Shown here: one piece after another, positions 1-62,628 of the stretch
Numbering within the stretch: position 1 is the first letter of the stretch
Layout of the letters: each line of letters opens with the position of its first letter
Assembly: GCA_016182045.1 (NCBI GenBank)
Contig: JACOYE010000013.1
Coordinates: 1 to 62,628, forward strand
Length of the DNA stretch: 62,628 bases
Direction of reading: 5' to 3'
Origin: Candidatus Microgenomates bacterium
Lineage (GTDB): Bacteria; Patescibacteriota; Microgenomatia; Daviesbacterales; UBA10151
Notes under the pieces: generated by a model
Databases searched by the model: none
What the model was told of the DNA's origin: nothing
What the model saw: only the letters and a program-made list of their open reading frames with translations
Made by a program: the position numbers and the translations under genes

Positions 1-1
1 A

Positions 2-385
2 AGGATAAAAACAGAATATCAGCACAAAGACATAATCCATAGTGGTTTTATCAGTGATGAAGAATTGGTGGCCCTTTATAAAAATGCTTTATGTTTTGTC
101 ATGCCTTCTTTTGAGGAAGGGTTTGGCATTCCGCTTTTAGAAGCCATGGCTTGTGGATGCCCTGTGGTTTCCTCAAATGCTGCTTCTTTGCCTGAGGTAG
201 GAGGAAATGCAGCAATCTATTTTGATGCACACGATCCGACCGATATTGAGCATAAGATTGATATGGTATTAAAATCAGAAAAAATTAGAGCGAATTTGAT
301 AGAAAAAGGACAAAAAAGATATAAACAGTTTAGCTGGGAGAAATTAGCAAAGCAAACTTTGGAGGTATACGAAAGATGCGTGTAG
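2..385 (+). CDS. GT4 (GT-B fold) glycosyltransferase, C-terminal part, 5' end outside window
   Basis: Frame is open from base 2. Motif PSFEEGFGIPLLEAMACGCPVVSSN is the GT4 C-terminal signature. Confidence 0.92.
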   Translation, partial: RIKTEYQHKDIIHSGFISDEELVALYKNALCFVMPSFEEGFGIPLLEAMACGCPVVSSNAASLPEVGGNAAIYFDAHDPTDIEHKIDMVLKSEKIRANLIEKGQKRYKQFSWEKLAKQTLEVYERCV

Positions 386-495
386 CCATAGTTCATGATG
401 ATTTAGTCCAGTGGGGTGGGGCTGAGCTGGAGGTATACGAAAGATGCGTGTAGCCATAGTTCATGATGATTTAGTCCAGTGGGGTGGGGCTGAGC
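360..495 (+). repeat. Perfect 68-bp tandem duplication spanning the stop/start junction of two GT4 genes
   Basis: 360-427 is identical to 428-495 (TGGAGGTATACGAAAGATGCGTG...GGGGCTGAGC). Confidence 0.97.
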
Positions 496-1451
496 GAGTT
501 TTGGGGGGGATTTGTGAAATTTTCCCTGATGCTCCCATCTATACATCGGTTTTCGATTATTCGAATAATCAGTTAGCGCAAAGATTTGCCAGTAAAAAAA
601 TCATCACATCTTTTTTACAAAAAATTCCCGGATGGAAAAAACTTTATAAGGTAATGCTGCCATTTTATCCAATAGCTTTTGAGCAATTTGATTTTTCAGA
701 TTACAATTTGGTAATTTCTCATACTACTCGTTTTGCCAAAGCAGTGATTACCAAACCCCGAACTCGCCATATTTGTTATTGTCACACTCCCCCCAGATTT
801 TTGTGGCATTTTTCAGGTGAGGGAAACTATGGCATCTTGGAACCTTTGATGACCAAGTTAAGAGTATATGATCAGGTATCTGCAAGGAGGGTTGATTACT
901 TTATAGCCGGTTCCCGGAATGCTCAAAAAAGAATAAAGAGAACTTATGGGGTGGACTCTAAAGTAGTCTATCCATTTGTAGATTTACAAAGATTTAAGGA
1001 TGTTGAAACTTTTGACGGAGGATATTTCGTAGTAATGGGCAGACCTTCCGTATATAAGAGGTTTGAGGTGGCAATTGAAGCATGTAAAAAAGTAGGAGTT
1101 CCCTTAAAAATTATCAGTGGTGATTATGATGATGAAATGGTTGTTGAGATTCTGGCAGGATGTAAGGCGCTTATTATTCCCGGAATTGAAGATTTTGGAC
1201 TCTCCAGTTTAGAGGCTCAAGCACTCGGAAAACCGGTAATTGCCTATAGGGCAGGAGGTGCGCTGGAAAATGTGATAGAGGGAGTCACAGGGCTTTTTTT
1301 TGAAGAAGCCAAAGTTTCCAATTTAATTGATACAATTAATCGTTTTAATGATTTAAATCATTGGAACAAGAATATTATTGAAAAAAATGCAAGCGAATTT
1401 GATAAAGAAAAATTCTTTAAAAATTTCAAGCAAGTAGTTGCCTCTTTGTAG
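444..1451 (+). CDS. GT4 glycosyltransferase (WbaZ-like mannosyltransferase type)
   Basis: N-terminal HDDLVQWGGAERV, then YCHTPPRFLW and EDFGLSSLEAQALGKPVIAY motifs. Confidence 0.9.
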   Translation: MRVAIVHDDLVQWGGAERVLGGICEIFPDAPIYTSVFDYSNNQLAQRFASKKIITSFLQKIPGWKKLYKVMLPFYPIAFEQFDFSDYNLVISHTTRFAKAVITKPRTRHICYCHTPPRFLWHFSGEGNYGILEPLMTKLRVYDQVSARRVDYFIAGSRNAQKRIKRTYGVDSKVVYPFVDLQRFKDVETFDGGYFVVMGRPSVYKRFEVAIEACKKVGVPLKIISGDYDDEMVVEILAGCKALIIPGIEDFGLSSLEAQALGKPVIAYRAGGALENVIEGVTGLFFEEAKVSNLIDTINRFNDLNHWNKNIIEKNASEFDKEKFFKNFKQVVASL

Positions 1452-1467
1452 TACACTAATTAATTAC

Positions 1468-2103
1468 ATGTATGATTTTTTGAAAAGATTGATAGATATC
1501 ATAGGATCAATTGTGGGGCTGATTATTGTTTCCCCCATCTTTTTGATGGTGGCTTTAGCAATCAAGCTTGACTCTAAAGGACCAATCCTTGCAGATACAC
1601 CAATGAGAGTTGGCAAAGAGGGTAAACTTTTTAAAATGTATAAATTTCGTTCAATGATTGCTAATGCCCATGATATTTTAAGAACTGACCCAAGTTTTAA
1701 AAAGCTTTATGAAGAGTACAAAAAAAGTAATTTTAAATTAACTAAAGACCCCAGAATTACAAGGGTGGGGAAATTTATCCGTAAGTATTCACTTGATGAA
1801 TTATCCCAGCTCGTCAATGTTTTAAAGGGGGAGATGAGTTTGGTTGGTCCTAGAGCCTATTATCCAGATGAATTAGATCAACAGCAAAAGAGTTATCCAG
1901 AGTCAAAAAAGTTTCTCAGCATCATTTTATCTGGTAAACCAGGTGTGACCGGACTTTGGCAGGTAACGGGCAGGTCTGACATTAATTTTGATAAGAGAGT
2001 TAAGATGGATGCTGAATACGTCCAAAAAAAGTCAATTCTTTTTGATTTTTGGATTATGTTAAAGACCATTCCGGCTGTTGTATCCGGAAGGGGAGCGGTA
2101 TGA
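1468..2103 (+). CDS. Bacterial sugar transferase (polyprenyl-phosphate glycosyl-1-phosphate transferase, WcaJ/WbaP C-terminal type)
   Basis: KRLIDI, one TM helix, FKMYKFRSM, DPRITRVGKFIRKYSLDEL, GEMSLVGPR, KPGVTGLWQV. Confidence 0.93.
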   Translation: MYDFLKRLIDIIGSIVGLIIVSPIFLMVALAIKLDSKGPILADTPMRVGKEGKLFKMYKFRSMIANAHDILRTDPSFKKLYEEYKKSNFKLTKDPRITRVGKFIRKYSLDELSQLVNVLKGEMSLVGPRAYYPDELDQQQKSYPESKKFLSIILSGKPGVTGLWQVTGRSDINFDKRVKMDAEYVQKKSILFDFWIMLKTIPAVVSGRGAV

Positions 2104-2129
2104 ATTTAGAATTTAGAATTGAGAATTAA
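2102..2129 (+). repeat. Heptamer tandem array (GAATTWR x4)
   Basis: GAATTTA GAATTTA GAATTGA GAATTAA in the intergenic region. Confidence 0.8.
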
Positions 2130-2138
2130 GGAATCAAA

Positions 2139-4019
2139 ATGCTTGTTAATCTCAATAAAAAACTGGAAAGGATGGATAGAATATATGTTAAACGGAAAAA
2201 AGGTCGTGGGTTAAAAAGAATTTTGGTGATTCTGATGATTTTAGTTGTCACTACTTTGGTGCCAGGATTCTTTATATTTACGGGTGCTAAGCAAACGATT
2301 AGTCATGGTAAGACATTGATTGCAGCATACAAAAGACAAAACTTTGATCAAATTCAAGATGAAACTTCCGCCATAAAATCCTCCTTTCAAAGGGTTGATT
2401 TTTCTTTAAATTTTCTTTTTTGGCTTAAGATTATTCCTTTTCTGGGAGGGTATTATCAGGATATTAAAGGTTTAACATCAGCTGGGGTTGAGGAGTTAAA
2501 AGCTGCTGAGATTATTTTTGACTCTCTTGAAGGCAATCAGGATGAGTTGGGATTTAGAGGAACGTCTTTATCTGGACCAGAGCGGGTTACTCAGAGTATC
2601 AAACTACTGGGAAAGACGCTACCCCTACTTCCTCAGATAGAAGAAAATCTAAAGAAGGCAGCGGATTCAGTAAAAAAAATAGACACGGGCAAATATCCAG
2701 AAACTATACGAGGTATCAAGATGAGAAGGCTTTTGGAAACAGCCAAAAATTTTATATTGGGGGTAGCTATAGCAGCAGAAGATGGTAGGGATGCCTTAAT
2801 GATAGCACCAAAAGCCTTAGGGTTGCCCAGCGCCAAAACTTATCTTCTTCTTTTCCAAAACGATAAGGAAATTAGACCAACCGGAGGATTCATTACTGCT
2901 TTTGCCACCCTTAAGATTGATCAAGGACAAATAGAATCTACCACTTCTGATGATATTTACAGATTAGATGAGAGGCTTTTGGCAACTTGTGAGTCAAAAA
3001 TTTGTCCCCTCACCCCTCCCCCCCCGATTGTCAAATATTTGCCAGAGGTAACAGGTAAACCAAGATCAGCTTGGAGTATGAGAGATTCCAATATCTCGCC
3101 TGATGTCCCAACTGCTGCCCGGGAATTTGAGAGAATGTATCAGCTTCTGGGAGCCGGTTTTCCTTTTGATGGCATCATCTATATTGATACTCAGGTGGTG
3201 GAGGAGATCATTGATGTAACAGGACCGATTGATGTTTTCGGCACCAAATATTCTGCTGAAATAGATAAACGTTGTAATTGTCCAAATGTAATATACGAGT
3301 TGGAATCATATGCCGAGATTGCTGCCAAAGGGGAGCAGGATCGAAAAGCTATTTTGGGGGTTCTGATGCAGCAGATTCTGGCCCGGGCTATGGGTAGTGA
3401 GGTGGAAAAACTGCCAGAGCTTTTGGAAACTGTGGCCAGGCTTGCTAATCACAAACATATCATGTTTTACATGCATGATTCTTCTGTGCAGAATGCTTTG
3501 TCTAAGCTTAACTGGATAGGTGAAATTAAAGCTTATGATGGAGACTATCTGCACATTAATGATTCTAATTTTGCCGGGGGAAAATCTAATCTTTATGTGA
3601 CTCAAGATGTGAGACAAGAAATAAAAGTTAATAATGGTAAAGTTACGAAAAAAATTACCATTGAATATAAAAATGATCAGCCTTTTAATACCTGGTTAAA
3701 TGCGATCAATCTGGATTATGTCAGATTTTATGTGCCAAAAGGAAGTAAGCTTGTATCTTCCAAGGGATCGGAAGTGACTGTGACCACCATTGAGGATCTG
3801 GGTAAAACTGTGTTTGAGGCATTTATTCAAGTTCGCCCGCAAAATTCCAGAAAATTGGAGATTGAATATGAAATACCATATCAGCCAAAGGAAGGGTATA
3901 AATTACTAATCCAAAAACAACCGGGGGCCAAAGATTTTAAGTATGAAGTTAAATTAAACGGAAAAAAAGTGGAGGATTTTGAATTAGATACTGATAAAGA
4001 GTTCAAGTTTCCGCTATAA
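2139..4019 (+). CDS. DUF4012-domain membrane-anchored protein
   Basis: N-terminal TM, YLLLFQNDKEIRPTGGF, RDSNISPDVP and DGIIYID motifs. Typical neighbour of glycosylation loci. Confidence 0.8.
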   Translation: MLVNLNKKLERMDRIYVKRKKGRGLKRILVILMILVVTTLVPGFFIFTGAKQTISHGKTLIAAYKRQNFDQIQDETSAIKSSFQRVDFSLNFLFWLKIIPFLGGYYQDIKGLTSAGVEELKAAEIIFDSLEGNQDELGFRGTSLSGPERVTQSIKLLGKTLPLLPQIEENLKKAADSVKKIDTGKYPETIRGIKMRRLLETAKNFILGVAIAAEDGRDALMIAPKALGLPSAKTYLLLFQNDKEIRPTGGFITAFATLKIDQGQIESTTSDDIYRLDERLLATCESKICPLTPPPPIVKYLPEVTGKPRSAWSMRDSNISPDVPTAAREFERMYQLLGAGFPFDGIIYIDTQVVEEIIDVTGPIDVFGTKYSAEIDKRCNCPNVIYELESYAEIAAKGEQDRKAILGVLMQQILARAMGSEVEKLPELLETVARLANHKHIMFYMHDSSVQNALSKLNWIGEIKAYDGDYLHINDSNFAGGKSNLYVTQDVRQEIKVNNGKVTKKITIEYKNDQPFNTWLNAINLDYVRFYVPKGSKLVSSKGSEVTVTTIEDLGKTVFEAFIQVRPQNSRKLEIEYEIPYQPKEGYKLLIQKQPGAKDFKYEVKLNGKKVEDFELDTDKEFKFPL

Positions 4020-4027
4020 CTTCATCC

Positions 4028-4681
4028 ATGCAAGCTTTTAAAACAGAAGGGATTATTTTAAAAAGGAAGGATTTTGGGGAGGCGGATCGGATTTTGACTG
4101 TTTTTACCTTACATCGTGGTAAAATTTCAGTTTTGGCAAAGGGGGTCAGACGTATTACTTCTCGGCGTGCAGGCAATGTGGAACTTTTAAATAGAGTCTT
4201 AATGTATCTTTATCCCGGGAAAAATTTTTTGATTCTTACAGAAGCCGAGAGCTTGGATACGTACCAAAAGATAAAAGAGGATTTAACACTATCAACCTAT
4301 GCCTTTCATATCATCGAGCTTGTAGACAAATTGACCGCAGAGAATCAGGAAAATAGGATTCTATATCAACATTTAGTAGAAGTATTGAAAAGATTAGAAA
4401 AAAATCCGCGACAGATTTTAGTTAGAGCTTTTGAAGCAAAAACTTTGTCAAACTTGGGATTTGTTACATTTGATGATACGATCGTACAACGAAATGTAAC
4501 AAAACAACTTGGAGATGTCCAAGAATTATTAAAACAGTTGGAAAACAATCCATGGGATGATATTGAAAGGATTGAAGTAAGTGAAAATCAGGCTCTGGAA
4601 CTTGAACGTGTGTTACGATATCATTTAGAGAGAGTGATAGAAAGTTCACTGAAAAGCAGAAAGTTTTTGAGGAAAATATAA
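4028..4681 (+). CDS. recO: DNA repair protein RecO
   Basis: EGIILKRKDFGEADRILTVFT...GKISVLAKGVRR OB-fold signature. Confidence 0.93.
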   Translation: MQAFKTEGIILKRKDFGEADRILTVFTLHRGKISVLAKGVRRITSRRAGNVELLNRVLMYLYPGKNFLILTEAESLDTYQKIKEDLTLSTYAFHIIELVDKLTAENQENRILYQHLVEVLKRLEKNPRQILVRAFEAKTLSNLGFVTFDDTIVQRNVTKQLGDVQELLKQLENNPWDDIERIEVSENQALELERVLRYHLERVIESSLKSRKFLRKI

Positions 4682-4695
4682 TAATTTCTAGGGTA

Positions 4696-4745
4696 TGTTC
4701 TCGCTACTCGCTCGAACAATAATATTCTTCGAACATAGTGAGAAG
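4696..4745. repeat. Imperfect inverted doublet of short hairpin (REP-like) units
   Basis: GTTCTCGCTACTCGCTCGAACAA followed by TTCTTCGAACATAGTGAGAAG, whose reverse complement CTTCTCACTATGTTCGAAGAA resembles the first unit. Confidence 0.5.
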
Positions 4746-4759
4746 TTACCATAAAGACT

Positions 4760-6175
4760 ATGAACAATAACTTGATGGACAAGATTGTGGCCCTTTGCAA
4801 AAGAAGAGGGTTTATATATCCTGGTTCTGAAATATATGGGGGCTTGGGAGGAACTTGGGACTGGGGACCACTTGGAGTGGAAATGAAAAATAACATTAAG
4901 AAGATTTGGTGGAAAGATGTGGTCCAACTAAGGGAAGATATGGTGGGAATAGATTCCGCCATTATGTTAAATCCGAAGGTATGGGAAGCCTCAGGTCATG
5001 TAGCTGCATTTGCCGATTTTCTGGTTCAATGTCGGACATGTAAGGGAAGATTTAGAATTGACGAACTTGGTTTAGATAAATTTTATAATCCAAACACGCA
5101 AATTTTGGAATTCAAAAGCTATGAAGAGCTGGGTGATATTAATTGTCCAGGAGGTGGCCATAAGTTTGAATTTGATCTCATTGGCGAAGACGATGCAATA
5201 GGATCCGGGCTTAAAGAAGTTAAGATCAAACCACACAAGTTCAATTTATTAGTTCCAGCATATCTGGGAGTCTTAGAAGACAGAAAGCAGCTTATCTATC
5301 TTAGAGGAGAAATTACTCAAGGAGTACATATTAATTTCAAAAATGTTTTAGATTCCACCAGAGTAAAAATTCCTTTTGGAATAGCTCAAATTGGTAAAGC
5401 CTTTCGAAATGAAATCACTCCTGGAAATTTTACTTTTAGATCTCGGGAATTTGAGCAAATGGAAATTCAGTATTACATCAAGCCCCAAGAGCCTGAAGAT
5501 AAAAAGTGGTATGAGTATTGGAAAAATTTCTGGATGGATTGGTATGCTAATTCGGGGATTAAAAAGGAAAATTTGCGCTTTAAAGATCATGAAGAAGGCC
5601 AAAGAGCTCATTATGCCAAAGTAGCAACAGATATTGAATATCAGGCTCCCTGGGGTTGGGCTGAATTTATGGGTATACATCACAGGGGTGATTGGGATTT
5701 ATCCCGTCATCAGCAATATAGTGGCCAGAGTATGAAGTATAAAGATCATGAGACAGGCGAAGAATATACGCCTTTTGATATTGAATCATCAGCAGGAGTG
5801 GATAGATCAGCCTTGTTTTTCCTAATTGATGCTTACTCTGAGGAAAATGGTAGGATTATACTTAAACTTCATCCAAAAATTGCCTCATACAAAGTAGCTG
5901 TATTTCCACTCCTTGCTAATAAGCCTGAGTTAGTAAAAGTTGCACATAAGATTTACCAGGATCTCAAAAAGGATTTTATGGTTGCCTGGGATGACAGGGG
6001 AAATATTGGTGGAAGATATGCCAGCCAAGATGAGATTGGCACTCCATTTTGTATCACAGTGGATTTTCAAAGTTTAGAAGATGAAATGGTCACAGTTCGA
6101 GATAGGGATAGCGCAAAACAGGAAAGAGTTAAAATAGTTGATTTAACAGACTATCTTCATGGTAAGATAGAATAG
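4760..6175 (+). CDS. glyQS: Glycyl-tRNA synthetase, alpha2 (eukaryote-like) type
   Basis: KRRGFIYPGSEIYGG, GKAFRNEITP, FRSREFEQME, IESSAGVDR and an anticodon domain DEIGTPFCITVDF. Confidence 0.95.
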   Translation: MNNNLMDKIVALCKRRGFIYPGSEIYGGLGGTWDWGPLGVEMKNNIKKIWWKDVVQLREDMVGIDSAIMLNPKVWEASGHVAAFADFLVQCRTCKGRFRIDELGLDKFYNPNTQILEFKSYEELGDINCPGGGHKFEFDLIGEDDAIGSGLKEVKIKPHKFNLLVPAYLGVLEDRKQLIYLRGEITQGVHINFKNVLDSTRVKIPFGIAQIGKAFRNEITPGNFTFRSREFEQMEIQYYIKPQEPEDKKWYEYWKNFWMDWYANSGIKKENLRFKDHEEGQRAHYAKVATDIEYQAPWGWAEFMGIHHRGDWDLSRHQQYSGQSMKYKDHETGEEYTPFDIESSAGVDRSALFFLIDAYSEENGRIILKLHPKIASYKVAVFPLLANKPELVKVAHKIYQDLKKDFMVAWDDRGNIGGRYASQDEIGTPFCITVDFQSLEDEMVTVRDRDSAKQERVKIVDLTDYLHGKIE

Positions 6176-6177
6176 TA

Positions 6178-7071
6178 GTGGATAAGTTAAAGATTTGGTT
6201 TGCTGCCCATAAAGTTACAGCCATCCTAGTGATGGCTTTAGTATTAATAGGAATAGGAGGCTTTGCTGCCTTTCAAAAATTCACTTCAAAACCTGCTTCT
6301 CCAATTGAGGAAATAGATTTATCTTTTGATGCCGAAGGCCCTTATGCTCTACTTTTCCCAAGACGTGATGGCAATGCTCTAGTATTAAATCTTAAAAGAA
6401 CCGCCTCATATGATTCTATCACTTATGAGCTTGCTTATACCTCCAAACCTGATGAGACAATTGTTAAGGGCAACAAATCAACTAATCAAGAAGGAACTGT
6501 CGGGGGAAGTATTGATAGGGGGGTAGCGGGAACAATTGATACCAAGGATAAAAAAGGGGAATATGAACAGGAGATTTTATTTGGAACTTGTTCTAAAAAT
6601 GTCTGTAAATATGACAAGGGTGTGGAGAACGGCACTTTGACTTTACATATTAAAAAGGCAGACAAGACATACAGGATGGTTACTCAGTGGCATTTGCAAA
6701 AACCGGACGTGGCTTTGGGCAAATTATCATCAGGAGATGAGCATTTTGTTTATAAACTGGATGAGGACAGGCAAACCTTAAGTCTGGTGGGATTTACCAT
6801 AATAAATGATCTAACAGGAGTACCGAAGCTACCTTTAGGAAAAGATATTTTGGGAAAAGTTTATTCACTAAATGTGCCGATTGCCAAAGATTTATCAACT
6901 GGTCAGGTAACTTATGAACTTTCTGAAAATGCGCCACAGGATGCTAAAATTTATGTATTTTATGGATCTAAAAATGAATGGCAAGAGCTGGATACTAAAA
7001 TTGACGGAAGTAAACTGACAGGTGCAGCCAACGGTGCCGGAATATTTGCAGTTCTAATTCCTAAAAAATAG
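6178..7071 (+). CDS. Membrane-anchored hypothetical surface protein (FGTCSKNVC family)
   Basis: Long ORF with N-terminal TM helix. Shares the motif ILFGTCSKNVCKY with 58603-59037. Confidence 0.85.
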   Translation: MDKLKIWFAAHKVTAILVMALVLIGIGGFAAFQKFTSKPASPIEEIDLSFDAEGPYALLFPRRDGNALVLNLKRTASYDSITYELAYTSKPDETIVKGNKSTNQEGTVGGSIDRGVAGTIDTKDKKGEYEQEILFGTCSKNVCKYDKGVENGTLTLHIKKADKTYRMVTQWHLQKPDVALGKLSSGDEHFVYKLDEDRQTLSLVGFTIINDLTGVPKLPLGKDILGKVYSLNVPIAKDLSTGQVTYELSENAPQDAKIYVFYGSKNEWQELDTKIDGSKLTGAANGAGIFAVLIPKK

Positions 7072-7097
7072 TAACTTCCTGAGGTTTGAAGCTATTT

Positions 7098-7110
7098 AAC
7101 CCCGGGGGTT
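7098..7110. repeat. Short palindrome AACCCCGGGGGTT (REP-like or bidirectional terminator core)
   Basis: Near-perfect palindrome between convergent genes. Confidence 0.4.
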
Positions 7111-7119
7111 GGAATCTAT

Positions 7120-7935
7120 TTATTCTTTTGCAGGCCTAAAGAGGTTAGGATCAACAGCTTGGTTTTTCCCAGCAGGTTTAAACAAATCATCTGCAGTGGG
7201 AGCAGCTTGTGCAAAAAGATCAGTTGTCGGAGTAACTGGTCTATCAGGATAATGAGTTTGTATTTCTATAGCCCAAATTTCAGCATGTCCTCCCGGTACT
7301 CCATATAACCGTCGTGCCATTTGGGCAGCATCAAGAGTTTCTACAATACCTCTTTCACCACTACCAGAAAATGTCATATAGAATAAAACATCTTTAGGTG
7401 TTTTTTCAACCCCATACAAAGTTACCCATTCTCCGCGGCCATTCCAATACCCAGCTTGATCAAAACGAGGAAGTGGGTACAATAACAATGCAAGATTATA
7501 ATCTTGAGTAACACATTTCAATAAGCGCAGATCAATCTCTTGCGGCATACCTTCAGGCATTGTAGGTTCGTTGTGTCGTATTCTTACTTCAGTTTGCTCA
7601 TAAACAAATTTTTCCATTAAAGCGCGTTTTTCTGGATCATACGTAACTGCTCCACCTTGATTAAGTAGACCTTGCGCTGTAGCTGCCTCTGCTAACTGGC
7701 GTTCTGAAATTTGCCTTCCAGAAGCTTCAGCTATTTGAATTGGGCCTGAAAAGAAACACGTTGTACCTAGTTGTTGTCTTCGAGTGGGAAGTCTCCATGC
7801 TGTACTCAGTCCAAGAGGAAGATCTCGAGTAGCTTGATGTATTCGTTCTATAGATGCTTCTACAGCCTGTCTTGTCATAGCTTCTCTGTTAATATTAGTT
7901 GGTTGTATCCTATTGTCTTGAAATTCTTGTGTCAT
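7120..7935 (-). CDS. Hypothetical protein (weak papain/C39-like features)
   Basis: 271-aa ORF preceded by TGaTATAAT 7 nt before ATG. Contains QQLGTTCFFS and GEWVTLYGVE segments. Confidence 0.75.
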   Translation of the reverse strand: MTQEFQDNRIQPTNINREAMTRQAVEASIERIHQATRDLPLGLSTAWRLPTRRQQLGTTCFFSGPIQIAEASGRQISERQLAEAATAQGLLNQGGAVTYDPEKRALMEKFVYEQTEVRIRHNEPTMPEGMPQEIDLRLLKCVTQDYNLALLLYPLPRFDQAGYWNGRGEWVTLYGVEKTPKDVLFYMTFSGSGERGIVETLDAAQMARRLYGVPGGHAEIWAIEIQTHYPDRPVTPTTDLFAQAAPTADDLFKPAGKNQAVDPNLFRPAKE

Positions 7936-8063
7936 AAATACAATTATATCATTTTAAAAAGTAAATGTGACCAAAATTCAATTTTAAAAATCGTAAAAGG
8001 TGATTTATCCAGAGGCAATACGGGAATAGGTGCCCAAATTACCCCTTGACAAGCCTAGTTAAA

Positions 8064-8099
8064 ATGGTGGAGAATGGTTATAGATGGTGAAAAAGGGTG
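8064..8099 (+). promoter_or_regulatory. MraZ operator: four direct repeats at 10-bp period
   Basis: ATGGTG, ATGGTT, ATGGTG, AGGGTG at 8064, 8074, 8084 and 8094, just upstream of mraZ. TTGACA at 8046. Confidence 0.78.
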
Positions 8100-8100
8100 A

Positions 8101-8116
8101 TCCGTCATCTGACGGA
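8101..8116. repeat. Palindrome TCCGTCA-TC-TGACGGA in the mraZ leader
   Basis: Perfect 7-bp arms around a 2-nt centre. Confidence 0.6.
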
Positions 8117-8139
8117 CCCCTTAGTATTCTGCCCAGAAT

Positions 8140-8562
8140 ATGGATGTCCATATGTTTTTGGGCGAATATAAACTTACTTTTTCAGGCAAAGGAAGAATTG
8201 TGCTTCCTAAAAAGATTAGACAAGATATAAAAGGTAAGGGTTTAATCCTAAGCCGAGGTTTTGAGAATTGTATCTGGGGATTTTCGCCTGAAGAGTTTGA
8301 GAAAGAGGCTGAACGTACGCTTGGATCTTCAGCAACAGAAGAACGGGCTAGGATGCTTAGAAGATATCTGTTTTCAGGCAGCGTGCCAACAGAGTTGGAT
8401 GCTCAAGGTCGGTTTGTCATACCATCCGCTCTTTTGACTTACGCCAAAGTGGGGAATGAGGTTGTATTGATAGGCGCGGGTGATCATTTTGAGATTTGGA
8501 ATACTGGATTTTGGAAAAAGCATCTTGAAAAAATAGAAAGAGATTATGGCCGGGTATCATAG
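8140..8562 (+). CDS. mraZ: Transcriptional regulator MraZ
   Basis: MFLGEY...KGRIVLP and a second DAQGRFVIP repeat, IGAGDHFEIW. First gene of dcw. Confidence 0.95.
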   Translation: MDVHMFLGEYKLTFSGKGRIVLPKKIRQDIKGKGLILSRGFENCIWGFSPEEFEKEAERTLGSSATEERARMLRRYLFSGSVPTELDAQGRFVIPSALLTYAKVGNEVVLIGAGDHFEIWNTGFWKKHLEKIERDYGRVS

Positions 8563-9481
8563 ACCTGTTCTTCTGAGGGAAGTAATTGAGGCTTTAAAGG
8601 TGGAGGCTGGGGGGTGGTATTTGGATTGTACTTTGGGTGATGGTGGACACTCTATAGAGATTTTAAAAAAGGGCGGGAATGTGATTGGCTTGGATGTGGA
8701 TCCCCAAGCTTTAGCAAGAGCTAGGGTGAGATTAGGGAAATTAGGGGGATTAGGGAGATTTATTTTATTACGGGGAAATTTTAGAGAACTTAAAAATTTG
8801 TTAGGTAAGCCCCACGTCGCTAAAGCTATGTGGGGCAAGCAGACGGAACCTGAAGGCTTGCGGTTTGAGGGAGTGTTATTTGACTTAGGGGTTTCCAGTT
8901 TGCAACTTGAGACTCCCGAAAGGGGGTTTTCTTTTTCTAAAATAGGCCTCTTAGATATGAGAATGGATCCTACTCTTGGGGTTAGAGCTTTGGATCTGAT
9001 TAAGGCAGGTGGAAGAAAGGAGCTTGATGAATTATTTAAAAATTTGGGTGAAGAAAAATATTCTCGGGCCATTTCTGACGCTGTGGTGCGCGCCCGTGAA
9101 GTAGGTGGAATAAAGACGACAGGAGATCTGGCAGAGTTAGTGATGAATGTTTATAGGAGGGCTGGGGTGAGAACATGGAGGATTCATCCGGCCACCAAAG
9201 TCTTTCAGGCCTTAAGAATTGCAGTTAATGATGAGTTAAATGGCTTAAAGGAGGGACTTAATCAAGTTATAGATTTAATAGAGAACAATGGTCACATTTT
9301 GGTTATTAGTTATCATTCACTTGAGGATAGGATCGTTAAGAATACTTTTAGAAAGTGGGAGAATGAGGGATTTGGTCAGGTTTTGACCAAAAAGCCAACT
9401 ACCCCCTCGGATGAAGAGGTAACAAATAATCCGAGATCTAGATCGGCCAAAATGAGAGTTTTCGAGAAAGGGATTTTATGA
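8546..9481 (+). CDS. rsmH: 16S rRNA m4C1402 methyltransferase RsmH
   Basis: HRPVLL, DCTLGDGGHS, FDLGVSSLQL, LDMRMD, FQALRIAVNDEL, SYHSLEDR, NPRSRSAK. Confidence 0.96.
   Translation: MAGYHRPVLLREVIEALKVEAGGWYLDCTLGDGGHSIEILKKGGNVIGLDVDPQALARARVRLGKLGGLGRFILLRGNFRELKNLLGKPHVAKAMWGKQTEPEGLRFEGVLFDLGVSSLQLETPERGFSFSKIGLLDMRMDPTLGVRALDLIKAGGRKELDELFKNLGEEKYSRAISDAVVRAREVGGIKTTGDLAELVMNVYRRAGVRTWRIHPATKVFQALRIAVNDELNGLKEGLNQVIDLIENNGHILVISYHSLEDRIVKNTFRKWENEGFGQVLTKKPTTPSDEEVTNNPRSRSAKMRVFEKGIL
8809..8836. repeat. REP-like hairpin inserted in frame in rsmH
   Basis: GCCCCAC-GTC-GC-TAAA-GC-TAT-GTGGGGC, read as part of KPHVAKAMWGK. Confidence 0.75.
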
Positions 9482-9774
9482 CGATTATTAAAAAATTTGA
9501 CCCGGATGAAAGACAAAAAAAATTTCCAAAAAAATATTTTCTATTAGCCGTAGTGAGTTTGTTTATTCTGACTATGGTAGAAATTTGGGTTGCCAATACT
9601 GTGGCAGGCTTTGGAGAAAATTTTGCTGAAATATCCAGTTTAAAACAATCACTTAGTTTAGAGAATCAAATTTTGGAAAATGAAATTGCCAAATATGCTT
9701 CTTTAAATTCAGTAGCCTCTCAGTCAGCAAAGCTTGGTTTTTCTAAGATAACAAGTATACAATATATTCGTTGA
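9478..9774 (+). CDS. ftsL: FtsL-like cell division protein
   Basis: Small protein with basic N-terminus, one TM and a coiled coil, located between rsmH and ftsI. Confidence 0.7.
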   Translation: MTIIKKFDPDERQKKFPKKYFLLAVVSLFILTMVEIWVANTVAGFGENFAEISSLKQSLSLENQILENEIAKYASLNSVASQSAKLGFSKITSIQYIR

Positions 9775-11480
9775 TGCGAATATTTGTTATCAAGGTATTC
9801 TTTGCCATCTTTTTTATTGCAATTTTAGCTCGCCTCTTTTATTGGCAAGTAATTTCAGCGCAGCTGCTTCAGGCACGAGCAGAGGGACAATATTTTAAAG
9901 ATACAAAAGTTTTTGCCAAAAGAGGAAGTGTTTTTTTCTCGGACGGTTTTATTTTGGCTTCATCTAATCCAACTTTTAACTTGTATGGTTTACCAAAAGT
10001 TATATCTTCCGAAGAAAGAATGAATACTGCCTACACAATTGCCAAGATAGTACTGGGTAAAGAAAAGGTAGAAAAGGAGGTTGATTTGTTGGCGAAGGAT
10101 TTAGTCGATAAGCTGTCAAAGGACCTTTATTGGGTTCTGCTTGAGAAAAATGTCTCTTATGAGATAAAGAAAAAAATAGAACAGATCAACTTAAAGGGGG
10201 TTGGTTTTGAAACTTCATCCAGTCGTTTCTATCCGGAAGGATCATCTTCCGCCCATCTTTTGGGTTTTGTAGGTTCAGATGCAAAAGGCCAAGATACCGG
10301 CTATTTTGGATTGGAAGGATATTATGATGGAGAGCTTAAAGGGATTTCCGGACTGATCAGACATGAGAGGGATGCATTGGGTCTGCCTATTTTAATAGGA
10401 AGATTTTTAACGAGCAGTGCCAAAAATGGTAAAGATATTATTCTTAACTTGGATAGGTCTGTTCAGTTTATTGTGGAAGAAAATTTAAAAAAGGGAATGG
10501 AAAAATATGGTGCCAGAGCAGCATCGGCAGTGGTAATGGAGCCCAAAACAGGTAACATTTTGGCCATGGCTTCTTTCCCCAACTATCATCCGGCCAAATA
10601 TTTTGATTTTCCCAAAGAAGTTTACAAAAATCCGATTGTGGCAGACTCCTATGAACCAGGATCAACCTTTAAAGTGTTGGTGATGGCAGCAGCATTTAAT
10701 GAGGATTTGGTTGAGCCAGACACAATTTGTGATATCTGTGGCGCTCCTATCTCAATTGGGGGGTTTACTATACGAACATGGAATAATAAATATTTCCCGA
10801 ATACTGTTTTAAAAGATGTCATTATTCATTCAGATAACACTGGGATGGTATTTGTGGGAAAGAAATTGGGATTGGATAAGTTTTATTCCTATTTAGAAAA
10901 TTTTGGCTTAGGTAGTATTACCAATATTGATTTGCAAGATGAGTTCAGTCCGGAGATCAGACCAAAAAATGAGTGGAGAGAAATTGATTTGGCCACAGCA
11001 TCTTTTGGTCAGGGAGTGGCTGTCACACCTATTCAGATGATTAGAGCGGTGGCGGCAATTGCCAATGGAGGAAAGTTGATGGAGCCGCACATGGTAAAAG
11101 TGATCAAAGATGATCAAGGCAGCTTTGAAGTTAAACCAAAGGTGATCAGGCAAATAATCGGAGAGTCAACTGCCAAAATTATCACCGAGATGATGGTAGC
11201 CGCTGTTTCGGAGGGAGAGGCCAAGTGGGCCAAACCAAAAGGTTTTAAAATAGCCGGTAAAACCGGTACTGCCCAAATTCCAGTGGCCGGCCATTATGAT
11301 CCAAATAAAACAATTGCCTCATTTGTGGGATTTGCCCCAGCCGATGATCCTAAATTTGCCATATTAGTCCGCTACGATCAACCTTCAACTTCACCATATG
11401 GTTCAGAGACAGCTGCCCCAACCTTTTTTGAAATTGCCAAAGAACTTTTTAATTATTATAAAATTGCCCCAACTGAGTAG
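9771..11480 (+). CDS. ftsI: Class B penicillin-binding protein (FtsI/PBP2-type transpeptidase)
   Basis: EPGSTFK (SxxK), SDN (SxN) and KTGTAQ motifs, N-terminal TM, dcw position. Confidence 0.9.
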   Translation: MMRIFVIKVFFAIFFIAILARLFYWQVISAQLLQARAEGQYFKDTKVFAKRGSVFFSDGFILASSNPTFNLYGLPKVISSEERMNTAYTIAKIVLGKEKVEKEVDLLAKDLVDKLSKDLYWVLLEKNVSYEIKKKIEQINLKGVGFETSSSRFYPEGSSSAHLLGFVGSDAKGQDTGYFGLEGYYDGELKGISGLIRHERDALGLPILIGRFLTSSAKNGKDIILNLDRSVQFIVEENLKKGMEKYGARAASAVVMEPKTGNILAMASFPNYHPAKYFDFPKEVYKNPIVADSYEPGSTFKVLVMAAAFNEDLVEPDTICDICGAPISIGGFTIRTWNNKYFPNTVLKDVIIHSDNTGMVFVGKKLGLDKFYSYLENFGLGSITNIDLQDEFSPEIRPKNEWREIDLATASFGQGVAVTPIQMIRAVAAIANGGKLMEPHMVKVIKDDQGSFEVKPKVIRQIIGESTAKIITEMMVAAVSEGEAKWAKPKGFKIAGKTGTAQIPVAGHYDPNKTIASFVGFAPADDPKFAILVRYDQPSTSPYGSETAAPTFFEIAKELFNYYKIAPTE

Positions 11481-11595
11481 GCACAAAGGCTATCCAAAAT
11501 CCGCAGGTGTAAACGTATTCCACCCCAAGGGTGTAAGTGTAAGAATATACCATAAAATTGCTCCAAATTGAGTAAGTTTGGTTCTATCTGATATA

Positions 11596-11625
11596 TTGAC
11601 AAGAAATAAGGTGAAGAGTTATATT
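11596..11625 (+). promoter_or_regulatory. Sigma70-type promoter for the small DUF2795-like gene
   Basis: TTGACA (11596) -18 bp- TATATT (11620). A purine-rich AAGGAAGGGGGTGA RBS-like tract lies before the ATG. Confidence 0.75.
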
Positions 11626-11657
11626 TTCTCAGACCATAAAGGAAGGGGGTGAGAAAA

Positions 11658-11876
11658 ATGCAAAATGTTGCTTCAGCAATTGATCACCTAAAAACACATC
11701 AGACTTATCCAGCAACCAAAGCTCAGCTGGTGGCAGAATGTAACAACTTGTCCGATTTTTCAGAAGAGGATAAAACAGAGTTTGCTCAAAACCTTCCAGA
11801 AGGTAGCTACAACTCTGCTGATGATGTTGTAAAGGCACTGGGTTGGCAAACTCAACAACCACAACAAGCGATGTAG
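11658..11876 (+). CDS. Small helical protein, DUF2795/MTH865-like
   Basis: YPATKAQLV...LPEGSYNSADDVVKAL matches the YPA(T/S)K..L..LP...Y.S..DV pattern of DUF2795. Has its own promoter and RBS. Confidence 0.75.
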   Translation: MQNVASAIDHLKTHQTYPATKAQLVAECNNLSDFSEEDKTEFAQNLPEGSYNSADDVVKALGWQTQQPQQAM

Positions 11877-11908
11877 CCTAAGGGGAAACTTCTGTTATAA
11901 TAGGCTCA

Positions 11909-13135
11909 ATGAAAGAGATTATACGCTCATTATTTCCCCAGTGGATGATTAATAAATTTTATCATCTTCCGCGGGCTTTCTTGGCCTATATTTTTTACGG
12001 ATTCCCAACTAGAAACTTAACAGTCATTGGAGTGACCGGGACTGATGGCAAGACCACCACAGTCAATATGATTTATCAGGTTCTAAAATCTGCCGGAAAG
12101 AAAGTTTCCATGGTCTCAACAGTTAATGCTGTGGTGGGTGGTCAACGATACGATACAGGATTCCATGTGACTTCACCAGATCCTCTCTTGGTGCAAAAAT
12201 TTGCCAAAAAAGCTAAAGACAATGGCGATGAGTTCTTAATATTGGAAGTAACCTCACATGCTTTAGATCAGTACAGATTTTGGGGAATTAAATTTGATGT
12301 GGCAGTTATAACCAATGTTACCCATGAACACTTGGATTATCACAAAACTTTTGGAAATTACCTAAATACAAAATTTAAACTTATAAAAGATGTTAAATTT
12401 GCTGTAGTTAATGAAAATTTAAACAGATTGCCACGTCGCTTCGCTCCTCGCAATGACGATAATAAAAGAATGATTACATTTGGACACAACAGAGGAGATT
12501 TTAATCAGGAGGATATTAATTTAAAACTTAAAATACCCGGTGATTATAATGTTGAGAATGCTCTGGCTGCCATAGTAGCTGCTTCAGTTTTAGGTGTTAA
12601 TCAAGAAATAGCGCGTAAATCAGTGGAAAGCTTTAAGGGTATAGTGGGTAGAATGGAGGAGGTTAAAAACAGAAGAGGTTTCAGAATAGTTATTGATTAT
12701 GCCCATACTCCAAACGGTTTGGAGCAAGCCTTAAAAACTCTACGTTCGCAACATCCACAGGGGAAGTTAATCTCACTGATAGGTTGTGAAGGAAAAAGAG
12801 ATGTCGGTAAAAGAAGCTTGATGGGGGAGATTGCCACTAAATTATCTGATATGGTGGTGGTGACTGCAGTTGACCCTAGGGGTCAGATTGATACTATCAA
12901 CAGACAAATAAGTAATGGAGCCAAAAAAGCGGGAGCAAGAATGGATGAAAATTTTTTTATCATAGATGATAGAGCAAAAGCCATCGATTTTGCCATAAAC
13001 AGTTTGGCTAAAAAGGGAGACACGGTGGGAATTTTTGGTAAAGGTCATGAGAGGAGTATGAATCTGGATGGTAAAAAAGAGATACACTGGTCTGATGAGG
13101 AAGCTGTTAAAAAGGCTTTGAACAATGGACAATAA
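11909..13135 (+). CDS. murE: UDP-MurNAc-dipeptide amino-acid ligase MurE (short N-terminus)
   Basis: GVTGTDGKTTT, EVTSHALDQ, TNVTHEHLDYH, GRME, IDYAHTP, GKGHE. Confidence 0.9.
   Translation: MKEIIRSLFPQWMINKFYHLPRAFLAYIFYGFPTRNLTVIGVTGTDGKTTTVNMIYQVLKSAGKKVSMVSTVNAVVGGQRYDTGFHVTSPDPLLVQKFAKKAKDNGDEFLILEVTSHALDQYRFWGIKFDVAVITNVTHEHLDYHKTFGNYLNTKFKLIKDVKFAVVNENLNRLPRRFAPRNDDNKRMITFGHNRGDFNQEDINLKLKIPGDYNVENALAAIVAASVLGVNQEIARKSVESFKGIVGRMEEVKNRRGFRIVIDYAHTPNGLEQALKTLRSQHPQGKLISLIGCEGKRDVGKRSLMGEIATKLSDMVVVTAVDPRGQIDTINRQISNGAKKAGARMDENFFIIDDRAKAIDFAINSLAKKGDTVGIFGKGHERSMNLDGKKEIHWSDEEAVKKALNNGQ
12425..12457 (+). repeat. 33-bp REP-like element in frame inside murE
   Basis: AGATTGCCACGTCGCTTCGCTCCTCGCAATGAC. 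30/33 identical to the reverse complement of 48129-48161. Confidence 0.9.
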
Positions 13136-13715
13136 ATTAAAAATAATTGCCAACTACTTCGGCATGGATAGGGTTAAGTTTAACGAATCTATTGCTCAAT
13201 ATACCAGTTTAAATTTAGGAGGCCCTGCCAAATTATTTTTTATCGCTTTTACTAAAGGGGAGATTATAAAAATGGTTAAAGTTTGTAGAGAATTAAAGTT
13301 GCCTTTTTTTATTTTCGGTACAGGTTCAAAGATTATGCTCTCAGATATAGGTTTTGAAGGAGTAGTCATAAAAAATCGCACCAAAGATATTCATATCCTC
13401 TCTATCAAGGGTAAAGTTTCAAAAGTTGGTATTGGAGTTGATGAAGCTTTGGTTGAAGTAGACTCGGGAGTAAGCATTTCAAAATTTGTGGAATTTTTAG
13501 ATACTCAAGGACTAATGGCAGATGAGTTTAGACAAAGGCCTGGAAGTATTGGGGGGAATATTTTTTTAAATAAATCTTTGCAAAATAAGGTGAAAAGTAT
13601 TAAAGTATTAAATTTGAATTCATCAATCGAAGAAATAGGGGTAGAAAATTTGAGTTTTAAAAAACATATCATTTTGTCGGTAGCATTAAGAATTAAGACA
13701 AAAGAAAGAAAGTAA
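13125..13715 (+). CDS. murB: Truncated MurB-like FAD-binding protein (196 aa, no C-terminal catalytic domain)
   Basis: YTSLNLGGPAKLF, FGTGSKIMLSDIGFEGVVI and PGSIGG resemble the MurB N-terminus. The ORF stops 2 nt before murA. Confidence 0.75.
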   Translation: MDNKLKIIANYFGMDRVKFNESIAQYTSLNLGGPAKLFFIAFTKGEIIKMVKVCRELKLPFFIFGTGSKIMLSDIGFEGVVIKNRTKDIHILSIKGKVSKVGIGVDEALVEVDSGVSISKFVEFLDTQGLMADEFRQRPGSIGGNIFLNKSLQNKVKSIKVLNLNSSIEEIGVENLSFKKHIILSVALRIKTKERK

Positions 13716-13717
13716 AT

Positions 13718-14974
13718 ATGAAATATAAAGTTATCGGCGGACATCGACTGAGTGGAACAATTCGTGTCTCCGGAAATAAAAACTCGGTTTTTCCCTGCGT
13801 GGCTGCAGCACTATTAACTGAAGAAGAAGTAATTTTGGAAAATATTTCCGATATTTCAGATGTAGAAAGATTAATTGAGATTTTGAAAAAATTAGGTGTC
13901 GAAGTTCAAAAAAGTGGTCCAACTTTAAAAATTTTAGCCAGAGAAATAAAAAATACCAGCTTACCTAAGGATTTGATGGGGAAGTTAAGAGGCTCTATGG
14001 TTTTGGTGGGAGCAATACTTGCCAGGAAGAACAAAGTTCATTTTTATCATCCTGGGGGTGATGTGATTGGTAAAAGAAGTATTGAGACTCACCTTGAGGG
14101 ATTTAAAGGCTTGGGAGTGAATTTAAAAAGAGAAGATTTGGAATTTAGGTTAAATTATCAGGAAGATTTTAAAGATCGGGCTATTTTTTTTCTGGAGGCT
14201 TCTGTGACGGCCACGGAAAACTTAATTTTGGCATCTGTTTTGGGCAAAAGAGATGTGATCTTGAAAAATTGTCCTAAAGAACCGCATATTATTGATCTTT
14301 GTAAAATGTTAACTAGAATGGGAGCTAAAATTTTTGGAGTAGGAACAGATGCATTAAAAATTTCAGGTGTTGAAAAACTTAAGGGAGTTAAATTTAGGAT
14401 AGGGATTGATTATGTGGAGGTAGGGACATACGCAGTAGCGGCAGCTATCACAGGAGGAAGACTTACAATCAGCGGTATTGATGATACGGATTTGGATCCA
14501 ATATTTGAACCGTTAAAAAGATTTGGTATACACTCGGATTTTACAAAAGATACTATCACAATCCACTCTGGTAAATTAAAATCTGTTCCGAAGCTGACAA
14601 CCAATCTCTGGCCTGGATTTCCCACCGATCTGATGAGTGCTGCCATTGTTTTGGCGACTCAATCATCTGGGGTAACTTTGTGTCACGATTGGATGTATGA
14701 GGGAAGGATGTTTTTTGTTGATAAATTAATCTCAATGGGAGCAAAAATTATCTTGGCTGATCCTCATAGAGTATTTGTTTACGGATTAAGTAAGCTCAAG
14801 GGAAGAATACTGGAAACCCCGGATATTAGAGCAGGAATGGCTTTGGTTTTAGCCGCCCTCGTTGCCAAGGGTGAGTGTTTGATAAATCAGGCAGAATTGA
14901 TTGAGAGAGGTTATGAGGATGTGGTGGGGAAACTAAAAAAATTAGGTGCCCAAATAGAGAGAATTGATGTATAA
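13718..14974 (+). CDS. murA: UDP-GlcNAc 1-carboxyvinyltransferase MurA
   Basis: SGNKNS, LRGSM, PGGDVIGKRS, SVTATEN, PGFPTDL, PDIRAG, RGYE. Confidence 0.96.
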   Translation: MKYKVIGGHRLSGTIRVSGNKNSVFPCVAAALLTEEEVILENISDISDVERLIEILKKLGVEVQKSGPTLKILAREIKNTSLPKDLMGKLRGSMVLVGAILARKNKVHFYHPGGDVIGKRSIETHLEGFKGLGVNLKREDLEFRLNYQEDFKDRAIFFLEASVTATENLILASVLGKRDVILKNCPKEPHIIDLCKMLTRMGAKIFGVGTDALKISGVEKLKGVKFRIGIDYVEVGTYAVAAAITGGRLTISGIDDTDLDPIFEPLKRFGIHSDFTKDTITIHSGKLKSVPKLTTNLWPGFPTDLMSAAIVLATQSSGVTLCHDWMYEGRMFFVDKLISMGAKIILADPHRVFVYGLSKLKGRILETPDIRAGMALVLAALVAKGECLINQAELIERGYEDVVGKLKKLGAQIERIDV

Positions 14975-16178
14975 TTCTTCAGTGGACATAATAAATCATC
15001 CAATTTGGAAACAAGTTACTCCTTATAAAACTAAAATACCCGCCTTTAAAAAACCGTTACATCTTTTAAAAATTTATCTGGCAAAACAATATGCCCGATT
15101 TTATCCGCCGGAAACTTTTATAGGTGTGACAGGTTCTGTGGGAAAAACAACCACCATTGCTTGTGCTCTGGCAGTTTTATCTCAAAAATACAAAGTGATT
15201 ACTACTATACCAAACTTAGACCCTGTTTTAAACATCCCTCAAACTTTGTTGAAACTAAATCCTACTGTCAAAAAGGCTATTTTGGAAATGGGCATTGAGT
15301 ATCCGGGAGAGATGGATTTTTATCTTTCAATGGTTAAACCAAAAACAGCCATTATAACCCGAATTTATTATGCTCATGCACAGTACCTCGATGGTTTGGA
15401 ACAAATACTAAAAGAGAAAGGGAAACTTGTTGAGCAGTTACCGAAGGATGGGAAAATCATCTTAAATTGGGATGATGTCCTATCCAGGAAACTAGCAGAA
15501 AAATGTCAGGGGGAAGTTATTTATTATGGCAAAGATTCCATGAATTGTACTGTTTGGGCAGGGAATATTAAATTTGAAAACTTTAGAACTACTTTTGAGA
15601 TAAATCATGGGGTGGAAAGGGTTAAGGTCGATTATCAACTTTTAGGTGAGCATCAAGTTTATCCGGCATTGGCTGCTTGCATATTGGGGGTTTTGGAGGA
15701 TATCTCCCTGACTAAGATTAAATTGGCTTTGGAATCAATACAACCGTCTGAGCATAGGTTGCAGGCTCTGAATGGTCCAAATGGATCTATAATTTTAGAT
15801 GATACGTACAATTCTTCCCCTGCGGCGGTAGATGCAGCAATCGATGTCTTGCTACAAGTTCCCGCAAGAAGAAGGCTAATTGTTTTGGGTGAGATGAGAG
15901 AGTTGGGCAAATATTCAGAGATGCTACACAGACAAGTTGCTCAAAGAATTTTCAAAGAAAAACTGGATTTTTGCTTTTTGGGCCAAGGAGATGCCAATAT
16001 CATCACAGATGAGTTAAAAAGTTTGGGATATTGGGAGGAAAAACTGCAGTCAAACTTGCAAAATTCTCAAATTGTCGTCAGGTTACTAAAAACTCTGGGT
16101 AAAGGGGATGTCTGTCTTATTAAAGGTTCGAGAGCCGTAAGATTAGATGAGGTGGTAAATAGAATTACTAAGAGTTAA
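14967..16178 (+). CDS. murF: Mur ligase, MurF type
   Basis: GVTGSVGKTTT, ILEMG, LDDTYNSSP, VLGEMRELG, LIKGSR. Start codon uncertain. Confidence 0.88.
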   Translation: MYNSSVDIINHPIWKQVTPYKTKIPAFKKPLHLLKIYLAKQYARFYPPETFIGVTGSVGKTTTIACALAVLSQKYKVITTIPNLDPVLNIPQTLLKLNPTVKKAILEMGIEYPGEMDFYLSMVKPKTAIITRIYYAHAQYLDGLEQILKEKGKLVEQLPKDGKIILNWDDVLSRKLAEKCQGEVIYYGKDSMNCTVWAGNIKFENFRTTFEINHGVERVKVDYQLLGEHQVYPALAACILGVLEDISLTKIKLALESIQPSEHRLQALNGPNGSIILDDTYNSSPAAVDAAIDVLLQVPARRRLIVLGEMRELGKYSEMLHRQVAQRIFKEKLDFCFLGQGDANIITDELKSLGYWEEKLQSNLQNSQIVVRLLKTLGKGDVCLIKGSRAVRLDEVVNRITKS

Positions 16179-16192
16179 TATTAAATTACAAA

Positions 16193-17206
16193 ATGACGCA
16201 ACTTCTTGGGTTACTGTTAGTTTCTTTTTTCACAACAAGCATCTTTATGGTGCCATTTATTGACCTTCTCTATCTTTTGAAGAAAAGATTTGAAAAGGAA
16301 ACTTTTCTCAAAAGACAATCTGAGACTCCAATTCATGATCAGTTAATGAAGGAAGATATACAGACACCTTCAGGAGGAGGGATATTATTAATTTTGATTT
16401 TGACCCTATTAAGCCTTGTCTACGCTATTTTTAGTAAATCTGTTGATTTTGTAAGCTTGGGTATTTTACTTTTTACTCTTGTCACTTTTGGAACATTGGG
16501 ATTTGTTGATGATGTTAGATTAATTTTTACCCGAAGATCGGGTAAATTCTTGGGTCTTGATAAAAAAAAGATGCTGCTTACTCAACTAATTTTGGCAAGT
16601 TTAGTCTCTACAATGCTTTATTTTGTGGCTGGTTTAAACAATATTTATATTGCTGGGCTAGGAAATTTTATAATTGGTCCCTGGTACATACCTATTGCTG
16701 CTTTTGTGATAGTTTCATTTGCAAACGCCTATAATATTTCTGATGGATTGGATGGTTTATCAGCAGGTCTTTTGACAATATGCCTTTTTGCTTTTTTGGC
16801 CCTTTCTTCTGCCACCTTAAATTTGACCCTGGGATCATTTATTGGAATTTGGATAGGGGCACTTTTTGCTTTTCTATATTTTAATATTTGGCCAGCCAGG
16901 ATTTTTTTGGGAGATGCGGGTACCTTTGGATTTGGGGCAACACTGGCAGTGGTAGGTCTTTTAACAGGCAAAATGTTGGCATTGGCAATTATTGGAGGAA
17001 TGTTTGTGGTGATTGTTGCTTCATCATTGGTTCAAATTTTATCCAAAAAATTTCTATCAAAGAAAATTTTGCCAATTGCTCCAATACATATGTATTTTAA
17101 GTTTATTGGTTGGCCGGAATCCAAGATCGTTGTCAGATTTTGGCTTGCTCAAGCCTTATTTGCCATATTTGGGTTATGGATTGGGTTACTTTCTTCTAAT
17201 ATATGA
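16193..17206 (+). CDS. mraY: Phospho-MurNAc-pentapeptide transferase MraY
   Basis: TPSGGG, GFVDD, NAYNISDGLDGL, FNIWPARIFLGDAG, APIHMYF. Confidence 0.93.
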   Translation: MTQLLGLLLVSFFTTSIFMVPFIDLLYLLKKRFEKETFLKRQSETPIHDQLMKEDIQTPSGGGILLILILTLLSLVYAIFSKSVDFVSLGILLFTLVTFGTLGFVDDVRLIFTRRSGKFLGLDKKKMLLTQLILASLVSTMLYFVAGLNNIYIAGLGNFIIGPWYIPIAAFVIVSFANAYNISDGLDGLSAGLLTICLFAFLALSSATLNLTLGSFIGIWIGALFAFLYFNIWPARIFLGDAGTFGFGATLAVVGLLTGKMLALAIIGGMFVVIVASSLVQILSKKFLSKKILPIAPIHMYFKFIGWPESKIVVRFWLAQALFAIFGLWIGLLSSNI

Positions 17207-18303
17207 GGTTATCTAAGTTTGATCTTCAGTCTCAGAGAAGGGGGTTTGATTTTCCGTTACTTTTTACAGTAGGGCTTCTGATTATTTTTGGTTTGGTGAT
17301 GGTCTATGACGCATCTTCTGTTCAAGCCACCAGAGATTTTAATGACAGTTATTACTATATTAGACAGCAGGTAATTTGGGTAATAATTGGTTGTCTCTCT
17401 ATGATTTTTTTTACCCGGTTTGACTATAAAAAGCTTAAATTTTTAGGTTTGCCTTTACTGCTGATATCATTTTTTCTGCTACTGGCTGTTTTCATACCGG
17501 GTTTAGGGGTTTCCGGCGGAGGAGCACATCGTTGGTTAAATTTGGGCCCCATCACCATTCAACCAGCCGAGATTATCAAGTTGACCGGTGTTATATTTCT
17601 TGCTTCGGTACTTGAAAAAAAGGTGAGACTCCTTCCTTTTATAGTTGTTGTTTTAGCATATACCATTATTACGGCCATTTTGCAAAAAGACTTAGGTTCC
17701 ACTTTGGTGTTTGTAGCAACTGCCACTTTTTTATATTTTGCCAGTGGAGGGTCACTTTGGCATTTTATTATAGCTTTACCGGTGGGACTTTTGGCTCTAA
17801 TTCTTTTAATTTTTACTTCTGGATATCGAGTGAAGAGAGTGATGGCCTTTTTAGATCCTTTTTCCGACACCCAAGGGTATTCTTATCATATCTTGCAAAT
17901 TTTAATCGCCTTAGGGTCTGGGGGGCTGTTTGGTCTAGGGTTAGGTCATTCTAGGCAAAAGTTTGAATATATTCCGGAGGTCTCAACAGATTCTATATTT
18001 GCCATTGTCGGTGAGGAATTAGGATTAGTGGGAGGTATCTTATTAATTTCTCTTTTTGTGGTGCTTTTAATCAGAGGATTTAAAATTGCTCAAAATTGTA
18101 CCGATAATTTTGGCAAAATTTTAAGCTTAGGCTTAACTTCCTGGCTGGGGATTCAGATAATAATAAATTTATCCTCAATGGTGGCTCTTATGCCCTTAAC
18201 AGGTGTGCCGCTGCCTTTTATTTCTTACGGTGGATCAGCGTTGGTTGCAAATTTAACAGCAGTGGGGATTTTACTTAATATCTCCAAACAAAATAACTCA
18301 TAA
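17203..18303 (+). CDS. ftsW: SEDS peptidoglycan polymerase FtsW
   Basis: GAHRWLNLG, IQPAEIIK, QKDLGS, YIPEVSTDSIFA, GVPLPFISYGGS. dcw position. Confidence 0.93.
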   Translation: MRLSKFDLQSQRRGFDFPLLFTVGLLIIFGLVMVYDASSVQATRDFNDSYYYIRQQVIWVIIGCLSMIFFTRFDYKKLKFLGLPLLLISFFLLLAVFIPGLGVSGGGAHRWLNLGPITIQPAEIIKLTGVIFLASVLEKKVRLLPFIVVVLAYTIITAILQKDLGSTLVFVATATFLYFASGGSLWHFIIALPVGLLALILLIFTSGYRVKRVMAFLDPFSDTQGYSYHILQILIALGSGGLFGLGLGHSRQKFEYIPEVSTDSIFAIVGEELGLVGGILLISLFVVLLIRGFKIAQNCTDNFGKILSLGLTSWLGIQIIINLSSMVALMPLTGVPLPFISYGGSALVANLTAVGILLNISKQNNS

Positions 18304-19206
18304 ATGAAAAAAATTAGTAAAATTCCTTGGGCAGAATCTATTTGGTTTTTTGACATAGATGATACTTTGATAGATACAGCCGGAACCACCTTGTCTGTAT
18401 CAGAAGGGATTATGAGAGTATTCCAGGCAAAACACACTGTGGAAGAGACACTAAGGGTTCGCGATAACTTTAATGATATTTTCAATCTAATGATGATAGG
18501 TTACAGAGTTAAAAATAAAGAGGATTGGCAACAAGTACCAGGAGAAAAGGAAGCATTTGAAAAACTCCTGCAAGATATAGGAAAGTCTCAGAATAGAGTA
18601 AAAGAAAGATATGGAACTTCTAAAAAATGGAGTAGAGAAGTTTTTATAAAATTTGCCGCAGATAAGACAGGTATACAAGTTACTCCAGAATTAGTACATG
18701 AGGCAGCAGATGCATACTGGGTTACTCTCACAGAACAAACCATGGTATATCCTCAGGCTTTTGATTTGATACAAGTAATCAAAAGACATAATCGGCCAAT
18801 TTATTTACTTACAAGCTCTGACGGAAGGCTAAATATGGATGATGAGGGACAGTTTGATTATGATCCTAGATACTCCGAAGCACTAAAAAGACAAAGAATA
18901 GAATTATTGAGGGAAAGAGGAGTTAATTTTAATGCTTTATCCATTGGTGATCCTGAAGATAAACCTCATCTAGATTTTTTTGAAAAGGCAATAAAAATAG
19001 CTGAACGTGATTTAGGAAAACCAATTGTTTTTAAGAATGCTATTATGGTTGGCGATTCTTTTGGGGGTGATTTGTAAACTCCCAAGGGAAAAATGAGATT
19101 TGGCCTAGTAGTGTTATTCCAAAAGGACAAAGAAGATACAGAGATCGTTGATGAACGTCAAATAATTACGGGAAAATTATCAGAAGTAGCTAATTTTTTA
19201 ATTTAA
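18304..19206 (+). pseudogene. HAD-superfamily hydrolase with an in-frame TAA at 19075
   Basis: Motif I FFDIDDTLIDT and motif IV MVGDSFGGDL* followed in the same frame by 42 more sense codons (TPKGKMRFGLVVLF...ANFLI*). Confidence 0.75.
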
Positions 19207-19217
19207 GGAGTCTCCTT
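19205..19217. repeat. REP palindrome AAGGAG-T-CTCCTT downstream of RAYT
   Basis: Direct reading of the sequence. Confidence 0.85.
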
Positions 19218-19223
19218 GTGAGG

Positions 19224-19907
19224 CTAAAAATCATTCTCTAAAGTCAAATCTTGAAGTATTTCAAAATCATCTTGTTCGCTTACAAAGGTTTGGTAAGAGA
19301 GTTTTGGGTTAGTTTTGGAAAAGTAATATAATACTTCATCTGGCTTTACCCATTCTGTTTTTCTTTTTCCTAAATACTCATCATATGAGCATGGTTGAGT
19401 TTGCAAGGAGTCTCCTTGCAAACTCAACGCTTGTTTATGGATATAGCGGGATAGATGAAGAAATTGATTTTCGTGAGTAATTAAAACTGCTTTGTATACA
19501 TCTTGAAATAATGAACCTACCCTGTTGTATTTACGATTAAAATACATAGTGTACCTTGTACATAATGATCTCATAAATTTATTAATTGTTTGGGCTGATT
19601 TTTGTTTAATAAAGAAATGAAAGTGATTGGGCATTAAACAATAGGCAATTAAAGATACTTCATCAGCAAAATTATTTAATCTAAGTTTTTTTAATATCGT
19701 ATCCTTTTCCCTGTAAGAAACACTTGGATCTCCAAGCATTTTTCTTAAAGTTTCCTCATCCTTGGGCAGTAAATATTCTTTTAAATATCCCAGGAATACT
19801 CCATAATCCTGTTCATCTATAAAAATTGTCCTCTTCTCAACCCCGCGATTATATAAGTGGTAATAACTATCATCTACATACATTTTCAGAGAATTACGTG
19901 CCGGCAT
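19224..19907 (-). CDS. REP-associated tyrosine transposase (RAYT, IS200-like Y1_Tnp)
   Basis: YYHLYNRGVEKRTIF, LIAYCLMPNHFHF (HUH), YFNRKYNRVGSLFQ, SRYIH. Confidence 0.92.
   Translation of the reverse strand: MPARNSLKMYVDDSYYHLYNRGVEKRTIFIDEQDYGVFLGYLKEYLLPKDEETLRKMLGDPSVSYREKDTILKKLRLNNFADEVSLIAYCLMPNHFHFFIKQKSAQTINKFMRSLCTRYTMYFNRKYNRVGSLFQDVYKAVLITHENQFLHLSRYIHKQALSLQGDSLQTQPCSYDEYLGKRKTEWVKPDEVLYYFSKTNPKLSYQTFVSEQDDFEILQDLTLENDF
19394..19428. repeat. Perfect 35-bp palindrome inside the RAYT coding sequence
   Basis: GTTGAGTTTGCAAGGAG-T-CTCCTTGCAAACTCAAC, 17-bp arms. Confidence 0.95.
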
Positions 19908-19937
19908 AATTCCATCTTACTATATTTTCATTAGGCA

Positions 19938-19953
19938 CACAAGGAGTCTCCTG
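19938..19953. repeat. REP palindrome copy upstream of RAYT
   Basis: CACAAGGAGTCTCCTG. Confidence 0.8.
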
Positions 19954-20001
19954 GCACGGTTGTGGTTGAATCGGGTTCAGGTATAACGTATCATTACCTA
20001 T

Positions 20002-21114
20002 ATGAAAATACTGATTACCGGGGCGCATTTTACACCGGCGGTGGCTTTAATAGAGGAGTTAAACAAAAGGGATGATGTGGATACTTTGTATGTTGGTAGA
20101 TCTACTACCCTTGAGGGTGACCCAACTCCTTCGCAAGAATCAAAGGTCTTACCCCAGATGGGAGTTAAATTTATTCCGATTATCAGCGGCAGATTGCAGA
20201 GGACTTTTACTCTTTACACTATTCCCTCCCTTTTAAAGATACCCATTGGAATAATCCAAGCCATCTTTATTATTTTATCCAAAAAACCTGACCTGATTTT
20301 ATCTTTTGGTGGTTATGTGGGGTTGCCTTTAGTATTTGTTGGATGGTTATTTTCTATTCCAATAATAGTTCACGAACAAACTTTAGTTTCCGGTTTGGCT
20401 AACAAAATTTCCTTCCTGTTTGCAGATAGAATTGCTCTTTCATTTGATGGATTCCACAAATTAGATGGTAAACAGATTGTAATTACTGGAAATCTAATAA
20501 GAGATAAGGTGCTTCATCCGAATTACAGCGACTTGGGGGATGAGTATCATAAATTGTTCACAATTGCCAAGAAAGAAAAGCTACCCGTAGTCTTGATTAT
20601 GGGTGGGAATCAAGGCTCACACACCATTAATAAAACAGTGGAGGGTTGTCTGGATAAACTGACAAAAATGGCATGTGTTGTCCATATAACTGGGGACAAC
20701 AAGTTTAAAGATTTTGAAAGATTGGAAGAGTTACAAGGTCATCGTTATTTAGTAAAAAAATGGATTGGTGATGAATATGGTGCAGTTTTATCAAGAGTAG
20801 ATTTTGTTATTTCCCGAGCAGGCATAAATACTCTTACCGAGTTAGCTTATCTAGGGAAACCCGCTTTGGTTATTCCCATACCCTATCTTTATCAGGATGA
20901 ACAAAATAAAAATGCCAAATATTTTGAAGGCTTAGGACTTACTAAAATATTACCTCAGGCAAAATTATCTAAAAAAACTTTAATTAAAAATATTAAATTG
21001 ATTTTAGACCAATTGGATCGGTTGAAAGAAAAAGCCAAAAAAGCCAAAAGCGTTGTTACTGCTGATGCCGCCAAAAGATTAGCATTGGAGGCTTTACTTT
21101 TAGTAAATCGTTAA
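20002..21114 (+). CDS. murG: Lipid II GlcNAc transferase MurG
   Basis: TGAHFTP, FGGYV, HEQT, GNLIR, GGNQGS, SRAG, DEQNKNA. Confidence 0.92.
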   Translation: MKILITGAHFTPAVALIEELNKRDDVDTLYVGRSTTLEGDPTPSQESKVLPQMGVKFIPIISGRLQRTFTLYTIPSLLKIPIGIIQAIFIILSKKPDLILSFGGYVGLPLVFVGWLFSIPIIVHEQTLVSGLANKISFLFADRIALSFDGFHKLDGKQIVITGNLIRDKVLHPNYSDLGDEYHKLFTIAKKEKLPVVLIMGGNQGSHTINKTVEGCLDKLTKMACVVHITGDNKFKDFERLEELQGHRYLVKKWIGDEYGAVLSRVDFVISRAGINTLTELAYLGKPALVIPIPYLYQDEQNKNAKYFEGLGLTKILPQAKLSKKTLIKNIKLILDQLDRLKEKAKKAKSVVTADAAKRLALEALLLVNR

Positions 21115-21134
21115 AGTTTGGGTATAATTAATTC

Positions 21135-21986
21135 ATGTGGAAAAGATCTAAAGGGAGGATCAAAAGGAGAAATGGAAAATTCATCAGCGGCAGTTTGTCA
21201 AAATTAATTCTAATCCTTCTCATAATTTTAATCCTAACATCCGCCTATCTTTTTATTAACTCAAATTTATTTACCATTAAAAATATCGACATTGAAGCCC
21301 ATGATATATCTTGTGTTGATAATTCTGACTTGAAGCATTCATCAAAGCTTCTTGGACAAAATTTGATCTTTACAAATTATTCAACAATAAAAAAAGAATT
21401 TACAGATAAATTTATTTGTATAAAATCTGTTGAGAGCGCAAGATTTTTCCCGGATAGAGTTAGGCTACAAGTTTTTGGTAGAAAGCCGGTTGCAAGTTTA
21501 ACCCCCCTAAAATTCGAAGAAGCAACAAGTTCTTCTGTATTGGAAAAATTTTCCTCACCGGTCGCATCAGAGAGTGCATATAAGGTAGAAGAAACAGCAT
21601 CGGACACTTATTTAGTTGATATAGAGGGAGTAATTTTTGCCAAAAATTCAGATCAAGCCGATATTCCTAAGCTTATCATTGATGAGCAAAATTTATCCTT
21701 AGGTCTAAAAGTAGCTCAAGATATAATTAAAAATTCAATACTTATTTTTGATAAACTCAACACTTTTGGAGTAGAAGTTGAAGATGCAAAAATATACTCA
21801 AAAGAATTTCTTTTAGTTAATGGAGAACCTAGAATTATTTTCAGGTTAGTTAATAATTTGGATATTCAACTTGCGTCTTTACAATTAATCTTAAATAAGG
21901 CTAAAATAGACAAAGAAAAGTTGGAATTTATCGATCTTAGATTTGATAAACCAATAGTGCGCTTTGCCCCCAAAAAAAATGGCTAA
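21135..21986 (+). CDS. ftsQ: Cell division protein FtsQ/DivIB
   Basis: TM, then POTRA-like region (RFFPDRVRLQV) and C-terminal FIDLRFDKPIVR. Located before ftsA. Confidence 0.8.
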   Translation: MWKRSKGRIKRRNGKFISGSLSKLILILLIILILTSAYLFINSNLFTIKNIDIEAHDISCVDNSDLKHSSKLLGQNLIFTNYSTIKKEFTDKFICIKSVESARFFPDRVRLQVFGRKPVASLTPLKFEEATSSSVLEKFSSPVASESAYKVEETASDTYLVDIEGVIFAKNSDQADIPKLIIDEQNLSLGLKVAQDIIKNSILIFDKLNTFGVEVEDAKIYSKEFLLVNGEPRIIFRLVNNLDIQLASLQLILNKAKIDKEKLEFIDLRFDKPIVRFAPKKNG

Positions 21987-23283
21987 AGATAAAGTAATTT
22001 GTGGAATTGATGTAGGATCATCAAAAATTGCTACTTTGATTGCTTCGGTAGATGATACCGATAGAATCAATCTAATTGGAGTCTCCTCAGTTGGTTCTAA
22101 AGGTGTTAGAAAAAATCAGGTGGTTGATATAGAAGAGACAATTGATGCTATTACTGAGTCTATTGAGGCAGCTGAGAGAATGGCAGGTTATTCAATTTCC
22201 CAAAGCTATGTGTCGGTAGGAGGACCACAAATTGAAAGTATCAACTCTCATGCAGTGGTGGCGGTTGCTCAACCTGAGGGCGAGATTAAAGAGGGAGATG
22301 TTTTAAGAGTCAATGATGCTGCCAAGGCAGTTCCTCTGGCTGCTTCCAGAGAAGTACTTCATGTAATTCCCCGTACCTTTACCGTTGATGGGCAAGAAGG
22401 TATTAGAGACCCGATTGGTATGACCGGAGTTCGTCTGGAGACCCAGACGCATATTATTACTGGATCATCAACATCAATGCGTAATCTTGTCAAATGTGTT
22501 CAGGAGGTGGGCATAGATGTTTTGGAGTTGGTCTTTGACGGCGTTGCTTCATCTTTAGCGGTTTTAACAGATACGGAGAAAGAGCTGGGAGTCGTTTTGG
22601 TGGATATAGGAGGGGAAGCCACAGATGTGGTGATATTTGTGGACGGATCTGTGGCATACTCAGCGGTTATTCCCATAGGAGCAAGACATATCACCTCCGA
22701 TATGGCAGTAGGTTTAAGGGTGTCTTTAGAATCCGCAGAAAAGATTAAGCTGTCTTTAGGAAAATCACTAAAAACACCGGCTGTTTCGGAGGAGGATAAA
22801 GAGGAAAGTTTAAAAATTTCAAACTCCGGTAAAAAGAAAGAAGAAGAGATGTTAGATATTAAATCCTTAGGAATTGAAGAAGATATTCAAAAAATATCCA
22901 GAAAAGCTGTTATTGACGGTATTATTAGGCCAAGACTGCAGGAAATTTTTAAATATGTGGGAAAGGAAATTAAAAAAAGCGGCTTTGGTACGCAAATTCC
23001 TTCAGGGTTGGTTATTTGCGGTGGTGGTGCACAAACAGTTGGAGTTTTAGATCAAGCCAAGTATGTACTGGGTTTTCCTGCCAGAATAGGCAAAATTGAA
23101 GGTCTGTCCGGTTTAATTGATGAGATAGACTCCCCCTCTTTTGCCGCCGCCGCCGGATTAATATTGTATGGAGGAGGTCAAACGCCAAAAGGTGAGTTGC
23201 ATATTCCGGTTTTATCCGGTAACTTGCCAATTAAAGGGGTAATTCAGAAAGCAGTATCATTAGTAAAATCTTTCCTGCCATAA
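21979..23283 (+). CDS. ftsA: Cell division protein FtsA
   Basis: GIDVGSSKI, DPIGMTGVRLE, VDIGGEATD, AEKIK, CGGGA. Confidence 0.96.
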   Translation: MAKDKVICGIDVGSSKIATLIASVDDTDRINLIGVSSVGSKGVRKNQVVDIEETIDAITESIEAAERMAGYSISQSYVSVGGPQIESINSHAVVAVAQPEGEIKEGDVLRVNDAAKAVPLAASREVLHVIPRTFTVDGQEGIRDPIGMTGVRLETQTHIITGSSTSMRNLVKCVQEVGIDVLELVFDGVASSLAVLTDTEKELGVVLVDIGGEATDVVIFVDGSVAYSAVIPIGARHITSDMAVGLRVSLESAEKIKLSLGKSLKTPAVSEEDKEESLKISNSGKKKEEEMLDIKSLGIEEDIQKISRKAVIDGIIRPRLQEIFKYVGKEIKKSGFGTQIPSGLVICGGGAQTVGVLDQAKYVLGFPARIGKIEGLSGLIDEIDSPSFAAAAGLILYGGGQTPKGELHIPVLSGNLPIKGVIQKAVSLVKSFLP

Positions 23284-23295
23284 ATATTTTGGGAC

Positions 23296-23325
23296 TTGAT
23301 ATTGCCGATTATTATTTGCTATATT
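23296..23325 (+). promoter_or_regulatory. Putative ftsZ promoter
   Basis: TTGATA (23296) -18 bp- TATATT (23320). Confidence 0.6.
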
Positions 23326-23338
23326 CTGCCAAGAAAGT

Positions 23339-23394
23339 ATATCAAGTATCATGTATCAGGTATCATGACACATGACCCTTGACTCATGACGCAC
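23339..23394. repeat. Period-7 array filling the ftsZ 5' leader
   Basis: ATATCAA GTATCAT GTATCAG GTATCAT GACACAT GACCCTT GACTCAT GACGCAC, then T-ATG. Confidence 0.8.
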
Positions 23395-23395
23395 T

Positions 23396-24553
23396 ATGTT
23401 AATTAAACCTGATGTACAAAGATTCGCCAAAATTAAAGTGATTGGGTTAGGCGGAGGAGGCTCTAACTCCTTAAATTCCATGATTTCTCTTCAGCAGATT
23501 CAAGGTGTGGAATTTGTGGCTGTTAACACTGATGCCCAAGCGTTAATGAACAACCAATCTCCCACCAAGGTTCAAATTGGTGAAAATTTGACCCGGGGTT
23601 TAGGCTCGGGGGGTGACCCGGAAATTGGACTTCAGGCAGCTGAGGAATCGACCCCAAAACTGCAGGATGTTTTAGGTGATGCAGATATGGTTTTTCTAAC
23701 TGCGGGCATGGGTGGGGGCACTGGAACAGGATCCATCCCTATTGTGGCCCAGATTGCCAGAGGATTGGGTGCTTTAACAGTGGCTGTAGTCACCAAACCC
23801 TTTTCTTTTGAAGGTACCAGAAGGATGGTAGTGGCAGAGGAGGGACTGGAGAAACTAAAAGATAAGGTTGATGCTTTAATAATTATTCCAAACCAAAGGT
23901 TACTCGAGACGGTTGAAAAAAATATGACACTTCAGGAGGCTTTTAAATTGGCTGATTCTGTTTTGGGTCAGGGAGTTCAAGGGATATCTGATTTAATAAC
24001 TGTGCCAGGTTTGATTAATGTGGATTTTGCAGATGTTAAGGCTATCATGGCCAATGCCGGTTCGGCTTTAATGGGAATTGGTTTGGCGGGAGGTGAGAAT
24101 AGAGCATCTGCGGCAGCCAGGATGGCAATCGCCTCACCACTCCTTGAGGTTTCTATTGAGGGAGCCAAGGGAGTGCTTTTCAATATTGTGGGAGGAGCGG
24201 ATCTTTCAATGACAGAGGTTAATGAGGCAGCCCAAATTATTGCCCAGGCTGCTGATCCGGATGCCAATATTATATTTGGAGCTACCATTAAAGAAGATCA
24301 GCTGGATCAAGTCAAAATTTCGGTAATAGCCACAGGTTTTGATGAAACCAGAAGAAGGTTGCGGGAATATGTGGGAACAGGCATCGGTTCTGCCAGCTTA
24401 CAGCCCGGATGGAGTGCTCCCTCAGATGGAGCAGATGATACTCAGACCCCACAAGCTGTAGAAAGTACCGAAGAAGAACAACCAACGCAAAAGAAGGTGG
24501 AAGAAGAGGAAGAAGATTTGGAAATCCCGGCATTTTTAAGATCCAACCGGTAA
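23396..24553 (+). CDS. ftsZ: Cell division GTPase FtsZ
   Basis: GLGGGGSN, AGMGGGTGTG, PFSFEG, LINVDFAD, C-terminal DLEIPAFLR. Confidence 0.98.
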   Translation: MLIKPDVQRFAKIKVIGLGGGGSNSLNSMISLQQIQGVEFVAVNTDAQALMNNQSPTKVQIGENLTRGLGSGGDPEIGLQAAEESTPKLQDVLGDADMVFLTAGMGGGTGTGSIPIVAQIARGLGALTVAVVTKPFSFEGTRRMVVAEEGLEKLKDKVDALIIIPNQRLLETVEKNMTLQEAFKLADSVLGQGVQGISDLITVPGLINVDFADVKAIMANAGSALMGIGLAGGENRASAAARMAIASPLLEVSIEGAKGVLFNIVGGADLSMTEVNEAAQIIAQAADPDANIIFGATIKEDQLDQVKISVIATGFDETRRRLREYVGTGIGSASLQPGWSAPSDGADDTQTPQAVESTEEEQPTQKKVEEEEEDLEIPAFLRSNR

Positions 24554-24600
24554 AAAACCTATAGTTTGAATTTGTAACTTCTTGTTGTAGAATACCTTCT

Positions 24601-25011
24601 ATGACTAGTGTAGAAAACCCAAATGAGATGTCTAAAGTGTGTACCTTAATTCTTTGTCTGAAAATGATCAGAGGAATGTGACTTAGTTCATAGATTTTAT
24701 GACCTCGATGAGAGGGACATTAGGAAGCATTAGGATAGCAATTTTAGCAGTTGGTAGCTCAACAAAGTCAGAAGAATTAAGAGAGCATCCAGTGAGAGAT
24801 ATTGATCTTCTAATTCTTAACTCTGACCCACATGGATCTGATGTTCGGTACGGAGTAGGCAGACAAATTAAGGGTTTGATAAGAAAGTTTCTTGAAAGTA
24901 GGTTCTACTTTACTTAGAAGATGACATGACATTTGGATGAGCAGATTACAAATGAGAGGAGAGAAAAAAGATACTTTAGTGTATTATATGAAGATTGATT
25001 CATCTAAATAA
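24601..25011 (+). pseudogene. Decayed nucleotidyltransferase-fold gene
   Basis: AVGSS...RDIDLLIL (GS..DxD) in 24699-24917. Upstream in-frame TAG at 24684, a frameshift near 24638, and further fragments to 25011. Confidence 0.5.
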
Positions 25012-25041
25012 ACCCCTTAAGTAAGGCTTCCATTAGAATAT

Positions 25042-25073
25042 TGACATTTTTAACCGATCGGCGGAAAATGTCA
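25042..25073. repeat. 32-bp palindromic site, left copy, overlapping the promoter of the PaaX-like gene
   Basis: TGACATTTTTAA-CCGATCGG-CGGAAAATGTCA. TTGACA at 25041 and GAAAAT at 25064 are 17 bp apart. Confidence 0.9.
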
Positions 25074-25078
25074 ATAAT

Positions 25079-25711
25079 ATGGATGAAGAGAAAATTGATA
25101 AACTTGCCAAGGTTTTAAGTAAACAAATCGATAAAGAAATCTTTGAAAGAAAGTATGCGCCAATCCGTGAAGTTTTAAAATTAGTTGGCGCAGGCGCTTT
25201 TCTAGCAGCTACTATTGCAATTCCCAACTTACCTTTAGCACTTAAGCCTTTTCTTAATTACAAAAGAAAAAATGAGATGAAAGCATGGAAAAGGTTTAAT
25301 ATCCCGTATCTTAAGAGAGCTATACAAAGATTAGAGAAACAAAAGTTGGTGGAGATAGATGTACAAGACGGCATCCAAATTGTCAAAATTACAAATCAAG
25401 GTAGACAAAAAATAATTAAATTTGCTTTAGATGAGTTAGAAATAAAAAAACCTAAGATCTGGGATAGGAAATGGAGACTAATAAGTTTTGATTTACCAGA
25501 AAAACTGGTAAGGATTAGGAAAATTTTGGTAGAATACCTTATTGCTTGGGGATTTTACCCACTGCACAAAAGCGTTTATCTCCATGTCTATCCTTGTCTT
25601 AAAGAAGTGGACTTCTTGAGAGAATACTTAGGAGTAAGCAAATATATTAGAGTTTTTGTAGTAAGTACCGTTGAAAATGATGAGATATTTAAAGATTACT
25701 TTGGTGTATAG
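25079..25711 (+). CDS. PaaX-like protein: winged HTH plus Cas2-like (ferredoxin-fold) domain
   Basis: LKRAIQRLEKQKLV...ITNQG (wHTH), then WDRKWRLISFDLPE...GFYPLHKSVYL (PaaX central / Cas2-like). Confidence 0.88.
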   Translation: MDEEKIDKLAKVLSKQIDKEIFERKYAPIREVLKLVGAGAFLAATIAIPNLPLALKPFLNYKRKNEMKAWKRFNIPYLKRAIQRLEKQKLVEIDVQDGIQIVKITNQGRQKIIKFALDELEIKKPKIWDRKWRLISFDLPEKLVRIRKILVEYLIAWGFYPLHKSVYLHVYPCLKEVDFLREYLGVSKYIRVFVVSTVENDEIFKDYFGV

Positions 25712-25715
25712 CTAG

Positions 25716-25747
25716 TGACAAAAATAACCGATCGGCAAATTTTGTCA
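25716..25747. repeat. 32-bp palindromic site, right copy
   Basis: TGACAAAAATAA-CCGATCGG-CAAATTTTGTCA, starting 5 nt after the stop codon. Confidence 0.9.
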
Positions 25748-25873
25748 AAAATTTTATAATTGCTCAAGAATACCGCGCCCTTTCACGGGTGGGGAAGATT
25801 CATTTTAATGGTATATTATATTTCTAATCAGTTGCTAGTCTCTGATTTCATATTCTGATAAAATATCTCCATT

Positions 25874-28717
25874 ATGTCTAAATTTAAACCAGTATCGTCA
25901 CAGGTAGATTTTGCGAAGCTTGAAGAAGAAATTTTAAAGTTTTGGAAGGAAGATAAAACATTTGAAAAATCTGTTAGTAGTAGGCCTGAAGATAAAAAGT
26001 GGACTTTTTTGGATGGACCTCCTTTTGTAACAGGTACTCCTCACTACGGTTCGCTCCTATCTTCCATCCCAAAAGATGTATTTGGAAGATATTGGACGAT
26101 GAAAGGTTACAGAGTCAGAAGAGTTTGGGGATGGGACGGACATGGTCTTCCTGTTGAAAATAAAGTGGAGATTGAACTTAACATCAAACGAAAGAGAGAT
26201 ATTGAGGAAAAAGTGGGAGTTAAGAAGTTTATTGAAGAATGTTTACGCTATGTTAATCAAACTTCATCAGAATGGGAATGGTATGTTATGCATATAGGCA
26301 GGTGGGTTGATTTTAAGAATGCTTATAAAACCTGGGATCTGCCGTACATGGAATCAGTCATGTGGGTCTTCAAGCAAATGTACAATAAAGGTTTAATCTA
26401 CAAAGGCTTAAGAGTATCTCTTTATTGTCCTCACTGCGCTACACCCATCTCCAACTTTGAGGTGGCTATGGATGCAGATAATTATAAGGATGTGGTAGAA
26501 CCTACGGCTGTTTACAAATACCAACTTAAAGATGAGCAAAACACCTATATTTTGGCCTGGTCAACTACTCCTTGGAATAAGATTGTCACACCAGCTTTGG
26601 CTGTTAACCCAAAATTAACTTATGTAAAAATAAACCAAGCAGATGAAAAATATATTTTAGCAAAATCAGCCATAAAAACACTCAAAGGAGATTATAAAAA
26701 GTTAGCAGAATTTAAAGGTAAAGATTTAATAGGTAAGGAATTTATACCCCACTACACCTTTTATAAAATTGATCCAGGTAAAAAAGCATTTATCATTATT
26801 GGAGATGAGTTTGTAACAGCAAAGGAGGGAACAGGGGTGGTGACTTTGGCAGTTTATGGAGAAGAAGATTTGGCTGTTATGCAAAAGGAAAACATCCAGA
26901 TGGTGTTTCATATTGATGAGGAGGGGGTAATAAATAATGAGGTGCCGCTATTCGGAAGTATGTATTATTTAGATGCGAATGAAGCAGTAATAAAAGATTT
27001 ACAAGAAAGAGGATTGATATATAGAGTAGATGATTATACTCACTCGGTTGCCCATTGTTGGAGATGTGCCACCAGACTTTTTTATGCTCCAAAAGATGCC
27101 TGGTATGTAAATGTGCAGAAAATAAAACCTCAACTTTTTAAGAACAATGAATCTATAAATTGGTTTCCTAAACATTTTAAATATGGAAGGTTTGCCAGAA
27201 GTATGGAAGCAGCTCCTGATTGGAATATTTCTCGAAACAGATATTGGGGTTCTCCAGTTCCAGTTTGGGAATGTGAATGTGGTGAAAGGATCGTTCCAGG
27301 ATCAGTTCAAGAGCTGGAGGAGCTTAGTGATAAAAGAATAACTAATTTACATAAACCTGATATTGATGAGATAGAAATAAAATGTCCCCAGTGTGGCAGA
27401 AAAGCCAAAAGAGTACCAGAGGTTTTAGATTCCTGGATTGAAGCTGGTTCTGCCTCGTTTGCTGAAAGGCATTTCCCTTTTGAAAAAGGAATAAACTTAG
27501 AAGATTTTTTCCCACCTGATTTTATTGCCGAATATACAGGTCAAATCAGGGCCTGGTTTTATGTTCTACATGTCATAGGGGCTGCTCTTTATGATTCACC
27601 AGCTTTTAAGAATGTGTTAGTAGAAGGTGTGATGCTGGGGACTGATGGGAGAAAAATGAGTAAAAATTATAACAATTACCCTGATCCGAAGGAAGTAATG
27701 ATCAAATATGGAGGAGATGCCTTGCGTCTTTACCTTTTGGGCTCACCTGTTATGAAGGGAGAAGATGTTAACTTTTCCAATGATGGTGTACCTGAAGTAA
27801 CCAGAGGATATCTTTTAATTTTGTGGAATTCATATAAGTATTTTGTAGATTATGCCAATACCTTTAACTGGGATTGTAATTTGGAAGATGCAAAAAATGC
27901 TAAAAATTTCTTAAATATATTAGATAAATGGATTTTGGCTAAATTAACTAAATTGGTGATAGATTTAAAGAATAATTATGAAAATTATGACACTTCAACT
28001 ATTGTTAAACTTTTAAGAGATTTTGTTGTAAACGATTTATCAACTTGGTATATCAGAAGAAGCAGAGAAAGAATTAGCGGGGATGATATTAAAGACAGAA
28101 ATGTTGGTTTTAGTGTGTTATATGGAGTATTGGTGACATATACAAAAGTTTTAGCACCAATTGCTCCATTCATTGCAGAAGAAATTTATAAAAATCTAAC
28201 AGCAGAAGAATCTGTACATCTACAAACCTTTCCAGAAGGCGATAGATCTCTTTTAAACGAAGAACTTGTTGGTGCTATGAAAATTGTAAGGAAAATAGCA
28301 GAGATTAGCCATGCGAAAAGAAAAGAGGCTCAAATTAGGTTAAGACAGCCTTTGGCTAAATTAACTTACCAGCTAAATGAAAATTTGGGCAAAGATTTAG
28401 AACAAATTTTAGCAGATGAGTTAAATGTAAAAGATATTGAATACAAAAAGTCCTCATCAAAAGAGCCAAAAATTGAATTGGATACAAAAATTACTCTTAC
28501 ACTTCAAAAGGAGGGTGAGGCTAGAGAGCTTATTAGAATGATACAGCAAAGAAGAAAAGAACATAATTTAACTTTGAAGGATAAAACCAAAATTTTTGCT
28601 CCTTTCTGGCCTTCCGATTTTGAAAAACAAATACTATCCAGTACGGCTTCAGTGTCTATTTCTTTGGCAGATGAATTTAAAGTGGTGAAAGTGGAAGATG
28701 ATCCTAACAAAAATTAA
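25874..28717 (+). CDS. ileS: Isoleucyl-tRNA synthetase (IleRS2-like)
   Basis: DGPPFVTGTPHYG, WDGHGLPVE, AWSTTPW, WNISRNRYWG, GQIRAWFY, KMSK. Confidence 0.95.
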   Translation: MSKFKPVSSQVDFAKLEEEILKFWKEDKTFEKSVSSRPEDKKWTFLDGPPFVTGTPHYGSLLSSIPKDVFGRYWTMKGYRVRRVWGWDGHGLPVENKVEIELNIKRKRDIEEKVGVKKFIEECLRYVNQTSSEWEWYVMHIGRWVDFKNAYKTWDLPYMESVMWVFKQMYNKGLIYKGLRVSLYCPHCATPISNFEVAMDADNYKDVVEPTAVYKYQLKDEQNTYILAWSTTPWNKIVTPALAVNPKLTYVKINQADEKYILAKSAIKTLKGDYKKLAEFKGKDLIGKEFIPHYTFYKIDPGKKAFIIIGDEFVTAKEGTGVVTLAVYGEEDLAVMQKENIQMVFHIDEEGVINNEVPLFGSMYYLDANEAVIKDLQERGLIYRVDDYTHSVAHCWRCATRLFYAPKDAWYVNVQKIKPQLFKNNESINWFPKHFKYGRFARSMEAAPDWNISRNRYWGSPVPVWECECGERIVPGSVQELEELSDKRITNLHKPDIDEIEIKCPQCGRKAKRVPEVLDSWIEAGSASFAERHFPFEKGINLEDFFPPDFIAEYTGQIRAWFYVLHVIGAALYDSPAFKNVLVEGVMLGTDGRKMSKNYNNYPDPKEVMIKYGGDALRLYLLGSPVMKGEDVNFSNDGVPEVTRGYLLILWNSYKYFVDYANTFNWDCNLEDAKNAKNFLNILDKWILAKLTKLVIDLKNNYENYDTSTIVKLLRDFVVNDLSTWYIRRSRERISGDDIKDRNVGFSVLYGVLVTYTKVLAPIAPFIAEEIYKNLTAEESVHLQTFPEGDRSLLNEELVGAMKIVRKIAEISHAKRKEAQIRLRQPLAKLTYQLNENLGKDLEQILADELNVKDIEYKKSSSKEPKIELDTKITLTLQKEGEARELIRMIQQRRKEHNLTLKDKTKIFAPFWPSDFEKQILSSTASVSISLADEFKVVKVEDDPNKN

Positions 28718-29759
28718 TTTACCCACTACTATTTGCAGTTTGCTACTTCTTTCTACAGGAATTTTAGTAATTTCTACTTCATCACAGGATTTGGCACTGC
28801 AGCAGTTAATCTTTGCTTTGATTGGGACCGCCGCATTTTTATTTGTTTCGTATTTTGATTACCGTTCCATAAAGAATTTAATAATCCCCTTATACATATC
28901 AATACTGCTACTTTTAGTTTTACTATCATTTTTAGGGGTAGAGACAAGAGGTTCAATTAGATGGATTCCTCTGGGTTTTTTTAACATCCAGCCCTCGGAA
29001 TTTACCAAGCCGATCTTAATTTTAGTGTTGGCCTTTTTCTGGTCCAAAAATTTTCCTAATTGGAAAAATATACTAATAAGCTTTTTGTGGGCTCTGCCAT
29101 TAATTTTATTAATTTTCAGACAACCTGATTTGGGATCGGCGTTGACTTTGGGAGCAGTTTGGTTTGGGATGTTAGTTGCTTCACAAGTTTCATTCAAAAA
29201 GATTGTCGTTTTGGCAGCAGTTGCCATGTTAATAATTCCCATGGGTTGGTTATCTCTTCATGATTACCAAAGACAACGGATAACCAGCTTTTTAGCGCCG
29301 CATTCAGATCCATTGGGAAGAGGTTATAATTTAATTCAATCCACCATAGCAGTTGGTTCGGGACAGTTCCTTGGCCGTGGCTTGGGTAGAGGAACTCAAT
29401 CAAGACTACAATTTTTACCGGAATTTAGAACCGATTTTATATTCGCATCGATTGCAGAAGAAATGGGATTTATAGGATCTGTGATCATTTTGTCAATTTA
29501 CTTATTTTTAATCACTTATTTTTTAAAACTATCAGAGAAAACGTTTGATTTATTCGGTCATTTGATTGTTTTTGGAGTAATGTCAATGTTGCTTTTCCAA
29601 ACAACAGTTAATATCGGTATGAATATAGGATTGATACCGATTACAGGAATCACCCTACCCTTAATTTCATATGGGGGCAGTTCTTTGGTGGCAACTTTGA
29701 TCTCTTTGGGACTGGTGGCCTCCGTTGCCAGATTTAAAAGAAGGGTTTATCCTGATTAG
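28698..29759 (+). CDS. rodA: SEDS protein RodA
   Basis: IRWIPLG, IQPSEF, QPDLGSA, GYNLIQSTIAVGSG, LPEFRTDFIF, GITLPLISYGGS. Confidence 0.9.
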   Translation: MILTKINLPTTICSLLLLSTGILVISTSSQDLALQQLIFALIGTAAFLFVSYFDYRSIKNLIIPLYISILLLLVLLSFLGVETRGSIRWIPLGFFNIQPSEFTKPILILVLAFFWSKNFPNWKNILISFLWALPLILLIFRQPDLGSALTLGAVWFGMLVASQVSFKKIVVLAAVAMLIIPMGWLSLHDYQRQRITSFLAPHSDPLGRGYNLIQSTIAVGSGQFLGRGLGRGTQSRLQFLPEFRTDFIFASIAEEMGFIGSVIILSIYLFLITYFLKLSEKTFDLFGHLIVFGVMSMLLFQTTVNIGMNIGLIPITGITLPLISYGGSSLVATLISLGLVASVARFKRRVYPD

Positions 29760-29769
29760 TTGGGCAGGG

Positions 29770-29799
29770 TTGACAGTGATGTTTAATAAAGAGTAGAAT
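29770..29799 (+). promoter_or_regulatory. rplU promoter (leaderless arrangement)
   Basis: TTGACA (29770) -18- TAGAAT (29794) -7 nt- ATG. Confidence 0.75.
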
Positions 29800-29806
29800 C
29801 TTTTCC

Positions 29807-30118
29807 ATGTTAAAATATGCAATTTGCCAAATTTCGGGAAAGCAATATCAGGTTTTTCCAAACAAAATTTTAGAGGTTGATTTTCTAGGTGAGGAAATTA
29901 AAAATATTGAGGTTAATGTTTTGTTGCTTTGTGAAGATGGGAAGATTAAATTGGGAAAGCCTTTTCTAAAAGAAAAGTTAAACTTAAAAGTTTTAGATCA
30001 TAAAAAGGGAGAAAAGATTAGGATTGCGAAATTTCATGCCAAAGCTAATTTTAGACGATTAAAAGGTTTTAGACCAAAATATACGAATATTTTATGGGAT
30101 GTGAAAAAGATATATTGA
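29807..30118 (+). CDS. rplU: 50S ribosomal protein bL21
   Basis: YAICQISGKQYQV, KGEKIRIAKF, GFRPKYT. Confidence 0.92.
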   Translation: MLKYAICQISGKQYQVFPNKILEVDFLGEEIKNIEVNVLLLCEDGKIKLGKPFLKEKLNLKVLDHKKGEKIRIAKFHAKANFRRLKGFRPKYTNILWDVKKIY

Positions 30119-30143
30119 CTTAATTTTCCACAGAAGTTATACT
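30115..30143 (+). promoter_or_regulatory. rpmA promoter
   Basis: TTGACT (30115) -17- TATACT (30138). Confidence 0.75.
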
Positions 30144-30219
30144 CCACTTGCCCTTGTCAAAAATTGTCAAATAGAGCAATTTTTGCAAGCGATCTCGCGC
30201 GCAAGGAGGCGCGCTCCGA

Positions 30220-30465
30220 TTGGCTCATAAAACAGGCGGATCAACAACCAGAAAAAATAGAGATTCAATCTCCAAGAGATTGGGTGTCAAAAAATATGGT
30301 GGCGAAAAGGTAATGCCAGGTAATATTATTGTCCGCCAAAAAGGAACAAGGTTTTATCCAGGTGCAGGTACCGAGCAAGGTAATGACTACACAATTTTTG
30401 CTACCTCTTCCGGGAAGATTCTCTTTAAGAAAAAGTTAAACAAAACTTATATTGTTGTAGCTTAA
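30220..30465 (+). CDS. rpmA: 50S ribosomal protein bL27 (TTG start)
   Basis: AHKTGGSTTRKNRDSISKRLGVK, GNIIVRQKGT. Confidence 0.94.
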   Translation: MAHKTGGSTTRKNRDSISKRLGVKKYGGEKVMPGNIIVRQKGTRFYPGAGTEQGNDYTIFATSSGKILFKKKLNKTYIVVA

Positions 30466-30473
30466 GCTAATTT

Positions 30474-31364
30474 ATGGATCAAGATCAAGTTTTTGAGTTA
30501 GAAATTGATTTGCTTCAACCAAATCCTTTACAACCCAGAGGTCTGATCACTCCTGAGTCATTATCAGAGCTGGCGGAGTCTATCAGAGCTCATGGTATTT
30601 TAGAGCCATTAGTGGTTGCCAAAACACCGGCTGGTTTCCAAATTATCGCTGGCGAAAGACGATGGAGAGCTGCCAGGGTGGTGGGATTAGGCAAGGTGCC
30701 AGTTATAATTAGGGAAACCAGTCCTCAAGGTATGCTGGAGATGGCTATTGTGGAAAATGTTCAAAGGATAGATCTTAATCCTCTGGAACGCGCTCAAGCC
30801 TACAAAAGGTTGATGGAGGAGTTTGGGTTATCCAATGGAGAAATTTCAGAAAGAGTTTCCAAGTCCCCTTCCTATATTTCAAACACCATCAGACTGTTAA
30901 CTTTACCTGACGCTATAAAAGATGCACTGATGTCCGGTGCAGCCACCGAAGGTCATGCCAGAGCTCTGGCAGCCCTGGAGGATCCCCGTTTGATCATCGA
31001 GGGCTATAAGGAAGTTTTAAAGAGAAACTTGTCGGTAAGAGGTACTGAGGAATTGGTTAGAAGAATGAGGGCCCAGCAGGGAATAGGCCCCAGAAAATCA
31101 GCTATTACCGAATCAATGCATATTGTTTCCGACCAGTTGGATCAAATTCAATCTGATCTAGTTTCCACTCTTTCTCAAAGAATAGCAAAATCATCCGTAA
31201 AATGTATTCAGACCGGTAAAAAAGCCAAGCTGGAAATATTGGTTGAGGGTGATCCTAATCTCACAACTCCTTTACTTGAAGATATGCGTCAGGCAATTGT
31301 GGGATATTTTAGGCTTAAGGAACAGAACGAACCAAGCCAAAATCCCCTGGAGGCCAATATCTGA
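30474..31364 (+). CDS. parB: ParB/Spo0J partition protein
   Basis: PNPLQPR, GILEPLVV, IIAGERRWRA, IVENVQRIDLNPLE, GHARAL. Confidence 0.93.
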   Translation: MDQDQVFELEIDLLQPNPLQPRGLITPESLSELAESIRAHGILEPLVVAKTPAGFQIIAGERRWRAARVVGLGKVPVIIRETSPQGMLEMAIVENVQRIDLNPLERAQAYKRLMEEFGLSNGEISERVSKSPSYISNTIRLLTLPDAIKDALMSGAATEGHARALAALEDPRLIIEGYKEVLKRNLSVRGTEELVRRMRAQQGIGPRKSAITESMHIVSDQLDQIQSDLVSTLSQRIAKSSVKCIQTGKKAKLEILVEGDPNLTTPLLEDMRQAIVGYFRLKEQNEPSQNPLEANI

Positions 31365-31905
31365 AGAAGGTTTTGCCGACAATTTCCTCTCTGGTGATAG
31401 CACCCCACTCTCTTGAATCTGATGAATGATTGCGGTTGTCTCCAAAAACAAAGTATTGGTTTGCGCCTGCTTTAATCTCGACGCCTTCTGTTAAAAATGA
31501 TCCGGCGTGAGTTGAAGTAGCGGGTGGTAGATAAGGTTCTTTAAGCAACCCACCGTTAAGATACACCGCGTTTCCTTCCACCTTTAAGGTATCATCAGGT
31601 AGGGCTATTATTCGTTTAATAAAATCTTGAGTTTCATCTCTGGGATTTTTTAAGACAATAATGTCACCTCTTTGGGGAGAACCAAATCTGTAGCTGAGTT
31701 TGTCTGTTAGGATGTAGTCACCGTTATGGAAAGTAGGTACCATAGAATTGCCGGAAACTTTGTGAGGTTGAGCCACAAACAAATAAATCAGGGCAAAAAT
31801 AGCCCCAAAAACGACTAAAGTTTGGATAAAGTCTACAAGATGTGAGCCAATATTTTCAAAAAAGCTTTTGCGTTCTTCGGTGTAATAATAAAATTGCTCT
31901 GCCAT
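31315..31905 (-). CDS. lepB: Signal peptidase I
   Basis: VSGNSMVPT (Ser), DFIKRII (Lys), FVFGDNRNHSSDSREWG. Confidence 0.95.
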   Translation of the reverse strand: MAEQFYYYTEERKSFFENIGSHLVDFIQTLVVFGAIFALIYLFVAQPHKVSGNSMVPTFHNGDYILTDKLSYRFGSPQRGDIIVLKNPRDETQDFIKRIIALPDDTLKVEGNAVYLNGGLLKEPYLPPATSTHAGSFLTEGVEIKAGANQYFVFGDNRNHSSDSREWGAITREEIVGKTFFRYWPPGDFGLVRSVP

Positions 31906-31989
31906 AAACTTCTTTTAAAAACACATTCTTCATTATCTCAGACTGTTAAGTTGAGATGCAAGAGTGAGGGTGTTAAAATGTCTAGGTTT

Positions 31990-32061
31990 GGACACTTAGC
32001 TCAGCGGCAGAGCGTCTCGTTCACATCGAGAAGGCCGAAGGTTCAAATCCTTCAGTGTCCA
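31990..32061 (+). tRNA. tRNA-Val(CAC)
   Basis: Cloverleaf GGACACT/AGTGTCC, anticodon loop TT-CAC-AT, TTCAAAT T-loop. Confidence 0.95.
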
Positions 32062-32159
32062 CATAAGCATGCATAAAATTCATTCTGTTTCTAATAATCA
32101 TTTAGCTGATAGTTTTTCTTTGTTTGATTTTACACCAATCCTCATCTATGATATTGATC

Positions 32160-32930
32160 ATGCAAAATTTAATAAAATATAAAGATCTTTACTGGCAGCT
32201 TACCTTTAGGGAAATAAATGCAAGGTACAAACAATCTGTCCTAGGATATGCCTGGGCTATTATTGTTCCCTTGATGAATCTAATTGTTCTGAGTATTGTT
32301 TTCTCATATCTTTTTAGAGTACCTACAGGTAATATCCCTTATCCAATATTTCTATTTGTAGCCTTAGTTCCCTGGACTTTTTTCTCAAATTCTCTAGTTG
32401 CAGCCACAGGCAGTATTATGGAAAATGGCGCTTTAATCACTAAAGTAAAATTACCCCGAGAAATTATTCCCCTCTCAGCAATTGGTTCTAAATCAATTGA
32501 TTTAATATTGACCTTTTTAATTTTATTAGTACTTTTATTTATTTATAAAGTTGAATTTCATCAAACATTTATATTGGTTCCTTTTATTTTTATTTTTCAG
32601 CTTACCTTTATGGTAGGAGTGGCTTTTTTTCTGTCTGCCACTAATGTATTTTTTAGAGATATTGGCAATGTCTTAGGTATTTTTTTAACAATTTGGATGT
32701 ATTTAACTCCGGTTATCTACTCCCCGCAGATGATTCCTGATAACCTTAAGCTTCTTTTTTATCTAAATCCGATGACATCCATTATTAATGCTTATAGAGA
32801 TACCATACTATATGGCAACTTACCAAATTTTGCCCAAATGTCCTATGTGATTTTTATTTCTGGCTTACTTTTAGTTTTAGGATATCTTTATTTTAAAAAG
32901 AGATCTAAACAATTTGCTGATGTGATATGA
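32160..32930 (+). CDS. wzm: ABC-2 polysaccharide exporter permease Wzm
   Basis: REINARYKQSVLGYAW, PYPIFLF, FFRDIG, TPVIYS, LNPMT. Start may be 32124. Confidence 0.92.
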   Translation: MQNLIKYKDLYWQLTFREINARYKQSVLGYAWAIIVPLMNLIVLSIVFSYLFRVPTGNIPYPIFLFVALVPWTFFSNSLVAATGSIMENGALITKVKLPREIIPLSAIGSKSIDLILTFLILLVLLFIYKVEFHQTFILVPFIFIFQLTFMVGVAFFLSATNVFFRDIGNVLGIFLTIWMYLTPVIYSPQMIPDNLKLLFYLNPMTSIINAYRDTILYGNLPNFAQMSYVIFISGLLLVLGYLYFKKRSKQFADVI

Positions 32931-33652
32931 AACCTATTATTAAGTTAAGTCGGGTCAGTAAAAAATATAGAAGAGGTCAAAGATTACTTTTAAAACAAGC
33001 CATCCTCGATTTTTTTAAGCCCCAGAGAGAAGAAGATTTTTGGGCATTAAAAGATGTTTCATTTAATGTGATGAGAGGAGAAGTATTGGGAATTATAGGT
33101 GCTAACGGTTCTGGTAAAAGTACCATCCTTAAACTGATGGCGGAAGTAATTTTTCCCACCAAAGGAGAAGTTGAAGTTAATGGGAAAATTAGTCCTTTAA
33201 TAGAACTTGGGGCTGGTTTTCACCCAGAATTAACTGGTCGGGAAAATATTTATCTTAATGGAACTATTTTAGGTCTAACTACCAATCAGATAGATGAAAA
33301 ATTCGATAGCATTGTTAAATTTGCCCAGCTGGAAGAGTTTATAGATACTGCTGTCAAACATTATTCTTCCGGAATGTATATGAGATTGGGCTTTGCTATC
33401 GCCATCCATGTTGATCCGGACATACTTCTGGTTGATGAAATTTTGGCGGTGGGGGATATCGCATTTCAAAAAAAATGTTTAGATAAAATGAAATCCTTCC
33501 ATGAGATGGGAGTAACCATAGTGATTATTTCTCATGCCCTGGATTTAATTCAAACTTTTTGTCAAAGAGTAATCCTGCTTCAGAATGGAGTAGTGGTAAC
33601 TTCAGGTAGTCCTCAAAAGGTAATAGAGAAATATAGAAAAATAATGAACTAA
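32927..33652 (+). CDS. wzt: ABC polysaccharide exporter ATPase Wzt
   Basis: FWALKDVSF, GANGSGKST, YSSGM, LLVDE, SH. Confidence 0.94.
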   Translation: MKPIIKLSRVSKKYRRGQRLLLKQAILDFFKPQREEDFWALKDVSFNVMRGEVLGIIGANGSGKSTILKLMAEVIFPTKGEVEVNGKISPLIELGAGFHPELTGRENIYLNGTILGLTTNQIDEKFDSIVKFAQLEEFIDTAVKHYSSGMYMRLGFAIAIHVDPDILLVDEILAVGDIAFQKKCLDKMKSFHEMGVTIVIISHALDLIQTFCQRVILLQNGVVVTSGSPQKVIEKYRKIMN

Positions 33653-35523
33653 TGTTAAGCGAGTTTAAAAGACTTTCTAAAATTGCATATCATCATCCCA
33701 GTAAAATTTTCAAAGCAGTCTATGTGTTACTTTGGCAGGGTCCCAAAGTCTTTAGACAAAAAGTAAGAAGACAAGATATATTACAAGATTATAATGCCTA
33801 TATTAATACTCAGTATTTAAAATGGTTTCAAAAAAATTATCCTTCAAAGCAGGAGTTTAGGAAACAGCAAGCTATAAAATTTAAATATCAGCCTAAAATT
33901 TCTATCATTACTCCCACTTTCAATACGCCGGAAAAATTTTTGAGAGATTGTATAGAGTCTGTTCTAAATCAAAGTTATTTTAACTGGGAGCTTTGTATTT
34001 GTGATGATGCCTCAACTAATTCAAATGTAAAAAAAATTATCAAAAATTATGCCAAGAAAGATAGTAGAATTAAATATATTTTCCGAGAGACTAATGGTCA
34101 CATTAGCGAAGCTTCTAATTCTGCCTTAAGTTTAGCTACAGGTGAATTTATAGCTTTTTTGGATCACGACGATTTACTTTGGCCAAATGCCTTATTTGAA
34201 ATTGTTAAGATTTTAAATAAAAATCCTTGGTTAGATTTTATTTACTCTGATGAAGATAAATTGGATGAGGATGGTAAAATCCACTTAGAGCCATTTTTTA
34301 AACCTGATTGGAGTCCTGATTATTTAAGATCTATAAATTATATTACTCACTTGTCTGTAATTAGAAAATTACTTATAAACAAAGTTGGAGGATTTAGGAG
34401 AGGTTTTGAGGGTGCCCAAGATTGGGATTTGTTTTTAAGAGTTTCCAGGCAGACTTCAAAAATTTCACACATCAGCAAAATTTTGTACAGTTGGAGAAAA
34501 TCTCCTCTTTCTTCGGCTTCTGAAAAATCAATATCAAATATTAAAAATTTTGCTTTTAAGATACAAAAAAAAGTTTTAGAGGATGATATGGTTGCCAGAG
34601 GATATAAAGGAAAAGTCATATCTACTAAATACTTAGGGCTTTGGAGAGTTAAATACAATATTTTAGGAAAACCCTTAGTTTCGATAATTATTCCAACCAA
34701 AGATAATTTTTATTATTTAAATAGCTGTTTAGAATTAATACTTACTAAAACATCTTATCCAAATTATCAACTAATTATTGTTGACGGGGGATCAAAAGAT
34801 AAAAAAATTTGGGACTTATATAAAGTAATACAAAAAAAGCATCAAAAAACAAAAATAATTAAATGGACTCAGGACTTTAACTTTTCTTCTGTTTGTAATT
34901 TTGGTGAAAGGTTTAGTGACGGAGAATACTTACTTTTTTTAAATGATGATACTCAGATAAAAAGTAATGATTGGATTGAATCAATGCTGGAGCATGCCCA
35001 AAGGGAGGAAGTTGGAAGCGTGGGAGTTAAACTACTTTTTCCAAATAATAGAATTCAACATGCAGGTATTGTGCTTGGAATTGCTGGAGGATTAGTCAGA
35101 AAAGGAGTAGCTGGCCATCCTTTTAAAAATTTTTATGATAAAAAAATAAATGCAGGTTATTCAAAAATAGTTGATGCAATAAGAAATTGTTCAGCGGTCA
35201 CAGCAGCTTGTTTAATGATCTCAAAAGATAAATTTAGAAAAGTAGGGGGGTTTGATCCTAAATTTAAAATTGCTTTTAATGATGTTGATTTCGGACTGAG
35301 GATTTTGGAAAAGGATTTATTAAATCTTTATACACCTTTCACAGTTTTATTTCATCATGAATCAGTTTCTGTGGGAAAGGTAGGGGAAGGAAATAGGGAT
35401 GCAAAAGAATTTTTAAATGAGGTTAGATTAATGCATCAGCGCTGGGGAGAGAGATTACTCAGAGACCCTTATTATAACGTAAACCTTACCCTAAAAAATG
35501 AAGAATATACTTTAAATATATGA
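33652..35523 (+). CDS. Double-domain GT2 glycosyltransferase
   Basis: Two GT-A modules: ICDDAS...FLDHDD and IVDGGS...LNDDT, then VTAACL, FNDVD. Confidence 0.9.
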   Translation: MLSEFKRLSKIAYHHPSKIFKAVYVLLWQGPKVFRQKVRRQDILQDYNAYINTQYLKWFQKNYPSKQEFRKQQAIKFKYQPKISIITPTFNTPEKFLRDCIESVLNQSYFNWELCICDDASTNSNVKKIIKNYAKKDSRIKYIFRETNGHISEASNSALSLATGEFIAFLDHDDLLWPNALFEIVKILNKNPWLDFIYSDEDKLDEDGKIHLEPFFKPDWSPDYLRSINYITHLSVIRKLLINKVGGFRRGFEGAQDWDLFLRVSRQTSKISHISKILYSWRKSPLSSASEKSISNIKNFAFKIQKKVLEDDMVARGYKGKVISTKYLGLWRVKYNILGKPLVSIIIPTKDNFYYLNSCLELILTKTSYPNYQLIIVDGGSKDKKIWDLYKVIQKKHQKTKIIKWTQDFNFSSVCNFGERFSDGEYLLFLNDDTQIKSNDWIESMLEHAQREEVGSVGVKLLFPNNRIQHAGIVLGIAGGLVRKGVAGHPFKNFYDKKINAGYSKIVDAIRNCSAVTAACLMISKDKFRKVGGFDPKFKIAFNDVDFGLRILEKDLLNLYTPFTVLFHHESVSVGKVGEGNRDAKEFLNEVRLMHQRWGERLLRDPYYNVNLTLKNEEYTLNI

Positions 35524-36494
35524 GTAAACCGCTAGTTTCTGTAATAATTCCAAATTGGAATGGAGTGGAATTATTAAAATTGAGTCTGCCATCTCTTGAG
35601 AAACAATCCTTTAAGAGTTTGGAAATCATTATTGTTGATAATGGTTCAACAGATAACTCTATAAAATATATAAATGATACTTTTCCGAAAGTGAAAGTTA
35701 TTAAGCTGGAGAGAAATTATGGTTTTGCCAAGGCTGTCAATATTGGAATAAAGAAAACAAACGGCAAATATATAATATTTTTAAACAATGACACAGAAAT
35801 AGATAAAAGTTGTATTCAATATCTGGTGCAAGCTGTTCTTAGGAAAAGTAATGTTGGTTTTATTCAGGCAAAAAGTCTGAATTTTAAAAAAAGAAATATC
35901 ATCGATAATGCCTCGGATACAATTGATGCTGTCGGTCATTTGAAAACATATGGTTTAGGAGAGAATGATGGTCCTAAATTTAGATCAGCCGGGTATATTT
36001 TTTTAGCATCAGGAAACGGCACTCTTTTTAAAAGAGAAGTCTTTGATCAGGTGGGTCTTTTTGATGAGGATTATTTTTTCTATATGGAGGATGCGGATTT
36101 CTGTTTACGGGCCCAACTTAAAGGATTTAAGGGTTGGTTTGAGCCAAAGGCAAAAATTTATCATTTAAGAGGAGCAACTTCCTCAAAAAATCCCCAATTT
36201 TTTGACTGTCAGGTTTTTCGCAATATGACCATGACAATAATTAAAGATTTTCCCAATAAATTATTACTGAAAGATTTTAACTTGCTAAAAATTATTTTGG
36301 TCCACTTAAATACAATTAAATATTTATTTTCTAAAGGTTATTTTTTCTCTGTTCTAAAATCTGAATGGGATATAGTTAGGAGTTTAGGAAAACTTCTTAA
36401 AAAAAGGAAGGAAATTCAGTCGAGTAAGATAGTGGATGATCAATATATAATTGAAAATATTGCCCCCAAAAATTTTTTACCTAAATTATATTGA
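35520..36494 (+). CDS. GT2 family glycosyltransferase
   Basis: IPNWNG, VDNGSTD, NYGFAKAVN, LNNDT, YMEDADF. Confidence 0.92.
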   Translation: MSKPLVSVIIPNWNGVELLKLSLPSLEKQSFKSLEIIIVDNGSTDNSIKYINDTFPKVKVIKLERNYGFAKAVNIGIKKTNGKYIIFLNNDTEIDKSCIQYLVQAVLRKSNVGFIQAKSLNFKKRNIIDNASDTIDAVGHLKTYGLGENDGPKFRSAGYIFLASGNGTLFKREVFDQVGLFDEDYFFYMEDADFCLRAQLKGFKGWFEPKAKIYHLRGATSSKNPQFFDCQVFRNMTMTIIKDFPNKLLLKDFNLLKIILVHLNTIKYLFSKGYFFSVLKSEWDIVRSLGKLLKKRKEIQSSKIVDDQYIIENIAPKNFLPKLY

Positions 36495-36509
36495 TGGTTA
36501 TTGAGTGAG

Positions 36510-37238
36510 CTAAGGAGTGAAGATGACCCTTCTGACAATCTCAGATGAATTTGAGGCTTGATCGATGGCTTTTATAGTAAAAATATTCTCACCGTCATTT
36601 AACGATTGATCGGTTGAGAAATTACCGTCTTTATCCACAATTACCCTGCTGTCATTGATGAAAACTTTTGCTTCCGCCTCAGTTTTACCTGTCAATTTTA
36701 ATCTTCTCTCCCCTGAAATTTGTTTACCATCTTCAGGTTCTGTCACTTCCAGAAGAGGTTTTTCATTATCAAAAATGATTTTGATGGTTTTAGATGATAA
36801 ACTTTCTTTCCCCTTCTCATCAACGGTCTTTCCCCAGATGTTGTTTGTCCCTAAAGCCAGTTCGACATTTTCTATCAGAAAACTGCCATCAGATTGGGCA
36901 TTGACTTCCTTTGTTGATCCCTCATCCAAGTAAAGCCTGACTAGAATGTTTGGAGAGGCGTAACCTTGGATATTGATCTGGGGACTGTTGGTTGCCTCAT
37001 AGGGAATATTGAAAACTGGGGGAGCTAAGCTAGCGTTTTCAGAAGATTCTAAGACAAGTTTTGCGGGAGGTTTCACCAGGCTGTTGATATAACCTAAAGC
37101 ATTTATAAAAAATGGTAATATCCAGCTGATAGTGGCGTAGATTAAGAAAATTACCAGAATTAGAGTGAGGATAAAGTTTCTTTTGCTTTTTCTGGCAAGC
37201 TTGCGGGTTGATCTCCTAGAACGGTATCTGTAGGCCAT
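36510..37238 (-). CDS. Membrane-anchored protein with two bacterial Ig-like domains
   Basis: Basic N-terminus, TM, then repeats with G.N.I..KA.D..GN patterns. Confidence 0.8.
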   Translation of the reverse strand: MAYRYRSRRSTRKLARKSKRNFILTLILVIFLIYATISWILPFFINALGYINSLVKPPAKLVLESSENASLAPPVFNIPYEATNSPQINIQGYASPNILVRLYLDEGSTKEVNAQSDGSFLIENVELALGTNNIWGKTVDEKGKESLSSKTIKIIFDNEKPLLEVTEPEDGKQISGERRLKLTGKTEAEAKVFINDSRVIVDKDGNFSTDQSLNDGENIFTIKAIDQASNSSEIVRRVIFTP

Positions 37239-37281
37239 AATTTTAGTATAACATTAAAAATTTGGTAAAATACCTTGGATT

Positions 37282-37352
37282 GCGGGATTAGTACACCGGT
37301 AGTATGCCACCTTCCCAAGGTGGAGAAGCCAGTTCGATTCTGGTATCCCGCT
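37282..37352 (+). tRNA. tRNA-Gly(CCC)
   Basis: GCGGGAT/ATCCCGC acceptor, loop TT-CCC-AA, TTCGATT T-loop. Confidence 0.95.
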
Positions 37353-37370
37353 CACCACGTCTGACTTAGC

Positions 37371-39863
37371 TCACAACTTTTCCAAAGCATCATGCATTTG
37401 CTTTGTGGATTCTTCATATGGGGCATCTTTAGCAAATGTTAAGGGTTTGCCAACTTTAATCCAGATCCTTTTTCTTTTTTTGGGTAGATTTTCGATAAAC
37501 TTTCCCTCCATAGATGGGAAAATCTCCATATATTTGGGATCAATTTTTATAGGGACAACCGGGACTTGGCATTCTGTTGCCAAGAGGCCAATACCAGGTT
37601 TAAATTCCAAAAGGCTACCATCCTCTGAAAAGGTTCCTTCGGGAGCCATCAGAATGGAAAATCCTCTATCTAAAAATTCACCTGTTAACTCTAAGGATGC
37701 TTTGACTTTTTCTTCTTTATCAAAAGGAAAAGCGGCGCCAAAGATTTCTATAAAAAAGCGGCGCCACTCTTTCCAAAGATCAGCACTTACCACAATGACC
37801 AGTCTTTCCCTTATCTTTTGTGGTAACACCCGTAACACACACAATCCGTCCATAACGGCGATGTGATTAAAATAAAAAATTGCGGGAAGTTTTAAATCTT
37901 TTAAGTTTTCCTTACCCGATACTTCTATAGGAACAAAGATGTTATGGAGCGGGAATACCAGAAGTTTTTGCAGCAATGTTCGGATTATCATTGTTTGAGA
38001 AGCATAGAGAAATTCATTTATGGGAATTTCCTCAATAGTTTCAGGCGCATCTTTAATTAATCGCCTAAGATCTTTTAAAGAAGTTTGCGGGCTAATTTTT
38101 ATCTCAGAAATTGCCACTGCAAATTTTTGTTCAATTGAAGACAAAAGTTCCACTCTGCCCAAGGAGTCAATTTTAAGGTCGGTGCCTAAGGTAGACGTTT
38201 CTTTTATTTTTGAAGAAGAGATATGGGTGATTTGGGAAATTATGGAAATCAGCTGGTCTTGTGATTTAACCTCTTCTGATCTCTTGTCGCCTTTATGGCT
38301 TCTCGAAGAGACGGCCAGCGTCACTTTTTTTCTATCAATTTTTAAGATCGGAGTTCTTGGGAAATCTTCACCTTGCCATATACTCCATTCCAAAATTTGC
38401 TCATGGGAAGCAAGTTTTTGATTGATATCGCGGATGATTGTATCAAGTTTACTGGGATATTTGGTAATGATTGCAGCATGAACTGTCTCGCCTTCTTCTC
38501 GTTTTACACCAATAACACAAGATTCTGAAACCAAAGGATGAGCATTTAATTTTTTCTCCAAATCCTCTGGATAAACTTTTCTTCCATCAGGTAGGACAAT
38601 TCTGAAAGCCTCACGGCCCGTGATGTATAAATAGCCATTCTTATCAAGCTTCCCAACATCGCCTGTTCGGTACCAGCCATCGCAAAAGGCTGCTTTGGTT
38701 TTTTCCTCATCCTCAAAATAGCCGAGAGAAATGTTAGGACCATGTGCTTCAATCTCATGAGTTTCTGGATTTATCCGGACTTCCATCTTTGGTAGGATTT
38801 TACCCACAGACCCCAAGTGCCTGGCGGATGGAGTATTGATTGTTAAAGCCGCCGTTGTCTCGGTCGCCCCATATCCTTCAAAAATCTCAACTCCCAATGC
38901 CTCCCATTTTTGGGCCAGTTTTAGATCAAGGGGAGCAGAACCAGAGCCAAAAAACTTTAACTTTCCACCCAAATTTTGGTGAATCTTTGAAAAAAGAAGA
39001 CGCCTTAGAAAGACGGGTAAGATTGGTGCGATACGGTTTGCCATTTGAAACTGTGCTGTTTTGCCATCTTCAGCCACTCGCCGCTCGATTCCATTCATCA
39101 ACAGTCGAAGGACTTGCGGTACCAGAGCAACAGAGGTGATTTTGCTTTTGCGCATGGTCTTCAGAATAGTCAAAGTATTGATCCTTTCAAGATAGGTTAC
39201 TGTAATGCCGGATTGGAATGGTGCCAAAAAATCAACCACTTGCTCAAAAGCATGGGATAAAGGTAATAAAGATAAGGCATGCCACTCTTTTTTAAATGGG
39301 AAAGCTTTTGTGAGCGCTTCAACATCGGATAAGAAATTGCCATGAGTTAACATTACTCCTTTGGGAGTACCTGTGGTACCAGAAGTAAAAGCAATTTCTG
39401 CCAAATCATTTTGGTAGGTAGCTGGTAGTGGGTAGTGGATAGTGGGTAGTAAATGAACAAGGTCGACCAGATCTTCTAAACGAAAACTTTCTTTAACTAA
39501 TCTTCCGAAACTACCAGGGATAAATTTTCCCTTAAAACCTATCTGACATTTAGCCTTTTCCAAAAAGATTTTGAGTGTTTCTTCTGTAGTGCGGATATCA
39601 ATAGGGACTGCAACAGCCCCCATAAGCCATATACCAAAGTACAAAATAGGGTACTCGGGCATATTTGGGGCCCAAATAACCACTTTATCTCCCTTTTTAA
39701 GACCCTTTTGCTGTAAAAATGTGGCTGTTTTGAGTGAGAGTAGATAGATATCCTCAAAACTAAATCTTTGTGTTCTCAAACCACGTTTAATCTGATAGGC
39801 AATTCTATCTTGATATTTTTGCGAATTTTCCTTTAAAAACTCACCAAGATTTTGCATTTTCAT
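37371..39863 (-). CDS. Acyl-AMP ligase + acyl carrier + PlsC-type acyltransferase fusion (Aas-like, reversed domain order)
   Basis: FTSGTTGTPKG, GYGATE and YRTGD (ANL). IDSLGRVEL (ACP Ser). FNHIAVMD and PEGT (acyltransferase). Confidence 0.9.
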   Translation of the reverse strand: MKMQNLGEFLKENSQKYQDRIAYQIKRGLRTQRFSFEDIYLLSLKTATFLQQKGLKKGDKVVIWAPNMPEYPILYFGIWLMGAVAVPIDIRTTEETLKIFLEKAKCQIGFKGKFIPGSFGRLVKESFRLEDLVDLVHLLPTIHYPLPATYQNDLAEIAFTSGTTGTPKGVMLTHGNFLSDVEALTKAFPFKKEWHALSLLPLSHAFEQVVDFLAPFQSGITVTYLERINTLTILKTMRKSKITSVALVPQVLRLLMNGIERRVAEDGKTAQFQMANRIAPILPVFLRRLLFSKIHQNLGGKLKFFGSGSAPLDLKLAQKWEALGVEIFEGYGATETTAALTINTPSARHLGSVGKILPKMEVRINPETHEIEAHGPNISLGYFEDEEKTKAAFCDGWYRTGDVGKLDKNGYLYITGREAFRIVLPDGRKVYPEDLEKKLNAHPLVSESCVIGVKREEGETVHAAIITKYPSKLDTIIRDINQKLASHEQILEWSIWQGEDFPRTPILKIDRKKVTLAVSSRSHKGDKRSEEVKSQDQLISIISQITHISSSKIKETSTLGTDLKIDSLGRVELLSSIEQKFAVAISEIKISPQTSLKDLRRLIKDAPETIEEIPINEFLYASQTMIIRTLLQKLLVFPLHNIFVPIEVSGKENLKDLKLPAIFYFNHIAVMDGLCVLRVLPQKIRERLVIVVSADLWKEWRRFFIEIFGAAFPFDKEEKVKASLELTGEFLDRGFSILMAPEGTFSEDGSLLEFKPGIGLLATECQVPVVPIKIDPKYMEIFPSMEGKFIENLPKKRKRIWIKVGKPLTFAKDAPYEESTKQMHDALEKL
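39423..39450 (-). repeat. Heptamer array (TAGTGGG-like x4) inside the ligase CDS
   Basis: TGGTAGTGGGTAGTGGATAGTGGGTAGT, encoding LPTIHYPLP. Confidence 0.7.
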
Positions 39864-41167
39864 TTTAGCTCATCTGATAATTTATAGCCCTTGATGAAAA
39901 TTAAGAATCCAATGAGGGTGGCAAAACCTGCAATTGGTCCAATCAGACGAATGCCTAATGAATGAGTAGTGGTGGCTCCGAAGAGTGATAGAGAGGTGCC
40001 AAATATTAAACTTGATAAAGCAAAGGAAAATTTTTGCAAGGTATTTTGCATGCCATAATATATGGCTTCACGTCTAAGTCCTGTTTTTGTTTCGTCATAA
40101 TCTATCACATCCGCCAAAATGGCATTAGGGAAAACAAATTGGCCGGCAAGAGCTATTCCAATTAGAGCTACCAAAATAAATGTTTGAATAATCGGGGTGG
40201 TTAGGGGAATAAGTCCTACAAAAGCAAGCAGTGGAAAAAGCAGGGAAAGGGTAAACATGGAGCGGGAATAGGCCCATTTTTTACCATAGATTTTTGCCAA
40301 AAGATTGTGAGCTGGTAAAGAGATGACCATGCTGGTTAAGAGTATGCCCATAAACAGCGCCACCCATCCTTCAGAAAGATTAAGAACGATTGTGGTATAA
40401 AAGGGTACCAAAGCGGTTAAAAGATTAAGACCCAAAGAGAAAAGGATAAAAGCAAAAGAGAATACTAAAAATTGTTTGTTTCTTAAGGTAGCAATTAATG
40501 CCTGATAAAGATTTAAATTTTTGACAATTTTCCGCTCGAGGAGAATTTTGTCAATTTTCTTCCTGATTCCCAAAATGGCAATCCAAAAGGCAATAAGTCC
40601 GATAATTCCCAAACTTGCGCCCATTGCCAAAAAACCAAACCGCTGGATTAACAGAGCGGATCCAACAAGACCTATCCCAGCCCCAATTACCCCGAAGAGC
40701 ACTCTCCATGCAGAGGTTGAGACCCGATCTTTGGATGTTTTAGCAATCTCTGGCAAAATGCCCTCATAAGGTGCGGATACTATGGTATAAGTTAAGAAGA
40801 AAAACTGTAGGACAATGAAAAAATAAATGGCATTTATGGTGGTCTGATTTGGGGTTGGAGAAAGCCACAACAGAAAAAAACTTAAAGCTAAAAAGGGTGC
40901 CCCCAAAAATATATAAGGGAATCTTCTGCCCCAGCGGGATTTTGTTCTATCAGATAAATGACCAATTAAAGGATCATCAAAAGCTTCAATAAATCTACCG
41001 ATACCCAAAAGAACTCCTAAAAGGCCCAGTGGAATTAACGCCTTATTTGGATCACCCCTGCCTGCCCAAAAGAAGATCAACCAAGCAGTTAGGGCCTGAA
41101 AAGTGACATTTTCCCCCAAGCCACCTATGGCAAAAATTATTTGATCTTTAACTGGTAGACTTTTCAT
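39860..41167 (-). CDS. MFS transporter, GPH/MelB (MFS_2) family
   Basis: EAFDDPLIGHLSDRTKSRWGRRFPYI and ADVIDYDETKTGLRREAIYYG. About 12 TM segments. Confidence 0.92.
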   Translation of the reverse strand: MKSLPVKDQIIFAIGGLGENVTFQALTAWLIFFWAGRGDPNKALIPLGLLGVLLGIGRFIEAFDDPLIGHLSDRTKSRWGRRFPYIFLGAPFLALSFFLLWLSPTPNQTTINAIYFFIVLQFFFLTYTIVSAPYEGILPEIAKTSKDRVSTSAWRVLFGVIGAGIGLVGSALLIQRFGFLAMGASLGIIGLIAFWIAILGIRKKIDKILLERKIVKNLNLYQALIATLRNKQFLVFSFAFILFSLGLNLLTALVPFYTTIVLNLSEGWVALFMGILLTSMVISLPAHNLLAKIYGKKWAYSRSMFTLSLLFPLLAFVGLIPLTTPIIQTFILVALIGIALAGQFVFPNAILADVIDYDETKTGLRREAIYYGMQNTLQKFSFALSSLIFGTSLSLFGATTTHSLGIRLIGPIAGFATLIGFLIFIKGYKLSDELK

Positions 41168-41522
41168 CTAATATGGCCACAAATTGGGCAATAACATAAT
41201 TGCCGTCGTGAGAAATGGATAGGGAAGAATTGAAAATTGAAAATTGCCCGCTTCGCCGCGAGGCGAGAAAATTGAAAATTTTAGCTTGGGGTGCACCATC
41301 TGGTTGGTGGGTAATCTGAATATTATGCCATGAGTTTGGAGGGAGGGATAAGGCTTTTATTGCTGCTTCCTTAGCTGCGAAAATTCCAGCCAGATGCTCA
41401 AGTTGTTGATTTTCCAGTTCTTTTGCCAGGAAAACTCTTCTTAAAAAATTTTCTCCGCCATTTTTGAGAGCATTTTTAAATCGTGGTAGATATATCAGAT
41501 CAACTCCTGTTAATATTTTCAT
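41148..41522 (-). CDS. acpS: Holo-ACP synthase
   Basis: GVDL, LAGIFAAKEAAIKAL, GAP, SISHDGNYVIA. Confidence 0.92.
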   Translation of the reverse strand: MKILTGVDLIYLPRFKNALKNGGENFLRRVFLAKELENQQLEHLAGIFAAKEAAIKALSLPPNSWHNIQITHQPDGAPQAKIFNFLASRRSGQFSIFNSSLSISHDGNYVIAQFVAILDEKSTS

Positions 41523-41563
41523 CTCCCTACATTATGCCATTTTGAGGTAAAATATGAAATCAG

Positions 41564-41634
41564 GCCGAAGTAGTTTAGTGGTAAAACATTACTTTCGTAA
41601 AGTAACATCGTGGGTTCAATTCCCACCTTCGGCT
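41564..41634 (+). tRNA. tRNA-Thr(CGT)
   Basis: GCCGAAG/CTTCGGC acceptor, loop TT-CGT-AA. Confidence 0.95.
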
Positions 41635-41662
41635 CACCACAATCAGTTTACATGATTGTGGC

Positions 41663-43462
41663 TCATCTGCTGGTCTCTATTAAGGCTTGTTTGGCAAGTT
41701 GGTTTTGGGGATCTTTGGAAAGCACTTGGGAAAAGACCTCCTTGGCTTTATTTTTATCCCCCATTGTTAAATAAACAATCCCCAAATTATTCCACAGGTT
41801 TAAATTTTTTTGATTAACAGAGAGAGCTTTTTGGATATTCTCAAGTGCTAAATCATATTTTTTCTGAGTAAAATAAATTGCGGCAATATTTTGATAAGAT
41901 TGCCAGAGATTAGGATTAAATTCGGTGGCCTTCTTATAATTTTCCAAAGCTCTTTCCTGATCATTTAGCTCCACATAGGTGTTGGCCAAATTATGATAAG
42001 CATCGGCGTAGTTTGGTTTTAACATAATGGCTGTTTGAAATTCCTGCAAGGCTTTTTGTTTATCACCCCATCGTCCGTAAACATCTCCCAAATTATTATG
42101 GGTATTGGGTGAGGAAGGTGAGGTTTTACCTGTGGCAATCCAAAGATTGTCCTCGTTTTTCCAATCAATATTTCTAATAATGGTTCTTACTGAAAGTACA
42201 ATTACGCAAACTACCACCAATATATAAATAAATGCTGACAATTGTTTTTTTAATCTAACTAAGAGGGATAATACTAGGGCAACTATGGTAAAAATGCCTA
42301 CGGAGGGAAGGTATAAATACCTTTCTGCCACAATCCAATTTAGTCTAAAGGGAGTCAAAGTAGGAGCTAGGCTAATTGAGAAAAACGACAGCCAGAAAAA
42401 GACAGATCTATTTTTTATGAAAGTTACCAGGAATGCCACAAATAATAGAATCGTTATCCCGGCTCTTATACTAAAGGAGGGGATAGAAAATTGCAGTTCA
42501 GAGTGATAGAGAGTTAAAGTTTTTGGCCAAAACAACAGTTCAAAATAAGAACTTATGGCTGTAGGTAATAATAAAAAGATATTATCCACCCCTCTTTCCT
42601 GATAATGGACGGATTGTAAGGTGCTGACACGACTGGGTAAGGAGATAAGGGAGAAAAAAAGGTAAAAAATAGTTATCACCAAATACGGTATAGTTTTTTT
42701 CCAGTTTTTTTTCAGATTACCAAATGATATTTCCCAAACAGGAAAAATTAGAAAAAGAGCCAAAGGCATTTGAGGGTGAGAGGCGAAGGTAAACAAAAAA
42801 AAGATAATGGAAAAGTAATAATATTTTCTTTTTCTATCTGAAAGAAGATAAAATAGTAAAGAGAGTAAAAAGAAAAAAGCATATTGAGTATATTGCCCAC
42901 CCGATATCCAAACTACAGCTTCTGCAATGGCTGGATGAACGGCAAAAAGAGCAGCTGCCGTAAATGCAACTAAAGATTTTTGATAAATTTTTCTGACTAT
43001 GAAAAATATTAATACTGCAGAGCCAAAATGGAATACGAAATTACCAAATCTGAAAAAGGCAGGATTTAAATCTCCAATATGAAAAGTAATCCAATAAATA
43101 ATATGCCTTATTGCACCGGTTGGGTAAGTACTGATGATATGTCCAAAATCACCAATTAGTGGGTTATTTTTAATCTCTGCGATATCATCTGAGACAAAGG
43201 CATTATTTAAGGCATTTGTGTAAGTTATGAGAATTAAAATAGCTAAAATTAATATATAAATCCAACTTTTCCAAGTCCATCTCTTAGTCCCTTCTGTTTC
43301 CCGAGAGTATGATAGTTTACTTGTTAATTTTTCTTCACCCCAGCGTTTTCTGATATATTCTGAAATAATTTTTTCATCAACCTTTAAATAGTTGGCCATC
43401 TCATAAAGGGATGAATCTCTGATATGTTTTTTGATATATTTTTTCTGGTCGTGGGAAAGCAT
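41663..43462 (-). CDS. TMTC-like GT-C membrane glycosyltransferase with C-terminal TPRs
   Basis: NAFVSDD luminal loop, ALFAVHPAIAEAV, AERYLYLPS, RNIDWKNE, and TPRs such as AHYNL-like DAYHNLA. Confidence 0.85.
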   Translation of the reverse strand: MLSHDQKKYIKKHIRDSSLYEMANYLKVDEKIISEYIRKRWGEEKLTSKLSYSRETEGTKRWTWKSWIYILILAILILITYTNALNNAFVSDDIAEIKNNPLIGDFGHIISTYPTGAIRHIIYWITFHIGDLNPAFFRFGNFVFHFGSAVLIFFIVRKIYQKSLVAFTAAALFAVHPAIAEAVVWISGGQYTQYAFFFLLSLLFYLLSDRKRKYYYFSIIFFLFTFASHPQMPLALFLIFPVWEISFGNLKKNWKKTIPYLVITIFYLFFSLISLPSRVSTLQSVHYQERGVDNIFLLLPTAISSYFELLFWPKTLTLYHSELQFSIPSFSIRAGITILLFVAFLVTFIKNRSVFFWLSFFSISLAPTLTPFRLNWIVAERYLYLPSVGIFTIVALVLSLLVRLKKQLSAFIYILVVVCVIVLSVRTIIRNIDWKNEDNLWIATGKTSPSSPNTHNNLGDVYGRWGDKQKALQEFQTAIMLKPNYADAYHNLANTYVELNDQERALENYKKATEFNPNLWQSYQNIAAIYFTQKKYDLALENIQKALSVNQKNLNLWNNLGIVYLTMGDKNKAKEVFSQVLSKDPQNQLAKQALIETSR

Positions 43463-43520
43463 AAACTGAATAATTTTATTCAGTAGTTAGATTTTATTCA
43501 AGAGTGGAATTATTTAGAAG

Positions 43521-44222
43521 TTAACGGGGAATGGTCAAGACCATACCTGGAAAGATTAGATCGGGATTGGTGATGTTGTTGGCTTTGGCAATTCTGTCAT
43601 AGGCATATATATCCTCATAGGCTCTGCCTGCTATTTTAGACAACCAGTCGCCTTCTACTACAGTATAAGTGGTACCGGTGATCTTAGGTCCCCAATCTTG
43701 TTGAGTAATTGTTATATCAGGTGCGCCTTTTGTTCCCGGAGCCGCATCAGAAGGCACTTTTTCGGGTTCCGCAGTCGGAGAGGGCTGGATTGTTGCCGCC
43801 TCTGTGGGAGAGGGTTGGGGAGTAGTTACACCTTCTAGCTTTGGTATCTGAAGAACTTGACCTACCTCTATCTGGTCGGGATTTGAGAGCTTATTTTCTT
43901 TGACAATTGCTTCATATTTGTAACCGTCGTTATAATATTTTTGGGCAATCAAAAATAAGGTATCGTCTTCTTTAACAGTATATTTGCCAGGCAGGTTTTC
44001 TACTGATACATCTTCCTGCTCTGTTTCAGTTTGTTGAGAAGGTCCAAGATCTGCTTGGTTTCTGTTAAAATAATTAAATACCAGTATCCCGATTACTAAA
44101 ACAATCAGAGCACCAAGGATTAAACTCAATCTGGATTGATTAGCTTGTACCTCTTTACTTACTCTATCAAGGTATGTTTCACCCTCCTCAGCTTTGTTTG
44201 TTTTTGCAGGTTGTCTGGCCAT
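43521..44222 (-). CDS. Membrane-anchored double-LysM protein
   Basis: YTVKEDDTLFLIA...NPDQIEVGQVLQIP and YTVVEGDWLSKIA...NPDLIFPGMVLTIP. P/S/T-rich linker. Confidence 0.95.
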   Translation of the reverse strand: MARQPAKTNKAEEGETYLDRVSKEVQANQSRLSLILGALIVLVIGILVFNYFNRNQADLGPSQQTETEQEDVSVENLPGKYTVKEDDTLFLIAQKYYNDGYKYEAIVKENKLSNPDQIEVGQVLQIPKLEGVTTPQPSPTEAATIQPSPTAEPEKVPSDAAPGTKGAPDITITQQDWGPKITGTTYTVVEGDWLSKIAGRAYEDIYAYDRIAKANNITNPDLIFPGMVLTIPR

Positions 44223-44337
44223 TTTTTTTGAGGCAGTTCGCGAATTAGCGTATCAGGAGCAGCAATTACAATGCTTTTTATCCTATAATGACACATTTGT
44301 CAAGAGGGTAAATAGTTTGTTACAATATGCTCAGTTT

Positions 44338-44413
44338 GGGGCCGTAGTGAACCGGTCATCACGTCTCCCTGTCACGGAGAAGATAGCGGGTTCGATTCCC
44401 GTCGGCCCCGCCA
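44338..44413 (+). tRNA. tRNA-Asp(GTC), CCA encoded
   Basis: GGGGCCG/CGGCCCC acceptor, loop CT-GTC-AC, G-CCA end. Confidence 0.96.
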
Positions 44414-44417
44414 CTAA

Positions 44418-46166
44418 ATGGAAATTTCCAATTCTAAATTAACTAAAATCCTCAGGAATGTAGCCGCAGCTTATACTATTAAGGGAATTGGCAATATATT
44501 TCAAATACGAGCCTATGAGAATGCTGCGGATTCTGTGGAACGTTCCACCTCTGAAGTACAAGATTTGTGGGAAGAAGACAGACTTGATGAGGTACCTGCT
44601 TTGGGAGAAAAAATTAGGCAGTATCTGGATGAATTATTTAAAACGGGTAGAGTAAAGCACTTTGAAGAGGTGGAAAAAGGTATTCCTGAAGTTGTTTTTG
44701 ACCTTTTGAATGTACCAGGGGTAGGTCCTAAAACAGCCCAGAATTTAGCCAACTTAGGCGTAGAGAGTATTGAAGATCTCCAAAAACAAATTAAATCCGG
44801 AGAATTAGTCAAAAAAGACTTTTCCGGCAAAATTGCCCAGAATTTAATGGCTGGAATTAGAGAAATGAAAAGTAGAACAGGAAGAATACTTTTGCCTTAT
44901 GCTACAGCTCAGGCTACTAAAGTAGTAAATTATTTAAAAAGAAGTCCGGAGGTGATCGATACTTATCCTTTAGGTTCACTGCGCAGGATGGTAGCCACAG
45001 TTGGAGATCTGGATTTTTCTGCCAGTTCAAATCACCCGGCAAAAGTAGTTGAATATTTTTGTCAGATACCGGGAGTAACCAGAGTAATTGATAAAGGGCC
45101 AAATAAAGCCACAGTGGTTTTAAAAAGCGGTTTACAGCTGGATTTGTTGGTTGGTAAGCCGGATTCATATGGAGCCCTGCTGCAGCATTTTACAGGCTCT
45201 AAGGCACATAATATTAGGTTAAGAACATATGCTCAAGAAAAGGTCTACTCTTTATCTGAGTATGGTGTTAAACGTATGGAAGGTGGAAATCTCATAAAAA
45301 CAGAAACGGAAGACGAATTTTATAAACTACTGGGAATGGATACACCAGCACCCGAGATTAGAGAAGATACAGGAGAAATTGAGGCTGCAATAGCCCATAA
45401 ACTCCCCAAATTAGTCGAGTCTAAGGAAATAAAGGGTGATTTGCATCTGCATTCCAATTATCCCATTAGAAGTCCTTCTCACGGTCCTGGAGCAGACTCC
45501 ATAGAGGAGATAGTTAAAAAGGCTAAGCAACTGGGATATCAATTTGTGGGGATTTCTGATCACCCTCCTGGTTTCACTACAAGCAGTAAGGATGAAACAA
45601 TAAATTGGGTTCAAAAGAGGACAAAAAGTATTCAATCCATAAAAAGGAATACAAAAAGTATTCGAGTACTAAATGGTCTCGAAGTAGATATCCTAGGAAA
45701 TGGTGAATTGAGCGTACCGGATGAGGCATTAGCCATATTAGATTATTGTATAGCGGGAATCCATTCCGGACATAGGGGTTCCAAAGAAACTATTACCAAA
45801 AGATTAATGTCTGTCTTGGAAAATCCTTATGTGGATATAATTTCTCATCCGACCAATAGATTATTAAACGAGAGAGATTCATCAGATGCTGACTGGGATC
45901 AAATTTTTAAATATGCAGCTAGAAATAAAAAGCTTTTGGAAATAAATGCTTTTCCGAACAGATTAGATCTAAGAGATGATTTGGTAAGACAGGCACTAAA
46001 ATTTGGGGTTAAATTTATTATTAACACTGATGCTCATATGGTGAATCAGATGGACAATATGCTGTTTGGAGTGGCTGTGGCAAGACGGGGGTGGGCAGAA
46101 GCCAAAGATATTGTAAATACTTGGGACTGGACAGATTTTGCTAAATGGTTTAAGATTAAAGAGTAA
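44418..46166 (+). CDS. polX: DNA polymerase X with PHP exonuclease
   Basis: GSLRR...GDLD, LLQHFTGS. PHP motifs DLHLHS, ISDH, EVD, SHP, NTDAH. Confidence 0.95.
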   Translation: MEISNSKLTKILRNVAAAYTIKGIGNIFQIRAYENAADSVERSTSEVQDLWEEDRLDEVPALGEKIRQYLDELFKTGRVKHFEEVEKGIPEVVFDLLNVPGVGPKTAQNLANLGVESIEDLQKQIKSGELVKKDFSGKIAQNLMAGIREMKSRTGRILLPYATAQATKVVNYLKRSPEVIDTYPLGSLRRMVATVGDLDFSASSNHPAKVVEYFCQIPGVTRVIDKGPNKATVVLKSGLQLDLLVGKPDSYGALLQHFTGSKAHNIRLRTYAQEKVYSLSEYGVKRMEGGNLIKTETEDEFYKLLGMDTPAPEIREDTGEIEAAIAHKLPKLVESKEIKGDLHLHSNYPIRSPSHGPGADSIEEIVKKAKQLGYQFVGISDHPPGFTTSSKDETINWVQKRTKSIQSIKRNTKSIRVLNGLEVDILGNGELSVPDEALAILDYCIAGIHSGHRGSKETITKRLMSVLENPYVDIISHPTNRLLNERDSSDADWDQIFKYAARNKKLLEINAFPNRLDLRDDLVRQALKFGVKFIINTDAHMVNQMDNMLFGVAVARRGWAEAKDIVNTWDWTDFAKWFKIKE

Positions 46167-46235
46167 TTTATGAGCAATGATTTAAGAATAATGATTTTAA
46201 GTTCATAAATCATATTTCATAAATCCTAAATCATG
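46166..46235. repeat. Inverted pair of degenerate heptamer arrays filling the polX-lemA gap
   Basis: ATTTATGAGCAATGATTTAAGAATAATGATTTTAAG, then TTCATAAATCATATTTCATAAATCCTAAATCATG. Confidence 0.75.
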
Positions 46236-46781
46236 ATCGGATATATAATTATAGGAATTTTAATAGTTTTAGCTTTATGGTTATTATTTACCTATAATTC
46301 ACTTATCACCTTAAGGAATAGAGTCAGAGAAGCTTGGTCACAGATTGACGTTCAACTTAAGAGACGGTCTTCTTTAATTCCTAATTTAGTTGAAGCTGTT
46401 AAGGGTTATGCTAAGCATGAAAGAGGGGTTTTTACTGAAGTAACCAAGGCAAGAACGGCTTTGATGGGTGCCAAAAATCCTGGTGAGGCTGCCCAAGCAA
46501 ACAATATGCTAACCGGAGCTTTAAAATCCCTTTTTGCTGTGGCTGAAGGTTACCCGGAGCTTAAGGCTTCGGAAAATTTTAAGCAGCTTCAGGAAGAACT
46601 TTCCGATACAGAAACAAAAGTGGCTGCCTCAAGACAATTTTATAACACCAATGTTTTGGATTTGAATAATTCTCTGGAGCAATTTCCGTCAAATTTAGTG
46701 GGTCAATGGTTTAGCTTCCAAAAAGAAGAATTCTTCAAAGCTTCTGAGCAAGAGAAGAAAGATATTGAAGTTACATTCTAG
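46233..46781 (+). CDS. lemA: LemA family protein
   Basis: [49 protein letters not shown]. Confidence 0.96.
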
Positions 46782-46808
46782 AGATTGCTTCGTTACACTC
46801 GCAATGAC
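46782..46808 (+). repeat. REP-like element (AGATTGC...CTCGCAATGAC family)
   Basis: AGATTGCTTCGTTACACTCGCAATGAC. Confidence 0.85.
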
Positions 46809-46836
46809 ACCCAAAAAGTGATAAAATTTAGCCACT

Positions 46837-47790
46837 ATGGCAACTGTTAACACTGCTTGGGATCATGTTTCAGGGAATATTTTCAAAACATGGTTAATCA
46901 TGTTTTTCTTTTCCGCGTTCACTGTAGGAGTTATTTATGTAATAGCCCGTGGTTTTGGGTATGGAGAAGTAGGGGGGTTAGGGATTGTGGGATTTGCTTT
47001 GATTATGGCTGGAGTAATGAATTTTATTTCTTACTACTGGTCAGATAAGATCGTTTTAGGAATATCTGGAGCAAAGTCTATCGAGAAAAAGGATAACCCT
47101 GAAGTTTATAGAATTGTGGAGAACCTTTGTATTGCTGCAGGCTTACCCTTACCCAAAATTTATATCATTGATGATACTGCCACCAATGCTTTTGCCACAG
47201 GTAGAGACCCCAAGCATGCAGCCATTGCTTTTACTAAAGGAATTTTACAAAAACTTAATAAGCACGAGTTGGAAGGAGTCACTGCTCATGAGTTGTCTCA
47301 TGTAGGAAACAGAGACACTTTGCTGATGGCAGTTGTGTCAGTATTGGTGGGAACAATTGCTCTGCTGGCTGATTTTTTCTTAAGAAGTATGTTCTATGGT
47401 GGTAGAGATAGAGAGGGGAGAGGAAATCAGTTATTTGTTATTTTGGCCATTGTAGCAGCCATACTGGCTCCGATTGTGGCAACTTTAATCCAACTGGCAG
47501 TATCCAGAAGAAGAGAGTTTTTAGCGGACGCATCAGGAGTACTACTGACTAGGTATCCACAAGGTTTAGCCAATGCCTTGTTGAAAATTTCAGCCGATAA
47601 GGAGCCTTTGGAAGTGGCCAATCGTGGGACAGCCCACTTATATATAGTTAACCCCCTAAAAGGGCAGGAAGCCAAACAATGGCTGGTTGGTCTTTTTAAT
47701 ACCCATCCTCCCATTCAAGCCCGGATAAAAGCTCTTCAGGAAATGGAAGGTTTGTCCGCCGAAGCTTCAGCAAAGGCGGGAAAAGTTTAG
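46837..47790 (+). CDS. htpX: M48 zinc metalloprotease HtpX
   Basis: NAFATGR, GVTAHELSH (HExxH), SRRREFLAD, THPP. Confidence 0.94.
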   Translation: MATVNTAWDHVSGNIFKTWLIMFFFSAFTVGVIYVIARGFGYGEVGGLGIVGFALIMAGVMNFISYYWSDKIVLGISGAKSIEKKDNPEVYRIVENLCIAAGLPLPKIYIIDDTATNAFATGRDPKHAAIAFTKGILQKLNKHELEGVTAHELSHVGNRDTLLMAVVSVLVGTIALLADFFLRSMFYGGRDREGRGNQLFVILAIVAAILAPIVATLIQLAVSRRREFLADASGVLLTRYPQGLANALLKISADKEPLEVANRGTAHLYIVNPLKGQEAKQWLVGLFNTHPPIQARIKALQEMEGLSAEASAKAGKV

Positions 47791-47802
47791 TATAATCCAA
47801 AT

Positions 47803-48096
47803 ATGAAATTGACAGAAGAGCAGGTAAAACATGTAGCTAAACTTGCCAATTTACCACTTACATCTGAGGAAGAAGAGAAATATTCGGAGCAGCTCTCTAA
47901 AATCCTTGATTATATAGAGCAATTAAACTCAGTTGACACCAAAGATGTGGAACCTACTTTTAATGTTTCAGGTCAGAGTAATGTAATGAGTGAAGATACA
48001 ACTGTTCCTTCACTATCACAAGAAGATGCATTATTGAATGCCTCCAAAAAAGAGAAAGGATTTTTTGTGACAAAAGGAGTATTTGAGGAAGAATAA
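47803..48096 (+). CDS. gatC: Asp/Glu-tRNA amidotransferase subunit C
   Basis: VKHVAKLANL, LSKILDYIEQL, DVEPT. Confidence 0.95.
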   Translation: MKLTEEQVKHVAKLANLPLTSEEEEKYSEQLSKILDYIEQLNSVDTKDVEPTFNVSGQSNVMSEDTTVPSLSQEDALLNASKKEKGFFVTKGVFEEE

Positions 48097-48161
48097 GATT
48101 GCCACGCCACTTCGTGGCTCGCAATGACGTCATCGCGAGGAGCGTAGCGACGTGGCGATCT
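48096..48161. repeat. Tail-to-tail doublet of 33-bp REP-like elements (BIME-like)
   Basis: AGATTGCCACGCCACTTCGTGGCTCGCAATGAC + GTCATCGCGAGGAGCGTAGCGACGTGGCGATCT. Confidence 0.9.
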
Positions 48162-48170
48162 AATTAAATC

Positions 48171-49459
48171 ATGGACGTAACTAAATTAACCTTAACAGAG
48201 ACTTTAGACGCCTTAAAAAGAAAAGATTTTTCTGAAGAGGAATTAAACAATGCTTATTTGGATAGCATTAATACTCTAAATTCAAAGCTAAATATTTTTT
48301 TAGAAGTTAAAAAAAATACTCGCGGTATACCTGCGGCAATTAAAGATGTAATTATAACCCGAGGAATTAAAACTACAGCGGGGTCAAAAATTTTGAGTAA
48401 TTTTATACCTCCATATAATGCTACAGTAATGGATAGACTTTCGGAACAAAATATTTCTGTTATTGGAAAGACCAATTGTGATGAGTTTGCAAAGTTACAG
48501 GTGGATCTTCCAGTGGTTCAGCTGCGGCCGTTGCTGCTGATCTCTGTGTATTTGCTCTTGGTTCTGATACAGGTGGTTCAATACGTCAACCTTCGTCGCT
48601 TTGCGGAGTGGTGGGTTTAAAATCAACTTATGGTCGTGTCTCAAGGTATGGTTTAATTGCCATGGCTTCATCTTTAGACTCAATAGGTCCAATTACTAAA
48701 TCCGTGGAAGATGCGGCTTTAGTATTAGAATGGATTTCTGGTCCTGATGGATATGACTCCAACTCTACGAGAGAAAAGTTTATGATGCAACCTTCGAGGT
48801 TGAAAGCTGGATTAAAGGGTTTAAAAGTAGGAGTACCTAAGGAATATTTTGGAGAAGGTTTGGACCCTAAAATGAAAAAAATAATTGAGGAGGCAATTAA
48901 AAAGCTTGAGGAGTTAGGTGCAGAAATAGTTGAGGTGAGTTTGCCTCACAGCCCATATGCTTTAGCAACATATTACATAATCGTTCCTTCTGAAGTTTCT
49001 TCTAATATGGCCAGGTATGATGGGATTAGATTTGGTGGTAGTAGGGAGGATATTGGACCAGAGGTTAAAAGAAGAATAATGCTGGGAACTTATGCTCTAT
49101 CTTCTGGCTATTATGATGAGTATTATGCAAAGGCTGCCAAAGTCAGAACTTTAGTAAAAAAAGATTTTGAAATAGTCTTTGAGAAAGTGGATGTCATAGT
49201 TGGTCCGGTCTCCCCCACCACAGCATGGAATTTAGGAGAAAAGATAAACGATCCCTTAACAATGTATTTATCTGATATTTACACCATTTCTGCTAATTTA
49301 GCAGGCATTCCAGGATTGTCTATTCCTTGTGGATTTTCTGACGGATTGCCTGTGGGTCTTCAGATTTTAGGGAAACAATGGGATGAAGAGACAATATTAA
49401 GAGTTGGTTATGCGTATGAACAAGTAACAGAGTGGCATAAGGAGAAACCCAAACTATGA
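48171..49459 (+). pseudogene. gatA: gatA with an internal deletion and frameshift at about 48490 (real lesion or assembly error)
   Basis: GKTNCDEF(A) joins out of frame to [15 protein letters not shown]...DTGGSIRQP. The usual MGSS-ENS...T-NPW segment is absent. Confidence 0.85.
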
Positions 49460-50829
49460 CACAGTATGAACCTGTTATTGGGCTTGAGGTACATGTTGAA
49501 CTTAATACCAAATCCAAAATGTTTTGTAGGTGTAGCGCTGATTATTTTGGAAAAGAACCTAATACTCATACATGCCCTGTATGTCTGGGGCTGCCGGGAG
49601 CTTTACCTTACATAAATGAGGAGGCTATAAATAAATGTCTACAAATTGGTTTGGCTTTGAATTGTAGTATTTCAGAAAAATCTCTCTTTGAAAGAAAAAA
49701 TTATTTTTATCCGGATCTTCCCAAAGGATACCAGATTTCTCAATATAGATGGCCGCTTTGTATAAATGGACATATAGAGGTGGAAGATGAAAATGGCAAT
49801 GCTCTAATGATACGAATCAATAGAGCACACCAGGAGGAGGACACAGGTAAGTTGACCCATATAGGAAGAGAGACTCTCATAGATTTTAATAGAAGTGGTA
49901 TTCCACTGGTAGAGATAGTTACAGAGCCGGATTTTCATTCAACTGCTCAAGTTAAAGACTATGCCAAGAAGCTCCAGCAGCTATTTAGATATTTAGGTGT
50001 TTCAAATGCAGACATGGAGCGCGGTGATATGCGACTAGAGGCTAATGTTTCGGTCGGAAAATCGAATGGACACCCCAAGGGTGTAGCTCGAAGTTTGCCA
50101 AACTATAGGGTTGAATTAAAGAATATAAATTCTTTTAGATTTATGGTGGCTGCTATTGAATATGAAATTAAACGACAAATTATCGCATTAGAGAGGGGAG
50201 AAAAACTTACTCAAGAAACTAGAGGTTGGGATGAGGATAAAAAGTGTACATATTTACAAAGAAGCAAAGAAGAGGCTCATGATTACCGCTATTTTCCCGA
50301 ACCAGATCTTCCTGAATTAATTTTGAGTAAAGAAAAAATCCAAAAATTAAAAGATTCACTTCCGAAATTGCCTGTCGAAAGAGCGCAACAGCTAATAGAA
50401 ATGGGTATTCCCAAAAATATTGCATTTGCGTCAGTGGTAACAGTACAAAGAGCGGATTATATTCAAAGAGCTATTGAATACTCCAAAGCTCGGGGTGTAG
50501 ATATGGTGGGGATAGTGAACTATATAATAAATAGAAACATATATGCTCGTGGTGTCCCGCCGGAACAGGCAGTCTCTGACTACCAAACTCAAACTACTAA
50601 TATTATTTCAGATCAAGGGGAATTAGAAAAATTAGCAAAACAGGCAATTAAGGAAAATCCAAGAGCTGTTGAGGATTATAAGCAAAGCTTGCTTTCGTCT
50701 GGCGACGAAAGTAAAGCAGGTAACCCTAATGCTATTCAGGTTTTAATAGGTGCCATGATGAAAAAGACATCTGGTAAGGCAGATGCTTCGAAGTTACAGG
50801 GTATACTAAAACTGCTACTTGAAAAGTGA
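49456..50829 (+). CDS. gatB: Asp/Glu-tRNA amidotransferase subunit B
   Basis: [58 protein letters not shown]. Confidence 0.96.
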
Positions 50830-50860
50830 TAGTATAGAGCTGCTAAAATAGGTAAGTCAG

Positions 50861-50895
50861 AGATCCTTCGCTAACGCTCAGGACGGCTCATGACA
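50861..50895 (+). repeat. REP-like element related to the AGAT..CTTCG..CTC..ATGAC family
   Basis: AGATCCTTCGCTAACGCTCAGGACGGCTCATGACA. Confidence 0.55.
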
Positions 50896-50908
50896 GAGGA
50901 AGAATTAT

Positions 50909-53900
50909 ATGAGTCGGTTTGTTCATCTTCATGGCCATACAGAATACTCTCTTTTAGATGGTCTATCCAAGATTCCAAAGCTGGTTAAAACAGTAAAAGA
51001 TTTCGGGATGGATGCTGTGGCGATAACAGATCATGGGGTAATGTATGGTGCCATAGAGTTTTATAAACAGTGTCGCGATGCAGGGATAAAACCCATTGTG
51101 GGAGTTGAGCTGTATGTTGCCAAAAGATCTCACAAGGATAAAGAAGGAAAATTAGATAGCGAACCTTTTCATTTAACGGTTCTGGCTAAAAACTACCAGG
51201 GTTATCTTAATTTGATGAAGCTGACAACTTTGGCTCATGTGGAAGGGTATTACTACAGACCAAGAGTTGATAAAAAATTATTAAAAGAATTTTCAGAAGG
51301 TCTAATCGCTTTATCGGGCTGCCCGTCGTCAGAATTTATTAGAAGTTTGCATGATCCTAAAAAGGCAGAAGAAGTTGCCAAAAGTTATTTGGAAATTTTT
51401 GGTGAGGGAAATTTTTATTTTGAGTTGCAACGCCATCCTTATCAAGACAATTTGGAAGTTGCCAAAGATGAGATAGTCATCAAAGAACTTCAAGATCTGG
51501 TTAAAATCCAGCAAATGATGGAAAGAGGGGTATTGGAGCTCTCCCCAAAATTAGGAATTCCCATTGTTGCCACCAATGATTTCCATTACATTCAAAAAGA
51601 TGATGCGGAAGCTCAGGATGCTTTACTTTGTATTCAGACCGGCAAGTTTATTCAAGATAGTAATCGACTACGGATGATTGATACTCCGGATTATTATGTA
51701 AAGTCAGCCAAAGAAATGGCTGAGGACTTTGCTGATTTACCCCAAGCCGTTGAAAATACCCTCAAGATTGCCAATATGGTGGATTTGGAGATTCCTTTAG
51801 GTGTAGCCCGTTTCCCCTTGTTCCAAACTCCCGCCGGGTTATCTTCCATGGAATATTTAAAGGAACTTACCTATAGGAAAGCTGGGGAAAAGTTAGAACT
51901 TACACCCGAGGTTAACAAACGACTGGAATACGAACTGGGCGTCATCGAAAAAAAGAAATATGCCGATTATTTTTTGGTGGTATGGGATTTTATGGAATGG
52001 GCACATCAAAATGGGGTCATCACCACCACCAGAGGTTCTGCGGCAGGCTCGTTAGTATTATATTGTTTGGGAGTAACTAATTTAAACCCTTTAGATTATT
52101 TGCTTCCTTTTGAGCGTTTTCTGACAGTTGAAAGACCTACCCTGCCTGATATTGATGCCGATATGGCTGATGATAAGAGAGATCAAGTCATAAAATACGT
52201 TATGGATAAGTATGGAGATGACAAAGTGGCTCATATCGTCACCTTTGGAACAATGATGGGAAGAGCTGCCATTAGGGATGTAGGTAGGGTTTTAGGATTA
52301 AGTTATGCTGAGGTGGACAGAATTGCCAAACTGATCCCCCCTCCTCATCAGGGTTTTCATAAACCCCTGCCTGATGCTATCAGAGAGGTGCCGGAACTGG
52401 CCCAATTCTACAGAAACGATCCTCAGGTTAAGCGCTTGCTTGATTTGGCGATAAAGATTGAGGGTACCATTAGGCATGCTTCCGTTCATGCGGCAGGAAT
52501 TGTGATAGCCCCCGAGGAAATTACCAACTTTACTCCCCTGCAAAAAGAGTCAAATGGGGACAAGTTGGTTACCCAATACGACATGTTTGCTGTGGAGGAT
52601 GCTGGTTTGGTTAAAATGGACTTTTTAGGTATCAGGAACTTATCCATTTTAGGCGGGGCAGTGGAATTTGTTAGAGAAAATAGGGGCTTGGATGTAGATA
52701 TAAATAATATTCCTCTTAATGATAAAAAAGCCTTTGAGCTTCTATCCAAGGGTGAAACCATGGGTATATTCCAGTTGGAAGGGTCGGGAATGACCAGGTA
52801 TTTGGTGGATCTTAAACCCAAAAATATTTTTGATATTCAAGCTATGGTAGCTTTATATAGACCCGGTCCGATGAGTGTGATTCCGGAATATATTGCCCGC
52901 AAACAAAACGTACAAAAAATCCAATATTTTGATCCACGGATGAAGGAATTTACCGAAACATCTTTGGGACTTCTGATTTATCAGGATGATGTGTTACTGA
53001 CCGCCATAAATATTGCCGGCTATTCGTGGGAAGAGGCAGATAAGTTCCGCAAAGCCATGGGTAAAAAGATTCCCACCGAGATGGCCAAACAAAAAGGGAA
53101 GTTTGTCGATGGTTGTGTCAAAAATGGCATGAGAAGAGCAAAAGCGGAAGAACTCTTTTCTTTAATCGCTCCTTTCGCAGCCTATGGTTTTAACAAGGCT
53201 CATGCCGCCTCATATGCCATGGTGGCTTACCAGACTGCTTATATGAAGGCCAATTTCCCGGTTGAATTTATGGCTGCTGCAATGACCGCCGAGTCGTCGG
53301 ACACAGACAAAATTGCCGCGGCCATAGATGAGTGTAAAAGATTGGAAATTGTGGTTTTACCTCCGGACATTAATAAATCAGAAGTTGGATTTTCTTTGGA
53401 AAAACTTAAGAGTTTAACTAAAGAGGATCTGGATCGTAGTTTAAGCGTGGAGGTGGGGATGGAAAAAAGTGAGGTCAAGCTCGCTACGCGAAGCGAGCAA
53501 GGTATCCGCTTTGGTTTATCTGCCATCAAAAATGTGGGTGAGGGAGCTATAGACTCGATTCACAAAGCAAGGGAAGAGGAGGAGTTTACATCACTTTGGG
53601 ATTTGTGCTCAAGAGTGGACACCAGATTGGTTAACAGAAAAACTTTGGAGAGTTTAATAAAGGCAGGCGCTTTGGATAATTTAGGTAAAAGAAGCGCTCA
53701 GCTTTTAATATTAGATCAGTGTTTGGAAGAGTCCCATAAATTGAATAAAAATAAATTGTCCGGACAGGTGTCCTTATTTGAGGGAAGAGACGACTTAGGA
53801 AGCTTGGTGATCAAACTGCCTGAAGTTGAAGAAATGCCCCTGGAACAACTGTTGGCTTTTGAGAAAGATTTACTGGGTTTTTACTTACATGAACCACCGT

Positions 53901-54475
53901 ATTTGTCAAAACTAAACTTATTAGGTCGATTTGTTAGTTGCAGACTGGTTGATTTGACTGATAATTATATTGGACAAAAATTAAGTTTGGGTGGAGTAAT
54001 TACGGAAGTAAAAAAAGTTTTAACCAAAAGGAGTGCTCAGGAGATGGCCTTTATTAGAGTGTCTGATGGGATGTCGGATATTGAAGCAGTGGTGTTCCCC
54101 GCCACTTTTGCCCAATCCAAGGATTTTTTAGCCAGGGACCAGGTAGTTCTGATTGCCGGAAGAGTTGACAAAAGAGAGGAGGAACTATCCTTAGTTTGTG
54201 AGACTATTGATCTTTTTGACCCGCAAAATATGGAAAATTTGGATATTGAGAACCTGGTTGAAATATATGTTCCTTCCGGTACGGATGTGACTACCCTGCA
54301 GTCTATTAACAGGACTTTAAGAGGACATCCGGGAGATGTACCGGTGGTTTTGCTATTACCTAATGGGGGATCGGAGCTTAGAAGAATGAATTTGCCATTT
54401 TCCATTAGTCCTAACCCAACCCTTCAGGAAGAGATTAGAAAGCTTTTAGGTAAGGAGTCTTTCAGGCGCTTGTAG
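50909..54475 (+). CDS. dnaE: DNA polymerase III alpha subunit
   Basis: FVHLHGHTEYSLLDG, GRGS-like TRGSAAGS, PDIDAD, KMDFLG, FNKAHA, IRFGL, OB fold. Confidence 0.97.
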   Translation: MSRFVHLHGHTEYSLLDGLSKIPKLVKTVKDFGMDAVAITDHGVMYGAIEFYKQCRDAGIKPIVGVELYVAKRSHKDKEGKLDSEPFHLTVLAKNYQGYLNLMKLTTLAHVEGYYYRPRVDKKLLKEFSEGLIALSGCPSSEFIRSLHDPKKAEEVAKSYLEIFGEGNFYFELQRHPYQDNLEVAKDEIVIKELQDLVKIQQMMERGVLELSPKLGIPIVATNDFHYIQKDDAEAQDALLCIQTGKFIQDSNRLRMIDTPDYYVKSAKEMAEDFADLPQAVENTLKIANMVDLEIPLGVARFPLFQTPAGLSSMEYLKELTYRKAGEKLELTPEVNKRLEYELGVIEKKKYADYFLVVWDFMEWAHQNGVITTTRGSAAGSLVLYCLGVTNLNPLDYLLPFERFLTVERPTLPDIDADMADDKRDQVIKYVMDKYGDDKVAHIVTFGTMMGRAAIRDVGRVLGLSYAEVDRIAKLIPPPHQGFHKPLPDAIREVPELAQFYRNDPQVKRLLDLAIKIEGTIRHASVHAAGIVIAPEEITNFTPLQKESNGDKLVTQYDMFAVEDAGLVKMDFLGIRNLSILGGAVEFVRENRGLDVDINNIPLNDKKAFELLSKGETMGIFQLEGSGMTRYLVDLKPKNIFDIQAMVALYRPGPMSVIPEYIARKQNVQKIQYFDPRMKEFTETSLGLLIYQDDVLLTAINIAGYSWEEADKFRKAMGKKIPTEMAKQKGKFVDGCVKNGMRRAKAEELFSLIAPFAAYGFNKAHAASYAMVAYQTAYMKANFPVEFMAAAMTAESSDTDKIAAAIDECKRLEIVVLPPDINKSEVGFSLEKLKSLTKEDLDRSLSVEVGMEKSEVKLATRSEQGIRFGLSAIKNVGEGAIDSIHKAREEEEFTSLWDLCSRVDTRLVNRKTLESLIKAGALDNLGKRSAQLLILDQCLEESHKLNKNKLSGQVSLFEGRDDLGSLVIKLPEVEEMPLEQLLAFEKDLLGFYLHEPPYLSKLNLLGRFVSCRLVDLTDNYIGQKLSLGGVITEVKKVLTKRSAQEMAFIRVSDGMSDIEAVVFPATFAQSKDFLARDQVVLIAGRVDKREEELSLVCETIDLFDPQNMENLDIENLVEIYVPSGTDVTTLQSINRTLRGHPGDVPVVLLLPNGGSELRRMNLPFSISPNPTLQEEIRKLLGKESFRRL

Positions 54476-54505
54476 AGTTGGGTTATTTTGTGATACTATT
54501 CCAGC

Positions 54506-54841
54506 ATGATTTCCACAAAATTTGGTGATCAAAACGTTCATGTTGGGGATACTTTAAGAGTGTATTCCAAAGTGGAAGAGAGTGGAAAGGTGAGAGTTCA
54601 GGTTTTTGAAGGAATTTTAATAAGAGTTAGAGGTAGAGGAGAGAATGAGCAAAGATCTTCTTCGAATAAAACTTTTACTGTTAGAAGAATAGGTGCAGGG
54701 GGAATTGGGGTGGAAAGAACCTGGCCTTTAGATAGTAGGTCCTTGGTTAAGATTGAGTTGAAGAAAAAAGCTACAAAGGTAAGAAGATCCAAGCTTTATT
54801 ATTTAAGAGATTTAGCTGGTAGAAGTGCTGTAAGGGTATAA
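54506..54841 (+). CDS. rplS: 50S ribosomal protein bL19 with a 7-aa insertion
   Basis: GDTLRV, QVFEG, FTVRRIG..GIGVERTWP, VRRSKLYYLR. Confidence 0.94.
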   Translation: MISTKFGDQNVHVGDTLRVYSKVEESGKVRVQVFEGILIRVRGRGENEQRSSSNKTFTVRRIGAGGIGVERTWPLDSRSLVKIELKKKATKVRRSKLYYLRDLAGRSAVRV

Positions 54842-54845
54842 AATA

Positions 54846-54953
54846 AATTTACAATTTTCAATTTAACAATTTACAATGAATTTTCAATATTTAAATTTTC
54901 AAACATTGAAACATTGAAATTTGATTGAAAATTAAAAATTGGTCATTGAAAAT
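54846..54953. repeat. Inverted pair of AATTTTC-type heptamer arrays between rplS and rnhB
   Basis: Left AATTTAC/AATTTTC units, right TTGAAAA/CATTGAAA units (reverse-complement family). Confidence 0.8.
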
Positions 54954-54960
54954 TTCTTCA

Positions 54961-55572
54961 ATGGTTACTCCCACTTTAGATATTGAGAAGACACTTTGGA
55001 ATTCAGGTTACACCTATATTTGCGGACTAGATGAAGTAGGCAGAGGCTCGTTTGCCGGACCGGTTTGTGCAGGAGCTGTCATTTTCCCTAAAAATTGCAA
55101 GTTGATGGATGGTGTTTTAGATTCCAAGTTATTGAAGCCCAGACAAAGAGAGCAGTTAGCTAAAGATATTAAGAATAAAGCATTAGCATGGTCTGTTGCG
55201 GAAGTGGGAGTAGCCAAGATTAACAAGATTGGTATCGGTAAAACAACTCAGATGGCTTTCAGAAAAGCTGTTAAGCTGCTGGAAAAGAACCCTGATTACA
55301 TTTTAATAGATGCTTTTTATATTAAACACTTAAACAGGAAAAAGCAGAAAGCTGTTAAGGATGGAGATAAAATTTGTGCCTCCATTGCTGCGGCCTCCAT
55401 AATTGCCAAAGTGCATAGAGATAAGTTAATGAAAAAACTTAATCGTAAATATCCCCACTATGGTTTTGGAAAACATAAAGGGTATGGCACAAAAAGACAT
55501 CAGGAAGCTATTAAGAAATATGGATTAAGTAGAATTCACAGAACCTCTTTTGACTTGCAGAAGTTTCTTTAA
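54961..55572 (+). CDS. rnhB: Ribonuclease HII
   Basis: GLDEVGRG, DSK, LIDA, GDKICASIAAASIIAKV, HKGYGT, HRTSF. Confidence 0.96.
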   Translation: MVTPTLDIEKTLWNSGYTYICGLDEVGRGSFAGPVCAGAVIFPKNCKLMDGVLDSKLLKPRQREQLAKDIKNKALAWSVAEVGVAKINKIGIGKTTQMAFRKAVKLLEKNPDYILIDAFYIKHLNRKKQKAVKDGDKICASIAAASIIAKVHRDKLMKKLNRKYPHYGFGKHKGYGTKRHQEAIKKYGLSRIHRTSFDLQKFL

Positions 55573-55587
55573 TCTGTCATTCTGAAC

Positions 55588-55953
55588 GTGATGATAACTA
55601 CTAAACCTAAAGGTAACTATGGGGAGGATTTAGCTTGTGAATATTTGAAAAAGCATGGTTACAAGATTTTGGAGAGAAACTTTAGGATCAGGGGTGGGGA
55701 AATAGATATTGTTGCCAAAGATGATGACTATTTGGTGTTTGTGGAGGTTAAAACCCGCTGGTCTGATGAATATGGTCCTCCGGCCGAATCGATGACTCCC
55801 TGGAAAATTAGATATTTATTAAAAACAGCTCAATTTTATTTATTAAAAATTGATTGGGGTGATAAACCATTCAGATTAGATTTTGTTTCTGTTGATTTTT
55901 CAGATGATGGAAATAAGCCGACAATAGAATTAATTAAAAATATTACTTCTTAG
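55588..55953 (+). CDS. yraN: YraN (UPF0102) nuclease-fold protein
   Basis: GEDLACEYL, GGEIDIVA, VFVEVKTR, RLDFV. Confidence 0.92.
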   Translation: MMITTKPKGNYGEDLACEYLKKHGYKILERNFRIRGGEIDIVAKDDDYLVFVEVKTRWSDEYGPPAESMTPWKIRYLLKTAQFYLLKIDWGDKPFRLDFVSVDFSDDGNKPTIELIKNITS

Positions 55954-56854
55954 GCTTTCTTTGGTTTTCTCCCACGGCAAAGGGAATTTCTTCCCAATCG
56001 TGTACTTTGCGGATCTTTTTGTTAATATTCCAGACAGTTTCCAAAAGTTTGGGTTGAATACCCAAATCTTTGGCCCGGCCAATTAAAGCTACCATGTCTT
56101 TGGGGAAACATTTTCCACCAAAACCACGGGAAGTTGTGACATCCATATGACTGCCGCCAATCCTTCTATCTGCCGCCACCATGCTTTTGACTTCCTCATA
56201 TTTGATACCCAAGACTTGACAAATATCAAACATCTCATTGGCAAATATTACCTTGGTGGAAAGAAAGGCATTGGCCATATATTTGACCATCTCAGCCGTG
56301 GTAGTATCTGTTTGGAAGATTTTCATATGAGGGAATCTTTGACGGAATAGGGCAATCACCCGTCTTGAGGTTAAATCATTGTTGGCGCCAATGACAGTAC
56401 GATCGGCATTTATAAAGTCTTCTAAATAATTGGCCTCAGTTAAAAATTCCGGATTAAAACAAAAATTACTCTTGGGATACCTTTTTTCAAAATTGGCAGT
56501 GGTGCCGGGAACTATAGTAGACTTAATGACAATAATTTTGTCCGTTCCATTAGTCATCTTGGTAATTTGGGCAATTGTATCTTCAATGATAGATAAATCA
56601 ATTCCTGATTCGTCCGCTCTCATTGGTGTGGGCAGACAGATAAAGATAAATTCTGAATCACTCACCACATCCTCTAAGGGAGAGCTCTCTTTAAACTTAT
56701 CGTAATATTTGATGTGGTATTTATCGGCAACTTCTGGCTGAGAAAACCCGTAAGCTAAAGCTTGGCCAACAATGCCAAAGCCGATAATGCCAATATCAGC
56801 GGGAGAAATCCAGTCGGCAGATATCATGGAACCGTTTGGTTTGGTATTTGCCAT
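55943..56854 (-). CDS. UDP-glucose/GDP-mannose dehydrogenase family, short form
   Basis: GFGIVG, ICLPTP, IKSTIVPGT, NPEFLTE, KYMAN, GFGGKCFPKD. No C-terminal domain. Confidence 0.9.
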   Translation of the reverse strand: MANTKPNGSMISADWISPADIGIIGFGIVGQALAYGFSQPEVADKYHIKYYDKFKESSPLEDVVSDSEFIFICLPTPMRADESGIDLSIIEDTIAQITKMTNGTDKIIVIKSTIVPGTTANFEKRYPKSNFCFNPEFLTEANYLEDFINADRTVIGANNDLTSRRVIALFRQRFPHMKIFQTDTTTAEMVKYMANAFLSTKVIFANEMFDICQVLGIKYEEVKSMVAADRRIGGSHMDVTTSRGFGGKCFPKDMVALIGRAKDLGIQPKLLETVWNINKKIRKVHDWEEIPFAVGENQRKPKK

Positions 56855-56887
56855 TTACTCTAAAGAGTATAAAATGGTTGTGGTGGT

Positions 56888-57298
56888 ATGTCAATGAGAG
56901 TTATTAAAAAAGTAGCTTTGGCTCACTTTAAAGATAAAAAAATGCTTCAAGTTAGAACCGGGAAACAAGACAAAGTGTTTTACACCCTAGGAGGTAAACT
57001 TAAGGAGGGGGAATCTGATATTGATTGTTTAAAAAGAGAGGTTTGGGAGGAAATTGGTTGTAAGATTGATGAGTCCTCATTAAAATATTTAACTACTTTT
57101 GAAGATGTGGCTCATGGCAAAGAGGAGACGCTACTTAATATCAGACTCTATGAAGGAGAATTAATTGGTAAACCAAAACCATCCTCGGAGGTTGTGGAAA
57201 TAGGCTATTTTGACACCACCTCTCCCAAAAAATACTTATCCACAATTGCCCAAAGAACAATTTTCCCCTGGTTAAAAAAGCATGGATTTATAAATTGA
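56888..57298 (+). CDS. NUDIX hydrolase
   Basis: GGKLKEGESDIDCLKREVWEEIG Nudix box. Confidence 0.93.
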   Translation: MSMRVIKKVALAHFKDKKMLQVRTGKQDKVFYTLGGKLKEGESDIDCLKREVWEEIGCKIDESSLKYLTTFEDVAHGKEETLLNIRLYEGELIGKPKPSSEVVEIGYFDTTSPKKYLSTIAQRTIFPWLKKHGFIN

Positions 57299-57317
57299 GA
57301 TAAAATTTTTATGGCTC

Positions 57318-57346
57318 TTGACAACTGGTGTATCTTAGTTTAGATT
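57318..57346 (+). promoter_or_regulatory. Promoter of the 22-aa-repeat gene (leaderless)
   Basis: TTGACA (57318) -17- TAGATT (57341) -6 nt- ATG. Confidence 0.8.
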
Positions 57347-57352
57347 ATAATC

Positions 57353-57913
57353 ATGTCTGCTTTAACAGCTGCTGTTAAAAATACACTGACCTCCTTACTT
57401 TCCGGAGCTTCGGATGTGGTATCTACCGCCCAAGGCGTAGCCAAAGATAACGTGATTCAGGCAATCAAAGGGGTGGGAGAGGTGGCAACCTCGGGTACTG
57501 CCGCAATTTCCGATGTAGTGACAGGCGGTATAGAGGCTTTGTCTTCTGCCGGATCTTCTGTAACTGAGGGTGTGGTGGGGTTGGTCAGAGGTGCTGTGGA
57601 TGGAGCAAAAGAGGTAGGTGTTGACACGACGGAAGCAGCAGGAGAGGCAGCCTCAACAGCTGTTAAAACTGTTGCAAATTTTGGCGGAGATGTGGGTGAG
57701 ACTGCAGTGTCGGCTGTCAAAGGATCAATTGATGCGGCAGGGGATATTGGGGGTGATACTGCCACTTTGGCAAAAAGTGCGGTTTTGGGAGCTATCAGAG
57801 CTGCAGATGAGATAGGATCAGAAGCGGGAGCCACAGTCAGAAAAGCCTTACTTAATGCGGCAGCACTACCCCATGACATTATAGATGCCCTCTTGACAGG
57901 TAAAACAGAGTAA
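57353..57913 (+). CDS. Ala/Gly/Val-rich protein of about seven 22-aa amphipathic repeats
   Basis: Repeats such as TAVSAVKGSIDAAGDIGGDTAT / LAKSAVLGAIRAADEIGSEAGA. Dedicated promoter. Confidence 0.85.
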   Translation: MSALTAAVKNTLTSLLSGASDVVSTAQGVAKDNVIQAIKGVGEVATSGTAAISDVVTGGIEALSSAGSSVTEGVVGLVRGAVDGAKEVGVDTTEAAGEAASTAVKTVANFGGDVGETAVSAVKGSIDAAGDIGGDTATLAKSAVLGAIRAADEIGSEAGATVRKALLNAAALPHDIIDALLTGKTE

Positions 57914-57944
57914 TTCTCTTTTTATGGTTACTGTTCTGGTTAGT

Positions 57945-58553
57945 TTATTCAACTACTTCTTCTCCTTCGAAAATGACATCCGAGGAGTCTGATGTCCCTT
58001 GTGAGGCAGTTGTGTCTGGCGAAACAAAGGTAAATTCAGCCAGAATCCCCTCATATACTTTCATCCAAAAATCCTGCTCTATCAAAGGTAGCTCAATAGT
58101 GAAAAGTACTCCCTGATCTAAAGCTGCGGTGAGTAATCTATCAGAAGTTCTCACCTCTAACCCGTTAAGATTTCCCAATCTCACCTCTTTGGAGATATTA
58201 TCAGGAGGAATTTTGTTTTCTTTCAACCAGTCATCTAAAGAGGTAAATTTGCTGTCAGTAATTTTTATGGTAATACTGCCATTGACATCCTGAGAAAATA
58301 GTTGTAAATCTGCATATGTAGTGGTGTCCTCTATTTCTGCTTTGGAAATAGACAGATTATCCGGATAACTAAAGCTAAAGCCGGAAGGATCTGTATATTC
58401 AATATAAGTTTGTGAAGGTTTAACTTCCTTCACAGTTTTAACAAGGTTAGATTGCGGACTGGACAAAGGATTTTGTTGCCTAAGATAAAGTAAGATTAGA
58501 CCTATAACTGTTAATCCTACAGCCCCAGCTAAGAGAATAATTTTTTTCTTCAC
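57945..58553 (-). CDS. Membrane-anchored hypothetical protein (PsbP/Mog1-like fold suspected)
   Basis: TM, then YTDPSGFSFSYP. TGtTATACT 7 nt before GTG. Confidence 0.8.
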   Translation of the reverse strand: MKKKIILLAGAVGLTVIGLILLYLRQQNPLSSPQSNLVKTVKEVKPSQTYIEYTDPSGFSFSYPDNLSISKAEIEDTTTYADLQLFSQDVNGSITIKITDSKFTSLDDWLKENKIPPDNISKEVRLGNLNGLEVRTSDRLLTAALDQGVLFTIELPLIEQDFWMKVYEGILAEFTFVSPDTTASQGTSDSSDVIFEGEEVVE

Positions 58554-58602
58554 TAAATTCAGTATAACATGGTATGCTAGTCACATATGTTAATTAATAT
58601 CT

Positions 58603-59037
58603 ATGAATAAACGGTTTCTTTTCCTTATCATTTTACTTACGATGCTTCTTTTCCCTAAAAATACAGAGGCAAAAGTTCTTCCTCAATCTGTTAAAGCTGC
58701 TCCCAAACAGGCAGTGACAAAATCAGCTGGTACAACTATTACAGTTTCTCCCAGACTTCGATCAGATAGAAAAGCTTTAATTATCAATTTCTCCAATCTG
58801 CAAAATGCCAAGAGTGTTTCTTATATGTTAGTATACAAGACAGCCATTCAGGAGGAGGCAGCTATGGGTGCGCTCAATTTAGCTGGAGCAACAGGTGATA
58901 GATCTGAGCTGCTGTTTGGTACCTGTTCAAAAAATGTTTGTAGATACCACAACAACATTAAAGATGCCAGGTTTGAGGTTTCCTATACTGCCAAAACAGG
59001 TAAAAAATACCTTAAAAAATTCAAAATAAAAGTCTAG
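58603..59037 (+). CDS. Secreted hypothetical protein (FGTCSKNVC family)
   Basis: Signal peptide ending ...TEA-K. Motif ELLFGTCSKNVCRY shared with 6178-7071. Confidence 0.85.
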   Translation: MNKRFLFLIILLTMLLFPKNTEAKVLPQSVKAAPKQAVTKSAGTTITVSPRLRSDRKALIINFSNLQNAKSVSYMLVYKTAIQEEAAMGALNLAGATGDRSELLFGTCSKNVCRYHNNIKDARFEVSYTAKTGKKYLKKFKIKV

Positions 59038-59111
59038 TACCGCGTACGGGAGTCGAACCCGTGATTTCTGGGATGAAAGCCCAGTGTCCTAGGCCACTAG
59101 ACGAACGCGGC
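59038..59111 (-). tRNA. tRNA-Glu(TTC)
   Basis: GCCGCGT...CTGGG-CTTTCAT-CCCAG...GGGTTCGACTCCC-GTACGCGGT-A. Confidence 0.95.
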
Positions 59112-59177
59112 GATCAAACTCGCCAGCCGAATCAGACTCGGTGGCATGCATCAAAATTATATCCCAGAGCGGAGGGG

Positions 59178-59945
59178 TTATTCAACTAAGATAGAGGCGC
59201 TCATAACATCTGCATGAGCGCTGCAGTGGTAAGGATAGATTCCCGGTTGGTTAAAAACTAGGGAAAATTGATCTCCATTTTTGAGAGCCTTGGAGTTTTG
59301 ATCTGGGTAATAAGTGTGGGCTGGGTGAGAATCGGTATTAATGTAATGCTCAACATCGTCATCATTGACCCAGGTGACCTTGGTCCCTTTGGAAATTTTG
59401 ACGTATCTAGGATCAAAGGCAATATTTTTAAGATTGATAGTGACTTGTTTTTGACCTGTCATGTCAATATAAACTGAGGATTGCCTTCGATCAATTTTAA
59501 ATTGAAAATTACCGTCATGACAGGATTTGTCCGGCCAGCAAGCTTTGTAAATTATATTGTAGATTCCATCTAGGGAATTGGAGTCCATACCTCTCCTCAA
59601 CGACAGTTTATTGGAATCAATGATGGTTTCGCCTATGCCATATTCTTTTCCATCCTTGGTGATTGAGATTGACGAAGGTGGAGTTAAATCAAAATTAAAA
59701 TTTATGACCACATTTATGGGTACTCCTGCCAAGACAGAACCATGCTCCGGAGTATTACTCTCATAATGAGCACTTTTTTTAGGATCACTAAATCGTGTGG
59801 TGGTATCTAAAGTCTGAGTTGATTCCTGAGGTGGAGTAAGTTCTGGGGAAGGTGAGGGAGTTGATTTATTACCAATCAGAAAAAATCCTCCTAAAATAGT
59901 GGCCAAAATTGCTATAATGATTCCTACAACTAGTTTATTCATCAA
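59178..59945 (-). CDS. Membrane-anchored CopC-like + cupredoxin fusion
   Basis: HYESNTPEHG..INFNFDL..DKSCHDG (CopC-like). H...YHCSAHADVM (type-1 Cu site). Confidence 0.85.
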   Translation of the reverse strand: MMNKLVVGIIIAILATILGGFFLIGNKSTPSPSPELTPPQESTQTLDTTTRFSDPKKSAHYESNTPEHGSVLAGVPINVVINFNFDLTPPSSISITKDGKEYGIGETIIDSNKLSLRRGMDSNSLDGIYNIIYKACWPDKSCHDGNFQFKIDRRQSSVYIDMTGQKQVTINLKNIAFDPRYVKISKGTKVTWVNDDDVEHYINTDSHPAHTYYPDQNSKALKNGDQFSLVFNQPGIYPYHCSAHADVMSASILVE

Positions 59946-60000
59946 ACTTACCCTATCAAATTATTCAAATTGAGTCAAATGAAGTATAATATTTGAGTCT

Positions 60001-60072
60001 GGTCCGGTAGCTCAACGGTAGAGCAGTGCCCTTTTAAGGCATTGGTTCAGGGTTCGAATCCCTGCCGGATCA
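60001..60072 (+). tRNA. tRNA-Lys(TTT)
   Basis: GGTCCGG/CCGGATC acceptor, loop CT-TTT-AA. Confidence 0.95.
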
Positions 60073-60167
60073 CAAGTTAACAGTTGTTAAAAATAGATAA
60101 CAGAAGTTAACAGAAACTTATTAATAATTATTGCTAATCGATCAGCTTTCTGAAATACTGTACTTAT

Positions 60168-60929
60168 ATGGAAATCGAGAATACAAACCAACAACAAGTA
60201 CCCATTCAGAATCCTATTCAAAACCAATCAACTCCTTTAACAAGTCAATCCAACCTATCTAAAAAGATTGTAATAATCCTAGCTATTATTGTTGCCCTTT
60301 CTGCTTTTGGAGTAGGTGGATATTTTTTGGGAGCAAATAAAAATCAAACAATACCTCAACCTCAACAAGCTGTAGCTCCATCCATAGTTACTCAACCCTC
60401 TCCCACAAACACTCCGAACTCTGCTGAAGATTCTACAACTTCTACTTGGAAGACATATCAAGATTCAAAATACGGTTTTAGTTTCAGATATCCTTCTAAT
60501 GCTCAAATTAGCACCGGAACAGTTGCTAGCATGCTATCTCGTCAAGAAGATAATGGTATCAATATTAAACCTCCTTACGAAGCACCATATGATAAGTGGT
60601 GGACGATGGATTTGGTAGTTAGAGACAATCCTCAGGGCACTGATGCACAAATGATTATCAATAATTACATTGAGGAACTTAAAAAAACTTGTAGTCCTCC
60701 AGCATGTGGTACTCCTACAATGATTCAGAATACCCTAAAATCCTACCAGAATGGAGTAGTTAATGGATACATTTTTCATATTGGTGCAGAAACAGATTCT
60801 GCAATGGTAGTTTTAACTAGAGGAAACAAAACATACGTATTTAGAATGAGTGGAGATCAAGGGTATGTTACTGATTCAGGATTAAAAATCTTTGATCAGA
60901 TTCTTTCTACTTTCAAATTCACTAATTAA
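60168..60929 (+). CDS. Membrane-anchored hypothetical protein, P/S/T linker and PsbP-like ectodomain
   Basis: Q/P-rich N-terminus, TM, WKTYQDSKYGFSFRYP, C-terminal FDQILSTFKF. Confidence 0.85.
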   Translation: MEIENTNQQQVPIQNPIQNQSTPLTSQSNLSKKIVIILAIIVALSAFGVGGYFLGANKNQTIPQPQQAVAPSIVTQPSPTNTPNSAEDSTTSTWKTYQDSKYGFSFRYPSNAQISTGTVASMLSRQEDNGINIKPPYEAPYDKWWTMDLVVRDNPQGTDAQMIINNYIEELKKTCSPPACGTPTMIQNTLKSYQNGVVNGYIFHIGAETDSAMVVLTRGNKTYVFRMSGDQGYVTDSGLKIFDQILSTFKFTN

Positions 60930-61181
60930 AGTAAATTATTTATCTATTATGAATACTTATACATTTTTCAGACCAAATAAATAAGCAAATTCTGAGTTTA
61001 GACCGTCAGATAGGAATAAATTGAAGAATTCTCGCAGTCTGTGCAATATCTCGTGAGGATCACAGGATGATATAAGTTTTTTGGCACTAATTTAGCTTCA
61101 GGATTTTACTAAAAATCCATTATTTTTGAGCCTATAACCAAGAACCCAAGCGGGATTCGAACTCATGTTTAGATTGTTGTA

Positions 61182-61352
61182 TCAATCTTCTTTATTTTCC
61201 AGGTCCGGATCACCAATATCCCCTTCCCAGTTGTCTCCATAAAAATACTGCATTAAACCACAACAAAGTTGATAAACAAAAGTCTGTATTCCTTTTAATT
61301 CTTCATAAGATGCATTAGGATAGTATTTTCTGATTACATCAAGTGGTAACAT
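61182..61352 (-). CDS. 56-aa hypothetical protein (below the ORF-track cut-off)
   Basis: MLPLDVIRKYYPNASYEELKGIQTFVYQLCCGLMQYFYGDNWEGDIGDPDLENKED*, preceded by an AGGGGGTGA RBS-like tract. Confidence 0.6.
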   Translation of the reverse strand: MLPLDVIRKYYPNASYEELKGIQTFVYQLCCGLMQYFYGDNWEGDIGDPDLENKED

Positions 61353-61423
61353 TCTCAATTATCACCCCCTTAGAAATACTCGAAATTCGTCCTAATTCTC
61401 TAAAAATGATAAAATGAATCCTG

Positions 61424-62628
61424 ATGAAACAAATTTTTGCCGCAGTTTTTGTAATCATAGTCATTATCAGTTTTATCGTAGTAGCGTTCACTTTAACCCA
61501 AGTTCAGCAGGAGGAGCAAAGACTGAAAGATGGCCTTGAGCAGAGATCCATATTACTTGCCGAGAGCTTAAAAGAAACAGTCCAGCCGAATTTTATTAAC
61601 AAATCAGATCAGCAATTACAAAAATTAGTTGATAAGTTCGAAGATAAACAGAGATTGGCTGGTATGGCTATTTACGACAATAAGGGAGATACTATCGCAA
61701 CCTCCTCGAGTCTGATTGCAAATGTATTAAAAACCCAAAAAATTGCTGAAGAAGCTATGGATTCAGATGCGGTAAATGGGGATTTTGTAGAGTTAACTAA
61801 TGAAAAAATGTATCTTTTAGCCACCCCGCTGCATGATCAAGGAAGTGTAGTGGGCGCGCTAATGATCGCTCAAGATGCCAGCTATATCGATACCAGATTA
61901 AATGAAATTTGGAGAACTAATCTTTTGAGGCTGTTTATCCAGGCATCTTTGATATCTATAGCAATCCTGCTTATTATCCGTTGGCTCATCTATGAACCTA
62001 TACGAGGTTTAGTAAAATTTTTAAAATTAGCCAGAACGGGAGACCTGGAACAAAACTTTCCCAGTTTACCTACTAACTTTTTCTTCAGACCGCTCATTAA
62101 AGAAATTTCAAATATCAGAGGAAGCCTGATGGAGGCAAGAATTACAGCAAACGAGGAAGCAAAGTTGGGACTTCAAAAATTAGACTCCCCCTGGACCGAA
62201 CAACGCTTAAAAGTATTTATTAAGGACGTTTTAAAAGACAGGACTATTTTTATGGTTTCCAATAGAGAGCCATATATTCACACGAAAAGAGGGAGGAACA
62301 TTAATTATTACATTCCCGCAAGCGGCATGGTAACTGCAATTGAGCCAATCATGCAGGCCTGTGGAGGAATGTGGATCGCCCAGGGAAGCGGTGATGCTGA
62401 TAAGCTAACAGTTGATCAAAACGATAAGTTAAGAGTCCCTCCTGATGAACCTAAATATACCCTCAAAAGAATCTGGCTGACCGAAAAAGAAGAAACAGGG
62501 TACTACTACGGCTTTTCCAATGAAGGTTTATGGCCTCTTTGTCATATAGCCTATACCCGGCCTACTTTTAAAAAAGAAGACTGGGAGGAATATAAAAAAG
62601 TAAACGGCAAATTTGCGCAGACTATTCT
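61424..62628 (+). CDS. otsA: Two-TM sensor-like domain fused to trehalose-6-phosphate synthase (GT20); runs off the window end, so absent from the ORF track
   Basis: Open frame to the end. TM1, about 130-aa ectodomain, TM2, EP linker, then VSNREPY, SGMVTA, WIAQG, YYYGFSNEGLWPLCH, WEEYKKVN (OtsA signatures). Confidence 0.9.
   Translation, partial: MKQIFAAVFVIIVIISFIVVAFTLTQVQQEEQRLKDGLEQRSILLAESLKETVQPNFINKSDQQLQKLVDKFEDKQRLAGMAIYDNKGDTIATSSSLIANVLKTQKIAEEAMDSDAVNGDFVELTNEKMYLLATPLHDQGSVVGALMIAQDASYIDTRLNEIWRTNLLRLFIQASLISIAILLIIRWLIYEPIRGLVKFLKLARTGDLEQNFPSLPTNFFFRPLIKEISNIRGSLMEARITANEEAKLGLQKLDSPWTEQRLKVFIKDVLKDRTIFMVSNREPYIHTKRGRNINYYIPASGMVTAIEPIMQACGGMWIAQGSGDADKLTVDQNDKLRVPPDEPKYTLKRIWLTEKEETGYYYGFSNEGLWPLCHIAYTRPTFKKEDWEEYKKVNGKFAQTI

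Follow-up and report, generated by a model that had tools for sequence, protein, structure and literature searches.

A candidate lysolipid-salvage cassette of AcpS, an MFS_2 transporter and a ligase-carrier-acyltransferase fusion in a Candidatus Microgenomates bacterium

How do CPR bacteria supply their membranes when they make no fatty acids of their own? Lysolipids are abundant in CPR cells, and a study of CPR genomes turned up no enzymes that use ACP (PMC7242380). The window analysed here (62,628 nucleotides of a Candidatus Microgenomates contig) bears on this question, as it carries three same-direction minus-strand ORFs for a phosphopantetheinyl transferase, a membrane transporter and a three-domain lipid enzyme within positions 37371-41522. 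That this genome itself lacks fatty-acid synthesis is presumed from its nearest named homolog and the general literature only. The features of the cassette and its borders are as follows.

41564..41635, plus strand: tRNA-Thr(CGU), boundary marker on the opposite strand.
41531..41558, minus strand: promoter-like site TTCATA-16-CATAAT with TG extension (consensus scan, pattern match only).
41148..41522, minus strand: acpS, 124 aa, AcpS-type group I 4'-phosphopantetheinyl transferase (Pfam, NCBIfam, motifs).
39860..41167, minus strand: GPH/MFS_2-family 12-helix transporter, 435 aa (Pfam, AF2, PDB profiles, Foldseek).
37371..39863, minus strand: tri-domain fusion, 830 aa, with fatty-acid adenylating (ANL), carrier (ACP) and PlsC-type acyltransferase domains.
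38322..39833, minus strand: ANL domain of the fusion, residues 11-514, AMP-binding plus C-terminal subdomain (Pfam).
38067..38258, minus strand: carrier (PP-binding) domain of the fusion, residues 536-599 (Pfam), with attachment serine S567 at codon 38163-38165.
37542..37928, minus strand: PlsC-family acyltransferase domain of the fusion, residues 646-774 (Pfam PF01553).
37282..37353, plus strand: tRNA-Gly(CCC), boundary marker on the opposite strand; no cassette function is claimed for it.

The ORF listing places the three genes exactly where the original prediction had them. The acpS and MFS_2 ORFs share 20 nt, and the MFS_2 and fusion ORFs share 4 nt (ATGA). Together with the Pfam matches and motif positions given below, this confirms a co-oriented, overlapping trio with complete motifs. 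The protein database record of the fusion begins at the second Met (828 aa); translational coupling is kept with either start. The promoter-like site lies between tRNA-Thr and acpS, and after it comes GGGAG, shortly ahead of the acpS start codon. The count of promoter-like sites in the region was not above the shuffled expectation in the consensus scan. The cassette adjoins two GT2 glycosyltransferases and an ABC-2 polysaccharide-type exporter in the window; these neighbors are not kept beside it in L081 (Curtissbacteria, CPR) or L084 (Margulisiibacteriota).

The Pfam E-values of the cassette proteins are far beyond chance. The fusion matches AMP-binding (2.2e-66, residues 11-382), AMP-binding_C (421-514), PP-binding (2.7e-06, 536-599) and Acyltransferase PF01553 (2e-17, 646-774). 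The ANL domain contains the P-loop TSGTTGTPKG (160-169), YGATE (331-335), TGD and GR motifs and its A10 lysine in PILKIDRKK (505-513). Structurally it matches M. tuberculosis FadD13 best, and by its resemblance to FadD13 and long-chain fatty-acid ligases it looks like a fatty-acid enzyme. The carrier attachment serine S567 is found in DSLGRVELL, in which D-S-L is invariant across the fusion family; the carrier domain matches FAS-type ACP models at 1e-7 to 1e-5. The acyltransferase domain displays NHIAVMD (HX4D, 666-672) and PEG (741-743) and is preceded by an amphipathic or hydrophobic helix at about residues 620-641 in the structure model (hydrophobic stretch 625-648). In NCBIfam it matches best to PRK08633 (acyl-[ACP]--phospholipid O-acyltransferase), in the acyltransferase segment of that model (6.9e-20). 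The domain scored 70 bits with the Aas-type PRK08633, 42 bits with the generic AGPAT model and 20 bits with E. coli PlsC; it matched the PlsC structure 5kym at 2.7e-05 and an aminolipid acyltransferase model (GlsA) weakly, at 16 bits. Judged by these scores, it is best fitted to the Aas-type acyl-ACP:phospholipid acyltransferases.

Coupling of LplT and Aas is established, and single-chain LplT-Aas fusions exist (PMC11416262). In both E. coli LplT/Aas and the window, an MFS gene is in an operon with an enzyme composed of ANL and PlsC-type acyltransferase domains, and PRK08633, an LplT-Aas fusion model, matches the window ANL domain as well (7.7e-59). The domain order was predicted to be reversed relative to E. 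coli Aas, and so it is: in the Aas model PRK08043, which has 719 positions, the acyltransferase domain is matched by positions 16-154 and thus by the N-terminal part of Aas, whereas in the window fusion the ANL domain comes first and the acyltransferase last. Aas uses free holo-ACP while the window fusion has a built-in carrier domain. A dedicated AcpS and, usually, two esterases (not in the window) further set this type of operon apart from LplT/Aas, which has been reported so far in Gram-negative bacteria only (PMC11416262).

Myxococcus xanthus ElbD has the domain order of the window fusion. Its ACS domain loads its own ACP in vitro, where both ACS and ACP activities were shown, and uncharacterized ElbD-like homologs without the FAR1 domain were mentioned in other phyla (PMC9131029). 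ElbD and the window fusion both join ACS (ANL), ACP and an AGPAT-like acyltransferase in a single polypeptide. ElbD has an extra N-terminal FAR1-like reductase domain and serves ether-lipid synthesis within the elbA-E operon, while the window fusion has no reductase domain in Pfam and is partnered by AcpS and MFS_2 instead of elb genes.

The 124-aa AcpS matches Pfam ACPS (5.5e-12) and NCBIfam TIGR00556 (64.9 bits, cut-off 45.35) and carries the motifs GVD (D8) and AAKEA (K51, E52). The region upstream of the fusion is readable in 15 close loci, and 12 of these have an acpS homolog there. It accompanies the fusion in CPR and Margulisiibacteriota loci; the Ktedonobacteria fusion loci (genomes of 5-9 Mb) have no accompanying AcpS, and among about 75 distant fusion loci AcpS is nearby in only 2. 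From these sequence comparisons, the pattern is consistent with a PPTase reserved for the carrier domain in organisms that lack a housekeeping enzyme. The dedicated AcpS thus appears to follow the lineages likely to need one.

The transporter matches Pfam MFS_2 at 2.1e-61 but falls under the curated GPH cut-off in NCBIfam (181 vs 231 bits). As predicted, its MFS family is not that of LplT: it belongs to GPH/MFS_2 while LplT is MFS_1-type, and LplT models gave no match at E<=0.01. The nearest solved structures, both MFS_2 proteins in Pfam, are MFSD2A (an animal Na+-dependent lysophosphatidylcholine symporter/flippase; 1.5e-27, 100 bits) and MelB (a bacterial Na+/melibiose symporter; 1.8e-23, 87 bits), with 17-22% identity to either. 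The AF2 model (pLDDT 94.4) aligns to both alike in Foldseek (TM 0.82-0.85), with MelB ranked first. The cation site is conserved: R58/E61/D65/T128/R155/K379 correspond to R52/D55/D59/T121/R149/K377 in MelB and R90/D93/D97/T159/R186/K436 in MFSD2A. The TM10 motif FPNAILADVID is similar to LLPWSMLPDVID of MFSD2A. The MelB sugar residues D19/D124/W128 (residue list from PMC10013850) are replaced by N20/S131/E135; E135 is an invariant glutamate absent from both MelB and MFSD2A. Judged by residues, the protein looks like a cation symporter rather than a MelB-type sugar carrier. Neither sequence nor fold separates it from sugar carriers. The claim of a lipid carrier is therefore not upheld by the transporter itself: the MFSD2A lead in profile score is slight, the fold is a tie with MelB, and MFSD2A E312 is not conserved (T251 in the window). 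A 40% identical relative at L171 is followed by a gene for an MGH1-like (glucosyl- or mannosyl-glycerate-type) glycoside hydrolase. Two other relatives tie the transporter to acyltransfer: P0130, an MFS_2 homolog (39% identity) fused to a PF01553 acyltransferase with HX4D (a Rosetta stone protein), and another whose gene shows translational coupling with one of the DedA/VTT lipid-transport family. P0130 is the MFS_2-type parallel to the LplT-Aas fusions (PMC11416262).

We examined 17 distinct loci with a fusion at least 50% identical and informative upstream DNA. MFS_2 is directly upstream of the fusion, or separated from it only by an esterase gene, in 12 of them. The AcpS-MFS_2-(esterase)-fusion arrangement is found in the window, L081, L084, L085, L089-L095, L098 and L101. 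At 60-72% fusion identity the cassette is present in all relatives with enough upstream DNA except two Ktedonobacteria and one contig, and the MFS_2-fusion pair persists even at 44% identity (L087). The synteny expected across relatives is therefore largely borne out, reaching Curtissbacteria and Margulisiibacteriota. Identities to the window fusion, MFS and AcpS co-vary (r 0.71-0.93). The cassette occupies the same position in L085, inside a collinear ParB...M48 block with a 70% identical PolX, which indicates inheritance rather than recent insertion. L086, L097 and L102 have no MFS_2 neighbor beside the fusion, nor, except L087, do about 75 more distant full-length members; the transporter is thus not obligatory for the enzyme. 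The fusion family is also not restricted to CPR, since Ktedonobacteria (large genomes, free-living) carry the fusion alone at 58-60% identity. In most close relatives the operon contains two more genes, for serine esterases with GFSxG, each with one N-terminal hydrophobic anchor. The window cassette has no esterases. Membrane-anchored esterases in the operon fit scavenging.

We tentatively propose, at somewhat less than even confidence, that the three genes form an LplT/Aas-like operon salvaging exogenous membrane lipid by lysolipid uptake and reacylation. AcpS would place phosphopantetheine on Ser567 of the fusion's own carrier domain. The N-terminal ANL domain would use ATP to activate a free long-chain fatty acid, which it would then load in cis on the carrier as a thioester. 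The MFS_2 transporter, probably cation-coupled, would bring in a lyso-glycerolipid, either a lysophospholipid or a lyso-glycolipid, from outside the cell or from the outer leaflet and deliver it to the cytoplasmic face, where the membrane-associated C-terminal PlsC-type domain would acylate it to a diacyl lipid. In most close relatives, the anchored esterases may convert foreign diacyl lipids into lysolipid and free fatty acid; the window would be a minimal version. Substrates, transport direction and physiological role are inferred, and the acyl acceptor may just as well be lysophosphatidic acid or glycerol-3-phosphate. Such a module would need no free ACP and no housekeeping PPTase and would therefore suit an organism without fatty-acid synthesis; if true, it offers a testable answer to how CPR membranes are supplied. 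Cassette conservation, the Aas-like acyltransferase, P0130 and the esterases favor the salvage originally predicted; the lipid-carrier role of the MFS is not demonstrable from its sequence and fold. We read the cassette as combining a transporter from another MFS family with its own priming enzyme and an ElbD-like enzyme that is permuted and has a built-in carrier.

Chlamydia has a complete FASII pathway. Chlamydia trachomatis, which has a reduced genome and depends on its host, scavenges host lysolipids and fatty acids for its membrane with an Aas-derived pair, CT775 (lysophospholipid acyltransferase) and CT776 (AasC acyl-ACP synthetase) (PMC5693948). The pair differs from the window cassette in being two separate proteins that use the cell's own ACP, with no dedicated transporter or PPTase.

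Unlikely, though the best placed of the alternatives, is that the fusion is a self-contained PlsC/PlsB surrogate placing scavenged fatty acids on intracellular lysophosphatidic acid or glycerol-3-phosphate, with MFS_2 importing a polar precursor (glycerophosphodiester, glycosylglycerol or sugar). The PlsC-family domain with its generic AGPAT and PlsC structure matches would suit this, as would the glycoside hydrolase beside the 40% relative, the polar-solute symport of most GPH members and the many genomes that have the fusion without an MFS neighbor. CPR genomes were reported with PlsY and PlsC but with neither PlsX nor ACP, so that their acyl donor is unaccounted for (PMC7242380). However, the Aas-type score is clearly above both PlsC models, the MelB sugar-binding residues are absent, P0130, like the LplT-Aas fusions, suggests that a membrane-embedded substrate is handed over directly, and the anchored esterases make lysolipids the natural uptake product.

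A rather improbable role is membrane repair as in E. coli, with the module reacylating lysolipids that arise in the cell's membrane from endogenous acyl transfer or attacking phospholipases and acquiring no foreign lipid. The LplT/Aas precedent, retention of the fusion by free-living Ktedonobacteria and Chloroflexota, and a window free of esterases agree with it, but it leaves unexplained two extracytoplasmic esterases in most close relatives and a private AcpS traveling with the cassette. Repair and salvage share the same mechanism and differ only in substrate source.

Mycobacterial FadD-Pks-Pap-MmpL-Chp loci offer an analogy for an operon that makes and exports a specialized acylated surface molecule (acyl-sugar, glycolipid or aminolipid) on a non-glycerolipid acceptor, with the MFS exporting the product or flipping it outward and the anchored alpha/beta-hydrolases acting as extracellular transacylases. 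We give this little credence. PF01553 includes lyso-aminolipid acyltransferases (hence the GlsA match), ElbD-like enzymes serve specialized lipid synthesis, alpha/beta-hydrolases can have acyltransferase activity, and GT2 and ABC-2 genes adjoin the window cassette. Against it, those neighbors are not conserved in L081 and L084, the operon has no head-group or sugar-activating gene, the aminolipid model scores far below the Aas models, and the transporter retains a cation site of the symporter type, as GPH importers have.

Finally, an ordinary sugar or glycoside symporter sharing the transcript but functionally unlinked to the lipid enzymes is very improbable: its glycoside-pentoside-hexuronide family in Pfam and NCBIfam, the top Foldseek rank of MelB and one relative's glycoside-hydrolase neighbor speak for it, but it misses the curated GPH cut-off, three MelB sugar-binding residues are replaced, the cassette has no sugar-catabolic gene, its gene overlaps both acpS and the fusion between which it lies, this arrangement is kept in at least three phyla (the MFS_2-fusion pair to 44% identity), and one homolog is fused to an acyltransferase.

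The cassette lies between two tRNA genes carried on the other strand. The features are as follows:

37282-37353, strand opposite to the cassette, tRNA-Gly(CCC)
37371-39863, minus strand, the fusion gene (830 aa; AMP-binding, AMP-binding C-terminal, PP-binding and PF01553 domains)
39860-41167, minus strand, MFS_2 transporter gene (435 aa; Pfam MFS_2, 2.1e-61)
41148-41522, minus strand, acpS (124 aa; Pfam ACPS, 5.5e-12)
41564-41635, strand opposite to the cassette, tRNA-Thr(CGU)

The original prediction of three overlapping, co-oriented genes with complete catalytic motifs was borne out: acpS overlaps the MFS_2 gene by 20 nt, the MFS_2 gene overlaps the fusion gene by 4 nt (ATGA), and the motifs were located in AcpS and in the fusion. 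Group I AcpS enzymes such as B. subtilis AcpS are about 120 aa long and carry a Mg-binding Asp near the N-terminus and a conserved Glu/Lys helix. The AcpS of the window is a single-domain protein of 124 aa that keeps GVD (D8) near its N-terminus and the AAKEA helix (K51, E52). It scores above the domain cut-offs of PF01648 (46.1 bits, cut-off 25) and TIGR00556 (64.9 bits, cut-off 45.35) and below that of the stricter acpS equivalog TIGR00516 (46.6 bits, cut-off 59.8). Pattern matching alone places a promoter-like site (extended -10) and a ribosome-binding site (GGGAG) between tRNA-Thr and acpS.

The fusion contains an AMP-binding domain (residues 11-382, 2.2e-66), the AMP-binding C-terminal domain (421-514), a PP-binding domain (536-599) and a PF01553 acyltransferase domain (646-774, 2e-17; 63.7 bits, cut-off 23). 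The P-loop (160-169), YGATE, the A10 lysine in PILKIDRKK, the DSL serine S567, NHIAVMD (HX4D, 666-672) and PEG (741-743) are all in place. The ANL (fatty-acid adenylating) part resembles long-chain fatty-acid ligases (PRK06187, 1.5e-75) and FadD13, and scores 199 bits against PRK08633. No curated NCBIfam model was matched at its cut-off, including the Aas equivalogs (PRK08043, about 30 vs 886 bits for the acyltransferase region; PRK08633, 199 vs 1221 bits for the whole protein). Homologs are named "AMP-binding protein" or "long-chain acyl-CoA synthetase" in their sources. In the AF2 model (pLDDT 83, pTM 0.81), a long helix (620-641) precedes the acyltransferase fold. This helix coincides with the sole strongly hydrophobic stretch outside the ANL core, and the model is therefore consistent with a peripheral membrane association. 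A Foldseek search with the whole model returned only ANL enzymes among the matches.

The ANL and PlsC-type domains are homologous to the domains of E. coli Aas, in which the acyltransferase is N-terminal, the synthetase is C-terminal and there is no carrier. The Pfam order in the fusion is ANL-ACP-acyltransferase, reversed relative to Aas as had been claimed. LplT/Aas does in E. coli the same job as the mechanism proposed here for the cassette (PMC11416262), and so do CT775/CT776 of Chlamydia with host lipids (PMC5693948). The cassette differs from LplT/Aas in its MFS family, its permuted enzyme and its private carrier and phosphopantetheinyl transferase (PPTase). A related architecture is that of ElbD of myxobacterial ether-lipid synthesis (FAR1-like, ACS, ACP and AGPAT domains), for which ACS and ACP activity has been demonstrated in vitro; uncharacterised "ElbD-like homologues" lacking the FAR1 domain are mentioned from other phyla (PMC9131029). 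Compared with ElbD by its published description, the fusion shares the ACS, ACP, AGPAT-like order and belongs to this FAR-less ElbD-like kind. ElbD proper has the FAR1-like reductase and the elb operon, whereas the fusion has no reductase and is a neighbor of acpS and MFS_2. Pfam found no NAD-binding or reductase domain in the 830 aa, and an ElbD-type ether-lipid function was ruled out on that ground.

The transporter was predicted to come from a different MFS family than LplT. It is indeed a GPH/MFS_2 protein (PF13347, 208 bits, cut-off 27), and in an NCBIfam scan at E<=0.01 all matches were to GPH-type models and none was to LplT. Pfam also gives MFS_1 as a secondary match (7e-14 vs 2e-61 for MFS_2). 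The score against TIGR00792 gph (181 bits) is under the cut-off of 231, so we place the protein in a divergent GPH subfamily. The AF2 model (pLDDT 94.4) has the full helix set of the 12-helix MFS fold. The nearest solved structures by single sequence are MFSD2A lysophosphatidylcholine symporters (2e-20), ahead of MelB (3e-14); a search with the cassette profile gave 1.5e-27 (100 bits) and 1.8e-23 (87 bits), respectively. Foldseek placed the modeled structure about equally far from MelB (E 5e-14, TM 0.82) and MFSD2A (E 2e-13, TM 0.84-0.85), the E-values leaning slightly to MelB and the TM-scores to MFSD2A, and fold and sequence comparison does not discriminate between the two.

Residues were mapped with HMMER alignments and the residue lists in PMC10013850. 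The cation-site residues R58, E61, D65, T128, R155 and K379 are kept, and four of them vary little or not at all among 11 cassette transporters: E61 (Asp in some relatives), D65, T128 and K379; the MelB cation-site residues on TM2, TM4 and TM11 are D55, D59, T121 and K377 (PMC10013850). In all cassette members, N20, S131 and E135 stand in place of the MelB sugar-binding residues D19, D124 and W128, and the transporter reaches 108.9 bits against the MelB equivalog PRK10429 (cut-off 456). Among the MFSD2A-specific features (central E312 and the hydrophobic patch F65/F66/F329/L333; PMC10013850), E312 is not kept (T251) and F65/F66 align with A28/W29. Since the cation-site residues are kept and the sugar ligands of MelB are replaced, the transporter is a predicted cation-coupled carrier of the GPH family and not a MelB-type galactoside permease. 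A lipid substrate is not proven by sequence or fold.

The synteny check proposed for the cassette was carried out on 17 distinct loci with informative upstream DNA and a fusion at least 50% identical to that of the window. Conservation of the MFS beside the enzyme holds in 12 of the 17, in which MFS_2 is directly upstream of the fusion or one esterase gene away: the window, L081 (Curtissbacteria), L084 (Margulisiibacteriota), L085, L089, L090, L091, L093, L094, L095, L098 and L101. It fails in two Ktedonobacteria, L097, L086 and L102; in L086 and L102, AcpS is directly before the fusion. MFS_2 also directly precedes the fusion in L087 (44% identity). An MFS_2 neighbor is absent from about 75 more distant loci (26-43%), of which only two have AcpS nearby. 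For fusion, MFS and AcpS, the identities to the window proteins rise and fall together across loci (r 0.93 with L087, 0.71 without it); the three genes therefore move together. The CPR (Patescibacteria) and Margulisiibacteriota loci have the private AcpS, which is not beside the fusion in large free-living genomes, the pattern expected if AcpS exists to serve the carrier domain of the fusion.

The ANL-ACP-acyltransferase order is common to more than 100 full-length homologs, and the DSL, HX4D and PEG motifs are kept with the domain order in about 90 loci fetched from genomes and metagenomes. A genome-contig search with the full-length fusion alignment gave mostly unrelated acyl-CoA ligases among the matches listed, with L002 and L011 (37%) plus a small number of loci near 27% as the full-length fusions among them. 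The nearest named homolog is from Candidatus Curtissbacteria (Microgenomates group, Patescibacteria). The family also occurs outside the CPR: Ktedonobacteria (genomes of 5-9 Mb) have a fusion 58-60% identical to that of the window, and more distant members occur in Chloroflexota, Acidobacteriota and others. In the large, free-living L083 (Dictyobacter alpinus) and L088 (Ktedonobacteria bacterium brp13), the fusion has no adjacent AcpS or MFS_2 and is about as close to the window protein as the Curtissbacteria and Margulisiibacteriota copies. This closeness suggests a horizontal transfer between Chloroflexota and CPR.

A clade of 42-46% identity (Chloroflexota and Acidobacteriota-like; L087:8001-10493, L132 and P0079-P0119, alignment A1 columns ~745-760) has lost the HX4D dyad, with NYQGPY in place of NHxxxxD. 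It retains the DSL serine, PEG and full length, and includes L087 with its MFS_2 neighbor; the acyltransferase domain of this clade may have lost its activity or may work by a different mechanism. In the ~37% clade, 14 loci have a metallo-beta-lactamase-fold gene (Lactamase_B, 6e-33) upstream of the fusion and translationally coupled to it, ending at or overlapping the fusion start (metallo-beta-lactamase-fold loci: L002, L103-L108, L118, L125, L128, L129, L135-L137 and L153). In some of these, a gene for an acyl-CoA dehydrogenase or a DAGK_cat lipid-kinase-like protein is also close by. The fusion family has in these loci a second conserved context, distinct from the first.

Most close relatives carry two additional genes in the operon. 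An alpha/beta-hydrolase of ~290 aa is found between MFS and fusion, and a BD-FAE-type hydrolase of ~330 aa is encoded either ahead of acpS or downstream in convergent orientation. Each hydrolase has a nucleophile elbow (GFSxG) and one N-terminal hydrophobic segment, from which we read them as putative membrane-anchored or secreted serine esterases. The MFS_2 and esterase genes are tightly packed except in L090, where a stretch of ~1.1 kb separates them and holds two small ORFs of 156 and 73 aa (L090:6559-7707).

In the mechanism that we propose, AcpS would prime S567 of the fusion, and the ANL domain would adenylate a free fatty acid and load it onto the carrier domain in cis. The MFS_2 carrier would bring a lyso-glycerolipid to the inner face, where the acyltransferase domain would complete the diacyl lipid. 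The anchored esterases, where present, would release both the lysolipid and the fatty acid from foreign lipid. We regard self-loading of the carrier domain with a fatty acid as very likely and a lyso-glycerolipid as the likely acyl acceptor; lipid flipping is a plausible candidate function of the MFS, as is scavenging for the module. The full chain from priming through fatty-acid loading and lysolipid uptake to reacylation is given slightly less than an even chance.

The acyltransferase region taken alone has as its best NCBIfam model PRK08633 (positions 412-591, 6.9e-20, 70 bits), followed by generic AGPAT (42 bits), E. coli-type Aas PRK08043 (~31) and E. coli PlsC (20). We consider it unlikely that the fusion works in de novo assembly, with lysophosphatidic acid or glycerol-3-phosphate as its acceptor, while the MFS imports a polar precursor. 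The window has no esterase genes or remnants of them; still, a function in repair of the cell's own membrane only is judged rather improbable. Synthesis and export of a specialised acyl-lipid is a little less probable again. The neighborhoods of transporter homologs (340 cluster representatives at E<1e-30, few contexts sampled) are mixed. P0130 is an MFS_2 protein fused to a PF01553 acyltransferase with HX4D, which follows the logic of LplT-Aas fusions (PMC11416262). In P0122 (L172:6297-8335), a DedA/VTT gene ends at the start base of the MFS_2 homolog (46% identity). DedA proteins are implicated in lipid flipping, and this coupling is a second lipid-flavored context of the transporter subfamily. 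An MGH1-like glycoside hydrolase is downstream of the homolog P0126, and two further contexts were uninformative. That the MFS is an unrelated sugar carrier is very improbable. In P0151 (671 aa), an MFS_2 homolog (40%) is fused to a C-terminal NTP_transf_3/IspD-like nucleotidyltransferase domain, an unusual pairing of transporter and enzyme.

How CPR bacteria get their membrane lipids is an open question. Their cells contain ordinary fatty-acyl glycerolipids with an unusual share of lysolipids, neither fatty-acid synthesis nor enzymes that produce or use ACP were found in the studied genomes, and lipids are probably taken from neighbors (PMC7242380). Horizontal acquisition of acpP and lysophospholipase genes by Patescibacteria has been reported in the literature. 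The proposed module fits the reports on lysolipids, missing ACP enzymes and lipid uptake, and it would work in an ACP-less cell because it brings its own carrier domain and priming enzyme. It offers a concrete gene set for one candidate lipid route that can be expressed in E. coli, and it turns the lipid question into a set of simple experiments. The authors of the LplT/Aas work state that the system is known from Gram-negative bacteria only and speculate on further MFS carriers, MFSD2A among them (PMC11416262). The LplT/Aas principle would extend beyond Gram-negative bacteria, a point that they left open (PMC11416262), and the large unannotated FAR-less ElbD-like family would gain its first functional context. 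If the transporter moves lysolipids, it would provide a simple bacterial model for MFSD2A-type lipid flipping. The tri-domain architecture is already known as FAR-less ElbD-like proteins (PMC9131029). We found no literature description of the cassette or of a bacterial MFS_2 lysolipid system, and no prior description in the literature on Patescibacteria/CPR with lysophospholipid or acyl-ACP synthetase or a tri-domain fusion.

A wider reading takes the cassette as a portable, self-sufficient lipid-transplant module. Anchored esterases would clip foreign diacyl lipids from a host or necromass, an MFSD2A-like GPH transporter would flip the lysolipid inward, and the enzyme with its own carrier and PPTase would re-acylate it with scavenged fatty acid. 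A subset of FAS-less, ACP-less CPR (Microgenomates) and Margulisiibacteriota would build diacyl membranes in this way, and the module would have moved horizontally between Chloroflexota, Margulisiibacteriota and CPR. We regard it as possible and rather doubtful; if true, the transporter would be the first bacterial lysolipid flippase of the GPH family.

The window is an ordinary bacterial chromosome segment with the dcw cluster, DnaE, IleRS, GatB, ParB, signal peptidase, an ABC-2 exporter and two GT2 glycosyltransferases. The cassette runs opposite to its prevailing gene direction. A recent insertion at a tRNA site was considered and ruled out, since L085 has the cassette at the same place within a long collinear block from ParB to peptidase M48 and the identity of PolX between the two (70%) is similar to that of the cassette proteins (62-69%); the GC content is also unremarkable. 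Beside the cassette, the ABC-2 exporter pair, the two GT2 genes and a gene for a secreted Big/Glucodextran_B-domain protein (32124-36494 and 36510-37238) look like a cell-surface polysaccharide block. This block is collinear in L085 but unlinked from the cassette in L081 and L084. On the other side (41663-43462, minus strand), the position at which L085 carries the BD-FAE esterase gene is occupied by a gene for a 599-aa protein, which has many transmembrane segments in its N-terminal part and TPR repeats (TPR_1, 1e-30) in its C-terminal part.
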